DNA from: Candidatus Onthousia excrementipullorum
GTDB lineage: Bacteria > Bacillota_I > Bacilli_A > RF39 > UBA660
Direction: 5' to 3'
Assembly: GCA_018712385.1 (NCBI GenBank)
Contig: DVHC01000003.1
Span: 1-54,201 of the forward strand
Length of the DNA: 54,201 bases
In this document: in pieces, positions 1 to 54,201 of the stretch
Layout of the letters: each line of letters opens with the position of its first letter
Position numbering within the stretch: position 1 is the stretch's first letter
The notes under the pieces: model-generated
What the model saw: the letters and a program-made list of their open reading frames with translations, nothing else
What the model was told of the DNA's origin: nothing
Databases searched by the model: none
Position numbers and translations under genes: made by a program

Positions 1-40
1 CAACAAAAACTGTAAAATAATCACTGAAAATACGAAAAAA

Positions 41-65
41 AGAAATTGATATAAAATCAATTTCT
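41..65. terminator. Hairpin, probable intrinsic terminator of an upstream gene
   Basis: AGAAATTGAT-ataaa-ATCAATTTCT, 10-bp inverted repeat preceded by an A-tract. Confidence 0.5.
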
Positions 66-210
66 CATATGTAAAATTTTTATTGAAAATTAATTTTTTT
101 TAATGTAAAATTTTCTCTGAAAAATCACAACAGAAAGTGATATTTAATCATTTTCTTTTTACTTTTTTTTACTTATCAGTTATAATATTTAAAGAAAAGA
201 GAGTGATAAA

Positions 211-1518
211 ATGTTTGAAAGCTTAGGAGATAGATTACAAAATGCTCTACATAAGATAAAAGGTTATGGTAAGATAACTGAAGATAATATCGGCGATATG
301 ATGAAAGAAATAAGGCTAGCTTTGCTAGAAGCCGATGTTAATTATAAAGTAGTTAAAGAGTTTGTTAATAATGTTAAAGAAAAAGCTTTAGGAGAAGAAG
401 TTAGAACTAGTATTAAACCAGGAGATTTATTTGTTAAGATAGTTAAAGATGAATTAACTGAATTACTAGGAGGAGACTCTGCACCTTTAAACCTTAATGG
501 TAATCCTGCCATACTTATGTTAGTAGGACTTCAAGGTAGTGGTAAAACTACAACTATCGGAAAACTTGCCAATTACCTTCGTAAGAAAAAAGGTAAGAAA
601 CCTTTAATGGTCGCTTGTGATGTATATAGACCTGCTGCCATTGACCAGTTAAAACAACTAGGAAAAGAACTTAATATTGAAGTTTATAGTGAAGGTAAAG
701 GTAATCCTGTAGAAATAAGTAAGAATGCTATTAACTATGCTAAAGAAAATGGTTATGACTATGTCCTAATCGATACTGCAGGACGTCTTCAAATAGATGA
801 AGCTTTAATGGACGAGTTAGAAAATATTACTGCAGCAGTGCCTCCACAAGAAACATTACTTGTAATAGATGCAATGATGGGTCAAGATGCTATTAATGTT
901 ATAACAGGCTTTAATGATAAATTAAAACTAACAGGAGTAATATTAACCAAATTAGATGGTGATACTAAAGGTGGAGTTGCTCTATCCGTAAGACATTTAA
1001 CTAATGTACCTATAAAATTCATTGGTACAAGTGAAAAACTAGATGGACTAGACTCATTTGACCCAGAACGAATGGCAGGACGTATTCTTGGAATGGGAGA
1101 TATCGTCTCTTTAGTTGAACAAGCAGAAGCTGCTATTGATGAAAAAGAAGCTGAAAAGACTGCTAAGAGAATGCAGCAAGGTAAGTTTGATTTAGAAGAC
1201 TTCTTATCAACACTAAAACAAATAAAAAAACTAGGACCACTTGAAAACATCTTAAAATTAATACCAGGTGCTAAAAAGATGGGACTAACTAATGTAAATA
1301 TTCCCCCTAAACAAATGGCTCATATCGAAGCGATAATTCTTTCTATGACTAAAGAAGAAAGAAGAAATCCATCTATTATTAAAGCATCACGTAAAACCAG
1401 AATTGCTAAAGGTTGCGGATTATCAGTATCAGAAGTAAATAAACTATTAACCCAGTTTGAAAACATGAAAAAAATGATGAAACAAATGAAAAATGGTAAC
1501 TTTAAAATGCCATTTTAG
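211..1518 (+). CDS. ffh: Signal recognition particle protein Ffh
   Basis: GLQGSGKTT P-loop, DTAGR and TKLDG GTPase motifs, Met-rich C-terminal M domain. Confidence 0.98.
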   Translation: MFESLGDRLQNALHKIKGYGKITEDNIGDMMKEIRLALLEADVNYKVVKEFVNNVKEKALGEEVRTSIKPGDLFVKIVKDELTELLGGDSAPLNLNGNPAILMLVGLQGSGKTTTIGKLANYLRKKKGKKPLMVACDVYRPAAIDQLKQLGKELNIEVYSEGKGNPVEISKNAINYAKENGYDYVLIDTAGRLQIDEALMDELENITAAVPPQETLLVIDAMMGQDAINVITGFNDKLKLTGVILTKLDGDTKGGVALSVRHLTNVPIKFIGTSEKLDGLDSFDPERMAGRILGMGDIVSLVEQAEAAIDEKEAEKTAKRMQQGKFDLEDFLSTLKQIKKLGPLENILKLIPGAKKMGLTNVNIPPKQMAHIEAIILSMTKEERRNPSIIKASRKTRIAKGCGLSVSEVNKLLTQFENMKKMMKQMKNGNFKMPF

Positions 1519-1578
1519 GCAAATAATTTATACACAAATTTCCTAAGTGAATATCTTAATACTAGAGGAGGAAAGTGT

Positions 1579-1920
1579 ATGTTATTTAATAATCAAGCTA
1601 TCGATATGAATTCTACTATCGATGGTAATAATAATGTCGTTGACCAAGATATGAATATTGATATCAATATGAACAATAATAGTATGGGAATGGGCCAAAA
1701 TAATATGGAAATGATGGATAGCCAATCTCCAATCATTGAACCAGTACAAGAGCGTCAAATAAATAGAACTTTCGTTCATCAAGTACCTCACGTATGTCCA
1801 ATCCATACAAGAATAGTTAATCATCACATTTTCAAACATACTTATTGTCCTAGATATACTTGCTGTGAAGAAAATGTTTGTTGCAATATCGACCAAGGTT
1901 CATGTTGTAACTTTCGTTAA
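1579..1920 (+). CDS. Spore coat protein, CotD-like, with Asn/Met-rich N-terminus and Cys-rich tail
   Basis: PIIEP...FVHQVPHVCPIHTRIVNHHIFKH resembles the CotD family pattern; GAGGAGG RBS; terminator follows. Confidence 0.7.
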   Translation: MLFNNQAIDMNSTIDGNNNVVDQDMNIDINMNNNSMGMGQNNMEMMDSQSPIIEPVQERQINRTFVHQVPHVCPIHTRIVNHHIFKHTYCPRYTCCEENVCCNIDQGSCCNFR

Positions 1921-1946
1921 AAGCCAAGATAACCATCTTGGTTTTT
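1921..1946 (+). terminator. Intrinsic terminator
   Basis: CCAAGAT-aacc-ATCTTGG followed by T-run. Confidence 0.7.
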
Positions 1947-1958
1947 ACATGACTAAAT

Positions 1959-1984
1959 TTAAAATTATCAATTGATAATTTTAA
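1959..1984. promoter_or_regulatory. Perfect 26-bp palindrome over the -35 of the TA promoter (candidate antitoxin operator)
   Basis: TTAAAATTATCAA|TTGATAATTTTAA; contains TTGATA (1972-1977), 17 nt before TATTAT. Confidence 0.65.
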
Positions 1985-2018
1985 TATCTTATGTTATTAT
2001 AATTATAGGTGATGAATA

Positions 2019-2339
2019 TTGGATGTTACAGCAATAATATATTTATTACATAAGTCAGTCTCTAACAAAGATTATGATTTTGTTCCTACTGCTAAAAATA
2101 GAAACTCTAGAAGAAAATATGGACTAACTTTGTATGATATTGAAGATTTTTTAAAATCTATTACTGAGGAAGATTTAGTAAGTGGACCAGAGATAGATAG
2201 AGATATGCCTAGTGAAAAAGTATATATTTTTATGAAAGAAATAATTACAGGAGTAACTTTCTATGTTAAAATAAAAAAAGATAGTAAAGTTACTTATGAT
2301 AGGATAAAAATATTATCTTGTCATGAAGCTGAGTATTAA
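2019..2339 (+). CDS. Type II toxin, MqsR/RelE-like mRNA interferase
   Basis: GPEIDRD...VYIF...FYVKIK...ILSCH pattern typical of MqsR-like toxins; directly upstream of an HTH antitoxin. Confidence 0.7.
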   Translation: MDVTAIIYLLHKSVSNKDYDFVPTAKNRNSRRKYGLTLYDIEDFLKSITEEDLVSGPEIDRDMPSEKVYIFMKEIITGVTFYVKIKKDSKVTYDRIKILSCHEAEY

Positions 2340-2354
2340 TTAGGAGGGATTACC

Positions 2355-3302
2355 ATGAAAAATAATAACTTAAGAGTTAGAAAAGTCAAAGTGCAAGTTA
2401 AAGACAAAATTATTTCTTATGATGAGTATTATTTAGTAGATGAACTTGGTGAAGAAATATTTAATAGAGAGATAGAAATAGAAAATGATAATAGATTATA
2501 TAATACTTATAAAAAACAAAAAAACTTATTAACAAGCACAGAAATAAAAGAAATAAGAAAAAAATACGGATTAACACAAAAAGAATATGCTTTTATTATA
2601 GGAGTGGGCGAAATAACTATTCATCGTTTTGAAAAAGGAGCGATTCAAACAGAAGCAGTTGATTCTATAATGAGATTATCAAATAACCCTAATAATATGT
2701 ATTTTCTACTTTTGAAAAACAAAAATAACATAACTGACTCATTATATAAATCAACTTTAAATAAAGTACAAGAATTAATTACATTAAAGAGACATGAACT
2801 TATAGATATAAATGCATTTGATAAAAAACTATTATCTTTTAAAGAAGAGAATGCAATTGATGTAGCAGAAAATATTATAAAAATATATAACGAAAAAGTT
2901 GATAAATTAGTAAAAGAATATAATATTGTTCCTGAATATATAACCAATTTAAAATTACAAAAATTATTATATTATGTTCAAGCTATTAGTTTACAAGTCT
3001 TTGAAAAACTAGCTTTTAAAGAAAAAATAATGGCATGGTCATATGGGCCGGTTGTGAATGAAGTATATCAAAAATACAAAGAAAATCATAGCAATGAAAT
3101 TAAAATTGACGGAAAAGTTAAAAAAATATCAAGTGGTTTAGAGAAAGTAATTAATGAAGTTATCGATAGTTACGGAAGTATGGAGGCAAACAAGTTAATT
3201 GATTTTACCCATGAGGAAGAACCATGGAAAAATACAGAAATAAATAAAGAAATTAAAACAGATATAATAAAAAAATACTTTAATAAAGTTTATGAAGTTT
3301 AA
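2355..3302 (+). CDS. Antitoxin: MqsA-like XRE HTH fused to a Panacea (DUF4065/SocA-like) domain
   Basis: IKEIRKKYGLTQKEYA...TIHRFEKG HTH; TNLKLQKLLYY, AWSYGPV and THEEEPW Panacea motifs. Confidence 0.8.
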   Translation: MKNNNLRVRKVKVQVKDKIISYDEYYLVDELGEEIFNREIEIENDNRLYNTYKKQKNLLTSTEIKEIRKKYGLTQKEYAFIIGVGEITIHRFEKGAIQTEAVDSIMRLSNNPNNMYFLLLKNKNNITDSLYKSTLNKVQELITLKRHELIDINAFDKKLLSFKEENAIDVAENIIKIYNEKVDKLVKEYNIVPEYITNLKLQKLLYYVQAISLQVFEKLAFKEKIMAWSYGPVVNEVYQKYKENHSNEIKIDGKVKKISSGLEKVINEVIDSYGSMEANKLIDFTHEEEPWKNTEINKEIKTDIIKKYFNKVYEV

Positions 3303-3338
3303 ATATTAATAATATATTCTTATTTACATGTTAAAAAA

Positions 3339-4995
3339 GTTACAGTTCAGATAGAACATGACAAAAATTAGGTAGAACTATCAAGTTCTATCTATTTTTA
3401 TACCCGAACTGTTTTATTACTAAAAACCTCTTTTAAAGAAGAATTTAATGATTTTTTATTTTTAGAACATGTAGATGCAAAACTTCTTATAACTACAAAG
3501 TTATTCGCTCCTTCAATACTTCTAAACTTACCAATCTTTTGTCTAATCTTTGCAAATCTTAAATCTGCTTCCGCTCTGTTATTAGAAAATGGAACATAAA
3601 ACTTCTTCAAAAATAGTAAATGATTATCTACATATTTTTCTAAACGATTTAGTAATCTTCTCTCATCTTTTTTATAAGAATTTGTTTTTAAATCTTTTTT
3701 ATATTCAAGATTACCTTCTTTTAAGATTTCTAAATATCTATTTTTAAAGCTTTCATATTCTGTATCAGAAATTCTTTCTATACCAGATGCTATTAATTCT
3801 TCTTTTCTATTCTTCATTTCTATTAACAATGAAGAAAGTTTCTTAGCCCATTTATGTTCAGTAAAATCTGTAACTCCTTTTAAATATCTTAAAGCATGAA
3901 CATTACATTCTGCATTTCCACTTCCATAATTGTAATACATGATAAAGTGGTCATGGACTAATATACCATTAAATTGCTTTAAAAGTCCAAAGTCCTTTAT
4001 CGCTTTTTCACCTCTTTTTTTACTAACATATTGTAAAGTATACTTATCATTTGAAATATTATGTATGTAATACTGTTCTCCATTAATTTTGATTGGAGTT
4101 TCATCAACATGTAAAACGAGACTATTTAATAATTCTTTTTTGATTTTTTCATATTCTGTATTAGATAGTACATCTGATAGTCCATGAATCCAACTGTATA
4201 TAGAACCTTTTGATGGAATTAATTTATTATCAGTAAATTCACCAAGTAGTGATTTTATTGCATCTAAAGAAGAACCTTTCATATACATTAAGGCACTTAT
4301 TGATTTTATATTATTTCCATATATTACCGGACTAGAAGTAATGTTTTGAGGAGTAGTTGGATAGTAAACATGTTTTATTAAGACTTTTTCTACTTTAATA
4401 TCTATTTCATAAGTTACAATTGGTGTATTATTTTCTGTTAATTTATTTTTATTTTCTTCTACTATTATTATTCTATCAATTTCTTTATTTTCTATCATTT
4501 TATCTATTTTTTCTTTAGTTAAGGTTTCTCCTTTATGACCAACTTGACCACCTTGTTTTTTACCTGATTTCTCGCGGTTATTGGTAATTACTTTTTTATA
4601 TCCATTAGTAGAAGAAGGCTTACTAGAGTTAGAACTATCTTTATCATTATTATTTTTTAATCTTTCAATTTCAAGTAATAATTTTTGATTTTTTTTATTT
4701 ACCTTTTCTAGTTCTTTTGTAAGTTTCTTATTATTCTCATTTAATTCAGATATTATTAATGACATATTAAAGATAGTACTATTTGCTTTATCTAACTTTT
4801 TATTTAATTCTTCAAATTGTTTATAAAAATCATTTACATATCCTTTTGTTGTCATATCAAATACCTACCTTTGTTTTAATTATAAATAAATTGTGTTTTA
4901 ATTAACAGTCTATTATTTTCTTTTATCTTCTAGTAAAATAGTAATAAAAAAGATAGATTTGACTTTTATTTAGTCTTTTCTATCTGAACTGTAAC
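3339..4995 (-). mobile_element. IS66-family insertion sequence, single-ORF (ISBst12-group-like), 1657 bp
   Basis: 18-bp perfect terminal IR GTTACAGTTCAGATAGAA (3339-3356 / 4978-4995); 8-bp target duplication TTAAAAAA at 3331-3338 and 4996-5003. Confidence 0.93.
3398..4855 (-). CDS. IS66-family DDE transposase
   Basis: Coiled-coil N-terminus, DSSNSSKPSS, GGQVGHKG, HVDET, VHDH, CNVHALR and PFSNNRAEADLR motifs. Confidence 0.93.
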   Translation of the reverse strand: MTTKGYVNDFYKQFEELNKKLDKANSTIFNMSLIISELNENNKKLTKELEKVNKKNQKLLLEIERLKNNNDKDSSNSSKPSSTNGYKKVITNNREKSGKKQGGQVGHKGETLTKEKIDKMIENKEIDRIIIVEENKNKLTENNTPIVTYEIDIKVEKVLIKHVYYPTTPQNITSSPVIYGNNIKSISALMYMKGSSLDAIKSLLGEFTDNKLIPSKGSIYSWIHGLSDVLSNTEYEKIKKELLNSLVLHVDETPIKINGEQYYIHNISNDKYTLQYVSKKRGEKAIKDFGLLKQFNGILVHDHFIMYYNYGSGNAECNVHALRYLKGVTDFTEHKWAKKLSSLLIEMKNRKEELIASGIERISDTEYESFKNRYLEILKEGNLEYKKDLKTNSYKKDERRLLNRLEKYVDNHLLFLKKFYVPFSNNRAEADLRFAKIRQKIGKFRSIEGANNFVVIRSFASTCSKNKKSLNSSLKEVFSNKTVRV

Positions 4996-5066
4996 TTAAA
5001 AAATGTCTAATTATGTCATATTACTTGTAAAATATTCTTTATAATTATAAGATAATAATAAGGAGT

Positions 5067-5282
5067 GTGATACAAGTGAATTATCCATCTATTGATAAAT
5101 TACTTAATATTGTAAGTTCTAAGTATGAATTAGTTCATATCGCTGCAAGACGTAGTAAAGAAATGACTAAAGATGAACACTATCAACTAGCCTTAAACCA
5201 ATATAAATGTGAAAAAAATATTGGTAGAGCCTTAGAAGAGATATTAGAGGGAAAATTAAAAGTAGTTGAAAAAGAAAACTAA
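5067..5282 (+). CDS. rpoZ: RNA polymerase omega subunit
   Basis: YPSIDKLL...SKYELVHIAARR...ALEEI. Confidence 0.92.
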   Translation: MIQVNYPSIDKLLNIVSSKYELVHIAARRSKEMTKDEHYQLALNQYKCEKNIGRALEEILEGKLKVVEKEN

Positions 5283-5371
5283 TAAGAAACACATATCACA
5301 GTTTGGTATGTGTTTTATTATTTAAATTAACTATTTAATGTGATAGAATGACTTTAGAGGGGGAATTAATA

Positions 5372-6436
5372 ATGCTAAATGATTTATGCTTTGAAATAAT
5401 AGAAACCTGTCCTAATAATTGTTTATTTTGTTCTTCTTGTTCATCTATCAATAAAAAAAGAATGATAGATTATAAAAAGTTTAAAGAAGTAATAGATTAT
5501 TTTATTAGTATAGGCGGAATAAAAGAAATATCTATATCTGGAGGAGAACCTCTATTACATTCTGAACTATTAAGAATGATTAGATATTGTAAACTAAATA
5601 ATATTAAAACAGTCTTATTCACTAGTGGTATAAAACTAAGAACTAAAATGACAGAAGAAGATAAAGAAATATTAGAGTTCAATCTAAGAAAACAGTATAA
5701 GTCATATTTATCTGAAGGTATGTCTAAAGAAGAGTTTGATATATTGATTGAAAAGCAAATGAAGATTTACTTATGGTATAATGAAAAAACTTTTGATTCT
5801 CTATCATCATTTGACTGTAAACTATTAAAAGAAAGTGGACTTGATAAAATTGTTTTTGACTTTGAAGCTTGGAACAAAGATGTATATGATAAAATTATGG
5901 GAACTAAAGATTTATTTGATTTAGTAACATTATCAATGATAAAATCAAAAAGTGCTGGACTTAATACCAATGCTCATTTCATTCCTACAAAAATTAATTA
6001 CAAAGAACTCGCTGATATTATTGAAATGCTTAATGTTGCAGAATTTGATGAGTTAAGTATTCTTAATTTTGTTCCCCAAGGAAGAGGTAAAACAAATGAA
6101 GATTTACTATCTTTAACAGAAGAAGAATTTAGAGAGTTTCTTGAAATCTATGAAAAATGTAAAAATGAATTTAAAGGAGATTTAAGAGTAGGTATCCATT
6201 TACAAGAAGAAGATACTCATAAGTGCACAGCTGGACTTTCTAAACTTGTTATTAAATATGATGGTACAGTTTTACCATGTGCAGCCTTTAAAGAATATGA
6301 TTTAAAAACACTTAATAGTATGGGAATAAAAACACCTAATATCTATACTAATTTAGAAGAAGTAGAAATACATAATGGTACTAGAAAGAAGCCTTTATGT
6401 AAACAGTTATATCATTTTAATAAAGTAATTAAATAA
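5372..6436 (+). CDS. Radical SAM protein with short C-terminal Twitch/SPASM-like Cys motif
   Basis: CPNNCLFC, SGGEPLL, C-terminal CTAG...DGTVLPC; ATG 5372 follows GAGGGGG RBS. Confidence 0.85.
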   Translation: MLNDLCFEIIETCPNNCLFCSSCSSINKKRMIDYKKFKEVIDYFISIGGIKEISISGGEPLLHSELLRMIRYCKLNNIKTVLFTSGIKLRTKMTEEDKEILEFNLRKQYKSYLSEGMSKEEFDILIEKQMKIYLWYNEKTFDSLSSFDCKLLKESGLDKIVFDFEAWNKDVYDKIMGTKDLFDLVTLSMIKSKSAGLNTNAHFIPTKINYKELADIIEMLNVAEFDELSILNFVPQGRGKTNEDLLSLTEEEFREFLEIYEKCKNEFKGDLRVGIHLQEEDTHKCTAGLSKLVIKYDGTVLPCAAFKEYDLKTLNSMGIKTPNIYTNLEEVEIHNGTRKKPLCKQLYHFNKVIK

Positions 6437-6446
6437 GGAGAAATAT

Positions 6447-7196
6447 ATGAAAATAGAAAAGTTTAAGAAAAGACCTAATGGATTATATACAATTTATTTA
6501 GATAATTTTAATAGTTATGACTTCTATGAAGAGATAATATTAAAGTATGAGTTACTAATAACTAAGACTATAGAAGAAGATGAACTTAATAAGATAATTA
6601 AAGATAATAAAAACTATGAAAGTTATTATGAGGCCCTAAAGACTTTAAAAAGAACTATTAAAACTAAAGAAGAGATAAGAAAGCTCTTAACTGAAAAAAA
6701 ATATAGTAAAGAAAGTATATCCTTTGCTATCAACACTTTAGAAAAACAAGGTTATATTAATGATAAGAACTATGCTAAAAGTTATGTTCATAATGCTATT
6801 ATAACTACTAATAAAGGCCCTAAAAAAATAGAACAGGAATTAATTAAAAAAGGAGTAACTTCTCTTGATTATAATGAAGCCCTAGATGAGTTTACGACCA
6901 TCTTAGAAAAAGAAAAAATAGAGAAGTTAATCTCTAAGAAAATAAAATCTAATCATAATAAGAGTGCTAAAGTCTTAAAACAAAAACTAGGGCTAGATTT
7001 AATCAATAATGGTTTTCACCAAGATATAATAAAAGAAGTGTTAAACTCTACTGCTATAGAAGAAAATAGTGATATTGCAAAAAAAGAATATCAAAAGTAT
7101 TATAATAAATTAAGTAAAAAATACTCTGGTAAGGAACTAGAGTATAAATTAAAACAAAAGATGTATAGCTTAGGTTTTAAGATGCCAAAAGAATAG
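6447..7196 (+). CDS. recX: Regulatory protein RecX
   Basis: GYINDKNYA, KGPKKIEQELIKKG and repeated L..KGF/NGF helical repeats; Firmicute-length RecX. Confidence 0.85.
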   Translation: MKIEKFKKRPNGLYTIYLDNFNSYDFYEEIILKYELLITKTIEEDELNKIIKDNKNYESYYEALKTLKRTIKTKEEIRKLLTEKKYSKESISFAINTLEKQGYINDKNYAKSYVHNAIITTNKGPKKIEQELIKKGVTSLDYNEALDEFTTILEKEKIEKLISKKIKSNHNKSAKVLKQKLGLDLINNGFHQDIIKEVLNSTAIEENSDIAKKEYQKYYNKLSKKYSGKELEYKLKQKMYSLGFKMPKE

Positions 7197-7232
7197 AGAT
7201 AACTTTAATTGCTATCTCTTTTATTAATTAGG

Positions 7233-7919
7233 CTATCTTCTTAGATTTTTATGCCCTTTATATTTATTTCTTGTATCTATTATATAGTTTTTACTATCTT
7301 CTATAACTTTTCTACCAATTACTAGCAAATCATCTTTTTCAATTCCATAAGCTTTAAGCATAGTTACGAATAAAGGAGCAGACCAAGCCTCGCTTTCATC
7401 TTCCTTAACAATCGCTCTTTCAAATTCATAAGGTGTATTTATAGTTCTTTGCATAGAAGAATACTTTACTAATAGACTAAGCTCTCTTATTTGCAAAATA
7501 TCAAATAAATCATTAGTATTAGCTTTTCCATTTTCTTTAAGGTAATTATGCAATATAGTAGTTGCTTTTATTATATGGTCATTACCTTCAATACCATATT
7601 CATGATTTACCATTCTAACAAAAGCTTTTGCCCCTGTTATCATTCTTGTACATTTAGTCCATGCATAAAGAAGTTCTAAAGAATCATTACCTTCAATTTC
7701 CTCTTCAACTATTTTATTACGTAATTTCTTTTTTGTTTTATCATCACATGGCTTTTGAAGCTTAATGACTTGTTCTTCTATTCCATTTTTTATAATATCT
7801 CTCCAAATAAAGAAATCCTCTGTTGTTTTAATATATGGAAATTCTTTAAAATCTTTTTCTACTTGCTCATAAATAGGAATTAATCTTTGCTTAGTTTCTT
7901 CAGTTATATCTTTTCTCAT
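7233..7919 (-). CDS. Hypothetical protein (orphan)
   Basis: 228-aa ORF with RBS and consensus sigma-A promoter. Confidence 0.75.
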   Translation of the reverse strand: MRKDITEETKQRLIPIYEQVEKDFKEFPYIKTTEDFFIWRDIIKNGIEEQVIKLQKPCDDKTKKKLRNKIVEEEIEGNDSLELLYAWTKCTRMITGAKAFVRMVNHEYGIEGNDHIIKATTILHNYLKENGKANTNDLFDILQIRELSLLVKYSSMQRTINTPYEFERAIVKEDESEAWSAPLFVTMLKAYGIEKDDLLVIGRKVIEDSKNYIIDTRNKYKGHKNLRR

Positions 7920-7950
7920 AATATCATCCCTTTCTTTTCTTGTGTCGCAT

Positions 7951-7979
7951 ATTATACTACAAAAACTTTATTTTGTCAA
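7951..7979 (-). promoter_or_regulatory. Consensus sigma-A promoter
   Basis: TTGACA-N17-TATAAT on the minus strand. Confidence 0.8.
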
Positions 7980-8031
7980 AAAAGAGAAGTAACATAAACA
8001 GTACTTCTCTTAAATATTTAATTTTCTATTT

Positions 8032-9036
8032 CTAACTAGCAGTTGAACTATTATTAACACTATCTAATAGTTGTTGCATTAAATCATCATAATCTTTCTT
8101 TAGACTATCATCATTAAACTTAATACCTGCTTCTTCTCTAATAGCAATCAAAGCATTATATCTTAAAGATGCATCTTCATTAAGCTTATCATCAGCAAGT
8201 GTTTTTATAATATCATCTTTAACTTTCTTTAATTTAGGTTTACTTTTCTGATCAACTTTAAGAATTATATGGTAACCAAAACTAGACTTAACAGGCTCTT
8301 CTGTATATTTACCTTTTTCAAGGTCAATTGAGGCATTTAAGAAAGCTTCATCCATATTATCATCTCTATTGAAGTAATCAATTAAGCCACCATCACTAGC
8401 ACTACCAGTATCATCAGAATACTTTTTAGCAAGTTCTTCAAAGTCTGCTCCATCATCTAATTGTTTAATTAAGTCTTCTGCTTTCTTCTTAGCTTTATCT
8501 TCAGCTTCTTGTTTTTCTTCAGTAGACATATCATCATTAGTATCAGGTTTAATTAAGATATGTCTAACTTTAATATCACCGATAACTTCATCATCATAGT
8601 ATTTTTGGATCTCATCATCAGTAACACTATTCTTTACATAGTCTTCAATCGCTAAATTCCTCTTATATTCAAGTGATAACATATCTCTTAACTCATCTTC
8701 ATCTTCAACACCTAAATATTGCTTAATAGCAGCTTGAAAAGCCTCATCATCATTATTATACTGACTCTTCATCTGTTCAATCTGAGAATTAATTGTTTCT
8801 TTTTCAGTATCATCAGTTTTATACTTCTCATCAAATAATTGATGATCTATCATATCAACTAAAACACTAATACCATATTTATCCCTTAATTCTTCATATA
8901 GAGCATCTGCTGTAATCTTTCCTTCATCAGTTTTAACTACTGTATTGTTATCTTTAAGTTCAGCCTTATTTCCACAACCAGTAACTAAAAGACAAATTGC
9001 AAGAAGAGAAGCAGTTGCTTTAACTATTTTTTTCAT
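8032..9036 (-). CDS. prsA: Foldase lipoprotein PrsA (parvulin PPIase)
   Basis: Lipobox VTGC; VRHILI, FEELAKKYSDD, SFGYHII. Confidence 0.92.
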   Translation of the reverse strand: MKKIVKATASLLAICLLVTGCGNKAELKDNNTVVKTDEGKITADALYEELRDKYGISVLVDMIDHQLFDEKYKTDDTEKETINSQIEQMKSQYNNDDEAFQAAIKQYLGVEDEDELRDMLSLEYKRNLAIEDYVKNSVTDDEIQKYYDDEVIGDIKVRHILIKPDTNDDMSTEEKQEAEDKAKKKAEDLIKQLDDGADFEELAKKYSDDTGSASDGGLIDYFNRDDNMDEAFLNASIDLEKGKYTEEPVKSSFGYHIILKVDQKSKPKLKKVKDDIIKTLADDKLNEDASLRYNALIAIREEAGIKFNDDSLKKDYDDLMQQLLDSVNNSSTAS

Positions 9037-9113
9037 TTAATTTCCTCCTTATCAGTTCATTAAATATCATAGCATTAACTTAACTAACTTGCAAATAAAT
9101 AAGGTAAATTTAT

Positions 9114-9142
9114 CACACTTTTTTATTAATTACCATAAAATA
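9114..9142 (+). promoter_or_regulatory. SigK-type promoter
   Basis: CACA-N16-CATAAAATA upstream of the YjcZ-like genes. Confidence 0.55.
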
Positions 9143-9175
9143 ATGTGAACACTAGAAAAAAAGGAGGATTAAGTT

Positions 9176-9256
9176 ATGGGTAATTGTAATTCAAACAGTG
9201 CTATTATTTTAGTATTATTTATCTTACTAGTTATAATTATAGGTGCCTATATCTAA
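9176..9256 (+). CDS. YjcZ/SscA-family small sporulation peptide, 26 aa (MGNCNSNSAIILVLFILLVIIIGAYI)
   Basis: AAGGAGG RBS; LVLFILLVIIIG family signature; too short for the ORF track. Confidence 0.8.
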   Translation: MGNCNSNSAIILVLFILLVIIIGAYI

Positions 9257-9278
9257 GATATAATAAGGAGGTGTAAAA

Positions 9279-9407
9279 ATGTCTTGTTCAAATAATCAAA
9301 CAGTAACTACAAGCTGCTGTACATCTAGACCAAGAAATAGTTTTGTAATCATAATTGTATTATACATCTTACTAGCTATTATCTTAGGTTCTTGTATGAC
9401 ATATTAA
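9279..9407 (+). CDS. Second YjcZ/SscA-like peptide, 42 aa, Cys-rich
   Basis: AAGGAGGT RBS; MSCSNNQTVTTSCCTSRPRNSFVIIIVLYILLAIILGSCMTY. Confidence 0.75.
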   Translation: MSCSNNQTVTTSCCTSRPRNSFVIIIVLYILLAIILGSCMTY

Positions 9408-9484
9408 TTAAGAAGCTCTTTATTAGAGTTTCTTTTTGTATGATATAAAGATATTTGTACATAATAACAAAGAGGTGAACTTTA

Positions 9485-10003
9485 ATGACTTCAAAAAAGA
9501 ATTTATATTATTATTTAAATAACTTTATTTTGTTCTCTTTTTTTGGTTTTCTCTTTGAAAATATCATGCATTTAATAACTACAGGATCCTTAACTAACAA
9601 TCCTTTTTATGGACCTTGGATGCCCATATATGGCTTTGGAGTAATTATCATGATTTTTTTTACTAGGTTAGTATTTAATAGAGTAAAGTTAAATAGACCT
9701 TTAAAAATTATTATTCTTTTCTTAGCAGTTACAATTATCTTAACGATATTAGAACTAGCAGGAGGATACTTAACAGAATTTATTTTCCATAAAAGTTTTT
9801 GGGATTATACTGATTTAAAATTTAACTTTGGTAAATATATCGCTTTAGAAGTAAGTTTAGGTTGGGGCATCGCTTGCCTCATATTCTTATATGTATTAAA
9901 ACCTCTAACAGATAAATTTATCGAAAAAATCCCTAAATTTATATCTATCATTCTTTTAATATTAATAATAATAGATTTTATCTTTAGTTTCTTCTTAAAA
10001 TAG
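9485..10003 (+). CDS. Putative ABC-transporter permease-like membrane protein (CmpB/TMEM229-like)
   Basis: GPWMPIYGFG, LEL..G, WDYT..KFN..KYI motifs; several TM helices. Confidence 0.75.
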   Translation: MTSKKNLYYYLNNFILFSFFGFLFENIMHLITTGSLTNNPFYGPWMPIYGFGVIIMIFFTRLVFNRVKLNRPLKIIILFLAVTIILTILELAGGYLTEFIFHKSFWDYTDLKFNFGKYIALEVSLGWGIACLIFLYVLKPLTDKFIEKIPKFISIILLILIIIDFIFSFFLK

Positions 10004-10030
10004 AATATAACCGCAAAAATGTAAAAAATA

Positions 10031-10062
10031 AAAAGTTTTGCGACTCTAGCCGTAAAACTTTT
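10031..10062. terminator. Bidirectional terminator between convergent genes
   Basis: AAAAGTTTTGCG...CGTAAAACTTTT imperfect inverted repeat. Confidence 0.55.
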
Positions 10063-10084
10063 AACTATGAGTAAAGAAAAATCT

Positions 10085-10483
10085 CTACTCAGTTTTTAAT
10101 TTATCATATACATCTTTAATATCACTAACTTCGCTACTATCATAAGTACATTTAAAACTATCACTATTATATCTTGGTATTAAATGAATATGATAGTGTT
10201 TAACATCTTGACCATAATCATTATTTTGACAAATAGTTAAACCATCAATATTAAGTTTTTCTTTTAAGATAGGATAAATCTTTGTCTTAATAGTATCAAT
10301 CATATAAGTAATAACTTCATTAGGTGTACTAAATAAATTTTCATAATGTTCTTTAGGAATAACTAAAGTATGACCATCACTATTAGGATTAACATCTAAG
10401 AAAGCAAGAACTTTATCATCTTCATATACTTTATAAGATGGAATATCTCCCTTAATTATTTTACAAAATAAACAATCATTCAT
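10085..10483 (-). CDS. hit: HIT family nucleotide hydrolase
   Basis: CLFCKII, GHTLVIPK and HYHIH histidine triad; ATG 10483 follows GGAGGAG. Confidence 0.92.
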   Translation of the reverse strand: MNDCLFCKIIKGDIPSYKVYEDDKVLAFLDVNPNSDGHTLVIPKEHYENLFSTPNEVITYMIDTIKTKIYPILKEKLNIDGLTICQNNDYGQDVKHYHIHLIPRYNSDSFKCTYDSSEVSDIKDVYDKLKTE

Positions 10484-11135
10484 TAAAATCTCCTCCTTCA
10501 ACTATCTTTATTATACCATTATTATCAAAAGTAACACTATAATTATTTGTATTTAAGCCATTACTTAAGGCAATACTATTAAAACTATTAATTAAATTGT
10601 TAAGATAAACATCATCTAAACTATCAACTTTAACATAATAACTAACAGAGTAATATCCTGTATTATAAATATTACCTTCTAAGATATCTATCGCTTCAGC
10701 TTTGCTATACTTATCTAAATCTTTAAACTCTATCTTAATGTTTTGAAAGTTAGTATTTTTAAAAATCTCTTTATACTTATCTAAAACCTCTTTACTAGCA
10801 TTCCTCAACACTTCTTTACCTTTTACATAATTCTCTTTATAATTATCAGTTATCTTATTATTTATAGAAGTAATAGCAAAATTTAACTCTTCATAATCTT
10901 TATTATAATAAGTAATACTATAACTATTATCATCTTTACTATATTTTAAGTCTCCACGAGATACATCTAGACCCTTATAGTTTTCTTCATAATAAGTATT
11001 AATATCTTCTTCTACAGTCTTAGACTTTATACTAGGGACTTTTTCTCTAACAATAATAAAACCAAAAAAGATAATTATGATACCAAAAAGCATCGCTTGT
11101 CCTAACATTAAACTATTCATTTTTCTTTTACTCAT
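10476..11135 (-). CDS. Hypothetical membrane-anchored protein
   Basis: N-terminal TM segment; ATG 11135 with GAGG RBS; overlaps the hit start. Confidence 0.7.
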   Translation of the reverse strand: MSKRKMNSLMLGQAMLFGIIIIFFGFIIVREKVPSIKSKTVEEDINTYYEENYKGLDVSRGDLKYSKDDNSYSITYYNKDYEELNFAITSINNKITDNYKENYVKGKEVLRNASKEVLDKYKEIFKNTNFQNIKIEFKDLDKYSKAEAIDILEGNIYNTGYYSVSYYVKVDSLDDVYLNNLINSFNSIALSNGLNTNNYSVTFDNNGIIKIVEGGDFNE

Positions 11136-11275
11136 ATGCCTCACTATCCATTCATTTATTATTTTACCAAAACCTTTAAATATAAGCAATTATGTGTTAT
11201 ACTAAGCATGTCTTTTAACATAAATATTGACAATTTAATAATATATTTTATCATACAATTAGAAAGGGTGATAAT

Positions 11276-12037
11276 ATGTTTAAAATAGATAAGTTGAGTG
11301 TATTAATAAAAGATACTGATAGAAAGATTTTAAAAGACTTTTCTCTTACCATAAATGAGGGAGAAATCCATGCTATTATGGGACCTAATGGCGTAGGTAA
11401 GAGTACTTTATCTAAAGTAATAATGCACCATCCTGATTATGTTATTAATGCTGGTACTATTACTTATAATGATAAAGTTTTAAATGATTTAACAACAGAT
11501 GAAATAGCAAGACTAGGAATATATTTACTTATGCAAGACCCATCTATTATTGATGGTGTAAGTAATAGTGAAGCTTTAAGAACTGCTTTAAAAGAAAGAG
11601 GTAGTGATACTAATCTATATACTTTTATTACTAAGATGAAAAAAGAATTAGACTCCCTAAATCTACCAAAAGATGTTATGCATAGGTCTATTAATAAAGG
11701 TTTATCTGGTGGTGAAAGAAAGAAAAATGAAGTTTTAGGGCTAAAAGTATTAACCCCTAGTTTTATTATCTTAGATGAATTAGATAGTGGACTAGATGTA
11801 GATAGTTTAAAAGTAGTTGCCAAAAACATCAATGAATATTTAAAAGAACATCAAGATACCAGTGTCTTAATTATTACTCATTATAGTAGAGTTCTAGATT
11901 TAATTAAACCAGATTTTGTTCATGAAATGAAAGATGGTAAGATAATCAAAACAGGAGATATTACTCTTGCCAAACAAATAGAAAAAAAAGGTTTTACTGG
12001 GGTAAATGAAGTGGAGTCAAGTGAAAATCATGAATAA
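11276..12037 (+). CDS. sufC: Fe-S assembly ATPase SufC
   Basis: MGPNGVGKST, SGGERKKNE, LDELDSGLD. Confidence 0.95.
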   Translation: MFKIDKLSVLIKDTDRKILKDFSLTINEGEIHAIMGPNGVGKSTLSKVIMHHPDYVINAGTITYNDKVLNDLTTDEIARLGIYLLMQDPSIIDGVSNSEALRTALKERGSDTNLYTFITKMKKELDSLNLPKDVMHRSINKGLSGGERKKNEVLGLKVLTPSFIILDELDSGLDVDSLKVVAKNINEYLKEHQDTSVLIITHYSRVLDLIKPDFVHEMKDGKIIKTGDITLAKQIEKKGFTGVNEVESSENHE

Positions 12038-12701
12038 TATATTATTAGATAGTACAGTTTGTTTTAATAAAGAAGGTACTTTTAAACTAGAACTAGATAA
12101 AGATACTACTATTAATATTGAAAGTGATAATGTAAAACTATATCTTGTAACAAAAAATAATATAAAAGTTGATTTTAATATTTTAAACTCTACAACTATT
12201 TATAATATTACAGAAGAAAGTATTACTGTTAATATTAATATCTATAACAAAGCTAAACTAGATTTTTATAATATGACTGTTACTGATAAAAAGATAACTA
12301 ATGAAGTAAATGTTTATCATCAAAATAAAGAGACTATAAGTAATGTTATATGTCATGGTATTAGTTATGATAAAGGAGACTTAAAGTTTAGTGTTAATGG
12401 CTATATAAAAAAGGGTATGATAGGTTCTATTTGTAATCAGTCCAGTAGAATAATTAACTTAGATGAGGGTAAGAGTTTAATAGAACCAAATCTCTTTATC
12501 GATGAATTTGATTCTGTTGCCAATCACTCTGCCTATACAGGACCTTTTGATAATAAGTTATTATTCTATTTAGAAACAAAAGGAATAAGTAAAAAAGAAG
12601 CTTTTAATCTTCTTTTAAATGGATTTATGAAGATGGTAGAGTTACCTAAAGATTATGAGAGCGTACTTGATAATATTTTAGATAAAGTAATGAGGAGGTG
12701 A
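12030..12701 (+). CDS. sufD: SufD-like protein (shortened)
   Basis: PNLFIDE...ANHSA..G...LFYLETKG SufBD-family C-terminus; position in the suf operon. Confidence 0.8.
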   Translation: MNNILLDSTVCFNKEGTFKLELDKDTTINIESDNVKLYLVTKNNIKVDFNILNSTTIYNITEESITVNINIYNKAKLDFYNMTVTDKKITNEVNVYHQNKETISNVICHGISYDKGDLKFSVNGYIKKGMIGSICNQSSRIINLDEGKSLIEPNLFIDEFDSVANHSAYTGPFDNKLLFYLETKGISKKEAFNLLLNGFMKMVELPKDYESVLDNILDKVMRR

Positions 12702-13903
12702 TTATTATTAATCGTGAAGATTTTCCTATTTTAAATAATGATATAATATATTTTGATAATGGAGCGACTACTCTAAAACCTAAATGTGTAGTTGAAGCGA
12801 TGAATGATTATTACTATAATTATGGAGCGAATATTCATAGAGGAGATTATAAAATATCTTTAAGAGCAAGTGAAGAATATGAGAAAGTTAGAGATAAAGT
12901 AAAAGACTTTATAAATGCTAAAAGTAGTAAAGAAATAGTTTTTACAGCAGGTGATACAGACTCTCTTAATAAGATAGTCTTTGGCTTTATGAAAGATTAT
13001 TTAAATGAAGGAGATGAAGTCTTACTTACAAAAAGTGAACATGCCTCAAACGTCTTACCTTGGTTAGAGTTATCTAAAGATAAAAAGATAAAGATAAGTT
13101 ATATACCTTTAAATGATAATCATGAATTAACTCTAGAAGCTTTAACTGATACTATAACAGATAAAACTAAAGTAATCTCTATCGCTCATATTACTAACGT
13201 TGTAGGAGATGTAAGAAATATTCATGAGATAAGTAAAATCGCTCATAAAAACAATATAATATTAGTAGTAGATGGTGCCCAAAGTGTTCCTCATATGAAA
13301 ACAGATGTTATTAAAGACGATATTGACTTTTTAACATTCTCTGCTCACAAAATGTTAGGACCAACTGGAGTAGGGGTACTTTATGCTAAAGAAGAATATT
13401 TAGAAAAGATGAGACCTATAGAATATGGGGGAGGCATGAATCAATACTTTGAAGTAACAGGAGAAGTAGAGTATAAGAGCATTCCAACAAGATTTGAAGC
13501 TGGAACTCCTCCTATCGCTGAAGTAATAGGATTAGGCTCTGCCATTGATTATTTACAAAAAATAGGTATGGATAAAATCTATGAATACGAAAAAGTACTA
13601 AAGAGATATCTTGTCTCTAAACTAGAAAGTAATACTAAAGTAATTTTATATAACAAAAGTACTGATAGTGGTGTCCTAGCATTTAATCTAGAAGGAATAT
13701 TTAGTCAAGATACAGCCATTTACCTAGACCATTATAATATCTGTGTAAGAGCAGGTAATCATTGTGCTAAAATTTTAAAAGATGAAATAAATATTAAAAA
13801 TACTTGTCGTATCAGTTTATATTTTTATAATACTAAAGAAGAGATAGATAAGTTAGTAGAAGTCTTAGAAAAGTCTGATGATTTATTTAAAGTAATATTG
13901 TAG
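12698..13903 (+). CDS. sufS: Cysteine desulfurase SufS
   Basis: YFDNGATT, FSAHKMLGPTG, RAGNHCA. Confidence 0.95.
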   Translation: MIIINREDFPILNNDIIYFDNGATTLKPKCVVEAMNDYYYNYGANIHRGDYKISLRASEEYEKVRDKVKDFINAKSSKEIVFTAGDTDSLNKIVFGFMKDYLNEGDEVLLTKSEHASNVLPWLELSKDKKIKISYIPLNDNHELTLEALTDTITDKTKVISIAHITNVVGDVRNIHEISKIAHKNNIILVVDGAQSVPHMKTDVIKDDIDFLTFSAHKMLGPTGVGVLYAKEEYLEKMRPIEYGGGMNQYFEVTGEVEYKSIPTRFEAGTPPIAEVIGLGSAIDYLQKIGMDKIYEYEKVLKRYLVSKLESNTKVILYNKSTDSGVLAFNLEGIFSQDTAIYLDHYNICVRAGNHCAKILKDEINIKNTCRISLYFYNTKEEIDKLVEVLEKSDDLFKVIL

Positions 13904-13912
13904 GAGGTATTT

Positions 13913-14344
13913 ATGGATGCAGAATTAAAAAGAGAAATAATACTAGATAATTATAATAATCCTTATCATAAAGGACTAAAAAATGAAAGTGGTTATAAAA
14001 AAGCGAATACTAATAATGAATCTTGTATTGATAATATCGATATAGAACTAAAAATAGAAGATGGTAAGGTAGTAGATGCTAACTTTGATGGTGAAGCATG
14101 TGCAATCTCAACTTCCGCTACCTCTATTTTCTTAAGAAAAATAATAGGGAAGAGTGTTGATGAAGTTAAAGATTTAATAGAAAACTATGAACATCTAATC
14201 GATGAAAAAGATTATGATGAAGAAAAATTAGGTGAACTTATGGCCTATGATACTATCTATATGCAACCCAATAGAAAACACTGTGCCCTTCTTCCTGTCG
14301 ATACGATTAATAAGATTCTAAAGGAGGAAAATAGTGGAGATTAA
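13913..14344 (+). CDS. sufU: SufU sulfur-transfer/scaffold protein
   Basis: NESCID, GEACAIS, RKHCALL. Confidence 0.9.
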   Translation: MDAELKREIILDNYNNPYHKGLKNESGYKKANTNNESCIDNIDIELKIEDGKVVDANFDGEACAISTSATSIFLRKIIGKSVDEVKDLIENYEHLIDEKDYDEEKLGELMAYDTIYMQPNRKHCALLPVDTINKILKEENSGD

Positions 14345-15644
14345 GGGACTAACTAAAGAGAATATTTTAAAAATATCAGAACATAAAAAAGAAGCAGATT
14401 GGGTCAAGGATTATCGATTAAAGTCATATGAATATTTTGAAAAAATGAATAAAGACTTACCTTTTGGACCTAAGTTTAAACTTAACTTTGATGATATTAT
14501 TTACTATAAGAGTGCAACTGATGAATTAACTGATGACTGGTCTAAAGTAATGAAGCCAATTAAAAGTGAATTAGATAAACTAGGTGTCCTTGAAAGTGAA
14601 CAATATATGGCTGGTATGGGTGTTCAATATGAAAGTGAAGTAATCTATCATAATATGCTTAAAGAACTTACTGACAAAAAAGTAATCTTTACATCAATTG
14701 ATAATGCCATTAAAGAGTATCCTCTTCTTGTTAAAAAATACTTTGGCAAGATAGTTAAAAACACAGATAATTTATATGCAGCCTTAAATGGTTCTGTATT
14801 TTCAGGAGGAAGTTTTATCTATATACCACCTCATACTAAACTAGATAGACCACTACAAAGTTACTTTAGAATTAATAGTAAAGGAATGGGCCAGTTTGAA
14901 AGAACTTTAATTATTGTCGATGATGATAGTGAACTTCATTATATCGAAGGATGTACCGCTCCTACTTATGCTACTTCATCTTTACATGCTGCTGTTGTTG
15001 AAATCTATGTTGGAAGAAACAGTAAATGCCGTTATACTACTATTCAAAACTGGGCACCTAATGTCTATAACCTAGTTACTAAAAGAGCCTTAGTCGAAGA
15101 AAATGGTACAATGGAGTGGATTGATGGTAATATCGGTAGTGCTTTAACTATGAAATATCCTTGTTGTATCTTAAAAGGAGATAATTCTACTGGTACTTGT
15201 ATTAGTATCGCTGTCGCTAGTAATAATCAAATCCAAGATACAGGAGCCAGAATGCTTCATTTAGGTAAAAATACTAACAGTAAGATAATCTCTAAAAGTA
15301 TTGCAAGGGGTGGAGGTAATGCCACATATCGTGGAGATGTTAAGATTAAAGAAGATGCCACTAACTCATACTCTATGATAAAATGCGACACTTTAATACT
15401 TGATAAAGATAGTATTAGTGATACTATACCTACAAATATAGTCTCTAATAACACTAGTACTATAGAACATGAAGCGACTGTTTCTAAGATAAATGATGCC
15501 AATATTTTCTATTTAGAAAGTAAAGGAATACCTAAAGAAACTTGTGAAGAATTAATCGTTTTAGGCTTTCTAGAAGAGTTTAGAAAAGAACTACCTATGG
15601 AGTATGCTGTAGAACTAAATCAACTTTTGAAAAAAAACTTGTAA
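14334..15644 (+). CDS. sufB: Fe-S assembly protein SufB
   Basis: GQFERTLII, YIEGCTAP, HEATVSKI, ELPMEYAVE. Confidence 0.95.
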   Translation: MEIKGLTKENILKISEHKKEADWVKDYRLKSYEYFEKMNKDLPFGPKFKLNFDDIIYYKSATDELTDDWSKVMKPIKSELDKLGVLESEQYMAGMGVQYESEVIYHNMLKELTDKKVIFTSIDNAIKEYPLLVKKYFGKIVKNTDNLYAALNGSVFSGGSFIYIPPHTKLDRPLQSYFRINSKGMGQFERTLIIVDDDSELHYIEGCTAPTYATSSLHAAVVEIYVGRNSKCRYTTIQNWAPNVYNLVTKRALVEENGTMEWIDGNIGSALTMKYPCCILKGDNSTGTCISIAVASNNQIQDTGARMLHLGKNTNSKIISKSIARGGGNATYRGDVKIKEDATNSYSMIKCDTLILDKDSISDTIPTNIVSNNTSTIEHEATVSKINDANIFYLESKGIPKETCEELIVLGFLEEFRKELPMEYAVELNQLLKKNL

Positions 15645-15650
15645 TTTTGC

Positions 15651-15681
15651 AAATTGACCCCCAAAATGAGGGTCAATTTTT
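15651..15681 (+). terminator. suf operon terminator
   Basis: AAATTGACCC...GGGTCAATTT hairpin ending in a T-run. Confidence 0.7.
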
Positions 15682-15797
15682 AAAATTCGCCCTATGAATT
15701 TGCAAAATTCAGGTAAAATTTGGCTCGAATTTGCAATTTTCTCTTTTTGCATAGATTTTAAAACTATGTTACCGTATCTTTCGAAAGGAGGAATTGC

Positions 15798-16145
15798 ATG
15801 TTAAATAGCTTAATTTTAGTAGGCCGTCTAACTAAAGATATCGACATTAAAGAAACAGAATCTGGTAAGAAAGTAGGCACTCTTTCTTTAGCAGTACCAC
15901 GTTCTTTTAAGAATATGGATGGTGTTTATGAGACTGACTTTATAAACTGTACTCTTTGGGAAGAGAAAGCTAAACTTACTAAAGAGTATTGCAAAGTTGG
16001 AGACATTGTCGGTATTAGAGGACGCCTCCAAAGTAATATTATTAAGACAGAAGAAGGCTCAAGATACTTTCTAGAAGTAGTTGCAGATAAAGTCACTTTT
16101 CTGTCAAATAAGAAGAAAAATGATGTCAAGAATACTGATAATTAG
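15798..16145 (+). CDS. ssb: Single-stranded DNA-binding protein, short SsbB-like paralogue lacking the acidic PF tail
   Basis: LVGRLTKD, ETDFINC, VGIRGRLQ; 115 aa without DDLPF. Confidence 0.88.
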   Translation: MLNSLILVGRLTKDIDIKETESGKKVGTLSLAVPRSFKNMDGVYETDFINCTLWEEKAKLTKEYCKVGDIVGIRGRLQSNIIKTEEGSRYFLEVVADKVTFLSNKKKNDVKNTDN

Positions 16146-16245
16146 CCATTTTTAGACTTATTTTTCAATAATTTTAAATAAAGGTTGACTTTTGCTATTA
16201 AAAAGATTTATAGTTTAGTAAACAATTAATTAAGGAGAGACAAAT

Positions 16246-16602
16246 ATGCTTTTAAGTAAACGTTTAAAAGAGTTGCGTATCTCAAACGGATTAACGCAAC
16301 GAGAGTTGGGCGAGCTTGTAAATGTTACGAAAGTAAGTATTTGTTGTTATGAAAACGGTACAAGAGTCCCAACTTTAGACACATTAACTAAATTAGGAAA
16401 GGTATTAGATGTTGATGTAGACTATCTATTAGGATATGATAATCCTGTTAAGCCTAAAGGTAAAAATAAGAAAGTTACTAGTATGGCTAAAGAAGAAATA
16501 GACTTCATTAAAGGATTAAGAGAAATAGAATCTCTTCATCAATTGATATTAGAAGATCCCAAAAAGGCTCTTGAGCTTATAAGTAAGAGGTTAGCTAACT
16601 AA
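16246..16602 (+). CDS. XRE-family HTH regulator
   Basis: RLKELR...LTQRELG...YENGTRVP...DYLLG. Confidence 0.88.
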   Translation: MLLSKRLKELRISNGLTQRELGELVNVTKVSICCYENGTRVPTLDTLTKLGKVLDVDVDYLLGYDNPVKPKGKNKKVTSMAKEEIDFIKGLREIESLHQLILEDPKKALELISKRLAN

Positions 16603-16684
16603 TCTCTTTTTCTATTACTAAGAAAATGTAAAATATTGTGAAGTCTCTTGTAATTATAAGTTTTTTTAACTATTATTAAATTAG

Positions 16685-17917
16685 GTGATAATAATGATAT
16701 TAGATATAATTAGTAAGAAAGCAAATAATTATGAACTAACTAAAGAGGAATTAGAAACGATTCTTTTGGGATATTTAAATGATGAAGTAAAAGATTATCA
16801 AATGAGTGCTTTCCTTATGGCAATATGTATTAATGATATGAGCGACAGTGAAGTATTCGCTCTTACTGATATTTTTATTAAAAGTGGAGATATACTAGAT
16901 TTAAGTTTTATAGATAAAATTAAAGTAGATAAACACTCCACAGGTGGCGTAGGAGATAAAACGACTTTAATAGTAGCACCTTTGGTAGCAAGTTGTGGAG
17001 TACCTGTTATTAAAATGAGTGGCAGAGGCTTAGGTTATACAGGAGGTACTATAGATAAGTTAGAGTCAATTCCTGAATTTAAAGTAGATTTAACAGAAGA
17101 AGAGATAAAAAAACAAGCCCAAGATATAGGAATTGTTATAACTAGTCAAACTAAAGACCTTGCCCCTTTAGATAAAAAAGTATATGCCCTTCGTGATGTA
17201 ACTGCAACTACTAATTCTATACCTTTAATCGCTAGTAGTATTATGAGTAAAAAAATAGCAGGTGGAGCGGATAAGATAGTTATAGATATTAAAGTAGGAA
17301 ATGGAGCTTTAATTAAGACAAGGGAAGAAGCTGAAAGATTATCTAGTTTATTAATTAAAATAGGTACATACTATCAAAAAGAAGTTAGGACAGTTATATC
17401 TAATATGGATAGACCATTAGGACATAATATTGGTAATAAATTAGAAGTATTAGAAGCGCTAGAAGTATTAAAAGGTACCGTAAAAGGAGAACTTTTAGAT
17501 TTATCAGTTGAACTTGCTACTAAAATGGTATCTATGGGAAAAGGGATAAATGAAGAAGAGGCAATGAAAGAAGTAAAAGAAAACTTAGAAAATGGCAAAG
17601 CTCTAAATAAATTTTTAGAATTTGTTAAATATCAACATGGTAATATAGATGAATTAGAAGTAGATGCTAAAGTCTATAATATAAAAGCTAATAAAAGTGG
17701 TATTTTAAAAGATATAAATGCTCTATCTATCGCTAAATTAAGTGAAAGTTTAGGAGCAGGACGTAAGAATAAAGATGATGACATTGATTATAATGCAGGA
17801 GTTGTTATTAAAAAAGAAATTGGTGATGAGATAAGAGAAGGAGATGTCCTAGCAAGTCTTTATACAAATATTGACAATCCAAAATTTAATCTTGAAAGAA
17901 TATTTGAAATTTCTTGA
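16685..17917 (+). CDS. pdp: Pyrimidine-nucleoside phosphorylase
   Basis: DKHSTGGVGDK, KMSGRGLG, ALRDVTAT, SIMSKK. Confidence 0.95.
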   Translation: MIIMILDIISKKANNYELTKEELETILLGYLNDEVKDYQMSAFLMAICINDMSDSEVFALTDIFIKSGDILDLSFIDKIKVDKHSTGGVGDKTTLIVAPLVASCGVPVIKMSGRGLGYTGGTIDKLESIPEFKVDLTEEEIKKQAQDIGIVITSQTKDLAPLDKKVYALRDVTATTNSIPLIASSIMSKKIAGGADKIVIDIKVGNGALIKTREEAERLSSLLIKIGTYYQKEVRTVISNMDRPLGHNIGNKLEVLEALEVLKGTVKGELLDLSVELATKMVSMGKGINEEEAMKEVKENLENGKALNKFLEFVKYQHGNIDELEVDAKVYNIKANKSGILKDINALSIAKLSESLGAGRKNKDDDIDYNAGVVIKKEIGDEIREGDVLASLYTNIDNPKFNLERIFEIS

Positions 17918-17964
17918 AAAAACAAAACCTATTTGCTATACTTTATATAAGGTAAGGTGATTAT

Positions 17965-19332
17965 ATGAGTTCTAATAAAATGAGTCAAAGAACACAAATA
18001 AAAAGAAGTAAGACTAAAAGAAGCATAGACAAGATGGACAAAGCAATGAATGATGTTAAAAAGATAGGTATCATCTCTTGTTGTTTAATAGCAGTTCTTT
18101 TAGTAATAGGAATATTTATTAATACCGAAGAAAGCTATGCAGCTGGTTTCTTACAAAGTTTACCAACTAGTTTTAAATCAGGAAGAACTGACCCTTTACA
18201 ATCATATATCTATGATGATAATAACTCTATTCAAATTCCTACAGAATTTTATGGTGTGGATAGTGCGGGTAAAAGATTATCATTTATCTATTGTATGGAC
18301 CACAATAAAGGTATGTTAGGAGACATAACTTATACTAAAGGGCCATCAGTAAAAAGTAATATTTCAGTTCCTGGAACAAATGATAGTGTTACTGAAAGCT
18401 ATCCTGGGTTAATTTATATTTTACAAAATGACACTCCAATTAAAAAAGGAGATATTATAACTAGTGCAGAACTTAATTATGATTCAATTAACTACTATAT
18501 AACGCAATTGGCAGTATGGTGGTATATTGATAAAGCCAATGGCTTAGATGATGATAAAAATTACAGTGCTTACGGACAAGTAGATTCAACTCCTGAAGTA
18601 GATGGTGATGATAAATATGTTGAAGGAGAGAGTTATAAATACTTTAACAATCTATCAGCTTTAGATAAGAAAACTATTACAGACCTTAGTAAGATGGATG
18701 CTACTGATTTAGAATATGATAATGCTAGAGTATTATATGCAAAGAAAGTATTAGAATTAGTTAATGGTGCCATTGCTAATGAAGGAAATTATACATCTAC
18801 TCCTGAATCTACTAATATTACAATAGATACTTCAACAATTACTTACACTATGACTAATGATTATGTTGAAACTAGTGTAATATATCCAAAAGCTAGTAAT
18901 CCTAATATTGAAACTTATTCAGTTAGTATAAATAATGCTATTGGTAATGTTCAAATAGTAGATGAAAATGATAATCCTATTGCAAGTACTTCTATAGATG
19001 CTAATACTGGTTTTAAACTAAGAGTACCAATTTCTGAACTTAATGGTGAAACATTTAAAGCAAATATAACAATATCAGCAACTTATGCAAATCTATATGA
19101 TGCTTATGTTTATAATCCAGAAGATAGTGAAGTTGAACTACAAAGAGCTTTATTAGGAATTATAGAGAAACCATCTGCATCTACATCTCTAGATTTAGAA
19201 GCACCAGCTATTGATGTTCCAAATACAAATAGTACATCATACTTAATATATGGAATAGGAGCATTAATCATAATAGCAGGTATTGTCTTAATAGTTGTGG
19301 CTAAAAGACCAAACAATGCAAAGAAAAAGTAA
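17965..19332 (+). CDS. Sortase-anchored surface protein with thioester (TED/TQXA) domain
   Basis: Signal/TM segment, YCMD...TQLAVWWY Cys-Gln motif, VPNT + TM + basic tail sorting signal. Confidence 0.75.
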   Translation: MSSNKMSQRTQIKRSKTKRSIDKMDKAMNDVKKIGIISCCLIAVLLVIGIFINTEESYAAGFLQSLPTSFKSGRTDPLQSYIYDDNNSIQIPTEFYGVDSAGKRLSFIYCMDHNKGMLGDITYTKGPSVKSNISVPGTNDSVTESYPGLIYILQNDTPIKKGDIITSAELNYDSINYYITQLAVWWYIDKANGLDDDKNYSAYGQVDSTPEVDGDDKYVEGESYKYFNNLSALDKKTITDLSKMDATDLEYDNARVLYAKKVLELVNGAIANEGNYTSTPESTNITIDTSTITYTMTNDYVETSVIYPKASNPNIETYSVSINNAIGNVQIVDENDNPIASTSIDANTGFKLRVPISELNGETFKANITISATYANLYDAYVYNPEDSEVELQRALLGIIEKPSASTSLDLEAPAIDVPNTNSTSYLIYGIGALIIIAGIVLIVVAKRPNNAKKK

Positions 19333-19969
19333 AAACCTAAAAAGCCAACTCTTTAAAGTTGGCTTTTTCTTCCTTATCGTAGGAATACTAGTATTTATAA
19401 GTACCCCTTTAAGGAAATTAAAAGATGAAGTCTATGAAGAAATGAGACTTGCAATATTTCAATTAAATATTAATGAAACAAATAACACAACTATTAACAA
19501 TGTAAATACTGAAAACTTAGAAGTAACTTCTGAAAATACTGAGAAAGCAGAAGCAAATGATAAAAAAGCTAATTACTCATATATTGGAGAATTATCAATT
19601 CCTAAAATTAAACTGAGAAGGGGTTTTGTTTCTAAAGAATCTCGCTATAATAATATTGAGTATAATATAACAGTCGCTAATGAAGCTAATTATCCTGATG
19701 TTCCCCTAGGTAACTTTATCCTTATGGCTCATTCAGGTAATGCTTATATCTCATTCTTTGATAAACTATATAAATTACAAATAGGTGATGAAGCTAGTGT
19801 TAGTTATAATGCTGTTACCTACAATTATCGCTTGACTAGTATCTATAATCAAGCTAAGACAGGAACAGTGGCAATCTATCGTAATCCTAATGTTAAAACC
19901 TTAACATTAATTACATGTACTCATAATGATGATTATAATCAAACAATCTACATCTTTGAAGAAATATAA
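19316..19969 (+). CDS. Sortase
   Basis: N-terminal anchor, LSIPKI, GNFILMAHS, LTLITC. Confidence 0.9.
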   Translation: MQRKSKNLKSQLFKVGFFFLIVGILVFISTPLRKLKDEVYEEMRLAIFQLNINETNNTTINNVNTENLEVTSENTEKAEANDKKANYSYIGELSIPKIKLRRGFVSKESRYNNIEYNITVANEANYPDVPLGNFILMAHSGNAYISFFDKLYKLQIGDEASVSYNAVTYNYRLTSIYNQAKTGTVAIYRNPNVKTLTLITCTHNDDYNQTIYIFEEI

Positions 19970-19984
19970 GAATAAAAAGGAGAA

Positions 19985-20572
19985 ATGTTTATGGACTTAA
20001 GTATAATAGAAAAATTAATAACATTTATAACTCTTCCCTTTCAATCTTTTTTAACGATTGAAATACTTTTAATATTCCTTCTTATTCTTATATTTTTAAT
20101 ATACAATGAAAAAAGACAAAATAAGAAAGTTAAATATGCTATAACTGCACTCATAATTTTTTTCTTTTCCTTACTAGCCTTTTATTTTTCAGAAGATATA
20201 GTAACAGTTCTAAGTGAAATTGTTAAAACTATTATGAGATGTTTCTATTTTCCTAATATTGTCTTTTATATTTTAACAGCGATAATCTCTTTAGTTATAC
20301 TAATATATACTATCTTAAAAAATAATCTAACTAAACTAAATAAAATTATTACCTATATTTTTACCCTTATTCATCTATACTTATTTACTAATTTTATATC
20401 ACTAGCAATTATCAATAATACTTCTTTAACAAATACTGCTAATATTTATCAACATGATAATATGTTTATAATAGTTTTATTTAGCCAGATTATCTTTATA
20501 ATACTAATACTTTACAAAGTAATCTATCATTTTTGTTATATTAGACATAGTAAATTGAAAAATACAAAGTAA
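19985..20572 (+). CDS. Hypothetical polytopic membrane protein
   Basis: About five hydrophobic segments. Confidence 0.7.
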   Translation: MFMDLSIIEKLITFITLPFQSFLTIEILLIFLLILIFLIYNEKRQNKKVKYAITALIIFFFSLLAFYFSEDIVTVLSEIVKTIMRCFYFPNIVFYILTAIISLVILIYTILKNNLTKLNKIITYIFTLIHLYLFTNFISLAIINNTSLTNTANIYQHDNMFIIVLFSQIIFIILILYKVIYHFCYIRHSKLKNTK

Positions 20573-20603
20573 AATGATATAATGTCTAGGAAGTGAGGTT
20601 ATT

Positions 20604-22673
20604 ATGAAGAAAAAATTAACTAAATTCAAAGATAAAATTATTAAAAATTTAAAAAGAATAAAAGAAGAAAAGATGATAAGTAATTATTTTAAAGATAATA
20701 GACTTTTTCTTGTCTATGTTTTAGTGTGTGTTCTAAATTCTACATTACTAAGAATATTTACAATGCCGACAATGGAAAACTATCTATCTTTTAAACCTAT
20801 TGTCGCAGATATAGCAGTTGTTACTATTATTGGTTCTTTTTCGTACCTTTTTAAAGGAAAGAAAAGATATGTTTATCTACTAGTATGGGCTATTATCTTT
20901 ACAGCAATTTGTACAATTAACTCTGCTTATTATACATTCTATACATCATTTGCAAGCGTATCTATGTTATCTCTTACCCAATATATTGGTGAAGTAGGGG
21001 ATGCAGTTGTAGAAAATGTCTTACAATTAAAAGACTTAGTCTATATATTTCCTCTTATTTTCTTCATCTATTACTATCATCGTCTTGCTAAAAAAGATAA
21101 ATATAAAATTTATACTAAAGAAAAAAGACTTAAGAAGTTTAAAAATACTATTATAACAGGTGCAATTATTCTTGTCTTATTTATAGTTTCTCTATCAAGT
21201 CTAGAAATAAGTAGATTTGTTAAACAATGGAATAGAGAATATATAGTTATGAGATTTGGTATTTACTTATATCAAGGAAATGACATTGTCGCTAGTATAA
21301 GACCACAAATATCTGCCATGTTTGGTTATGACGATGCTAAGAAAGAATTTACTGAGTATTACAAAGATAGACCTAATGAACAAGATTATACAAATGAATA
21401 TACTAATGTTCTTGAAGGACGTAATGTTATTGTAATCCATGCTGAATCAATGCAAGGAATCGCTATTAATAGAACATTTAATGGCGAAGAAGTAACTCCT
21501 AATTTAAATAGATTGATTAAAGAAGGAATGTACTTTGATAATTTCTATTCAGAGGTTAGTGTAGGAACAAGTAGTGATACTGAATTAACTTATAATACAA
21601 GTCTAATGCCTACTCAAAATGGTACCGCTTTCGTAAGTTACTTTGATAGAACTTATATCTCAACACCATCTTTACTTAAAGAAAAAGGCTACTATACTTT
21701 CAGTATGCATGCTAATAATGCTGACTTCTGGAATAGAAGAGCTATGCATGAGTCTTTAGGATATGATAAGTTCTATAGTAAAGAAACATATGATGTTGAT
21801 AAAGATAATATTATTGGACTAGGATTATCTGATAAATCATTCTTTGCCCAATCAGTAGAAAAGTTAAAGAAAATAAGTAAAGAACATGATAAATATTATG
21901 GTTATATCATTACCCTTACAAACCATACACCATTCTCTGATACTGATAAATATGGAGAATTCCCTGTTACCATGAAAACAACTATAACTAATGAAGATGG
22001 TACAACAGAAGAAGTAGAAGCGCCATACTTAGAGGGCACTAAACTAGGTAATTACTTTAAATCAGTTCATTATGCTGATGCTGCTTTAGGAGAGTTCTTT
22101 AGTGAAATGGATGAAGCAGGTCTTTTAGATAATACTGTTGTAATCATATTTGGAGACCATGATGCAAGACTTCCTAGAAGTGAATTTAACTTAATGTATA
22201 ATTATGACCCAGCCACTGATGATATTAAAGATAAAGATGACCCTACATATGTAGAGTATGATAGTTTCGATTATGAATTAGACCGTAAAGTCCCACTTAT
22301 AATCTGGACAAAGGATGGTGCAGTTAAAGGTCAATATGATTATACAATGGGTATGTATGATGTAATGCCTACAATTGGTAATATGTTAGGCTTCTATAAC
22401 AAATATGCTTTAGGACATGATATTTTTGAAACCAAAGAAAACAATATTGTAGTATTTCCTAATGGTAACTGGGTAACAGACAAGATGTATTATAACAGTC
22501 AAAAAGGTGAATATAAGCTACTTAAAGACGAAATAATTGATGAAAACTACATAAAAGAGAATAATGAATATGCTGAAAAACTATTAGATGTTTCTAATAA
22601 AGCAATTGTCTTTGACTTATTTAATCCTAATAGTGAAGAAGAGGCAAGTAAAGCCGTATCTGAAGAGAATTAG
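20604..22673 (+). CDS. ltaS: LTA synthase family protein
   Basis: Five N-terminal TMs; HAESMQ, EVTPNLN, GTSSDTE, TLTNHTPF, FGDH. Confidence 0.88.
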   Translation: MKKKLTKFKDKIIKNLKRIKEEKMISNYFKDNRLFLVYVLVCVLNSTLLRIFTMPTMENYLSFKPIVADIAVVTIIGSFSYLFKGKKRYVYLLVWAIIFTAICTINSAYYTFYTSFASVSMLSLTQYIGEVGDAVVENVLQLKDLVYIFPLIFFIYYYHRLAKKDKYKIYTKEKRLKKFKNTIITGAIILVLFIVSLSSLEISRFVKQWNREYIVMRFGIYLYQGNDIVASIRPQISAMFGYDDAKKEFTEYYKDRPNEQDYTNEYTNVLEGRNVIVIHAESMQGIAINRTFNGEEVTPNLNRLIKEGMYFDNFYSEVSVGTSSDTELTYNTSLMPTQNGTAFVSYFDRTYISTPSLLKEKGYYTFSMHANNADFWNRRAMHESLGYDKFYSKETYDVDKDNIIGLGLSDKSFFAQSVEKLKKISKEHDKYYGYIITLTNHTPFSDTDKYGEFPVTMKTTITNEDGTTEEVEAPYLEGTKLGNYFKSVHYADAALGEFFSEMDEAGLLDNTVVIIFGDHDARLPRSEFNLMYNYDPATDDIKDKDDPTYVEYDSFDYELDRKVPLIIWTKDGAVKGQYDYTMGMYDVMPTIGNMLGFYNKYALGHDIFETKENNIVVFPNGNWVTDKMYYNSQKGEYKLLKDEIIDENYIKENNEYAEKLLDVSNKAIVFDLFNPNSEEEASKAVSEEN

Positions 22674-22687
22674 AGGGGAGAAAAACT

Positions 22688-23305
22688 ATGAAATTAAAGA
22701 AAAAAGTAAAAGTAATACTAGTAATAGCAATTCTTTTAATAGTAGCAGGACTAGGCTTCCTTGCCTATGAAAGCATAAAACCTAAAGCTGTTAAAACGGC
22801 GACAGTTGAAAATGAAATAAAAGATTATGGTTATACCCTTAAATCTACAAGAAATGCTAGATATAAAGAGGCATTTCAAGAATTAAAAGACATTTTAAGT
22901 AAGAAAAATGTTGATGAAGAAGCATATCTTAAACAAATAAGTAAAATGTTTATAATGGACTTTTATACCTTAGATGATAAACTGGCTAATACAGATGTTG
23001 GTGGTATTGATTTTGTTCATACTAATGCTAAAACGAACTTCTTAGAAAAGAGTGAAGATACAGTTTATAAGTATGTAGAAAATGATATTTATGGTAATAG
23101 AAATCAAAAATTACCAGAAGTTACTGATGTAACAGTTGAAAATATAGAAAATATAGAATATACTATAGGAACAGATTTTACTGATGATAATGCTTATCAA
23201 GTAGAGGTTTCTATAAAATATAAAGAAGATATGGATTATCCTACTAAAGCAACTCTTACTTTTGTTCATGAAGATAATAAGCTATCTTTAGTAGAAGTAG
23301 AATAA
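22688..23305 (+). CDS. Hypothetical membrane-anchored protein
   Basis: N-terminal TM; RBS GAGGGG. Confidence 0.75.
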   Translation: MKLKKKVKVILVIAILLIVAGLGFLAYESIKPKAVKTATVENEIKDYGYTLKSTRNARYKEAFQELKDILSKKNVDEEAYLKQISKMFIMDFYTLDDKLANTDVGGIDFVHTNAKTNFLEKSEDTVYKYVENDIYGNRNQKLPEVTDVTVENIENIEYTIGTDFTDDNAYQVEVSIKYKEDMDYPTKATLTFVHEDNKLSLVEVE

Positions 23306-23337
23306 TATCTTCTTTTTCTTTAATAGGGGGAATTTAA

Positions 23338-24144
23338 ATGAATTACAAACTAATTGCCATGGATTTTGATGGTACTCTTTTAAGAGATGATAAAACTATA
23401 TCAGAAAACACAAAAAACATTTTAAAATTATATAAAGACTTAGGTTATTTAATCGTTGGTGTAACAGCAAGAACATTAAAGAGTGCAAAAGATGTAATAC
23501 CTTTAGATATCTTTAATTATCTTATTATAAATAATGGTGTATCTATTTATAATGTAGATAGCAATGAAATGATTTATCAAGGAAATATAGATAAAGACAC
23601 TGCTAAAGCTATTACAGAGGAAATAGAGAGTTTTTGTGAACAAATAGATTATGTGACAGATAATATGTATTACATATATATTAATAAGAAAAATAGCAAT
23701 CTTGATTTTATCAGAGATATTAGTAGTATTGAGGAAATAGATGAACCAGTGGCTAGAATGAATGCATTCTTAAAAGATATAGACAAGGTAAAAGATTATT
23801 ATGAGTTAATAAGCACTAAATACGATAATGTTAATTGCTTCATAATGCAAGACTCTGATAGCATTAATAAGTGGCTTGTAATAAATCCTAAAGGAGTAAA
23901 TAAAGCGAATACTTTAAAAGAACTAGGTAAAATAGAAAATATAAGTTTAGATGAGATGATTTTCTTTGGTGATGGATTAAATGACTTAGAAGTAATAGCC
24001 GAAGTTGGCTTAGGTGTAGCGATGGGAAATGCTTTAGAAGAGATTAAAGACAAGTCAAAAGAAGTTACAGAGTCTAACAATGAAGATGGTATAGTAAAGT
24101 TTTTAGATAGAAAATTAAATAGACAAAAAGTTAAGAAACTATAG
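23338..24144 (+). CDS. Cof-type HAD-IIB hydrolase
   Basis: DFDGTLL, KGVNKA, FGDGLND, AMGNA. Confidence 0.92.
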   Translation: MNYKLIAMDFDGTLLRDDKTISENTKNILKLYKDLGYLIVGVTARTLKSAKDVIPLDIFNYLIINNGVSIYNVDSNEMIYQGNIDKDTAKAITEEIESFCEQIDYVTDNMYYIYINKKNSNLDFIRDISSIEEIDEPVARMNAFLKDIDKVKDYYELISTKYDNVNCFIMQDSDSINKWLVINPKGVNKANTLKELGKIENISLDEMIFFGDGLNDLEVIAEVGLGVAMGNALEEIKDKSKEVTESNNEDGIVKFLDRKLNRQKVKKL

Positions 24145-24162
24145 AAAAGGTAGTGATTAATA

Positions 24163-24879
24163 ATGGAAAGATTACAAAAAGTAATAGCGAATGCAGGAAT
24201 TGCCTCAAGACGTAAAGCTGAAGAACTAATTAAAGAGGGTAGAGTAACTGTTAATGGTGCAACAGTTACTGAATTAGGTACTAAAGTAACTAATAAAGAT
24301 ATAATTAAAGTAGATGGTAAACAAATTGAAAAAGAAAAAAAAGTTTATTATCTACTTAATAAACCAAGAGGAATAATAACAAGTGTTACTGATGATAAGG
24401 AAAGAAAGACTGTAGTTGATTTAATTCCTTGTCATGAAAGAATTTATCCTGTAGGCAGACTTGATTATGATACAACAGGAGTATTATTACTTACTAATGA
24501 TGGAGAGTTCGCCAATATCTTAATGCATCCAAATGATAAAGTTGAGAAAGTATATATCGTTAAAGTTAAAGGTATTATTAAAGGAAATGCCATTAATACT
24601 ATTAAAAACGGTGTTACAGTAGATGGTATAAGTTATGAGAGAGCTAAAGTTAAGTTAAGAAAAACAGATTATAAGACTAATACTTCTATGCTTACAGTTA
24701 CTATTCATGAAGGACGTAATCATGAAGTTAAGAAGATGTTTGAAGCAGTAGGTTTTAAAGTCCTAAAATTAAGAAGAGAGCGAGAATTTATCTTTGATTT
24801 AAAAGGCCTAAAGAGTGGAGAATATAGAAAACTAACCCCTAAAGAAGTCGCTATAGTCTATAGTTTAGAAAAAAAATAA
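24163..24879 (+). CDS. rluB: 23S rRNA pseudouridine synthase RluB
   Basis: MERLQK S4 domain; GRLDYDTTG; EGRNHEVK. Confidence 0.92.
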   Translation: MERLQKVIANAGIASRRKAEELIKEGRVTVNGATVTELGTKVTNKDIIKVDGKQIEKEKKVYYLLNKPRGIITSVTDDKERKTVVDLIPCHERIYPVGRLDYDTTGVLLLTNDGEFANILMHPNDKVEKVYIVKVKGIIKGNAINTIKNGVTVDGISYERAKVKLRKTDYKTNTSMLTVTIHEGRNHEVKKMFEAVGFKVLKLRREREFIFDLKGLKSGEYRKLTPKEVAIVYSLEKK

Positions 24880-24945
24880 GAGCACATTCGCTCTTTTTAA
24901 TTTTATACTTTTAACGATTTTGGTGTTTACACCAAAATCGTAATT
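24870..24945 (+). repeat. Left copy of a 76-bp direct repeat (rluB end + terminator + palindrome A)
   Basis: 70/76 identical to 25912-25987; contains ACGATTTTGGTGT-TT-ACACCAAAATCGT (24914-24941). Confidence 0.92.
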
Positions 24946-24962
24946 TAATTGATTACCAGTTT

Positions 24963-25787
24963 TTATGCTTCAAGTCTATTTTGTCGTTCTTTTTCAAGTT
25001 CCTTTATAGATTTCTTAGGAGTAGGTAAATCTTCTGGCATAGTACCCCCTAATTTTTTAATAGTCTCTCTAATCGCTTTGCCGACTTTATAATGTGTATC
25101 TGTTGCCATATTTTCATTAGGTTTTTCTTGCTTTTCAAGTAAAGCTTCCGTTTGAGTTATTCTAAATACATTAGCACCTAATTCAACACTTCCCATATTA
25201 TCTAATATATCTTCTCTATATCTTAAGCCTTTTCTCTTAGCAATATCATTTGCAGTTTCACCATTATATAAGCCTTTATATCCAGCATTAGTAAACTTAT
25301 CAAAGTTCTTTACACCTTTTTCTTTAGCAATTCTATATAAAACTTTATTACCATCTTTAGTTTGCTTTCTTCTATATAACCGTTTTTCATCTTCGCTTAA
25401 CTTTTCATATTCTTCTTCAGTTAGCTCCATTTTTCTAGTTTGTACTGCAAAATAAGTTTGGCCTAAGGCAACATTTTTATACCTAGGATTAGCATTTTGA
25501 ACTATTAAATAACAAGCATATCTGCTTAATTTATAATCAATAATTGCCTTAGAAGAAACACCAGTTTTTACTATTTTGGTGTTTACACCAAAATTGGCAT
25601 TAATATTATTGTTACTTTGAGAGCAAGCAACTTGTGCTTTTTCTATAACGGCAGAAAAGTATCTCCATTCCTTATAACCTAGTATTTGCTGTAATTCTCT
25701 AGCATACCAATATTCATTACCATTATCATCAACATGCTTAATTTCTTCAAAAGTCATTTTTTCATATTTTTCTAATTCTTTAGTCAT
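24963..25787 (-). CDS. dinD: DNA-damage-inducible protein D (Bro-N domain)
   Basis: EYWYAREL, LSRYACYLIVQN, QTYFAVQTR, GYKGLY, ILDNMGSVEL, GGTMPEDLP. Confidence 0.9.
   Translation of the reverse strand: MTKELEKYEKMTFEEIKHVDDNGNEYWYARELQQILGYKEWRYFSAVIEKAQVACSQSNNNINANFGVNTKIVKTGVSSKAIIDYKLSRYACYLIVQNANPRYKNVALGQTYFAVQTRKMELTEEEYEKLSEDEKRLYRRKQTKDGNKVLYRIAKEKGVKNFDKFTNAGYKGLYNGETANDIAKRKGLRYREDILDNMGSVELGANVFRITQTEALLEKQEKPNENMATDTHYKVGKAIRETIKKLGGTMPEDLPTPKKSIKELEKERQNRLEA
25573..25594. repeat. Intragenic palindrome B, spanning the codons for dinD F66-K71
   Basis: ATTTTGGTGT-TT-ACACCAAAAT. Confidence 0.92.
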
Positions 25788-25826
25788 AACACAAACCTCC
25801 TATCTTTGACTAATATAATTACCTAT

Positions 25827-25860
25827 TTATAGAAAAGTTATATCAGTAGCTTTTCTATAA
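25827..25860. promoter_or_regulatory. Hairpin upstream of the dinD start
   Basis: TTATAGAAAAGTTA-tatcag-TAGCTTTTCTATAA, 13/14-bp arms. Confidence 0.5.
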
Positions 25861-25911
25861 CATTTATACATATAGTGTAGCATACATTTGTTCAGAAGTA
25901 TACAAAAAACT

Positions 25912-25987
25912 AAAAAAATAAAAGCACATTCGCTCTTTTTAATTATATACCTTTTACTATTTTGGTGTTTACACCAAAATAGTAATT
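25912..25987 (+). repeat. Right copy of the 76-bp direct repeat with palindrome C
   Basis: TTACTATTTTGGTGT-TT-ACACCAAAATAGTAA (25954-25985), 15-bp arms. Confidence 0.92.
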
Positions 25988-26090
25988 AACTACAATGTTT
26001 GTTTTCTTATTATATATAATCTATTTAATCGTTCCCTTAATTATTGGCTTCTAGGCATCAGCAAAATGGTTAAAGAGGTTGTTAGTATAA

Positions 26091-26162
26091 CAGTTTTTAC
26101 TATTTTGGTGTAAACACCAAAATAGTAATTAATCGCATTATTACTTCTGGAATAAGCAACTT
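26091..26162 (-). repeat. Silent partial dinD copy containing palindrome D (centre inverted)
   Basis: 58/72 gap-free identity to 25562-25633; reads VAYSRSNNAINYYFGVYTKIVKT versus gene VACSQSNNNINANFGVNTKIVKT. Confidence 0.88.
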
Positions 26163-26240
26163 AAGTCTATATATTATTTAAAAGTATACAAAAAGAAGCC
26201 CATAAATAAAGCTTCTTTTACATTTATTATTTTATCAAGA

Positions 26241-26516
<276 letters not shown>

Positions 26517-26595
26517 TTATTTTTATAATTTTGCCTACTTTAAATTTTCTTAATAGTATGATATCATTGTAATATATAGTAAAGTAGGTGATGTC

Positions 26596-27453
26596 ATGGG
26601 AAGAATGGAACGGTATGATAGTTCTAATAGAAATACTGTTAGAAGTAGAACCGAAAAAAATAAAGACCTCTATAATGATTTAGGTAGATTAGAAAAATAT
26701 ACAACCCTTACAGATGTTTCTAAAATAGATGCCGTTGAATTAAGCTCAGCCAAAAAGAATTATCGTACAAGAGAAGGATATCACAGTCTAAAAGATTATG
26801 ATATGAATATAGAAGAAAAGCCTAAAGAAAGAAAAGAGTTAGATGAATTTAATTTCTTATATAATAATGAACATAAAACCTATGATATTAATAAAGTCCT
26901 AGAAGAAGCGAAAGAACTAAGAGAAAAAGATGCTTTAGAAAAGAAAAGAAAACTACATAATGAAAAATATAATATTCTAGAAAGTAGTGAAGAGGATTTA
27001 GAGAAATTTAAAGAAGAGACTAAACTAAGACATAAACCTATTGAAAATGAAGAAGAACTTGAAGAGTTAATTCATACTATTACTTCTAAAGAATTAAGAG
27101 AAGAAATAGATAAAGCAGAATCTAATGATAATAACAGTCTACTTAGTGATTTAATGGCTACTAATGTAAATGAAGAAGTGTTAAAGCCTATCGCTACTAA
27201 GATAGAAGATAGTAAAGTAGAAGATGATACTAAGAAACTAGATAAAGTTAAAGAAAAGACCATGTCTTTAAAAGATGAAATAGATAAATCATTCTATACT
27301 AAGAGCCTTGATTTAAGTGAAGAGGACTTTGAAAGTGATGATGAAGAAGAAGTTAAACCATCAAAGTTTATCGGTTTCTTAAAGTTCTTATTCTCATTAA
27401 TCTTAATCCTTGCAGTTGGTTTTGGAGTATATTATGTAATTACAAACTTTTAA
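26596..27453 (+). CDS. Hypothetical acidic coiled-coil protein with C-terminal TM anchor
   Basis: Charged helical body with a single C-terminal hydrophobic helix. Confidence 0.75.
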   Translation: MGRMERYDSSNRNTVRSRTEKNKDLYNDLGRLEKYTTLTDVSKIDAVELSSAKKNYRTREGYHSLKDYDMNIEEKPKERKELDEFNFLYNNEHKTYDINKVLEEAKELREKDALEKKRKLHNEKYNILESSEEDLEKFKEETKLRHKPIENEEELEELIHTITSKELREEIDKAESNDNNSLLSDLMATNVNEEVLKPIATKIEDSKVEDDTKKLDKVKEKTMSLKDEIDKSFYTKSLDLSEEDFESDDEEEVKPSKFIGFLKFLFSLILILAVGFGVYYVITNF

Positions 27454-27519
27454 AAATTGTATATCAAAACTCTTAAAATTTGTATATCAAAATCCTTAAA
27501 AATTGTATATTAAGAATTT
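27451..27519 (+). repeat. Three 23-bp tandem units (TAAAA[A/T]TTGTATAT[C/T]AA...)
   Basis: TGTATAT core at 27458, 27481 and 27504. Confidence 0.85.
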
Positions 27520-27625
27520 AGAGAACTAGAAAATAATAATATTTATTTTCTATTCTCTTTTATTGTGGCGAATTTTATGATAAACTTTAAATATGAACAA
27601 CAATATCGATAAGGGGGAATAGAAA

Positions 27626-28465
27626 ATGAATTTAAACTTTGTTTTAAATGATTACGTTTTAATCTGGAATCTTTTATTTAGTGCTTCTATTTCTTCTGAT
27701 ATTCAAAGCTTTAAACAGAAGTTGTGGAAAAACTATCGTCATAGTTATAACGAGTTATATAAAGAAGAAGAATTAATATTAAAAGACCCTAAAAACTATA
27801 TACCAGATGATGATACTATCTTTGATATGGTTAAAGCTAGTGATATATATAAAGAAATAAGAGAAGAAACAGAAAAATATCGTCTAGATTTATTACATAC
27901 TTGGGATAAAATAAAAAAAGACTTAAATAAAAACTTAAAAGAGATACTTAGATTTGATATTAAACTATATCATGTTTTAGTTGTCGATAAAAAGTTAGAT
28001 GTTATAGGAATGAAAATACCTAAGAGTAGAAGAGTAAATACTATTACTTGGGGGAATAGAGTTGATAGTGATAACTATACCCTTGCCATTATCAATATTA
28101 TTGAACATATCGTAAGAAAAGAACTTGCTAACTATCAAGTAGAATATAAAGATATCGTTGATGCTATTATTGAACTTGCAATAGATAATGAACTTACATC
28201 AAGAACCTTGAAAAAAAGTGTTTACTTAAGAGGAGATAGTTCTCTAAAATACCTAAAAAGACAACTATATCCTTACTTTCTTATGTATTTAGGTTATTCT
28301 AAAGAAGAGATATTAAATAGAATGATGGAAGATAAGATTATCTTTGAACTTGATAAATATACTTTTGAAAGAGGCCTTGCTACAGTTGACTTAAAGACTT
28401 TTATTAACTTTTGTATTAAGAATCAAAAACATATTTTAAAGATTAAAGAATTAGAAATAATATAG
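27626..28465 (+). CDS. Hypothetical protein, apparently co-transcribed with polC
   Basis: 279-aa ORF, GGGGG RBS, 4-nt gap to polC. Confidence 0.75.
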   Translation: MNLNFVLNDYVLIWNLLFSASISSDIQSFKQKLWKNYRHSYNELYKEEELILKDPKNYIPDDDTIFDMVKASDIYKEIREETEKYRLDLLHTWDKIKKDLNKNLKEILRFDIKLYHVLVVDKKLDVIGMKIPKSRRVNTITWGNRVDSDNYTLAIINIIEHIVRKELANYQVEYKDIVDAIIELAIDNELTSRTLKKSVYLRGDSSLKYLKRQLYPYFLMYLGYSKEEILNRMMEDKIIFELDKYTFERGLATVDLKTFINFCIKNQKHILKIKELEII

Positions 28466-28469
28466 GGTA

Positions 28470-31400
28470 GTGATTAGTATGGATAGTAAATTAAATTTAT
28501 TTTTAAAAAAGATTAATCTAAATGACGAGTACTTTGACTTTTTTAAAAGTTCAACTTTAGATAAAATAGTCATCAATAAAAACAATAAAAGCTTTTTAGT
28601 AAAAATAACTATTGATAAATATTTACCTAAAGATATATTATCTAATCTAGTAGAGAATAAATCTCTTTTTGCCGATGATTTAACTTATAACTTTACCGTT
28701 AGAAATCCTGATAATAATATCCTTCTAGATTATTATCCTTATTTTTTAGATATCTTAAAAGAAAAAGATAAGATAAAATTAACAGATGTTTATAAAGATT
28801 CTCTAATTTATGAAGATGATACTCTAAGACTTATCGCCTATAATAAGAAAGAAGAAGATAGACTAAAAGAAATAAGTAATGATATAAATAACTTCTATCA
28901 TAATATAGGGTTTCATGACTATATACCTGTTATATTAAGAGAAGATAACGAAATAGAAGAAGAAATAAGTAATGAACTTTCTAATGTTACTATTCCTGAA
29001 CCTATTAAGAGGGATGTTATTAAAGAAGAGCCTAAACGTTATAATAACAGTGGTACCCCTAGAAGAAGAAAAAGTACTGATGAAGGTTGTATCTTAGGTA
29101 AGACTATAGATAGTGAACCTATTAAGATGAGTTTGTTATTAGGAGAAGATAATGATGTTACTGTAGAAGGATATATCTTTGGTACAGATTATTTTGAATC
29201 TAATAAAAGTAACTTTAAGATTATTACCTTAAAAATAACAGATGAGACTGATAGTATCGCTTGTAAAGTATTTTGTAATGAAGATGAAGAATATGCTAGA
29301 CTTTGTAAAGCCTTAAAAGTAGGAACATGGCTTAAGATTAGAGGTTATACAAAAATAGATTCATTCGCTAAAGATGAATTAGTCCTTAATGCTAGAGATA
29401 TTATGCCAGTAGAACATGAGGAAGAAGAAATTACTGATGATGCAAAAGAGAAAAGAGTAGAACTACATGCCCATACGATGATGAGTCAGATGGATGGAGT
29501 AGCAGATGAAGTAAAACTAGTAAAACAAGCGATGAAATGGGGACATAAGTCCATTGCCATTACTGACCATAATGGTTGCCAAGCTTTTCCTAATGTCTAC
29601 CATTTAGTAAGAGATTATAATAAAGGTAAAGAGGAAAAAGATAAGTTTAAAGCCCTATATGGAACAGAACTTGTAATGGTAGATGATAGTGTTGATGTTG
29701 TTATTAGACCTAATGATGGGAAATTATTAGACCAAACTTATGTAGTTTTTGACTTTGAAACAACTGGTTTTAATGCTGGTGGTGCTGACTCTATTATTGA
29801 AATCGGTGCTGTTAAGATGAAAGATGGAGAAATATTAGAACGTTATGATGAATTAATTAATCCCGGACGTCCTCTACCTGCTAAGATAACAGAGATAACT
29901 AATATAACAGATTTAATGCTAGAAGATAAAGATAATGAAGAAAATGCTGTTAAAAGGTTTATTGATTGGTTTGGAGATCTACCTATGGTTGCCCATAATG
30001 CTAAGTTCGATGTTTCTTTCTTAGAGATGGCCTATAAAAAATATAATCTAGGAGAGTTTAAAAACCCTGTTATCGATACCCTTGAATTATCAAGAACTCT
30101 AGACAACAACTATGCTCGTCATAGCCTATCTGCCTTAGTTAAAAGATATAACGTTCCATGGGATGAAGAAAGTCACCACAGAGGAGATTATGATGCTGAA
30201 GGTACAGCTTTAGTCCTATATAAAATGCTAGAAAAACTAGATAGTCGTAATATAGAGACGATGGAACAGTTATCTAATATCGTAGACTCTAAAGAAATGT
30301 ATAAATATGGTAATACTAATCATATCAATATTATCGCTTTAAATAAGAAAGGTCTAAAGAACCTATTTAAAATAGTCTCTTTTGCCAACACAACTTATCT
30401 ATATAAAACACCAAGAATTCCTAGAAGTATTATTAATGAATATCGTGAAGGCTTACTTATTGGTAGTGGTTGTTATGAAAGTGAAGTCTTTAAACAAGCG
30501 ACTAGTAAGAGTGAAGAAGAATTATCTAATATTATTAGATTCTATGACTATGTAGAAGTACAACCTCCTGAGTGTTATTCTCATTTAGTAGAAACAGGTG
30601 ACTTTGCCAATGAGGGTGAAGTAATTAGTAATATTAAGAAAATCATTAATACTACAATAGATGCTGGTAAATTGATAGTTGCAACAGGAGATGTTCATCA
30701 TATAACTCGTGAAGATAAAATCTATAGAGAGATTATCGTAAATCAAAAAGTACCAGGAGGTGGACGTCATCCTCTTGCAAGAGGTGGTATTAAAAATATT
30801 CCATCTAATCATTTTAGAACGACAACAGAAATGTTAGAAGACTTCTCATTTCTAGATAATAAGACAAGAAAACTAATAGTTATAGATAATCCAAATAAAA
30901 TCGCTGATATGGCGGAAATTATAGAAGTTATCATCGAAACAGGAGGAATACCTTTCTCTCCTAAGATTGACAAAAGTGTAGAAACGGTTACTGACTTAGT
31001 CTTTACAAAAGCGAGTGATATGTATGGTGACCCTCTACCTTATAATATAGAAGAGAGAATTAGTAAAGAGTTATATGGTGATGGAGTCTATGAAGCGATA
31101 GAAGCTAAGTTAAAAAGAGAAGAACCTAATCTAAGTGGAGATGACTTTACTAAGAAATTATATGCTAACTTACATAGTACTCTTTTAAAAGGCTTTGATG
31201 AAGTAAAGAGAGTAATTAAAGAAAATCTTAAAATAACTACCCCTGATATAACAGATGAAGACTTAGAAAAAGCACTTAAGAAAAATTTAGGTGGTGTCAT
31301 CGGTGGAGGCTTCGATGTTATCTACCTAATCGCTCAAAAATTAGTTAAACATTCAAACGATGATGGCTATATCGTTGGTTCCCGTGGTTCAGTTGGTTCA

Positions 31401-33092
31401 TCTTTTGTGGCAACAATGATGGGAATAACCGAAGTTAATCCTCTTCCTGCTCATTATCTATGCCGTAATAAAGACTGTAAATACTCAGAATTTATTAATG
31501 ATGATGGCGAGCCTTACGGTAAAGATTATCCTTCAGGATATGACCTACCAGATAAAGTATGTCCTAAGTGTGGACAACCTATGGGTAAAGAAGGACAAGA
31601 TATGCCATTTGCCACTTTCTTAGGTTTTAATGCCGATAAAGTTCCTGATATCGACCTTAACTTCTCAGGAGAATATCAATGGAAAGCTCATGAATATACC
31701 AAAGTCCTATTCGGAGTTGATAATGTTTATCGTGCCGGAACCATTGGTACTGTCGCTGAAAAAACTGCCTATGGTTATGTTAGAGGTTACTTTGAAGAAC
31801 ATGGCATTGTTGGTAAAAGAAGTACCGAAATTGAAAGACTTGCTAAAGGTTGTACAGGAGTTAAAAGAACAACCGGACAACACCCTGGAGGTATCGTTGT
31901 TATACCAGGTTATATGGATGTCTTTGATTTTACACCATTCCAGTATCCTGCCGATGATAATACCTCTCTTTGGCGAACAACTCACTTTGATTACCATGCC
32001 ATTGACCAAGACGTCTTAAAACTTGATATTCTAGGTCACGATGACCCTACAGTATTAAGAATGTTACAAGACTTATCAGGAATTGATATTACAACTCTAC
32101 CAATGGATGATAAAAATATCTTTTCAATTCTTACAAGTCCTAAAGCTTTAGGTGTAACAGAAGATGATATACTTTGTCCAACTGGAACATTAGGACTACC
32201 TGAACTTGGTACAAGATTTGTTATAAATATGTTAGTGGAAACAAAACCCTCAACATTCGCCGAACTAGTTAAAATATCAGGCCTATCACACGGTACTGAT
32301 GTTTGGGCAGGCAATGCCAGTGAACTTATTAAAAATAATATTGTTCCTTTTAAAGATGTTATCGGCTGTCGTGATGATATCATGGTTAACTTAATGAACT
32401 GGGGCATGAAACCTATTAGAGCCTTTAAAATAATGGAGCATGTTAGAAAAGGTAAAGCGACAAAAGAACCAGAAGTCTGGAAGGGTATGGTTGAAGAAAT
32501 GAAAGCTGCTAATGTACCAGAGTGGTATATAGAGTCCTGCCATAAAATAAAATACATGTTCCCAAAAGCCCATGCTTGTGCCTATGTTATGAGTGCCATT
32601 AGAATCGCTTGGTTTAAAGTCTATAAACCATTATTCTACTATGCTGCCTTCTTCTCAATTAGAGTAGATGACTATGATATAGAAACAATGATAAAAGGTT
32701 ATAATGCTATTAAAACAAGATATGAAGACTTACTTGCTAAAGGCTTTGAAGCGACTAATAAGGAAACAAACATAATAGAGTCTCTTCATGTAGCTTTAGA
32801 GGCAACGGCTCGTGGTATTAAATTCGCTCCTATCTCTTTAGAGAAAAGTGATGCGACAAGGTTTGTTGTTGATACTGAACATGAAAATACTTTAATACCA
32901 CCATTTAAAACAATAGATGGACTAGGCTTGACGGTTGCAAAAACTATAGTGGAAGCACGTGAGAATGGACCTTTCCTAAGTAAAGAAGATTTACAAAAAC
33001 GTGGTAAAGTTTCAAAGACCCTAACCGATAAAATGACAGAGATGGGAATTCTTAACGAATTACCAGACTCTAATCAGTTAAGTTTGTTTTAA
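28470..33092 (+). CDS. polC: DNA polymerase III PolC-type
   Basis: RVELHAHT PHP domain, DFETTG exonuclease, SRGSVGSS, KVPDIDLNFSG, YMFPKAHA, QLSLF clamp motif. Confidence 0.98.
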   Translation: MISMDSKLNLFLKKINLNDEYFDFFKSSTLDKIVINKNNKSFLVKITIDKYLPKDILSNLVENKSLFADDLTYNFTVRNPDNNILLDYYPYFLDILKEKDKIKLTDVYKDSLIYEDDTLRLIAYNKKEEDRLKEISNDINNFYHNIGFHDYIPVILREDNEIEEEISNELSNVTIPEPIKRDVIKEEPKRYNNSGTPRRRKSTDEGCILGKTIDSEPIKMSLLLGEDNDVTVEGYIFGTDYFESNKSNFKIITLKITDETDSIACKVFCNEDEEYARLCKALKVGTWLKIRGYTKIDSFAKDELVLNARDIMPVEHEEEEITDDAKEKRVELHAHTMMSQMDGVADEVKLVKQAMKWGHKSIAITDHNGCQAFPNVYHLVRDYNKGKEEKDKFKALYGTELVMVDDSVDVVIRPNDGKLLDQTYVVFDFETTGFNAGGADSIIEIGAVKMKDGEILERYDELINPGRPLPAKITEITNITDLMLEDKDNEENAVKRFIDWFGDLPMVAHNAKFDVSFLEMAYKKYNLGEFKNPVIDTLELSRTLDNNYARHSLSALVKRYNVPWDEESHHRGDYDAEGTALVLYKMLEKLDSRNIETMEQLSNIVDSKEMYKYGNTNHINIIALNKKGLKNLFKIVSFANTTYLYKTPRIPRSIINEYREGLLIGSGCYESEVFKQATSKSEEELSNIIRFYDYVEVQPPECYSHLVETGDFANEGEVISNIKKIINTTIDAGKLIVATGDVHHITREDKIYREIIVNQKVPGGGRHPLARGGIKNIPSNHFRTTTEMLEDFSFLDNKTRKLIVIDNPNKIADMAEIIEVIIETGGIPFSPKIDKSVETVTDLVFTKASDMYGDPLPYNIEERISKELYGDGVYEAIEAKLKREEPNLSGDDFTKKLYANLHSTLLKGFDEVKRVIKENLKITTPDITDEDLEKALKKNLGGVIGGGFDVIYLIAQKLVKHSNDDGYIVGSRGSVGSSFVATMMGITEVNPLPAHYLCRNKDCKYSEFINDDGEPYGKDYPSGYDLPDKVCPKCGQPMGKEGQDMPFATFLGFNADKVPDIDLNFSGEYQWKAHEYTKVLFGVDNVYRAGTIGTVAEKTAYGYVRGYFEEHGIVGKRSTEIERLAKGCTGVKRTTGQHPGGIVVIPGYMDVFDFTPFQYPADDNTSLWRTTHFDYHAIDQDVLKLDILGHDDPTVLRMLQDLSGIDITTLPMDDKNIFSILTSPKALGVTEDDILCPTGTLGLPELGTRFVINMLVETKPSTFAELVKISGLSHGTDVWAGNASELIKNNIVPFKDVIGCRDDIMVNLMNWGMKPIRAFKIMEHVRKGKATKEPEVWKGMVEEMKAANVPEWYIESCHKIKYMFPKAHACAYVMSAIRIAWFKVYKPLFYYAAFFSIRVDDYDIETMIKGYNAIKTRYEDLLAKGFEATNKETNIIESLHVALEATARGIKFAPISLEKSDATRFVVDTEHENTLIPPFKTIDGLGLTVAKTIVEARENGPFLSKEDLQKRGKVSKTLTDKMTEMGILNELPDSNQLSLF

Positions 33093-33095
33093 GAG

Positions 33096-34022
33096 GTGAA
33101 TATGGAAACATTAAAAGAAATATTAAATACAATTATTAATGTTTATAATGAAGATTTAGATAATGATAAGAAACATCAATTATTATCAACTTTATGGACT
33201 AGATATTATAAACTAAGTGAAAAACTTAATATTAAATTAGATGAAGCTTATAATCTATATTTAATTGGTGAAAATGAAAGTTATATAATTTATCAAGAAC
33301 CAGAAAGGAAAAAGATAGATAAAGAAAAATTGCAGCAGACTTTAAATCATTATAAGGAGATAAAAAATAATGGCTTTAAAGAAGGACTTACTAGTGAAGA
33401 AATTAAAATACTTTTAGACTATAGTGTTGAAAATGCTAGAAAAGCTTTTGATAATTTAGGTATTAATGTAAAAACAAATTCCCTAAATGGTTTATGTGAA
33501 TTAGGACAAGCACTAACAATTATGCCTTTAGAAAATCTAGGCCTTGAAGTTACTAAAAATAGTGCCACTACATGTTTTAATTATCCATTTAATCATGTTT
33601 TTGGTACAGTTACTTTTCCTTATCAAGATGATGGTAGAGTAGTAGATAAAACATATTTGATAGACTCTACCTATCGTCAGTTCTTTTCAACTATACGTTG
33701 TAATGAAGGAAGATATTATACTGAAGAAGAAAATACTAATTTAAAAGTAGCTCCAGACCCTGGATATTTTGTAACAGATATCAACTTTGCTAAAACACTA
33801 ATGAAAGATGGCTACATTGAACTTAATAGTGAAAATGCTAAAAAATATGGAGAGCCTTTTTATAAAGCTGGTATTTCATTAAAAAATATTAAATCACTTC
33901 ATAATTCGAGCATTGACTATTATTCTAATATTATATTTAACAACGAAGATTATAAAGTTAATAAAAACGAATTAGATGGATTAAATTTGGTATTTCCAAT
34001 AATTAAATCAAAAAATATATAA
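33096..34022 (+). CDS. Orphan protein with putative Cys-His-Asp (transglutaminase/papain-like) triad
   Basis: NGLCELGQ...NHVFGTV...YLIDSTYRQF. Confidence 0.6.
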   Translation: MNMETLKEILNTIINVYNEDLDNDKKHQLLSTLWTRYYKLSEKLNIKLDEAYNLYLIGENESYIIYQEPERKKIDKEKLQQTLNHYKEIKNNGFKEGLTSEEIKILLDYSVENARKAFDNLGINVKTNSLNGLCELGQALTIMPLENLGLEVTKNSATTCFNYPFNHVFGTVTFPYQDDGRVVDKTYLIDSTYRQFFSTIRCNEGRYYTEEENTNLKVAPDPGYFVTDINFAKTLMKDGYIELNSENAKKYGEPFYKAGISLKNIKSLHNSSIDYYSNIIFNNEDYKVNKNELDGLNLVFPIIKSKNI

Positions 34023-34049
34023 CATATTTTTAAGAAAGAAGGTTTTATA

Positions 34050-34490
34050 ATGAGAAGAATAACTGCAGTTGATATGGATGGTAACATTATGCAAAGAGAA
34101 GATGAAAGAATAGGGCATAATGAAATAGTTTATGAAATGTTTAAAGAATTTTTAAATTCCATCCAAGATAAGGAGTTAAAAGGTGATTGGTATATTAAAA
34201 TTTGGCCTAATGCAGGTCTTATTACCAAATATTTAGATATGATGCTTTATTTAGAAACCTTTGATGATGAGGCATCAATAGACAGTACAATTTGTATTAT
34301 TCCAGAAAAAATTAATGATGTAGTACTAAGTTATTATGAAGAAAATTATCTAGACCATAAAGAACCGTTTTTAGGGCTATATTATCATGATGGAAAATTT
34401 GATACCATAAGTGAAGATAGAGAAAAAGAACTTACTGCCGAAGAAGTACATAGCTTTTTAAAAGATATGGTTAAATCAAAGACAAAATAA
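34050..34490 (+). CDS. Hypothetical protein (orphan)
   Basis: 146-aa ORF with RBS and downstream terminator. Confidence 0.7.
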   Translation: MRRITAVDMDGNIMQREDERIGHNEIVYEMFKEFLNSIQDKELKGDWYIKIWPNAGLITKYLDMMLYLETFDDEASIDSTICIIPEKINDVVLSYYEENYLDHKEPFLGLYYHDGKFDTISEDREKELTAEEVHSFLKDMVKSKTK

Positions 34491-34555
34491 CAAAAAAGAG
34501 TAAAAAATAAAAGACTCTTTTTTCTTTTTATGTTATACTTCTAATAGGAGGAAGT

Positions 34556-35284
34556 ATGAAAAAGATTAACCTAGATAAAGTAAATTACATACAATATGGT
34601 AATGATAAAGGTAAAGATATTATTTTACTACATGGTTGGGGACAAAATATTGAAATGATGGAACCACTTGGAAATCCCTTATCAAGTAAATATCATATTA
34701 CAATATTAGATTTTCCTGGCTATGGTAAAAGTGCTGAACCAGATGAAGTTTGGACAGTATCTGATTATGCCGACCTTGTTCATGAATTAGTTAAGAAGTT
34801 AAAGATTAAGAAACCTACTTTAATAGGACACTCTTTTGGTGGTAGAGTGGCCATCGTTTATGCTTCAAAGTATGAAGTAGATAGAGTAGTATTGTTTGGA
34901 GCCCCTTGTGTTAGAACTAAAAAAGGCTTAACTCTTAAAGAGAAAATGTTAAAGAAAGCGAAAACTTTGCCTGGTATGGGTAAAATTGCCGAGATTGCTA
35001 AAAATTATATAGGGTCTGAGGACTATAAAAATGCAAGTCCTAGAATGCGAGAAATCTTAGTAAAGACTGTTAATGAAGATTTATCAGAGTATGCTAAAAA
35101 AATAACTGCCCCAACTCTTCTAATATGGGGAGAGATGGATGAAGCAGCTCCATTTGAAGAAGCGAAACTATTAGAAGGGTTACTTACTGATGGAGCCTTA
35201 ATTGTTCTACCAGGAACACACTATGCTTATTTAGAAAATCTACAACAAGTTATAAATATTATAAATAATTTTATGGAGGGATAA
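34556..35284 (+). CDS. Alpha/beta hydrolase
   Basis: LHGWG, DFPGYG, GHSFGG, GTH. Confidence 0.9.
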   Translation: MKKINLDKVNYIQYGNDKGKDIILLHGWGQNIEMMEPLGNPLSSKYHITILDFPGYGKSAEPDEVWTVSDYADLVHELVKKLKIKKPTLIGHSFGGRVAIVYASKYEVDRVVLFGAPCVRTKKGLTLKEKMLKKAKTLPGMGKIAEIAKNYIGSEDYKNASPRMREILVKTVNEDLSEYAKKITAPTLLIWGEMDEAAPFEEAKLLEGLLTDGALIVLPGTHYAYLENLQQVINIINNFMEG

Positions 35285-35287
35285 AAA

Positions 35288-36907
35288 ATGATTGAAATAA
35301 TTTTAATTTTAGTTGCTATCATAGCAATTATTATCAAATCTAAAAAAAGTTTACATATGTTACAACAAAACTTATATAATGAAAACAACCGTTATGTTAA
35401 ATGGGTTGTTAATAATAGCGATAACTTCTTTTCACTAGAACTACTAGCAGTCCTTATAGTAGCAGTCGCTAATGTTTTCTTAATTAATGATAAAACTATA
35501 AGTTTAATCTTAAATATTATAGCAATTATACTATATATAGTTTATGCTATTAAATTTAGAACAGATTTAAAAAATGAACAAGTAAAGAAACCTTTAGTAA
35601 TAACAGCAAGAGTAAAAAGATTAATTGCTACTACTATAATACTATATTTAATACCACTAGCATTAATAATAATCTATAGAGATAATCTCTTAATTAGTCA
35701 TTTCTTAATATTTATCTTTATCCTTTTCGCTTATCTAAATACTTTTGTAATCTTACTTGCAAACTTTATTAATAAATATACTTTAGAAAAATATGTTTAT
35801 CATCACTTCAAGAGTATGGCTGTTAAGAAGTTAAAGAGTATGCCTAACTTAAAAGTTATCGGTGTAACAGGTAGTTATGGTAAGACAAGTAGTAAAAATA
35901 TTCTAGCAGATATATTAAATATTAAATATGCAACACTTCCAACACCTCGTAATTTAAATACTCCTTATGGATTAATTATTACTATTAATAATCATTTAGA
36001 TAAATTTACAGAAGTATTTATCGCTGAAATGGGAGCTTATGTTAGAGGAGAAATTAAAGACTTATGTAATTTAGTTCATCCTAAATATGGTATCTTAACT
36101 CGTATTGGAACTGCTCATTTAGAAAGCTTTGGTAGTGAAGAAAATATAAGGAAGACTAAGTTTGAACTTATCGAATCATTACCACTTGATGGAGTAGGAG
36201 TACTTAATAAAGATGACCCTAAACAAGTAAGTTATGACCTTAAAAACAAATGTAAGATTTTATGGATTGGTATCGATAATAAAGACGTAGATGTTCATGC
36301 TAGTAATATTAAATGTTCAAGCGTAGGAACAACCTTTGATGTAACCTTTAAAGGCGATAAGAAAAAATATGAGTTTGAAACTAAACTATTAGGAAAACAT
36401 AACGTTTATAATATCCTAGCAGGCCTTGCTTTAGGACGTGAATTTGGTATATCAATTCCTAAACTACAACAAGCCGTTAGAAATGTTAAACAAGTAGAAC
36501 ATAGACTAGAACTTAAGAAAATGGGCTACTTCTATCAAATAGATGATGCTTATAACTCTAATCCAGTAGGTGCTAAGAGTGCATTAGAAGTATTATCTAT
36601 GATGCCAGGCTTAAAAGTAGTAGTAACACCAGGTATGATAGAGTTAGGTGATAAAGAAGAAGAACTTAATAAAGAGTTTGGTAAACAAATCGCTAAAATA
36701 TCAAAAGCTGACTATGTAGTTCTAATTGGTGAGAAGAGAACTAGACCTATTAAAGAAGGATTAAAAGAAGCGAAATTCAATATGGATAATTTAATTGTTT
36801 ACAATGACGTCAAAGAAGCATATAATTTTATAAGAGGTATAAAAACTAAGAAGGATATCTATGCCTTATTTGAAAATGATTTACCTGATACATATAATGA
36901 AAAGTAG
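35288..36907 (+). CDS. murF: MurF-type ligase with N-terminal transmembrane domain
   Basis: GVTGSYGKTS, NTPYG, EMGA, DDAYNSNP; multiple N-terminal TMs. Confidence 0.85.
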   Translation: MIEIILILVAIIAIIIKSKKSLHMLQQNLYNENNRYVKWVVNNSDNFFSLELLAVLIVAVANVFLINDKTISLILNIIAIILYIVYAIKFRTDLKNEQVKKPLVITARVKRLIATTIILYLIPLALIIIYRDNLLISHFLIFIFILFAYLNTFVILLANFINKYTLEKYVYHHFKSMAVKKLKSMPNLKVIGVTGSYGKTSSKNILADILNIKYATLPTPRNLNTPYGLIITINNHLDKFTEVFIAEMGAYVRGEIKDLCNLVHPKYGILTRIGTAHLESFGSEENIRKTKFELIESLPLDGVGVLNKDDPKQVSYDLKNKCKILWIGIDNKDVDVHASNIKCSSVGTTFDVTFKGDKKKYEFETKLLGKHNVYNILAGLALGREFGISIPKLQQAVRNVKQVEHRLELKKMGYFYQIDDAYNSNPVGAKSALEVLSMMPGLKVVVTPGMIELGDKEEELNKEFGKQIAKISKADYVVLIGEKRTRPIKEGLKEAKFNMDNLIVYNDVKEAYNFIRGIKTKKDIYALFENDLPDTYNEK

Positions 36908-36918
36908 GAGGAGATAAG

Positions 36919-38139
36919 ATGAAAATTAAATTAGGAGTTGTCTTTGGTGGTGAATCTGTTGAACATGAAGTAAGTATTATTTCTGCAGTTCAAGCCATGA
37001 ATAAAATAAATCAAGAAAAGTATGATATTATTCCTATCTATATAACTAAAGATGGTGAGTGGTATACTGGTAATATGTTAATGGATGTTGAAGTATACCA
37101 GGATTTAGATTTAATTAAAAAATATGCTAGTAATGTTGTCTTATATAAAAAAGATGGAGCCTTTGTTCTTCAAAGTAAAGGACTATTTAAAAAGATTATT
37201 ACAGACTTAGATGTAATATTCCCAATTACTCATGGAACAAATGTAGAAGATGGTGTCTTACAAGGATATTTCCAAACAGTAGGTATTCCTTATGTTGGAC
37301 CTAATGTCTATGCCGCAGTAGTATCACAAGATAAAGCTTATATGAGAGATATCTTTAAGTCTAATGATATCCCTGTACCAGCTTATACTTGGTTCTATGA
37401 TACAGATTATAAAAATGACCCAGATGAAGTAATCAAGAAAGTAGAGAAAATAAAATATCCTGTTATTGTTAAACCTGCTACAACTGGTAGTAGTGTTGGA
37501 ATAGGTGTTGCAAATAATAAAGATGAGTTAGTTAAAGCCATTGAAGAAGCTATTAACTATGATAGTAAGATAGTAGTAGAAGAAGTAATTAAAAACTTAA
37601 TGGAAGTAAATATCTCAGTTTTAGGTAATTATGAAAATCAGGAAACAAGTGTTATTGAAGAAGTATTATCGAAGAGTGCTTTCTTAACCTATGATGAGAA
37701 ATATGTAGGTAGTGGAAAAGTTAAAGGAAAACTAGGTGCTAAAATGACTCCATTAAAAGGTTCTAAAGGTATGGCTTCAGCTGATAGAAAAATACCTGCA
37801 GACCTTACTGATAAAATGACTAAAGAAGTAGAAGAACTTGCTATTAAAGTCTTTAGAACTCTAGGAAGTAGTGGAGATGCTCGTATTGATATGTTAATCG
37901 ATAGTAAAGCTAAAAAAGTCTATGTTAATGAGATTAACTCAATTCCAGGGTCTCTAGCATTTTATCTATGGGACCCTAAAGGAAAAGATTATACAGAACT
38001 ATTAGATGACATGATTAGTATTGCTATTAAAGATTATAAAAAACGTGAGAGTAAAACTCATTCTTTTAATACCAATATCTTACAAGGCTTCGCTCATAAT
38101 GGTCTAAAAGGAATGAAAGGTAAATTACAAAATAAATAG
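36919..38139 (+). CDS. ddl: D-alanine--D-alanine ligase
   Basis: GGESVEHEVS, HGTNVEDG, GSSVG, TYDEKY, NEINSIPG. Confidence 0.9.
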   Translation: MKIKLGVVFGGESVEHEVSIISAVQAMNKINQEKYDIIPIYITKDGEWYTGNMLMDVEVYQDLDLIKKYASNVVLYKKDGAFVLQSKGLFKKIITDLDVIFPITHGTNVEDGVLQGYFQTVGIPYVGPNVYAAVVSQDKAYMRDIFKSNDIPVPAYTWFYDTDYKNDPDEVIKKVEKIKYPVIVKPATTGSSVGIGVANNKDELVKAIEEAINYDSKIVVEEVIKNLMEVNISVLGNYENQETSVIEEVLSKSAFLTYDEKYVGSGKVKGKLGAKMTPLKGSKGMASADRKIPADLTDKMTKEVEELAIKVFRTLGSSGDARIDMLIDSKAKKVYVNEINSIPGSLAFYLWDPKGKDYTELLDDMISIAIKDYKKRESKTHSFNTNILQGFAHNGLKGMKGKLQNK

Positions 38140-38151
38140 AACTTAGAATTA

Positions 38152-38946
38152 CTAAGTTCTTTTCTTTATTTTACTAAAACCTAACTCTATACCTTTATCG
38201 ATATTTTTACTATTAAACTTTTCAAGCTTTTCATAAATTAAATCTATATAATCATCTAAAGACATGTTAACTAAACTTCTTGCTGCAATTACTTTCATAT
38301 CATTAAATACACTGTTAACATTATTTATAGTATCTTCAAATCCTTTTCTTAAAATAAAGTCACCACTACTAATGCTAAAGTCATTAATAACAACATGAGT
38401 ACCTAAATTATATAAAGAAATTATTTTTGCTGTAATTGCTTCTTCAATAATATCCTTTTTATAGCCATTAAACTCTTCAAAGTGGTAATCAGGTTCAGGA
38501 ACATAAACACCTAACTTTTCATCTAAATAACTTATGTATCTAGCTTGATAATAATAAGGTGTCATATAAATTTCTCTATTATACTTAGGACTACCATAAT
38601 AAAGTAGGGGACTAACTACATCTTCGTTATTCTTACTAAGTATTTTTAAGTTATCATATTCACTCTTTACCTTACCATATTCTAAATTAGGTTGTCCCAT
38701 TAATAAAGTATATTTCTTATGCCCATTATCTAAGACATAAACAACTTCCATGTGTCCCCAATTAATAAACTTTATTTTTATATTTTTACTATAATAATTA
38801 GGATAATTTTCTTTTAAATAATTAGCAAAGCCATTTTCAATAAATTCACTTGTTTTAATTACCTCTTCAATAGGCTGTTGTTCTGGACTAAGTTCATAAT
38901 AAATAAAGTCATAATCATCAATACCTAAAGCTTCTTTTTCTTTCAT
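38152..38946 (-). CDS. Hypothetical protein, possible atypical kinase-like fold
   Basis: ORF with GGAGG RBS; INWGHMEVVY...EYDNLKIL...NDFSISSGDFI loosely parallels kinase subdomains. Confidence 0.6.
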   Translation of the reverse strand: MKEKEALGIDDYDFIYYELSPEQQPIEEVIKTSEFIENGFANYLKENYPNYYSKNIKIKFINWGHMEVVYVLDNGHKKYTLLMGQPNLEYGKVKSEYDNLKILSKNNEDVVSPLLYYGSPKYNREIYMTPYYYQARYISYLDEKLGVYVPEPDYHFEEFNGYKKDIIEEAITAKIISLYNLGTHVVINDFSISSGDFILRKGFEDTINNVNSVFNDMKVIAARSLVNMSLDDYIDLIYEKLEKFNSKNIDKGIELGFSKIKKRT

Positions 38947-39063
38947 AGTACTCCCTCCATGCTAGTTATTATAATGAAAAAAAGAGAAAATAGCAAATAA
39001 ATTAGTGTGAAACATATAAAAATGTGATATTATAAAACTAATTTATTAATTGGAGGAATATCT

Positions 39064-39828
39064 ATGACTTATTATTATGATAACTATGTTGAAAGTTTTG
39101 GAAAAAGAGATAAAAATGATAAAAAGTGGTGGAATGATGGAACTTATATTACACCTGAAGGAACACTTTTTGATGTAGATGGTTATGCAGATGTCGCTCA
39201 TGGTGGTGGCTTTGTTCTTCCATTTTTCTTAAGTTATACTAATCCAGATGAGGATGAGTTGAGGTATTATACAAAAGAAAAAGTATTAAAAAATTTAATA
39301 GAATGGGAATATACTTTATGTACAAGAGAATATGATGTTAACCCCAAAGAACAGAAAATGCGTTTAGCTTTAGTAAAATATTTAATTAATGTATATAAAA
39401 GTGAATATACTATTTGGGATAGAAAAAATGGATATGTTGATTTGTCTTATGCTACAGGCATAAAAAAAGAAACAGAAAACTTTATAGGAAGAGATAGATT
39501 TTTAAAAGATATTTTAGTAATGGCTTGTAATTATGATTCTGTTGAAAGTACACTTTATAGAACGATTACTACATCAAAATTTAATATCTATGAGACCTTT
39601 TATGATTATATTTTACATGACTATAAGATATATCAAATTCCTAAACAAGTCTATGATGAAAAACAGGGTAAGTATGTTAATTGGTCTTTACCCGATTATA
39701 TGATTTCTGATAAAGAATTAAGATTAAAAATGGAACTTGAGTCAATCTGTAAAACTGTACCTTTAGAGAAACGTGATAAATATAGAAGAAGTAAGGTAAA
39801 AATAAAAGGTTTTGATTTCATAGATTAA
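39064..39828 (+). CDS. Hypothetical protein (orphan)
   Basis: 254-aa ORF with GGAGG RBS. Confidence 0.75.
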   Translation: MTYYYDNYVESFGKRDKNDKKWWNDGTYITPEGTLFDVDGYADVAHGGGFVLPFFLSYTNPDEDELRYYTKEKVLKNLIEWEYTLCTREYDVNPKEQKMRLALVKYLINVYKSEYTIWDRKNGYVDLSYATGIKKETENFIGRDRFLKDILVMACNYDSVESTLYRTITTSKFNIYETFYDYILHDYKIYQIPKQVYDEKQGKYVNWSLPDYMISDKELRLKMELESICKTVPLEKRDKYRRSKVKIKGFDFID

Positions 39829-39841
39829 AACTACTGAAAAT

Positions 39842-40933
39842 TTACTCAGTAGTTTCTTTTAATTTCTCATTAATTATCTTTAAGTTATTATTAAGCCTCT
39901 CATCATTTGGCTCTATCTTTATTGCTTTCTCTAAGAATACCTTGCTAGCTTCTATCTCTCCTTTATTATAGTAAGCAATACTAAGTAAGTCATAAGGAGT
40001 ATAATCAAAACTAAAAGTTTCATTTATATAGCTCTTAGTATGGTCTTTAATATTTAAAGCCTTATTTACATAATTAATAACATTATCATAATCGTTTAAA
40101 ACATAATAGAGTAGAGCTATCTCCATATAAGGGTCTCTTAAATAAGGAGCTTCCTCTATCGCTTTTTCTAACCATAATTTCGCTTCATCGTATCTTTTTA
40201 AATTCTTATAACATCTCCCAATAAATCTCATAGAAGCACATCTCTCATCTTTCCAAGTAGCCTTTTCTAAGCCTAAGTGTCTAATCAAAGTATCAATCGC
40301 TTCATTATATTTACCATAATACATGTATTCACGTCCTAAGTAATGCATATTTCTATCATCATTAGGGTCTTCTTTAACACTCATTTCAAGTAAAGGAAGA
40401 TAACTACTTCTAGATTTAGTTCTATCAGGATAGTGATTTAAAATAATATTATCAGTGACACTAAATGTTTCCACACCATCATACTTTAATATCTCATGGA
40501 CAGGATGATACCAAGAATAACCTAATCTTTTATGTATTTTTTCATAATAAAAACTTATTATCGGATTATTGTTCTCATCTAAATACCAGTTATAAATATA
40601 TCTAAGTCTTGTCGTATTATCACACCATGCTTTTTCAAGTTCCTCTCGCCATCCAGGTAAAAATACTTCATCTAAATCCGTACAGGCACAAATATCAGTA
40701 TCAAGTGGTACTAACTTTAAAGATTCATTTCTTGCTACATCAAATCGCCAAGGTTCTATTTTTTTAATTTCTACATGAATACCTTTTTCCTTAAGTTTTT
40801 CTACAGTATTATCAGTAGAACCAGTATCAAGAACATAAATCTCATCCGCTTCCTTCATAGATTCATACCATCTATCCACAAATTTCTCTTCGTTTAAACA
40901 TATTGCATAAACACATACTTTATATTTACTCAT
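39842..40933 (-). CDS. GT2 glycosyltransferase with TPR repeats
   Basis: LDTGSTDNT, FDVARN, DLDE, PVHE; TPR helices in the C-terminal half. Confidence 0.9.
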   Translation of the reverse strand: MSKYKVCVYAICLNEEKFVDRWYESMKEADEIYVLDTGSTDNTVEKLKEKGIHVEIKKIEPWRFDVARNESLKLVPLDTDICACTDLDEVFLPGWREELEKAWCDNTTRLRYIYNWYLDENNNPIISFYYEKIHKRLGYSWYHPVHEILKYDGVETFSVTDNIILNHYPDRTKSRSSYLPLLEMSVKEDPNDDRNMHYLGREYMYYGKYNEAIDTLIRHLGLEKATWKDERCASMRFIGRCYKNLKRYDEAKLWLEKAIEEAPYLRDPYMEIALLYYVLNDYDNVINYVNKALNIKDHTKSYINETFSFDYTPYDLLSIAYYNKGEIEASKVFLEKAIKIEPNDERLNNNLKIINEKLKETTE

Positions 40934-40948
40934 AAATACACCTCTATA

Positions 40949-40977
40949 TATTGTATGTAATAATTATAAAAAAAGTA
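40949..40977 (-). promoter_or_regulatory. SigK/SigE-type promoter of the glycosyltransferase
   Basis: TACT-N16-CATACAATA on the minus strand. Confidence 0.5.
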
Positions 40978-41010
40978 ATAACTGCATATAAATATAATAA
41001 GGAGGACGTT

Positions 41011-41457
41011 ATGATTAAAAGAATAATTTATAGTTCATTACCCATAATAGGAGGAGCGATAGTAGGGCTAATAACATCAGGATATATGGATTACAGTGAT
41101 ATGGTAAAACCACCACTAAGTCCACCAGGAATAGTATTTCCAATTGTTTGGACTATACTCTATATCCTAATGGGAATATCTTATTTTCTTGCTACTAAAG
41201 ATAATGAAGATAATAAAGAATTAGACCAGATTTATCTTTTACAACTATTGGTAAACTTTATGTGGCCTATAATTTTCTTTGTCTTAGAAATGTATTTTAC
41301 CGCTTTCCTTTGGATAATCTTACTATTAATATTAGTTATCGTTATGATTAAAGAATTATTAAATGTAAACAAAGTAAGTGGCTATTTACAAATTCCTTAT
41401 CTTATCTGGTTGTTATTTGCCACATACTTAAATCTTGGTATAACCTTGTTAAACTAA
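41011..41457 (+). CDS. tspO: TspO/MBR family membrane protein
   Basis: KPPLSPP..VFPIVWTILYILMG, LVNFMWP, IPYLIWLLFATYLN; ATG 41011 after AGGAGG. Confidence 0.9.
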   Translation: MIKRIIYSSLPIIGGAIVGLITSGYMDYSDMVKPPLSPPGIVFPIVWTILYILMGISYFLATKDNEDNKELDQIYLLQLLVNFMWPIIFFVLEMYFTAFLWIILLLILVIVMIKELLNVNKVSGYLQIPYLIWLLFATYLNLGITLLN

Positions 41458-41489
41458 AAAACTCACAAATTGCTGTGAGTTTTTAAGTA

Positions 41490-42092
41490 CTATGGACCAG
41501 TAGGACCCGTTGGACCGGTAGGACCAGTTGGACCCGTAGGACCAGTGACACCGCTTGCTCCTGTAGGACCACTTACTCCAGTAGGACCAGATACACCAGT
41601 AGGACCCGTTGGACCTGTAACACCACTTGCACCTGTAGGTCCAGTAGCTCCACTAGCACCCGTAGGACCAGATACTCCTGTGGCACCAGTTGCTCCCGTT
41701 GCTCCAGTTGGTCCAGTAGCTCCACTTACACCAGTAGGACCACTAACTCCTGTAGGACCAGTAGGACCTTGTGGAATACTTAAACTTAATATAAAGTTAG
41801 GTGCAGTTCCAGTTATACTAGCAGTAGCTGAGCTTCCAGGTGCTCCTGTTGTAACAGTACCTATAGCAAGACTAGGTGTTGCTCCTGTTGTTCCCGTAGC
41901 TCCTGTCGCTCCTGTTGCTCCTGTGGCACCTGTCGGACCAGTAACTCCCGTAGCACCTGTAGGACCCGTTGGACCAGTTGTACCTGTAGGACCACCTGCA
42001 GGACCAGTAGGACCCGTTGGACCAGTAGGTCCTTGAACATAACAGAAACGGCATCTAGGATGAGCATTATTATTGCAAGAATCTCCAAACAT
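41490..42092 (-). CDS. Collagen-like (G-X-T repeat) protein, BclA-like exosporium/surface candidate
   Basis: Cys-containing leader, GPT/GAT/GVS triplets with a central interruption; ATG 42092 after AAGGAG. Confidence 0.85.
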
Positions 42093-42112
42093 AGCAATTC
42101 TCCTTTCCAATA

Positions 42113-42141
42113 TAGTTTATGATATAATTTAAAATTTAGTT
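42113..42141 (-). promoter_or_regulatory. SigK-type promoter of the collagen-like gene
   Basis: AACT-N16-CATAAACTA on the minus strand. Confidence 0.5.
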
Positions 42142-42193
42142 ATTACTATTATCTAAGAAATGATATAATTGAAACTAGGAAGGAATAGATACT

Positions 42194-42580
42194 ATGAACT
42201 TTAATAAATTAATACCAGAGTTAAGTGTAACTAATATAGATAAAAGTAAAGAGTTTTATCTTAAATTAGGATTTAAAATAATGTATGAGAGAAAAAAAGA
42301 TAAGTTTGCCTTTTTAGAATTAGAAGGCAATCAATTAATGATAGAAGAAATTAATGATAACTGGAATACTGGAAAGTTAGAGTATCCCTTTGGTAGGGGC
42401 ATAAATATAAGCATGACTATAAATGATATAGATAAATATTATCAAGAATTAGTTAATAAAAATATAATCTTCTTTAAAGACATAATGACAAATGAATATG
42501 ATGTCAATGGTAAAACATATTTAGATAAAGAGTTCTTAATTCAAGACCCTGATGGTTATTTATTACGATTTAATAACTAA
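42194..42580 (+). CDS. VOC/glyoxalase-bleomycin resistance family protein
   Basis: LIPELSV...FY..LGF, PFGRGIN, QDPDGYLLRF. Confidence 0.9.
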   Translation: MNFNKLIPELSVTNIDKSKEFYLKLGFKIMYERKKDKFAFLELEGNQLMIEEINDNWNTGKLEYPFGRGINISMTINDIDKYYQELVNKNIIFFKDIMTNEYDVNGKTYLDKEFLIQDPDGYLLRFNN

Positions 42581-42590
42581 AAAGTAATGC

Positions 42591-42675
42591 AATTAAAATA
42601 TAAAATGAAGAATAGCCAAAATGCAAAGTAAAAATGAGCCAAAATGTAAAATGAAAACCAGCCAAAATGTAAAAT
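42591..42675 (+). repeat. Four 23-bp tandem units (core AGCCAAAATGYAAA) directly upstream of the ATPase promoter
   Basis: Units at 42614, 42637 and 42660 plus a degenerate unit at 42591. Confidence 0.88.
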
Positions 42676-42680
42676 AATTA

Positions 42681-42709
42681 TTAACAAAAACTTAAAAATA
42701 TAGTATAAT
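42681..42709 (+). promoter_or_regulatory. Sigma-A promoter
   Basis: TTAACA-N17-TATAAT. Confidence 0.7.
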
Positions 42710-42729
42710 TTATTTAGGAGGAGATATTA

Positions 42730-43992
42730 ATGGAAAAATATTTACCTAGAATTGTAGATAAAGTATTACAAAATAAACTCGAATATATGGGAGCAGTTTT
42801 AATTGAAGGATGTAAATGGTGTGGAAAATCAACTACAGCCAAACAGTTTGCCAAAAGTTATATTGAATTTCAAGATCCTGATAAAAAGATGCAATATGAT
42901 AAAACTAATCAAACTAAACCATCATTATTTTTAGAAGGGGAAAAACCAAGACTATTTGATGAATGGCAAATGTATCCTGTTGTATGGGATTCCATAAGAA
43001 TGGATATTGATCATACAGGACTAAAAGGGCAATATATTTTAACTGGTTCTGCTAGACCACAGGAAGATAGCATTATGCATACTGGAACTGGAAGAATTAC
43101 AAAATTACTTATGAGACCTATGTCATTATATGAATCCTTAGAATCTAACGGTAGTGTGTCTTTAAATGATATTATAAATGGTAATGATATTTCCGGTATC
43201 TCAAAAATAGACTTTGATGGCTTAATCAATGCTATGATAAGAGGAGGATGGCCTGAATCTTTAAATATTGATGGAGATAATAAATATAAAATTTCAAAAG
43301 ATTATGTTCAAAGTCTATTAGCCGAAGAAATAAAAACAGTAGATGGTACTGAAAGAAACACTTCAAAAATGAGGGCAGTTTTAAAGAGTATCTCTAGGAA
43401 TATATCAACAAATGTAAGTAAAAGTACTATTTTAGAAGATGTTAAAACAGAATTTGCTAGTGAAGTTTCTCGTCCTACATTAGATGATTATTTAAATACT
43501 TTAGAAAAACTATATATATTAGAATATATTCCTGCTACAAATCTTAATTTAAGATCAAAAACTCCTTTAAGAGTTTCACCTAAACTAGAATTAGTTGATC
43601 CATCACTAGTAATAGCAACATTAAATTTGAAAAGAGAAGATTTAATAAATGATTTAAATTTTACAGGTTTTATCTTTGAAAATATGTGTATGAGAGATTT
43701 AAAGATATATGCTGATGCTATTGATGCAAGATTATCTTATTATAGAGATAAAAATAATTTTGAAGTAGATTGTATTTTAGAAACAGCTGATGGTAAATGG
43801 GGAGCAATTGAAATTAAATTAGGAGCAGGAGAAATTCCTGATGCAGTTTCAAATTTAACTAAATTTAAAGAAAATGTAGATACAGATAAATATAAAGAGC
43901 CATCATTTTTAATGGTATTAACAGGAGCAGATTATTCATATAAACGTGATGATGGAATATATGTAGTATCAATTGGGACTTTAAAAGATTAA
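42730..43992 (+). CDS. AAA_14/DUF4143 family ATPase with C-terminal PD-(D/E)xK-like motif
   Basis: GCKWCGKST, FDEWQ, ILTGS, RGGWP, EVD...IEIK. Confidence 0.88.
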   Translation: MEKYLPRIVDKVLQNKLEYMGAVLIEGCKWCGKSTTAKQFAKSYIEFQDPDKKMQYDKTNQTKPSLFLEGEKPRLFDEWQMYPVVWDSIRMDIDHTGLKGQYILTGSARPQEDSIMHTGTGRITKLLMRPMSLYESLESNGSVSLNDIINGNDISGISKIDFDGLINAMIRGGWPESLNIDGDNKYKISKDYVQSLLAEEIKTVDGTERNTSKMRAVLKSISRNISTNVSKSTILEDVKTEFASEVSRPTLDDYLNTLEKLYILEYIPATNLNLRSKTPLRVSPKLELVDPSLVIATLNLKREDLINDLNFTGFIFENMCMRDLKIYADAIDARLSYYRDKNNFEVDCILETADGKWGAIEIKLGAGEIPDAVSNLTKFKENVDTDKYKEPSFLMVLTGADYSYKRDDGIYVVSIGTLKD

Positions 43993-44125
43993 AAATGTAT
44001 ATAACTATTTATACTTGTCAATTGATAATTCTAATCAAAATAGCAAAAATATTTTAGATAAATTTTAGCAATTGTATCTCTATAAAAACATTGATATAAT
44101 ACTTATAGAATAGAAGGTGTTATTA

Positions 44126-44290
44126 ATGAGAATTGGTATGATTATTTTATTTGCGATTCTTTATATCGCTTTAATCGCTTTATTTATATTAGGTTATAAA
44201 AAGAAACAAAAGAAAGTATGGGTAACTAGTCTAGTACTATTCCTAATCGCTTTAGTTGCAACTATTATCATAACAAGCATCTATGCTTGA
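44126..44290 (+). CDS. Small two-TM membrane protein, 54 aa (not in the ORF track)
   Basis: AAGGTG RBS; MRIGMIILFAILYIALIALFILGYKKKQKKVWVTSLVLFLIALVATIIITSIYA. Confidence 0.7.
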   Translation: MRIGMIILFAILYIALIALFILGYKKKQKKVWVTSLVLFLIALVATIIITSIYA

Positions 44291-44340
44291 TTTTTTTTGA
44301 TTTTGTAGTATAATAAGCCTCACTAAAGGGGAGATGGAGA

Positions 44341-45315
44341 GTGGATTTAATAACTGAAGAAATAAAAGAATCTAAAAACTTTCAAATACTATCTAAAGTG
44401 TTTTCTTATCACTATACTAATAAAGATAATATAGAACCTATTATTTTATATAATGAATTCAAAGAAGTATTAACAAATTTTATTGAAGAGATTATGAGAT
44501 ACTATCTAATAAAAATGGACTTTGCTGATTATAGAGGAAAAGAGCCTAAAGTAAAAATAGTTGATTTTAACGGCAACACTAACGGAGATTATCATTATAA
44601 TATGATTAGATTGGATGAAACTATACCATGGAACATTTTTAAAGGAAATATTCTTGTCTTTTTTGATATTTGCCATGAGCTTATACATTTTAAATACGAT
44701 ACTGACTTAAATGCTGGAGTAATAAATAAAAATATTGTAAGAGCTGCCAAAGAAACATTAATACGACATGAGGCTGAAACCACGGCACCTATTTTTAAAT
44801 ATGACTATTATAGTGATAATTATAAGTTTGATTCTGAAGAGAAACTAGCTAATATGGAAGGAGTAGATTTATTTAGAGAAATAATAAAATATATGAATAT
44901 AACTCTAAATAAAGAAGATGACCTAAAACTACTTAATATTTCTACTAATAACAGACTTCAATATCACAATTATCTTCGTGATTTTAGAAGTAATATTAGA
45001 TTTAATAATTTTTTCTGGGATTTTGAAGAAGCCTTTGATTTTTTAATCAGACAAAATCCAGGATGGTATAATCGTTTTCCACAATTACAAATAGAATATT
45101 ATCAAGATGAAGAAGGTAAAGTTAGAAAAAGAACAACCGAAGAATTACAAAGGCTTTCAGAAAAAGAAGAAGATAAAGATGTCAAAGAATATATTCAAAG
45201 TATTTTAGTATCTACTGATTATAAAAGACTAAGTGATGATGGATTTAAACAAAAAAAGCTTAGTTTAAAAATCCCACATAATAAATATTACAAAATATCA
45301 AATGCTAATCAGTAA
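44341..45315 (+). CDS. Orphan protein with HExxH zinc-metallopeptidase-like motif
   Basis: ICHELIH and downstream SEEKLAN. Confidence 0.6.
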   Translation: MDLITEEIKESKNFQILSKVFSYHYTNKDNIEPIILYNEFKEVLTNFIEEIMRYYLIKMDFADYRGKEPKVKIVDFNGNTNGDYHYNMIRLDETIPWNIFKGNILVFFDICHELIHFKYDTDLNAGVINKNIVRAAKETLIRHEAETTAPIFKYDYYSDNYKFDSEEKLANMEGVDLFREIIKYMNITLNKEDDLKLLNISTNNRLQYHNYLRDFRSNIRFNNFFWDFEEAFDFLIRQNPGWYNRFPQLQIEYYQDEEGKVRKRTTEELQRLSEKEEDKDVKEYIQSILVSTDYKRLSDDGFKQKKLSLKIPHNKYYKISNANQ

Positions 45316-45363
45316 AATAATCATTTTATGATATACAATGCTATAAGGGAGGAATTTAATATT

Positions 45364-46007
45364 ATGACATTAGAAGAAGCAAAAAGAATATTTGGTATAG
45401 AGACATTAACTAAAGATATTGATATCAAAAAATATATAGAAGCTTAGTTTTTGCTAACCATCCAGATGCTCATCCAGAAAACTCCAGAGAATATGAAGAA
45501 AAAATTAAAATAATAAATGAGGCATATTCTATATTGGAACATAATACTTTTTATGAAGAAAGAAAATCTGTTAGAGAAGAAAAAGAAAGATATGAAAAAA
45601 ATAAACAGATAAAGAAAGAGCAAATATTAACTGAAATAATAGTAAAATCATATTATCAGGCACAACCTGAAATAAATAAATCAAGATTTGATATGTTAGA
45701 ATCCTATATTACTAAAGTTTCAAGTTTAAATATAAATAGAGCACCCACAGTAAATGTTTTAGAACCTGTAACTATAGATTATGCAAGAAATGAGGCAAAG
45801 ATATTAAATGCTTTTGTTAAACAAAATGTAGAAAGTATTATAGAAGAGTATCAATTTGAAGTTCAAGATCAAGCTAATAATAAATTCGCATTTTTATATG
45901 CATTTGAACCACTTTACTTTTTGGACTTAATTCCAGATTGGTATGAGAAGGTTATAGAAAGAGAAAATGTAGAAAAATTAGAAGCTAATAATAAACATAC
46001 ATTATAA
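45364..46007 (+). pseudogene. J-domain (DnaJ N-terminal-like) protein gene frameshifted in an A6 run
   Basis: ATG 45364 with GGAGG RBS; adding one A at 45427-45432 gives ...IKKIYRSLVFANHPD...KIINEAYSIL joined to ORF 45534-46007. Confidence 0.8.
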
Positions 46008-46086
46008 TAATAAAAAATACTGTCAAGAATAGTATTTTTTTTAATGAAACTATACATTTAATGGTATAATAAAAATGTAAGGAGGT

Positions 46087-48324
46087 ATGAAAATGAGAGA
46101 AGAATGGAAAGGCTTCAAAGAAGGAGTCTGGACTAAAGAAATAAATGTTAGTGATTTTATTAAAACTAACTATAAAGGATATGATGGAGATGAAAGTTTC
46201 CTAAAAGGAACTACAGAGAAAACTGATAGAGTTTGGGGAAAATGTAGTGACTTATTAAAAGAAGAACTAAAAAAACACGTTCTTGATATTGATGTTGACC
46301 ATATGTCAGGAATTAATGCTTTTAAGCCAGGTTATATCAGTAAAGATGATGATGTAATCGTAGGACTTCAAACAGATGCTCCACTTAAAAGAATAGTTAA
46401 TCCATATGGTGGAATTAGAATGGTTTATCAAGAGTTAGATGCTTATGGATACAAATTAAATCCTGAAGTTGATAAATATTTTAATGAATACCGTAAAACT
46501 CATAATCAAGGTGTTTTTGATGCTTATACACCAGAGATTAGAAAAGCAAGACATGTTGGCTTATTAACAGGACTACCTGATGCTTATGGTAGAGGTAGAA
46601 TAATTGGTGATTATAGACGTGTTGCCCTTTATGGTATTGACTATTTAATGGAACAAAAGAAAGATGAATGGGATAATAAACTATTAGGGCCAATGACTAA
46701 TGACTTAATCCAATTAAGAGAAGAAGTATCTATGCAATATAGAGCTTTAGATGAGATTAAGAAAATGGCTAAAGGTTATGGTTTTGATATCTCAAGACCT
46801 GCTAAAAATGCTAAGGAAGCAGTACAATGGACTTACTTTGGTTATTTAGCATCTGTAAAAGAAAATAATGGTGCGGCTATGAGTTTAGGTAGAGTTGATG
46901 CTTTCTTTGATATTTACTTTGAAAGAGATTTAAATGATGGAACAATAACTGAAAAAGAAATTCAAGAGATTATTGACCAGTTTGTTATTAAACTAAGATT
47001 AGTTAGACACTTAAGAACTCCAGAATATGATGAATTATTCTCAGGTGACCCAACTTGGGTAACGGCATCTATTGGTGGTGTTACTAATGAAGGAAAGAGT
47101 ATGGTAACTAAGACAAGTTATCGTATCTTACATACTCTAACTAACCTAGATACAGCTCCTGAACCAAATATGACTGTATTATGGGCACAGGATTTACCTG
47201 AAAACTTCAAGAAATATTGTGCTAAGATGAGTATTGAAACAGATGCTATCCAATATGAAAATGATGATGTAATGCGTCCAGTATATGGTGATGACTATGC
47301 TATCGCTTGTTGTGTATCAGCCATGCGTGAAGGAAAAGATATGCAATTCTTTGGAGCACGTTGTAATCTTGCTAAAGCCCTTCTTTATGCTATTAATGGT
47401 GGTGTAGATGAAGTTAAAGGTGACTTAGTTGTTGAAGGCTTCCCTAAGATGACTGATGAAGTCCTTGATTATGATAAGGTAAAAGATGCATATTTCAAGA
47501 TGATAGAAAAAGTTGCCGAGGTTTACTCTAATGCCATGAATATCATTCACTATATGCATGATAAATATGCTTATGAAGCAGGACAAATGGCTTTACATGA
47601 TACTAATGTAAATCGTCTAATGGCTTATGGTGTTGCCGGACTATCTGTTGCAACAGACTCACTTTCTGCTATTAAATATGCTAAAGTAAAACCAATTAGA
47701 AATGAAGATGGTATTGCTATTGACTTTGAAGTAGAAGGAGACTATCCAAAATATGGTAATGATGATGATAGAGTAGATAACATTGCTAAAGAAATTCTTG
47801 AAAAGATGTATAAAGAGTTATCTAAACATAAATGTTATCGTAACGCTACACCAACCTTATCAGTATTAACAATTACATCAAATGTTGTTTATGGTAGTAA
47901 GACAGGATCTACTCCAGATGGACGTAAAGCCGGAGAACCATTCGCCCCAGGAGCAAATCCAATGCATGGAAGAGATTCAAGCGGTGCCATTGCATCCCTT
48001 AACTCAGTTGCAAAACTTAACTATGCTGACTGTTGTCGTGATGGTATCTCTAATACATTCTCAATTGTTCCATCATCTTTAGGACATAGTAAAGATGAAC
48101 AAATTGATAACTTAGTAAGCCTACTTGATGGTTACTTTGTACAAGGAGCACATCACTTAAACGTTAATGTTTTACAAAGAGAAATGTTAATAGATGCTAT
48201 GAATAATCCAGATAAATATCCATTATTAACAATTAGAGTATCAGGTTATGCTGTTAGATTTAATCGTCTAACAAGAAAGCAACAAGAAGAAGTTATATCA
48301 AGAACTTTCCATGAGAAGATGTAA
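46087..48324 (+). CDS. pflB: Pyruvate formate-lyase
   Basis: [32 protein letters not shown] glycyl radical motif. Confidence 0.97.
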
Positions 48325-49047
48325 ATGAAAGGTAGTATAGATTCAATTGAAACCTTTGGTCTTGTCGATGGACCAGGTATTAGAACTGTAATCTTTCTAG
48401 ATGGCTGTACTCTAAGATGTAAATACTGTCATAACCCTGAAACATGGGCGATGAACGAAGTAAACTATGATACAGATGAACTAGTTAAAAAAATACTTCG
48501 TAATAAACCATACTTTAAAAGAAATAATGGTGGTGTAACTTTCTCTGGAGGCGAGCCTCTTTTACAGATTAATTTCTTATTAGATATCTGTAAAAAACTA
48601 AAAAAAGAAGGTATCCATATTGCTTTAGATACTGCTGGTGTTGGTATTGGTAAGTATAAAGAAATACTAGAATTAATTGACCTTGTTATTTTAGATATAA
48701 AGCACGTTACCAAAGAAGGTTATAAGGAATTAACTGGAAGAGATATTGATGAGAGTGAAAAGTTCATCGAAGAGTTAAATAAGAGTGGTAAACCAGTATG
48801 GATTAGACAAGTAATTGTTCCAGGTATTATGGATAATGATGAATATTTAGATGGACTAGTAGAATATTTAAAGAAAATAAAAAATATTGAAAAAATAGAG
48901 TTTCTACCATTCCATCACTTAGGTTTTGAAAAGTATCAAAAGCTTAATATTCCTAATCCCTTAAAAGATACACCTGAGATGGATGTTAATAAATGTGATG
49001 AACTATATAAAAAGTTTATGAAAAAATATGAGAAGTCTAGAAAATAG
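48325..49047 (+). CDS. pflA: PFL activating enzyme
   Basis: VDGPGIR, CTLRCKYCHNPET, SGGEPLLQ. Confidence 0.96.
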   Translation: MKGSIDSIETFGLVDGPGIRTVIFLDGCTLRCKYCHNPETWAMNEVNYDTDELVKKILRNKPYFKRNNGGVTFSGGEPLLQINFLLDICKKLKKEGIHIALDTAGVGIGKYKEILELIDLVILDIKHVTKEGYKELTGRDIDESEKFIEELNKSGKPVWIRQVIVPGIMDNDEYLDGLVEYLKKIKNIEKIEFLPFHHLGFEKYQKLNIPNPLKDTPEMDVNKCDELYKKFMKKYEKSRK

Positions 49048-49125
49048 GCTTCTTTTTATGGTAGAATAAATTAAGAGAAAAACTTAGAATTCTAAATAAA
49101 ATATTGTAAAAGGAGATATTAAAAT

Positions 49126-49620
49126 ATGAAAAAACAAGAAGCAGAAGCACTTGCTATAGATAAATCAAGAGTAATGATAGAATATTTAGAGCAAATATTA
49201 AGTGATGATAACATATCAGGTAATATGATTTTTAGTTCTAATAAAATAGATGGAGAAAAAGAAAAAATGTGTACTGTAGATATCATGTTAAATAATGGTA
49301 AAGCAAGACATCTAAAATTAGGTATTCCAAGTATTCATAGTGATGTCTTTACAAAACAGTTCACTAGTGACTTAGTAGATAGATTTGCCAAAGATGATAC
49401 AATGGGAGTAAGTCAATTTTTTGAAATTAAAAGTATGCCTCCAACTAGTAGAAGAGGAATGGATGCTATAAGTATAAATGAAGAAACAGGAAAGATTAAT
49501 AATCATATAAAAATAGATTTCTATTCTATCGGACAAGATTTTTATTCTATTATGAAAGAATATAATGAGAAATTAAAGGAAGCTCAAAAAGAAATAGAAG
49601 AAGCAAAGATAAGAAAGTAA
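49126..49620 (+). CDS. Hypothetical protein (orphan)
   Basis: 164-aa ORF with AAGGAG RBS. Confidence 0.7.
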   Translation: MKKQEAEALAIDKSRVMIEYLEQILSDDNISGNMIFSSNKIDGEKEKMCTVDIMLNNGKARHLKLGIPSIHSDVFTKQFTSDLVDRFAKDDTMGVSQFFEIKSMPPTSRRGMDAISINEETGKINNHIKIDFYSIGQDFYSIMKEYNEKLKEAQKEIEEAKIRK

Positions 49621-49659
49621 TACTTATTATAAAGTGTAAAACATGGAAAGGTTAACTTT

Positions 49660-50337
49660 ATGGAAGAGAAGTTTAAAAAACTATATAAGGAATATGATAA
49701 ACTACAAAAGAAATATGGTGATAAGACATTAGATTCTATCTATAATGGAGGAGAATCTAATAATCCAGATATTCTCTTTGTTTTTATGAATCCAACTGGC
49801 AAGAATATTGCTAGTCCTAAAACCTGGAAAGGCTTAAAGGCTCCTTGGCTTGGTACTAAAAACATTTGGAAGTTATTTACTGCTATCAACCTCTTTGATA
49901 AAAATCTATTAGATGAAATAAACAAAAAGAAGCCTAAAGACTGGGACTATGACTTTGCAAATAAAGTCTATGATGAGGTAAAAAGAAATAATTACTTCAT
50001 AACAAACTTAGGCAAGTGTACACAGATAGATGCAAGACCTCTAAAAGATGAAGTGTTAAAAAGTTATCTTGGACTCTTAGAACAAGAAATAGATGTAGTT
50101 AAACCTAAAATAATAATTACCTTTGGTAATCAAGTCTCATCAATTATTTTAAATAAGAAAATATCAGTAGGAGAGTGCCGTAAACAATACTTTGAAAAAG
50201 AAATAGGTAGGAAGACCTATAAAGTATTTCCAGTCTATTATCCAGTTGGTAATGGGACATTTAATATTGACAAAGCAATAGAAGACTTAAAATATATTAT
50301 AGATAATTATGTTAAAGATACTGTTAAAACAAAATAG
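49660..50337 (+). CDS. Uracil-DNA glycosylase-like superfamily protein
   Basis: ILFVFMNP, FITNLGKC, EIDVVKPKIIITFG, YYP. Confidence 0.7.
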   Translation: MEEKFKKLYKEYDKLQKKYGDKTLDSIYNGGESNNPDILFVFMNPTGKNIASPKTWKGLKAPWLGTKNIWKLFTAINLFDKNLLDEINKKKPKDWDYDFANKVYDEVKRNNYFITNLGKCTQIDARPLKDEVLKSYLGLLEQEIDVVKPKIIITFGNQVSSIILNKKISVGECRKQYFEKEIGRKTYKVFPVYYPVGNGTFNIDKAIEDLKYIIDNYVKDTVKTK

Positions 50338-50349
50338 TATCTTTTTATA

Positions 50350-50389
50350 TTGACAAACATATAATAACTGTATATACTGTATATATACA
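50350..50389 (+). promoter_or_regulatory. Sigma-A promoter with overlapping YtrA/GntR-type operator
   Basis: TTGACA-N17-TATACT; palindrome TGTATATA-N5-TATATACA at 50369-50389. Confidence 0.8.
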
Positions 50390-50402
50390 AAGAGGTGATT
50401 AA

Positions 50403-50783
50403 ATGCAGATAATTATCAGTAATAGTAGTGATACTCCTATATACCAACAAATAGTTGATAATATTAAAAGAGAAATACTTAATGGCAACTTAGTAGGAGG
50501 AGAGGCCTTACCTTCTATTAGAACCCTTGCCAAAGACTTAAGAATAAGTAATATTACCACGAAAAGAGCTTATGAAGAATTAGAAAAAGATGGTTTTATT
50601 GAAGCGGTCGCTACTAAAGGATACTTTGTTAAAAATAAAAGTGAAAACTATTTAAAAGAAGAAATACTAAAGAAAATAGAAGAAAACTTAGAAGCAGCTT
50701 TAACTATCGCTGATACTTATCATATAAGTTATGAAGAAGTCTTAGAGATACTTAAGGCTTTACGGGAGGATAATAATGGATAA
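50403..50783 (+). CDS. GntR (YtrA subfamily) regulator
   Basis: PIYQQI, LPSIR.LA, TTKRAYEELE, KGYFV. Confidence 0.92.
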   Translation: MQIIISNSSDTPIYQQIVDNIKREILNGNLVGGEALPSIRTLAKDLRISNITTKRAYEELEKDGFIEAVATKGYFVKNKSENYLKEEILKKIEENLEAALTIADTYHISYEEVLEILKALREDNNG

Positions 50784-51624
50784 TATAATTAAAGTTAATA
50801 ATTTAACTAAAACTTATGAAAATTTTAAACTAGATAATATTACTCTTGAGATGAAAAAAGGTAGTATCATTGGTCTAATAGGAGAAAATGGAGCGGGTAA
50901 GACAACTTTAATTAAACTGCTATTAGGCCTAATTAGAAAAGATAAAGGAGATATCTTAATATTTAATCAGAAACTAAATAATAAAGTAAAAGAAGATATT
51001 GGTATTGTTTTAGATGACTCATTTTTCCCAGAGGTTATTAAAGTAAAAGATATTAACTATATTATGAAAAATATTTATAAATCTTGGGATGAACAGTTAT
51101 TTTTTAAATATCTAAAAGACTTTTCCTTAAATGAAAATATGTTAATAAAAAACTTATCTAAAGGTATGAAGAAAAAGTTAGAAATAATCACCGCTCTAGC
51201 ACATCATCCTAAACTCCTAATCTTAGATGAACCAACTAGTGGATTAGACCCTATTGTTAGAAAAGAAATATTAGATATCTTTCTAGATTTTATCGAAAAT
51301 GGAGAAAATAGTATTTTGTTTTCATCTCATATAACTAGTGATATTGAATCTATCGCTGATTATATAGTCTTTATAGATAATGGTAAATTAGTCTTTGATA
51401 AAGAAAAAGATGATATCTTAGATAATTATGGTATTGTTAAATGTAGTGATAATGATTTTAAGAAAATATCTAAAGATAATATAATATCTTACCTAAAAAA
51501 TAAATATAACTATGAAGTATTAGTTAATGATAGAAAAAAGGTTAAGAAAAATAATGATGACATAGTAATTGATAAAGCCACTTTAGAAGATATTATGTTA
51601 TTAATAGTGAAAGGAGAAAAATAA
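50776..51624 (+). CDS. ABC transporter ATP-binding protein
   Basis: GENGAGKTT, LSKGM, LDEPTSGLD. Confidence 0.93.
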   Translation: MDNIIKVNNLTKTYENFKLDNITLEMKKGSIIGLIGENGAGKTTLIKLLLGLIRKDKGDILIFNQKLNNKVKEDIGIVLDDSFFPEVIKVKDINYIMKNIYKSWDEQLFFKYLKDFSLNENMLIKNLSKGMKKKLEIITALAHHPKLLILDEPTSGLDPIVRKEILDIFLDFIENGENSILFSSHITSDIESIADYIVFIDNGKLVFDKEKDDILDNYGIVKCSDNDFKKISKDNIISYLKNKYNYEVLVNDRKKVKKNNDDIVIDKATLEDIMLLIVKGEK

Positions 51625-52277
51625 TGAAAGGTTTAATTATTAAAGATTTATGTGTTTTAAAAAATCAAATGAAAACATTATTATTAGTACTAGCTTTCTT
51701 CGTTATATTTTCAATTATTAATGAAGATGATTCTTTTATTCTTTTCTTAGTACCATTTTATATGATAATGATTCTTATAACTACTTTTAATTATGATGAA
51801 TTTAATAAATGGGATTCTTATTGTAACAGTCTGCCACTTAGTAGAAAAGAAATAGTTAAATCTAAATATATCTTATTTAATGCTACATCACTTATTGTTT
51901 TAATAGTAGGCATACTAGCATCTTTCATAATTCCCAACTTTATAGAAAATACTACTTTTGAATCTCTTTTTGCAAGTATAATAGGAGTTGCCTTTGGAAT
52001 ATGTTTAGTAATATCCTTATTAATTCCCTTTTATTACAAATTTGGTGCGAATAAGGGAAGAATAATGCTTTTCCTTTGCATAGTCATACTTGCTTTAATA
52101 ATAGGAATGATTACCAGTTTAGATATCTTTAACAATATAGAATTAATGCATCTATTAAATAGCTTAAATAACTTAAGCCTAAGTATGATTACTTTGCTAT
52201 TAATAATTTTAACAATCATAGTAATGTCTATATCTTATTACATCTCAGTTAGAATATATAAAAATAAAGAACTATAA
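51624..52277 (+). CDS. ABC-2 type permease
   Basis: MKGLIIKD, LPLSRKEIVKSKY; about six TMs. Confidence 0.88.
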   Translation: MKGLIIKDLCVLKNQMKTLLLVLAFFVIFSIINEDDSFILFLVPFYMIMILITTFNYDEFNKWDSYCNSLPLSRKEIVKSKYILFNATSLIVLIVGILASFIIPNFIENTTFESLFASIIGVAFGICLVISLLIPFYYKFGANKGRIMLFLCIVILALIIGMITSLDIFNNIELMHLLNSLNNLSLSMITLLLIILTIIVMSISYYISVRIYKNKEL

Positions 52278-52304
52278 TAAAAAGGAAGTCTATCTCTAGA
52301 TTTC
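52273..52304 (+). repeat. 32-bp perfect direct repeat (terminator-like), copy 1
   Basis: TATAATAAAAAGGAAGTCTATCTCTAGATTTC, identical to 52676-52707. Confidence 0.92.
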
Positions 52305-52364
52305 TTTTTATTATATTAAAATTACTACTTAGGGTGTTGCAGTACCACATCCTGACAAAATAGT

Positions 52365-52652
52365 TTAATACTTTCTCTTTGATTTCCTACTGCCTGTTAC
52401 TTTATCTAAACGATTTGGTATGTTTTCGTGAGCATTGTCATCTTTTAATAATAAATATGTATCAATATTAAGAGCTTCTGCTAACATATCTAATTTTTCT
52501 AAACTTGGAGAGAAGATTCCTCTTTCTAAATCAGATATATATTTATCAGTTAAATCAGACTTTACAGCTAAATCTTCCTGTGTCATTTTATTTTTAATTC
52601 TATAGTATCTTAGATTAATTCTAAATATATCTCTTATATCTTTTCTTGTCAT
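52365..52652 (-). CDS. XRE-family HTH regulator
   Basis: NLRYYR...MTQEDLA...YISDLERG..SPSL. Confidence 0.88.
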   Translation of the reverse strand: MTRKDIRDIFRINLRYYRIKNKMTQEDLAVKSDLTDKYISDLERGIFSPSLEKLDMLAEALNIDTYLLLKDDNAHENIPNRLDKVTGSRKSKRKY

Positions 52653-52675
52653 TATTTAGTCCTCCATAACAATTA

Positions 52676-52707
52676 TATAATAAAAAGGAAGTCTATCTCT
52701 AGATTTC
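52676..52707 (+). repeat. 32-bp perfect direct repeat, copy 2 (downstream of tRNA-Cys)
   Basis: Identical to 52273-52304. Confidence 0.92.
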
Positions 52708-52721
52708 CTTTAATTTCTAAT

Positions 52722-52795
52722 TGGAGGGCCTAGTCGGATTTGAACCAACGATCAGGGAGTTGCAGTCCCACGCCTTACCACTTGGCTATAGACCC
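52722..52795 (-). tRNA. tRNA-Cys (GCA)
   Basis: Acceptor stem GGGTCTA/TAGGCCC, anticodon loop CT-GCA-AC, T-loop GTTCAAATC, U73 discriminator, encoded CCA. Confidence 0.96.
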
Positions 52796-52898
52796 ATCTA
52801 ATACATTATATGTATCAAATGCAAATATATTCTCTCATATATCTTTCCATTTGTCAAATACTAAGTTAAATTGTATAATGATAATAAGGAGGGATAAT

Positions 52899-53954
52899 AT
52901 GACACCCTATGGATATGATAAACCATTAGAAGCATTTGGTAAACCTTTTGTTCCAGATGTAAAACCAGGTAAAAAGTTTATTAAAAGAGTAGAGAAAGAT
53001 TTACCATTAGACTCTAATAATCTTTCTATTGCCTTAAAACTTTATAATAACTTAAATGAAGTAGTAGAATTCTCAGAAAAGTTTGAAGCTTTTGGACAAG
53101 ATTTAAGTTTAGACTTTTTAAAAAGAATTTATGAAAAGCCTATAAATAGTATTAATTTAACAGATAATCAAGTAACATGTAAAAACTGGGCCGAACTTTA
53201 TGCTTTCTTCTTAACTAAGCATAATATTCCTTGTGTAGTTAATATTAGTGGAGTTCATTATAGCATTTATCTTAAAGAAGAAGGATATATTTTTAATGCT
53301 GATGCTACTATAATAAATAAAGATAAAAACGATAACTATAAAATGGATGATTTAACAAGAAGTAAGTTAGGACTAAGACCAAGTGGTTTTAATGCTTTAA
53401 TTAGTGATGAGGAATTAGGTGCTAAGAAAGTTAATGTTTATGATTTAGGCCTTAATCTAGACAAATCAACAGAAATAGATTATGTTAATTTTGAAGATAG
53501 AACTAATGCAATTATTAAAAATCTTACTAATTGTAAAACATTTGAAATACGTAATATACCAGAAATAACAGATGAGGTTACAGATAACTTTTCTTTAATT
53601 AATAATTTATTACTAGAAGAAGATTTAGGTAGTGTTTCTGCTATTGCTTATATAAATACCTTAATAAAAGTATTATTTTCTAAGGAACAACAGCAACATC
53701 TAGCTTATGTTCAAGTAAAAGATAAGGGTAAATCTAAAGAAGAAAAATATACTGAAATAATTAATTATAATCCTAAAGAAGATAGAAAACATAGACACGA
53801 TTATACAATGGGTATTCCTAATCTAGAAGGATATAACTTTATCTATAGAGATGGTTCCTTAGAATATTTAACTAAAAGAAAAACTCGTCAAGTTATAGAA
53901 ACATCTATGAATATAGATATGGATATCCTTAGTAATAAAGGAGGAAGCCTATGA
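52899..53954 (+). CDS. Orphan protein with putative Cys-His-Asp (transglutaminase-like) triad
   Basis: ATG 52899 after AAGGAGG and TTGTCA-N17-TATAAT; VTCKNWAELY...GVHYSI...NADAT. Confidence 0.65.
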   Translation: MTPYGYDKPLEAFGKPFVPDVKPGKKFIKRVEKDLPLDSNNLSIALKLYNNLNEVVEFSEKFEAFGQDLSLDFLKRIYEKPINSINLTDNQVTCKNWAELYAFFLTKHNIPCVVNISGVHYSIYLKEEGYIFNADATIINKDKNDNYKMDDLTRSKLGLRPSGFNALISDEELGAKKVNVYDLGLNLDKSTEIDYVNFEDRTNAIIKNLTNCKTFEIRNIPEITDEVTDNFSLINNLLLEEDLGSVSAIAYINTLIKVLFSKEQQQHLAYVQVKDKGKSKEEKYTEIINYNPKEDRKHRHDYTMGIPNLEGYNFIYRDGSLEYLTKRKTRQVIETSMNIDMDILSNKGGSL

Positions 53955-54201
53955 ATTATTTAAGAGAATTAGTAACAAAAAAAGTAAAGATGTTAGAAAC
54001 TGCAAATACTATAGAAGAGTTAGAAGACTTAAAGAAATACAGATTAATAGAAGAACTATTAAAAGATGATGCTTGTTTCTTTAAAATTAATAGTTCTATT
54101 GCATATTCTATATTAATAGAATTAGGTATAGATAATCCTTTAGATTACTATAAAAAATTAATTAGTTATAAAGAATACATTAAAAATAAAGAAAACTTTA
54201 A
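53951..54201 (+). CDS. Hypothetical protein, truncated by the window end
   Basis: ATG overlaps the upstream stop (ATGA), GGAGG RBS, frame open to the window end. Confidence 0.65.
   Translation, partial: MNYLRELVTKKVKMLETANTIEELEDLKKYRLIEELLKDDACFFKINSSIAYSILIELGIDNPLDYYKKLISYKEYIKNKENF

What the first reader, a model, noticed from the sequence alone, without database searches (positions are those of the whole stretch)
24870..26162. dinD locus: a palindrome that encodes part of the DNA-binding domain is repeated three times around its own gene as variant silent fragments
Seen: the core ATTTTGGTGT-NN-ACACCAAAAT occurs four times in 1.3 kb and I saw it nowhere else in the window. Copy A is at 24914-24941 (13-bp arms), B at 25573-25594 inside dinD, C at 25954-25985 and D at 26097-26128 (both 15-bp arms). 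In the gene the axis falls exactly between codons (ttt ggt gta | aac acc aaa = F66-G-V-N-T-K71), so the element is frame-symmetric. Read on the gene strand, all extragenic copies translate as variants of the same segment: gene SNNNINANFGVNTKIVKT; A TGNQLNYDFGVNTKIVKS (I and V codons changed synonymously); C TNIVVNYYFGVNTKIVK; D SNNAINYYFGVYTKIVKT. Known: DinD carries a Bro-N-type nucleic-acid-binding domain; from recollection its HFxxxxKMV segment varies between homologues. Inference, with three competing models: (i) a self-referential regulator whose binding site is the DNA encoding part of its own binding domain, with the copies acting as operators; (ii) silent cassettes that diversify this segment by gene conversion or hairpin inversion; (iii) scars of a palindrome-mediated single-gene mobility mechanism. 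I know of no description of such a system.
Basis: partly seen in the sequence, partly recalled or inferred. Interest (0 to 1): 0.9.

Follow-up and report, generated by a model that had tools for sequence, protein, structure and literature searches.

The report
Self-maintaining palindrome inside dinD genes
The four palindromes are real: the one inside dinD belongs to a coding palindrome that DinD-type genes of many bacteria and phages keep at the same spot with different sequences, and the three outside the gene are leftovers of rearrangements at that palindrome, not matched operator sites.

Summary
The 22-nt core occurs four times, at the stated places and nowhere else in the 1.5-Mb genome.

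The main result goes beyond the finding. In 102 of 109 distinct DinD genes, the DNA encoding the D-H-F-x4-K-M-V segment is a 13+2+13 palindrome with its axis at the same codon boundary. Its sequence differs between alleles. Complementarity is kept by paired changes that alter amino acids, such as HF..KM, QL..KL and WL..KP. E. coli dinD, dinD of other phyla and high-GC phage antirepressors with the same N-domain also have it. Classical Bro-N genes do not.

Extra flanking copies are lineage-specific: 5 of 118 loci have them. They do not co-vary with the resident allele, as G067 shows. Relatives show clean palindrome-to-palindrome deletions, central TT/AA flips and longer arms in non-coding copies.

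Best reading: a coding inverted repeat kept perfect by polymerase template switching, with the extragenic copies as rearrangement scars (confidence about 0.5). A selected hairpin, cruciform or protein-binding function is not excluded (about 0.3). The self-referential operator model fails its own test.

The parts
24163..24879 (+). Pseudouridine synthase gene (RluB/RsuA type), the left chromosomal neighbour
   Evidence: S4 domain plus PseudoU_synth_2 (E 4.6e-26). It is conserved next to the ferredoxin gene in all 52 genomes of the genus that were searched.
24878..24895 (.). Bidirectional terminator hairpin shared by the synthase gene and dinD. It is the left part of the 76-nt repeat.
   Evidence: scores it as terminator-like on both strands. 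It is present in state-0 genomes that lack any palindrome, so it is chromosomal and not part of the insert.
24914..24941 (.). Palindrome copy A. It is non-coding, has 13-nt arms and centre TT, and lies between the dinD stop codon and the terminator.
   Evidence: I12. The ssDNA hairpin energy is -12.2 kcal/mol, z -5.7. Its left arm is the complement of a K-I-V arm of the ATC GTA type, as found in the G024 gene.
24963..25787 (-). dinD gene, 274 aa. It has a DinD-type Bro-N N-domain and a helical C-domain.
   Evidence: The AF2 model has pLDDT 86.5. The fold resembles DdrC.
25570..25597 (-). Palindrome copy B: the family-wide 13+2+13 coding element. Here it has 10 perfect pairs at 25573-25594 and encodes N65-F-G-V-N-T-K-I72, with the axis between codons 68 and 69.
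   Evidence: The hairpin energy is -7.1 kcal/mol. In the protein model it covers the short helix 62-65 and the first half of strand 66-75, not a turn.
25788..25911 (-). dinD upstream (promoter) region, with its own 14-nt inverted repeat at 25827-25840/25847-25860
   Evidence: I10. The distal 21 nt (25888-25908) recur at 26174-26194 (D5), which marks the second, degraded unit.
25912..25987 (.). Second copy of the 76-nt unit: a degenerate terminator copy plus palindrome C (25954-25985, 15-nt arms, centre TT)
   Evidence: D2, 92% identity; I8. The hairpin energy is -12.0 kcal/mol.
25986..26096 (.). 111-nt spacer between C and D, of unknown origin
   Evidence: It has the same orientation relative to its flanks in all 6 genomes that have it. 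Logan contigs cannot fix its orientation, because it is bounded by identical 32-mers (records 5-7). On the minus strand it has a weak match to dinD nt 387-428, reached by 3 of 500 shuffles.
26097..26128 (.). Palindrome copy D: 15-nt arms, centre AA, the exact reverse complement of C
   Evidence: I2, I9. The hairpin energy is -12.0 kcal/mol.
26129..26203 (-). dinD pseudogene remnant next to D (about codons 37-65, with stops)
   Evidence: (D1, 81% over 72 nt), (E 6e-8 to residues 37-78). It is orthologous in 14 copies across the genus.
26241..26498 (-). Ferredoxin gene, the right chromosomal neighbour, with its terminator at 26191-26219
   Evidence: State-0 genomes share it only from window position 26281 onwards.

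Best explanation
dinD and other genes with the DinD-type N-domain carry a 28-bp coding inverted repeat: 13-nt arms around a free 2-nt centre, with the axis between codons 68 and 69 of the window protein.

Inferred mechanism: DNA polymerase template switching between the arms keeps the repeat perfect. A point change in one arm is either erased or copied into the other arm, so complementarity persists while the sequence, and with it the encoded amino acids, drifts. The same process flips the 2-nt centre and lengthens the arms where no protein constraint resists it.

Because it is a palindrome, it is also a preferred site of breakage and mis-alignment. In the window's lineage this produced a partial tandem duplication of the dinD unit and truncated copies. 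Copies A, C and D are the palindromes of those remnants. They now act as short repeats between which dinD or parts of it are deleted.

Shown: the family-wide covarying palindrome, the centre flips, the arm extension in non-coding copies, the clean palindrome-to-palindrome deletions, and the lack of co-variation between flank copies and the resident allele.

Inferred: template switching as the maintaining force, and the order of events that created the 76-nt duplication.
For: (1) Position-conserved, sequence-variable palindrome.
- in 109 distinct genes the motif axis has at least 10 of 14 pairs in 102. Among 77,518 other axes in the same genes, 63 reach 10.
- The motif axis is the single best axis of the gene in 97 of 109.
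- The axis lies between codons in 114 of 118 HSPs.

(2) Pairing profile (102 sequences).
- The centre pair is Watson-Crick in 24%, against a chance value of 27%.
- Positions 2-14 are paired in 80-98%.
- Positions 15-20 are paired in 10-42%.

(3) Covariation.
- 91.1% of cells are paired against 71.9% in shuffles (0 of 500 reach the observed value).
- 264 double-change cells against 74 expected.
- 12 of 13 pairs show changes on both sides.
- Slid controls give 33-50% pairing.

(4) Codon-level complementarity (106 sequences).
- Exact reverse-complement codon pairs: codons 67/70 in 77 of 106 (14 kinds), 66/71 in 84 of 106, and 65/72 in 65 of 106 (CAT/ATG, TGG/CCA, CAA/TTG, CAC/GTG, TGT/ACA, GAT/ATC).
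- The amino acids therefore change in complementary pairs.

(5) Breadth.
- E. coli K-12 has 12 of 13 pairs.
- 12 of 17 distant loci reach at least 10 of 13, where the maximum elsewhere in those genes is 8-9.
- Actinophage antirepressors at 65-68% GC keep TTT/AAA and CAA/TTG.

(6) Signatures of template switching, as described in PMC8604942 (passages read) and PMC5941160 (passages read).
- The centre is only TT (10) or AA (4) in 14 orthologous copies.
- The centre is flipped between the G000 and G024 genes, which are 93% identical.
- CC and GG centres occur on identical arms.
- Perfect arms are 12-15 nt in 16 of 18 non-coding copies, against 10 nt in 5 of 5 coding copies of the same allele.
- Independent fragments in L124 and L086 also have 15-nt arms.

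(7) No sense-strand RNA signature. Within the stem, G.T mismatches number 29 and A.C mismatches 53 on the coding strand (summed).

(8) Scars.
- The solo palindrome of G022 has a left flank identical (45 of 45) to copy A of G071 and a right flank identical (45 of 45) to copy D of G071.
- G030, G032 and G062 have B joined to downstream copies.
- G024 has C and D merged.
- G019 has a new head-to-head palindrome.

(9) Intact genes without the palindrome exist: 7 of 109 score below 10, as do Thiothrix and Parabacteroides. The palindrome is therefore dispensable for the gene.
Against: - The palindrome persists across at least 5 phyla and in phages, and it holds rare codons in high-GC genomes. That fits selection at least as well as mutational drive.
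- The pair next to the 2-nt centre is kept in 94% of sequences, with 3 pair types. Only the inter-molecular form of template switching explains this.
- The inner arm is G+C-rich in genes of about 30% G+C.
- In 14 orthologous non-coding copies the 20 core nt differ by 1.3% while the adjoining remnant differs by 18.8%. By my own reasoning, unbiased arm-to-arm copying should not slow sequence change. This needs either constraint, or exchange with the protein-constrained coding copy. The authors of PMC8604942 do report that such repeats are more conserved than their surroundings.
- No templated event was observed directly. The only runs available were contigs, which hide minor variants.
- The origin of the 76-nt duplication is not resolved.
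Confidence: 0.5

Rival explanations
1. The palindrome is a selected cis-acting DNA element: a hairpin in single-stranded DNA, a cruciform, or a symmetric site for a dimeric protein. It would be embedded in the gene so that gene and site travel together. The non-coding copies would be kept because they still work, for example as protein-binding or recombination sites.
For: - It is conserved family-wide, including rare TTT/AAA/CAA/TTG codons at 65-68% GC.
- Pairing runs right up to the central dinucleotide, and the inner arm is G+C-rich.
- Hairpins are stable: -7 to -12 kcal/mol, z -3.5 to -7.
- The core is about 14 times more conserved than its flank in 14 non-coding copies.
- The arms of non-coding copies are longer and perfect.
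- The protein is a predicted winged-helix plus helical-bundle fold like the DNA-break-binding dimer DdrC.
Against: - No function can be assigned.
- Several intact genes have lost the palindrome.
- The solo copies are recent deletion products, so their conservation is weak evidence.
- Extra copies are absent from 113 of 118 loci.
- There is no recombinase nearby.
- The variable inner arm argues against one common sequence-specific binder.
Confidence: 0.3
2. The palindromes are the joints of a one-gene cassette. dinD, together with the copied terminator, is excised as a circle and re-inserted by recombination between palindrome copies, so that empty (solo) and filled loci interconvert.
For: - dinD is bracketed by a 76-nt direct repeat ending in the palindrome (D2).
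- Six loci carry one solo palindrome with copy A's left flank and copy D's right flank. One of them is flank-identical to a filled locus of another species.
- Ten further loci have neither gene nor palindrome.
Against: - Only the deletion direction is documented.
- The repeat includes chromosomal sequence (the neighbour's stop codon and terminator). That points to tandem duplication or homologous exchange rather than a site-specific insertion.
- No recombinase gene lies near.
- The arrangement is confined to one lineage.
- The contigs examined show no circle junction, but contigs cannot show rare forms.
Confidence: 0.1
3. The stem-loop acts in the sense mRNA, controlling translation, decay or processing of the dinD message.
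For: Base pairing covaries. Some mismatches are G.T on the coding strand.
Against: - A.C mismatches on the coding strand (53) outnumber G.T (29) within the stem.
- The pair beside a 2-nt loop is kept, although it cannot form in RNA.
- Non-transcribed or pseudogene copies stay perfect and grow.
- No Rfam family matches. The 2 hits have E 0.34 and 0.37, far below their gathering scores, and lie at copy A.
Confidence: 0.05
4. One reading: DinD binds the DNA that encodes part of its own binding domain, and the flanking copies are cognate operators.
For: The palindrome lies in the Bro-N domain, at the first strand of the predicted wing hairpin. Each allele has its own inner sequence.
Against: - Flank copies do not co-vary with the resident allele (G067).
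- 113 of 118 loci have no second copy.
- Solo copies occur in genomes where no close relative of this allele was found in the 5 of 6 that were searched.
- The axis is not at a protein symmetry point.
- The segment is the most variable stretch of an otherwise 68-70% conserved protein.
Confidence: 0.03

Closest known systems
Short inverted repeats homogenised by polymerase template switching (Ripley model; yeast coding genes, PMC8604942, passages read; Proteobacteria, PMC5941160, passages read)
   Same: - The arms are kept identical through multinucleotide changes.
[quoted passage not shown]
- The changes replace amino acids.
- The repeats are more conserved than their surroundings.
   Different: Those are recent events, or non-coding repeats within one clade. 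Here a single repeat sits at one codon boundary of one protein family and persists across phyla and phages, with many alternative sequences. It dictates which amino-acid pairs can occur.
[quoted passage not shown]
   Same: Perfect inverted repeats lie inside functional protein-coding genes, and both arms encode protein. Protein function and DNA secondary structure are preserved together.
   Different: Those are many long repeats (up to 284 bp) in one organelle lineage. They are not a single short, position-fixed element that covaries across a gene family.
Initiator genes that contain their own cis site, such as rolling-circle Rep genes with the origin inside the coding sequence (recalled, no call)
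   Same: A cis-acting DNA structure lies inside the gene of a DNA-binding protein, so gene and site are inherited together.
   Different: No nicking or replication function is known or predicted for DinD. No HUH or Rep motif was found.
Crossover sites of serine invertases and resolvases: two roughly 12-13 bp inverted half-sites around a 2-bp centre, sometimes inside coding sequence (recalled, no call)
   Same: The geometry is 13+2+13 with an asymmetric central dinucleotide that occurs in both orientations. Deletions occur between copies.
   Different: - No recombinase gene is nearby.
- Each allele has a different sequence.
- The 111-nt segment between the inverted copies C and D has the same orientation in all 6 genomes that have it.
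- The weak TnpX match of DinD is spurious.
Palindromic repeat elements that are dispersed or inserted in frame, such as REP elements and Rickettsia palindromic elements (recalled, no call)
   Same: Palindromic DNA is tolerated inside or beside genes.
   Different: The element is not dispersed. The genome has four copies, all at this locus.

Membership tests
DinD (NCBIfam NF008573, DNA damage-inducible protein D) | Whole-protein score above the curated cut-off of the equivalog model | tested here: met
   321.5 bits against a cut-off of 242, covering residues 1-270 of 274.
DinD (NCBIfam NF008573, DNA damage-inducible protein D) | N-terminal Bro-N domain | tested here: met
   PF02498, 38.5 bits against a cut-off of 25.6, residues 15-105.
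DinD (NCBIfam NF008573, DNA damage-inducible protein D) | SOS (LexA) control of expression | not tested
   I did not search for a LexA box, and no expression data were available.
Inverted repeat maintained by template switching | The arms stay complementary through changes on both sides | tested here: met
   12 of 13 pairs have double changes, and the covariation score is 0.495 against 0.163 in shuffles. One search adds the codon-pair counts.
Inverted repeat maintained by template switching | Inversion of the spacer between close relatives while the arms stay unchanged | tested here: met
   The centre is TT or AA only in 14 orthologous copies. It is flipped between the G000 and G024 genes.
Inverted repeat maintained by template switching | The arms expand where they are unconstrained | tested here: met
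   16 of 18 non-coding copies have 12-15-nt arms, against 10 nt in 5 of 5 coding copies. L124 and L086 fragments have 15-nt arms.
Inverted repeat maintained by template switching | A measured rate of templated correction above the point-mutation rate | not testable with these tools
   This needs a reversion assay or raw-read population data. Only contigs were available.
   5 of 118 loci have a second copy; in G067 the flank copies do not match the gene's palindrome.
Invertase-driven shufflon or phase switch | A recombinase gene at the locus, and alternative orientations of the bounded segment | tested here: not met
   the neighbours are a synthase, a ferredoxin, a HAD hydrolase, a sulfatase-domain protein, three proteins with no Pfam match, and a long ORF that I read as PolC from its sequence alone; the spacer has the same orientation in 6 of 6 genomes.
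Known structured RNA (Rfam) | A match reaching the family's gathering score | tested here: not met
   there are only 2 sub-threshold matches (27.2 bits against 48.7, and 19.1 against 75).
Dispersed palindromic repeat (REP- or MITE-like) | Many copies spread over the genome | tested here: not met
   4 copies, all within 1.3 kb.
Serine recombinase catalytic domain in DinD | A beta-alpha-beta catalytic fold with a conserved nucleophilic serine | tested here: not met
   the TnpX match has E 0.033 and covers 48 residues; that region is helical; the aligned residue is S, T, D or R.

The most novel reading that the evidence does not exclude
The palindrome is a working partner of the protein. DinD-type proteins, predicted here to share the fold of the DNA-break sensor DdrC, would recognise the hairpin or cruciform formed by their own coding sequence. 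Each gene would then be a self-contained protein-plus-site unit. The unit could regulate itself, or could promote palindrome-to-palindrome excision and re-insertion. That would make dinD, and the related antirepressor N-domain genes, a minimal self-mobilising or self-sensing element.
Probability: 0.12. Interest if true: 0.9.

Novelty: new variant of a known kind. Interest (0 to 1): 0.72.

Why it matters
If the main reading holds, this is a clear natural case of DNA-level symmetry steering protein evolution over long times. Which amino acids may occupy about ten positions of a widespread bacterial and phage domain would be set by reverse-complement codon pairing, not by protein function alone.

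It gives a family-wide, testable system that includes E. coli K-12 dinD. It can be used to measure how fast template switching corrects short repeats, and whether that alone can hold a palindrome for such a span.

It also explains three things about dinD genes: why they are so often found truncated at one spot, why that segment is hypervariable, and why small dinD-like fragments litter some loci.

If the palindrome instead proves functional, it would be a new kind of cis element hidden in a DNA-damage-inducible gene and in phage antirepressors.

I found no description of it. Searches returned nothing relevant among the titles and abstracts listed. Supplements were not consulted.

Tried and rejected
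- **Serine-recombinase lead.** The DinD profile hits TnpX at E 0.033. I rejected it: the region is helical in the model, and the would-be catalytic serine is S, T, D or R.
- **Inverted dinD remnant in the C-D spacer.** The tblastn hint (E 0.002) rests mostly on the palindrome itself. Nucleotide alignment of the plus strand scores at the null mean. The minus strand has a weak match (3 of 500 shuffles), which I leave unexplained.
- **Inversion of the 111-nt spacer between species.** Not seen: the orientation is the same in 6 of 6 genomes.
- **Population heterogeneity (TT/AA flips, circles, inversions).** All 23 runs offered are kept as contigs. The four I laid (X1, X7, X10, X13) show contigs breaking at the palindromes and joints that belong to relatives with empty, solo or truncated loci. 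They cannot show minor variants, so this is neither support nor refutation.
- **Sense-RNA hairpin.** There is no excess of G.T mismatches on the coding strand and no Rfam family match.
- **Protein-symmetry explanation.** The axis lies inside a beta strand, not at the hairpin turn.
- **Classical Bro-N genes of the same genome as further members.** None has a palindrome: the maximum is 8-9 of 13 pairs. The feature is therefore limited to the DinD-type N-domain.
- **Core conservation in solo copies as proof of function.** This is weakened because at least one solo locus is a recent deletion product.
- **Tools and sources not used.** Supplementary files were not consulted. They might hold lists of coding inverted repeats for PMC5941160 and PMC8604942.


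Full report
**1. The observation**

The pattern ATTTTGGTGTNNACACCAAAAT occurs four times in the window, at 24917, 25573, 25959 and 26102. None is expected in 100 shuffles.

The perfect arms are 13 nt for copy A, 10 nt for copy B, and 15 nt for copies C and D. The whole assembly (1.50 Mb, 75 contigs, 90.69% complete) holds no other copy.

Copy B lies in a 274-aa ORF at 24963-25787 on the minus strand. That ORF is a DinD equivalog (NF008573, 321.5 bits against a cut-off of 242) with a Bro-N domain. The axis falls between codons 68 and 69 of F66-G-V-N-T-K71.

**2. Local anatomy**

The neighbours are housekeeping genes: a pseudouridine synthase on the left and a ferredoxin on the right. No recombinase is in the surroundings.

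Two features were not in the finding.

- Positions 24870-24945 are repeated at 25912-25987 with 92% identity over 76 nt. This repeat comprises the last bases of the synthase gene, its bidirectional terminator and the palindrome. dinD is therefore bracketed by a direct repeat that includes chromosomal sequence.
- Copy D and its right flank are a dinD pseudogene piece. The piece is 81% identical to the gene over 72 nt and aligns to residues about 37-78, with stops. It is followed by a 21-nt copy of the distal dinD upstream region (D5).

The simplest description is two dinD units in tandem, the second heavily deleted. Copies C and D are exact reverse complements, 111 nt apart.

**3. The locus in relatives**

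I searched 52 genomes of the genus with the region and cut out the interval between the two neighbour genes in 24 of the 30 loci returned.

| State | Loci | Interval | Content |
|---|---|---|---|
| Empty | 10 | 48-125 nt | terminator only, no palindrome |
| Solo | 6 | 229-249 nt | one palindrome, with copy A's left flank and copy D's right flank |
| Filled or rearranged | 8 | 745-1477 nt | dinD or parts of it |

The solo locus of G022 is identical, 45 of 45 nt on each side, to the left flank of copy A and the right flank of copy D of G071. This is a clean palindrome-to-palindrome deletion that removed dinD.

Other rearrangements are also seen:

- In G030, G032 and G062, copy B is joined to downstream copies, so the 5' part and the promoter are lost.
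- In G024, copies C and D are merged.
- G019 has a new head-to-head palindrome made of an arm plus its flank.

The 111-nt spacer has the same orientation in all 6 genomes that have it.

**4. The unexpected general result**

The data set is 118 tblastn matches from:

- the genus;
- other genera and families of the class;
- 80 further contigs;
- E. coli K-12.

These gave 109 distinct sequences.

The main counts are:

- The motif axis has at least 10 of 14 Watson-Crick pairs in 102 of 109 sequences. Of 77,518 other axes in the same genes, only 63 reach 10.
- It is the single best axis of the gene in 97 of 109. It lies between codons in 114 of 118.
- Pairing is at chance for the central pair (24% against 27%). 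It is 80-98% for positions 2 to 14, and falls to 10-42% beyond. The element is thus 13+2+13 = 28 bp.
- The pair-counting tool gives 91.1% paired cells against 71.9% in shuffles (0 of 500). It finds 264 double-change cells against 74, and changes on both sides at 12 of 13 pairs. Slid controls give 33-50%. That alignment was centred by my own axis search and its rows are related, so the numbers lean towards the structure, but the margin is wide.

At the codon level the complementary partners change the protein together. Examples are CAT/ATG (H..M), CAA/TTG (Q..L), TGG/CCA (W..P), CAC/GTG (H..V), GAT/ATC (D..I), TTT/AAA (F..K), CTT/AAG (L..K) and TTC/GAA (F..E). There are 14 different complementary pairs at codons 67/70. 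Protein-level selection alone cannot produce this.

**5. Breadth and limits**

- E. coli dinD has 12 of 13 pairs at the same boundary.
- Of 17 distant loci, 12 reach at least 10 of 13, while the maximum elsewhere in those genes is 8-9. The 12 are:
  - dinD of Streptococcus, Neisseria, Klebsiella, Zymomonas and E. coli;
  - four dinD genes of Bacteroidota (two Bernardetia, Flammeovirgaceae, Chondrinema b);
  - two cyanobacterial BRO genes;
  - one actinobacterial KilAC antirepressor gene.
- Thiothrix, Parabacteroides, one Chondrinema copy, RhuM and a Corynebacterium gene do not reach 10.
- Four of five actinophage antirepressors at 65-68% G+C have 10-11 pairs. They keep TTT, AAA, CAA and TTG, which I recall as rare codons in such genomes.
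- In one cyanobacterial gene the loop has five residues and the axis falls inside a codon. This is further evidence that the constraint is on nucleotides.
- Three classical Bro-N genes of the window's own genome have no such palindrome, with a maximum of 8-9.

The feature therefore marks the DinD-type N-domain, not Bro-N in general.

**6. What the flanking copies are not**

Only 5 of 118 loci have a second copy of the resident core within about 1.5 kb. Three of these are the window's own lineage. The other two (L124, L021), and also L086, show dinD genes or fragments nearby. In L124 and L086 these are N-terminal fragments ending at palindromes with 15-nt arms.

In G067 the gene at this very locus is a mosaic. 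Its nucleotides about 90-330, including the palindrome, come from another allele, yet the flanking copies remain of the window's type.

Co-variation of flank copies with the resident allele, which model (i) requires, is thus refuted.

**7. Which molecule?**

- Within the stem, coding-strand G.T mismatches number 29 and A.C mismatches 53. There is no sense-RNA wobble signature.
- No Rfam family fits.
- As single-stranded DNA the four copies fold at -12.2, -7.1, -12.0 and -12.0 kcal/mol, with z from -3.5 to -7.
- In the AlphaFold model (pLDDT 86.5) the palindrome encodes a short helix (62-65) and the first half of strand 66-75 of a wing-like hairpin. The axis is not at the turn, so protein symmetry is not the cause.

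**8. Mechanism**

Polymerase template switching between the arms of short inverted repeats is known to homogenise arms, expand them and invert short spacers. It does so in coding sequence too, and with arms above 9 bp (PMC8604942 and PMC5941160, passages read).

All three signatures are present here:

- Compensated arms (sections 4 and 5).
- Centre flips. The centre is only TT (10) or AA (4) in 14 orthologous copies. It is flipped between the 93%-identical genes of G000 and G024, changing N69 to Y69. CC and GG centres occur on identical arms.
- Arm growth where protein constraint is absent. 16 of 18 non-coding copies have 12-15-nt arms, against 10 nt in 5 of 5 coding copies.

I therefore favour a self-maintaining coding palindrome, whose fragility also explains the truncations, duplications and deletions at this locus.

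Four observations pull towards selection:

- the great phylogenetic span;
- the pair next to the centre, kept in 94% of sequences;
- the G+C-rich inner arms;
- a core that differs by 1.3% where the adjoining remnant differs by 18.8%.

Exchange with the protein-constrained coding copy, and the youth of the solo loci, can account for the last point but are not shown. I put the mutational reading at about 0.5 and a selected DNA-level function at about 0.3.

**9. Comparison with known systems**

The nearest described phenomena are template-switch homogenisation of short repeats and the coding palindromes of Nematomorpha mitochondria (PMC6649704, abstract read).

The geometry recalls serine-recombinase sites and initiator genes that contain their own origin. 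Both comparisons are recalled, not tested. No recombinase is present, and the weak TnpX similarity is spurious.

I found no paper describing a palindrome in dinD or in antirepressor coding sequence. Searches were judged from the listings only.

**10. Verdict**

- The real interest lies in the family-wide covarying coding palindrome, which appears to be undescribed and can be tested directly in E. coli K-12.

Noticed in passing
window 24963-25787 (protein model m9730d1c4df0a): Over its full length, the DinD model resembles the Deinococcus DNA-break-binding dimer DdrC (8u0g_B, Foldseek E 2e-5, probability 1.00, TM 0.38-0.46). The two DdrC papers listed show 0 occurrences of 'DinD'.
   Followed up: partly
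L086:1-2600 and L124:1289-2648: These gut Bacilli contigs carry tandem arrays of two or more dinD genes plus N-terminal fragments. The fragments end at palindromes whose arms have grown to 14-15 nt.
   Followed up: partly
L044 interval positions 355-384 (G019): A new perfect palindrome has formed from one arm plus its flank joined head to head with its own reverse complement. This suggests fold-back synthesis at the old palindrome.
   Followed up: no
L039 (G067), dinD nt about 90-330: The dinD gene is a mosaic. It is 95-100% identical to the window gene outside this patch and 50-70% identical inside it. The patch brings in a different palindrome. G024 shows a milder dip in identity at the same place.
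   Followed up: partly
window 25827-25860: A 14-nt inverted repeat with a 6-nt gap lies in the dinD upstream region (I10). It is unrelated to the palindrome family and is a more conventional candidate operator.
   Followed up: no
window 24963-25787: The protein matches the PADLOC candidate defence family PDC-S13 (E 1e-96) and the first 267 positions of a 717-position type I specificity-subunit model. DinD-like domains therefore occur fused to HsdS.
   Followed up: no
window 26241-26280: Genomes with the empty locus share the ferredoxin gene only from window position 26281 onwards. The event that brought in dinD therefore also replaced about the last 13 codons and the terminator of the ferredoxin gene.
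   Followed up: no
L187 (record labelled UNVERIFIED Campylobacter phage A18a): This record holds a dinD stretch whose motif region is letter-identical to that of E. coli K-12. It is probably foreign DNA in that record.
   Followed up: no
window 25986-26096: On the minus strand, the 111-nt spacer between C and D has a weak match to dinD nt 387-428, reached by 3 of 500 shuffles. Its origin is unexplained. Logan contigs cannot fix its orientation, because it is bounded by identical 32-mers.
   Followed up: partly
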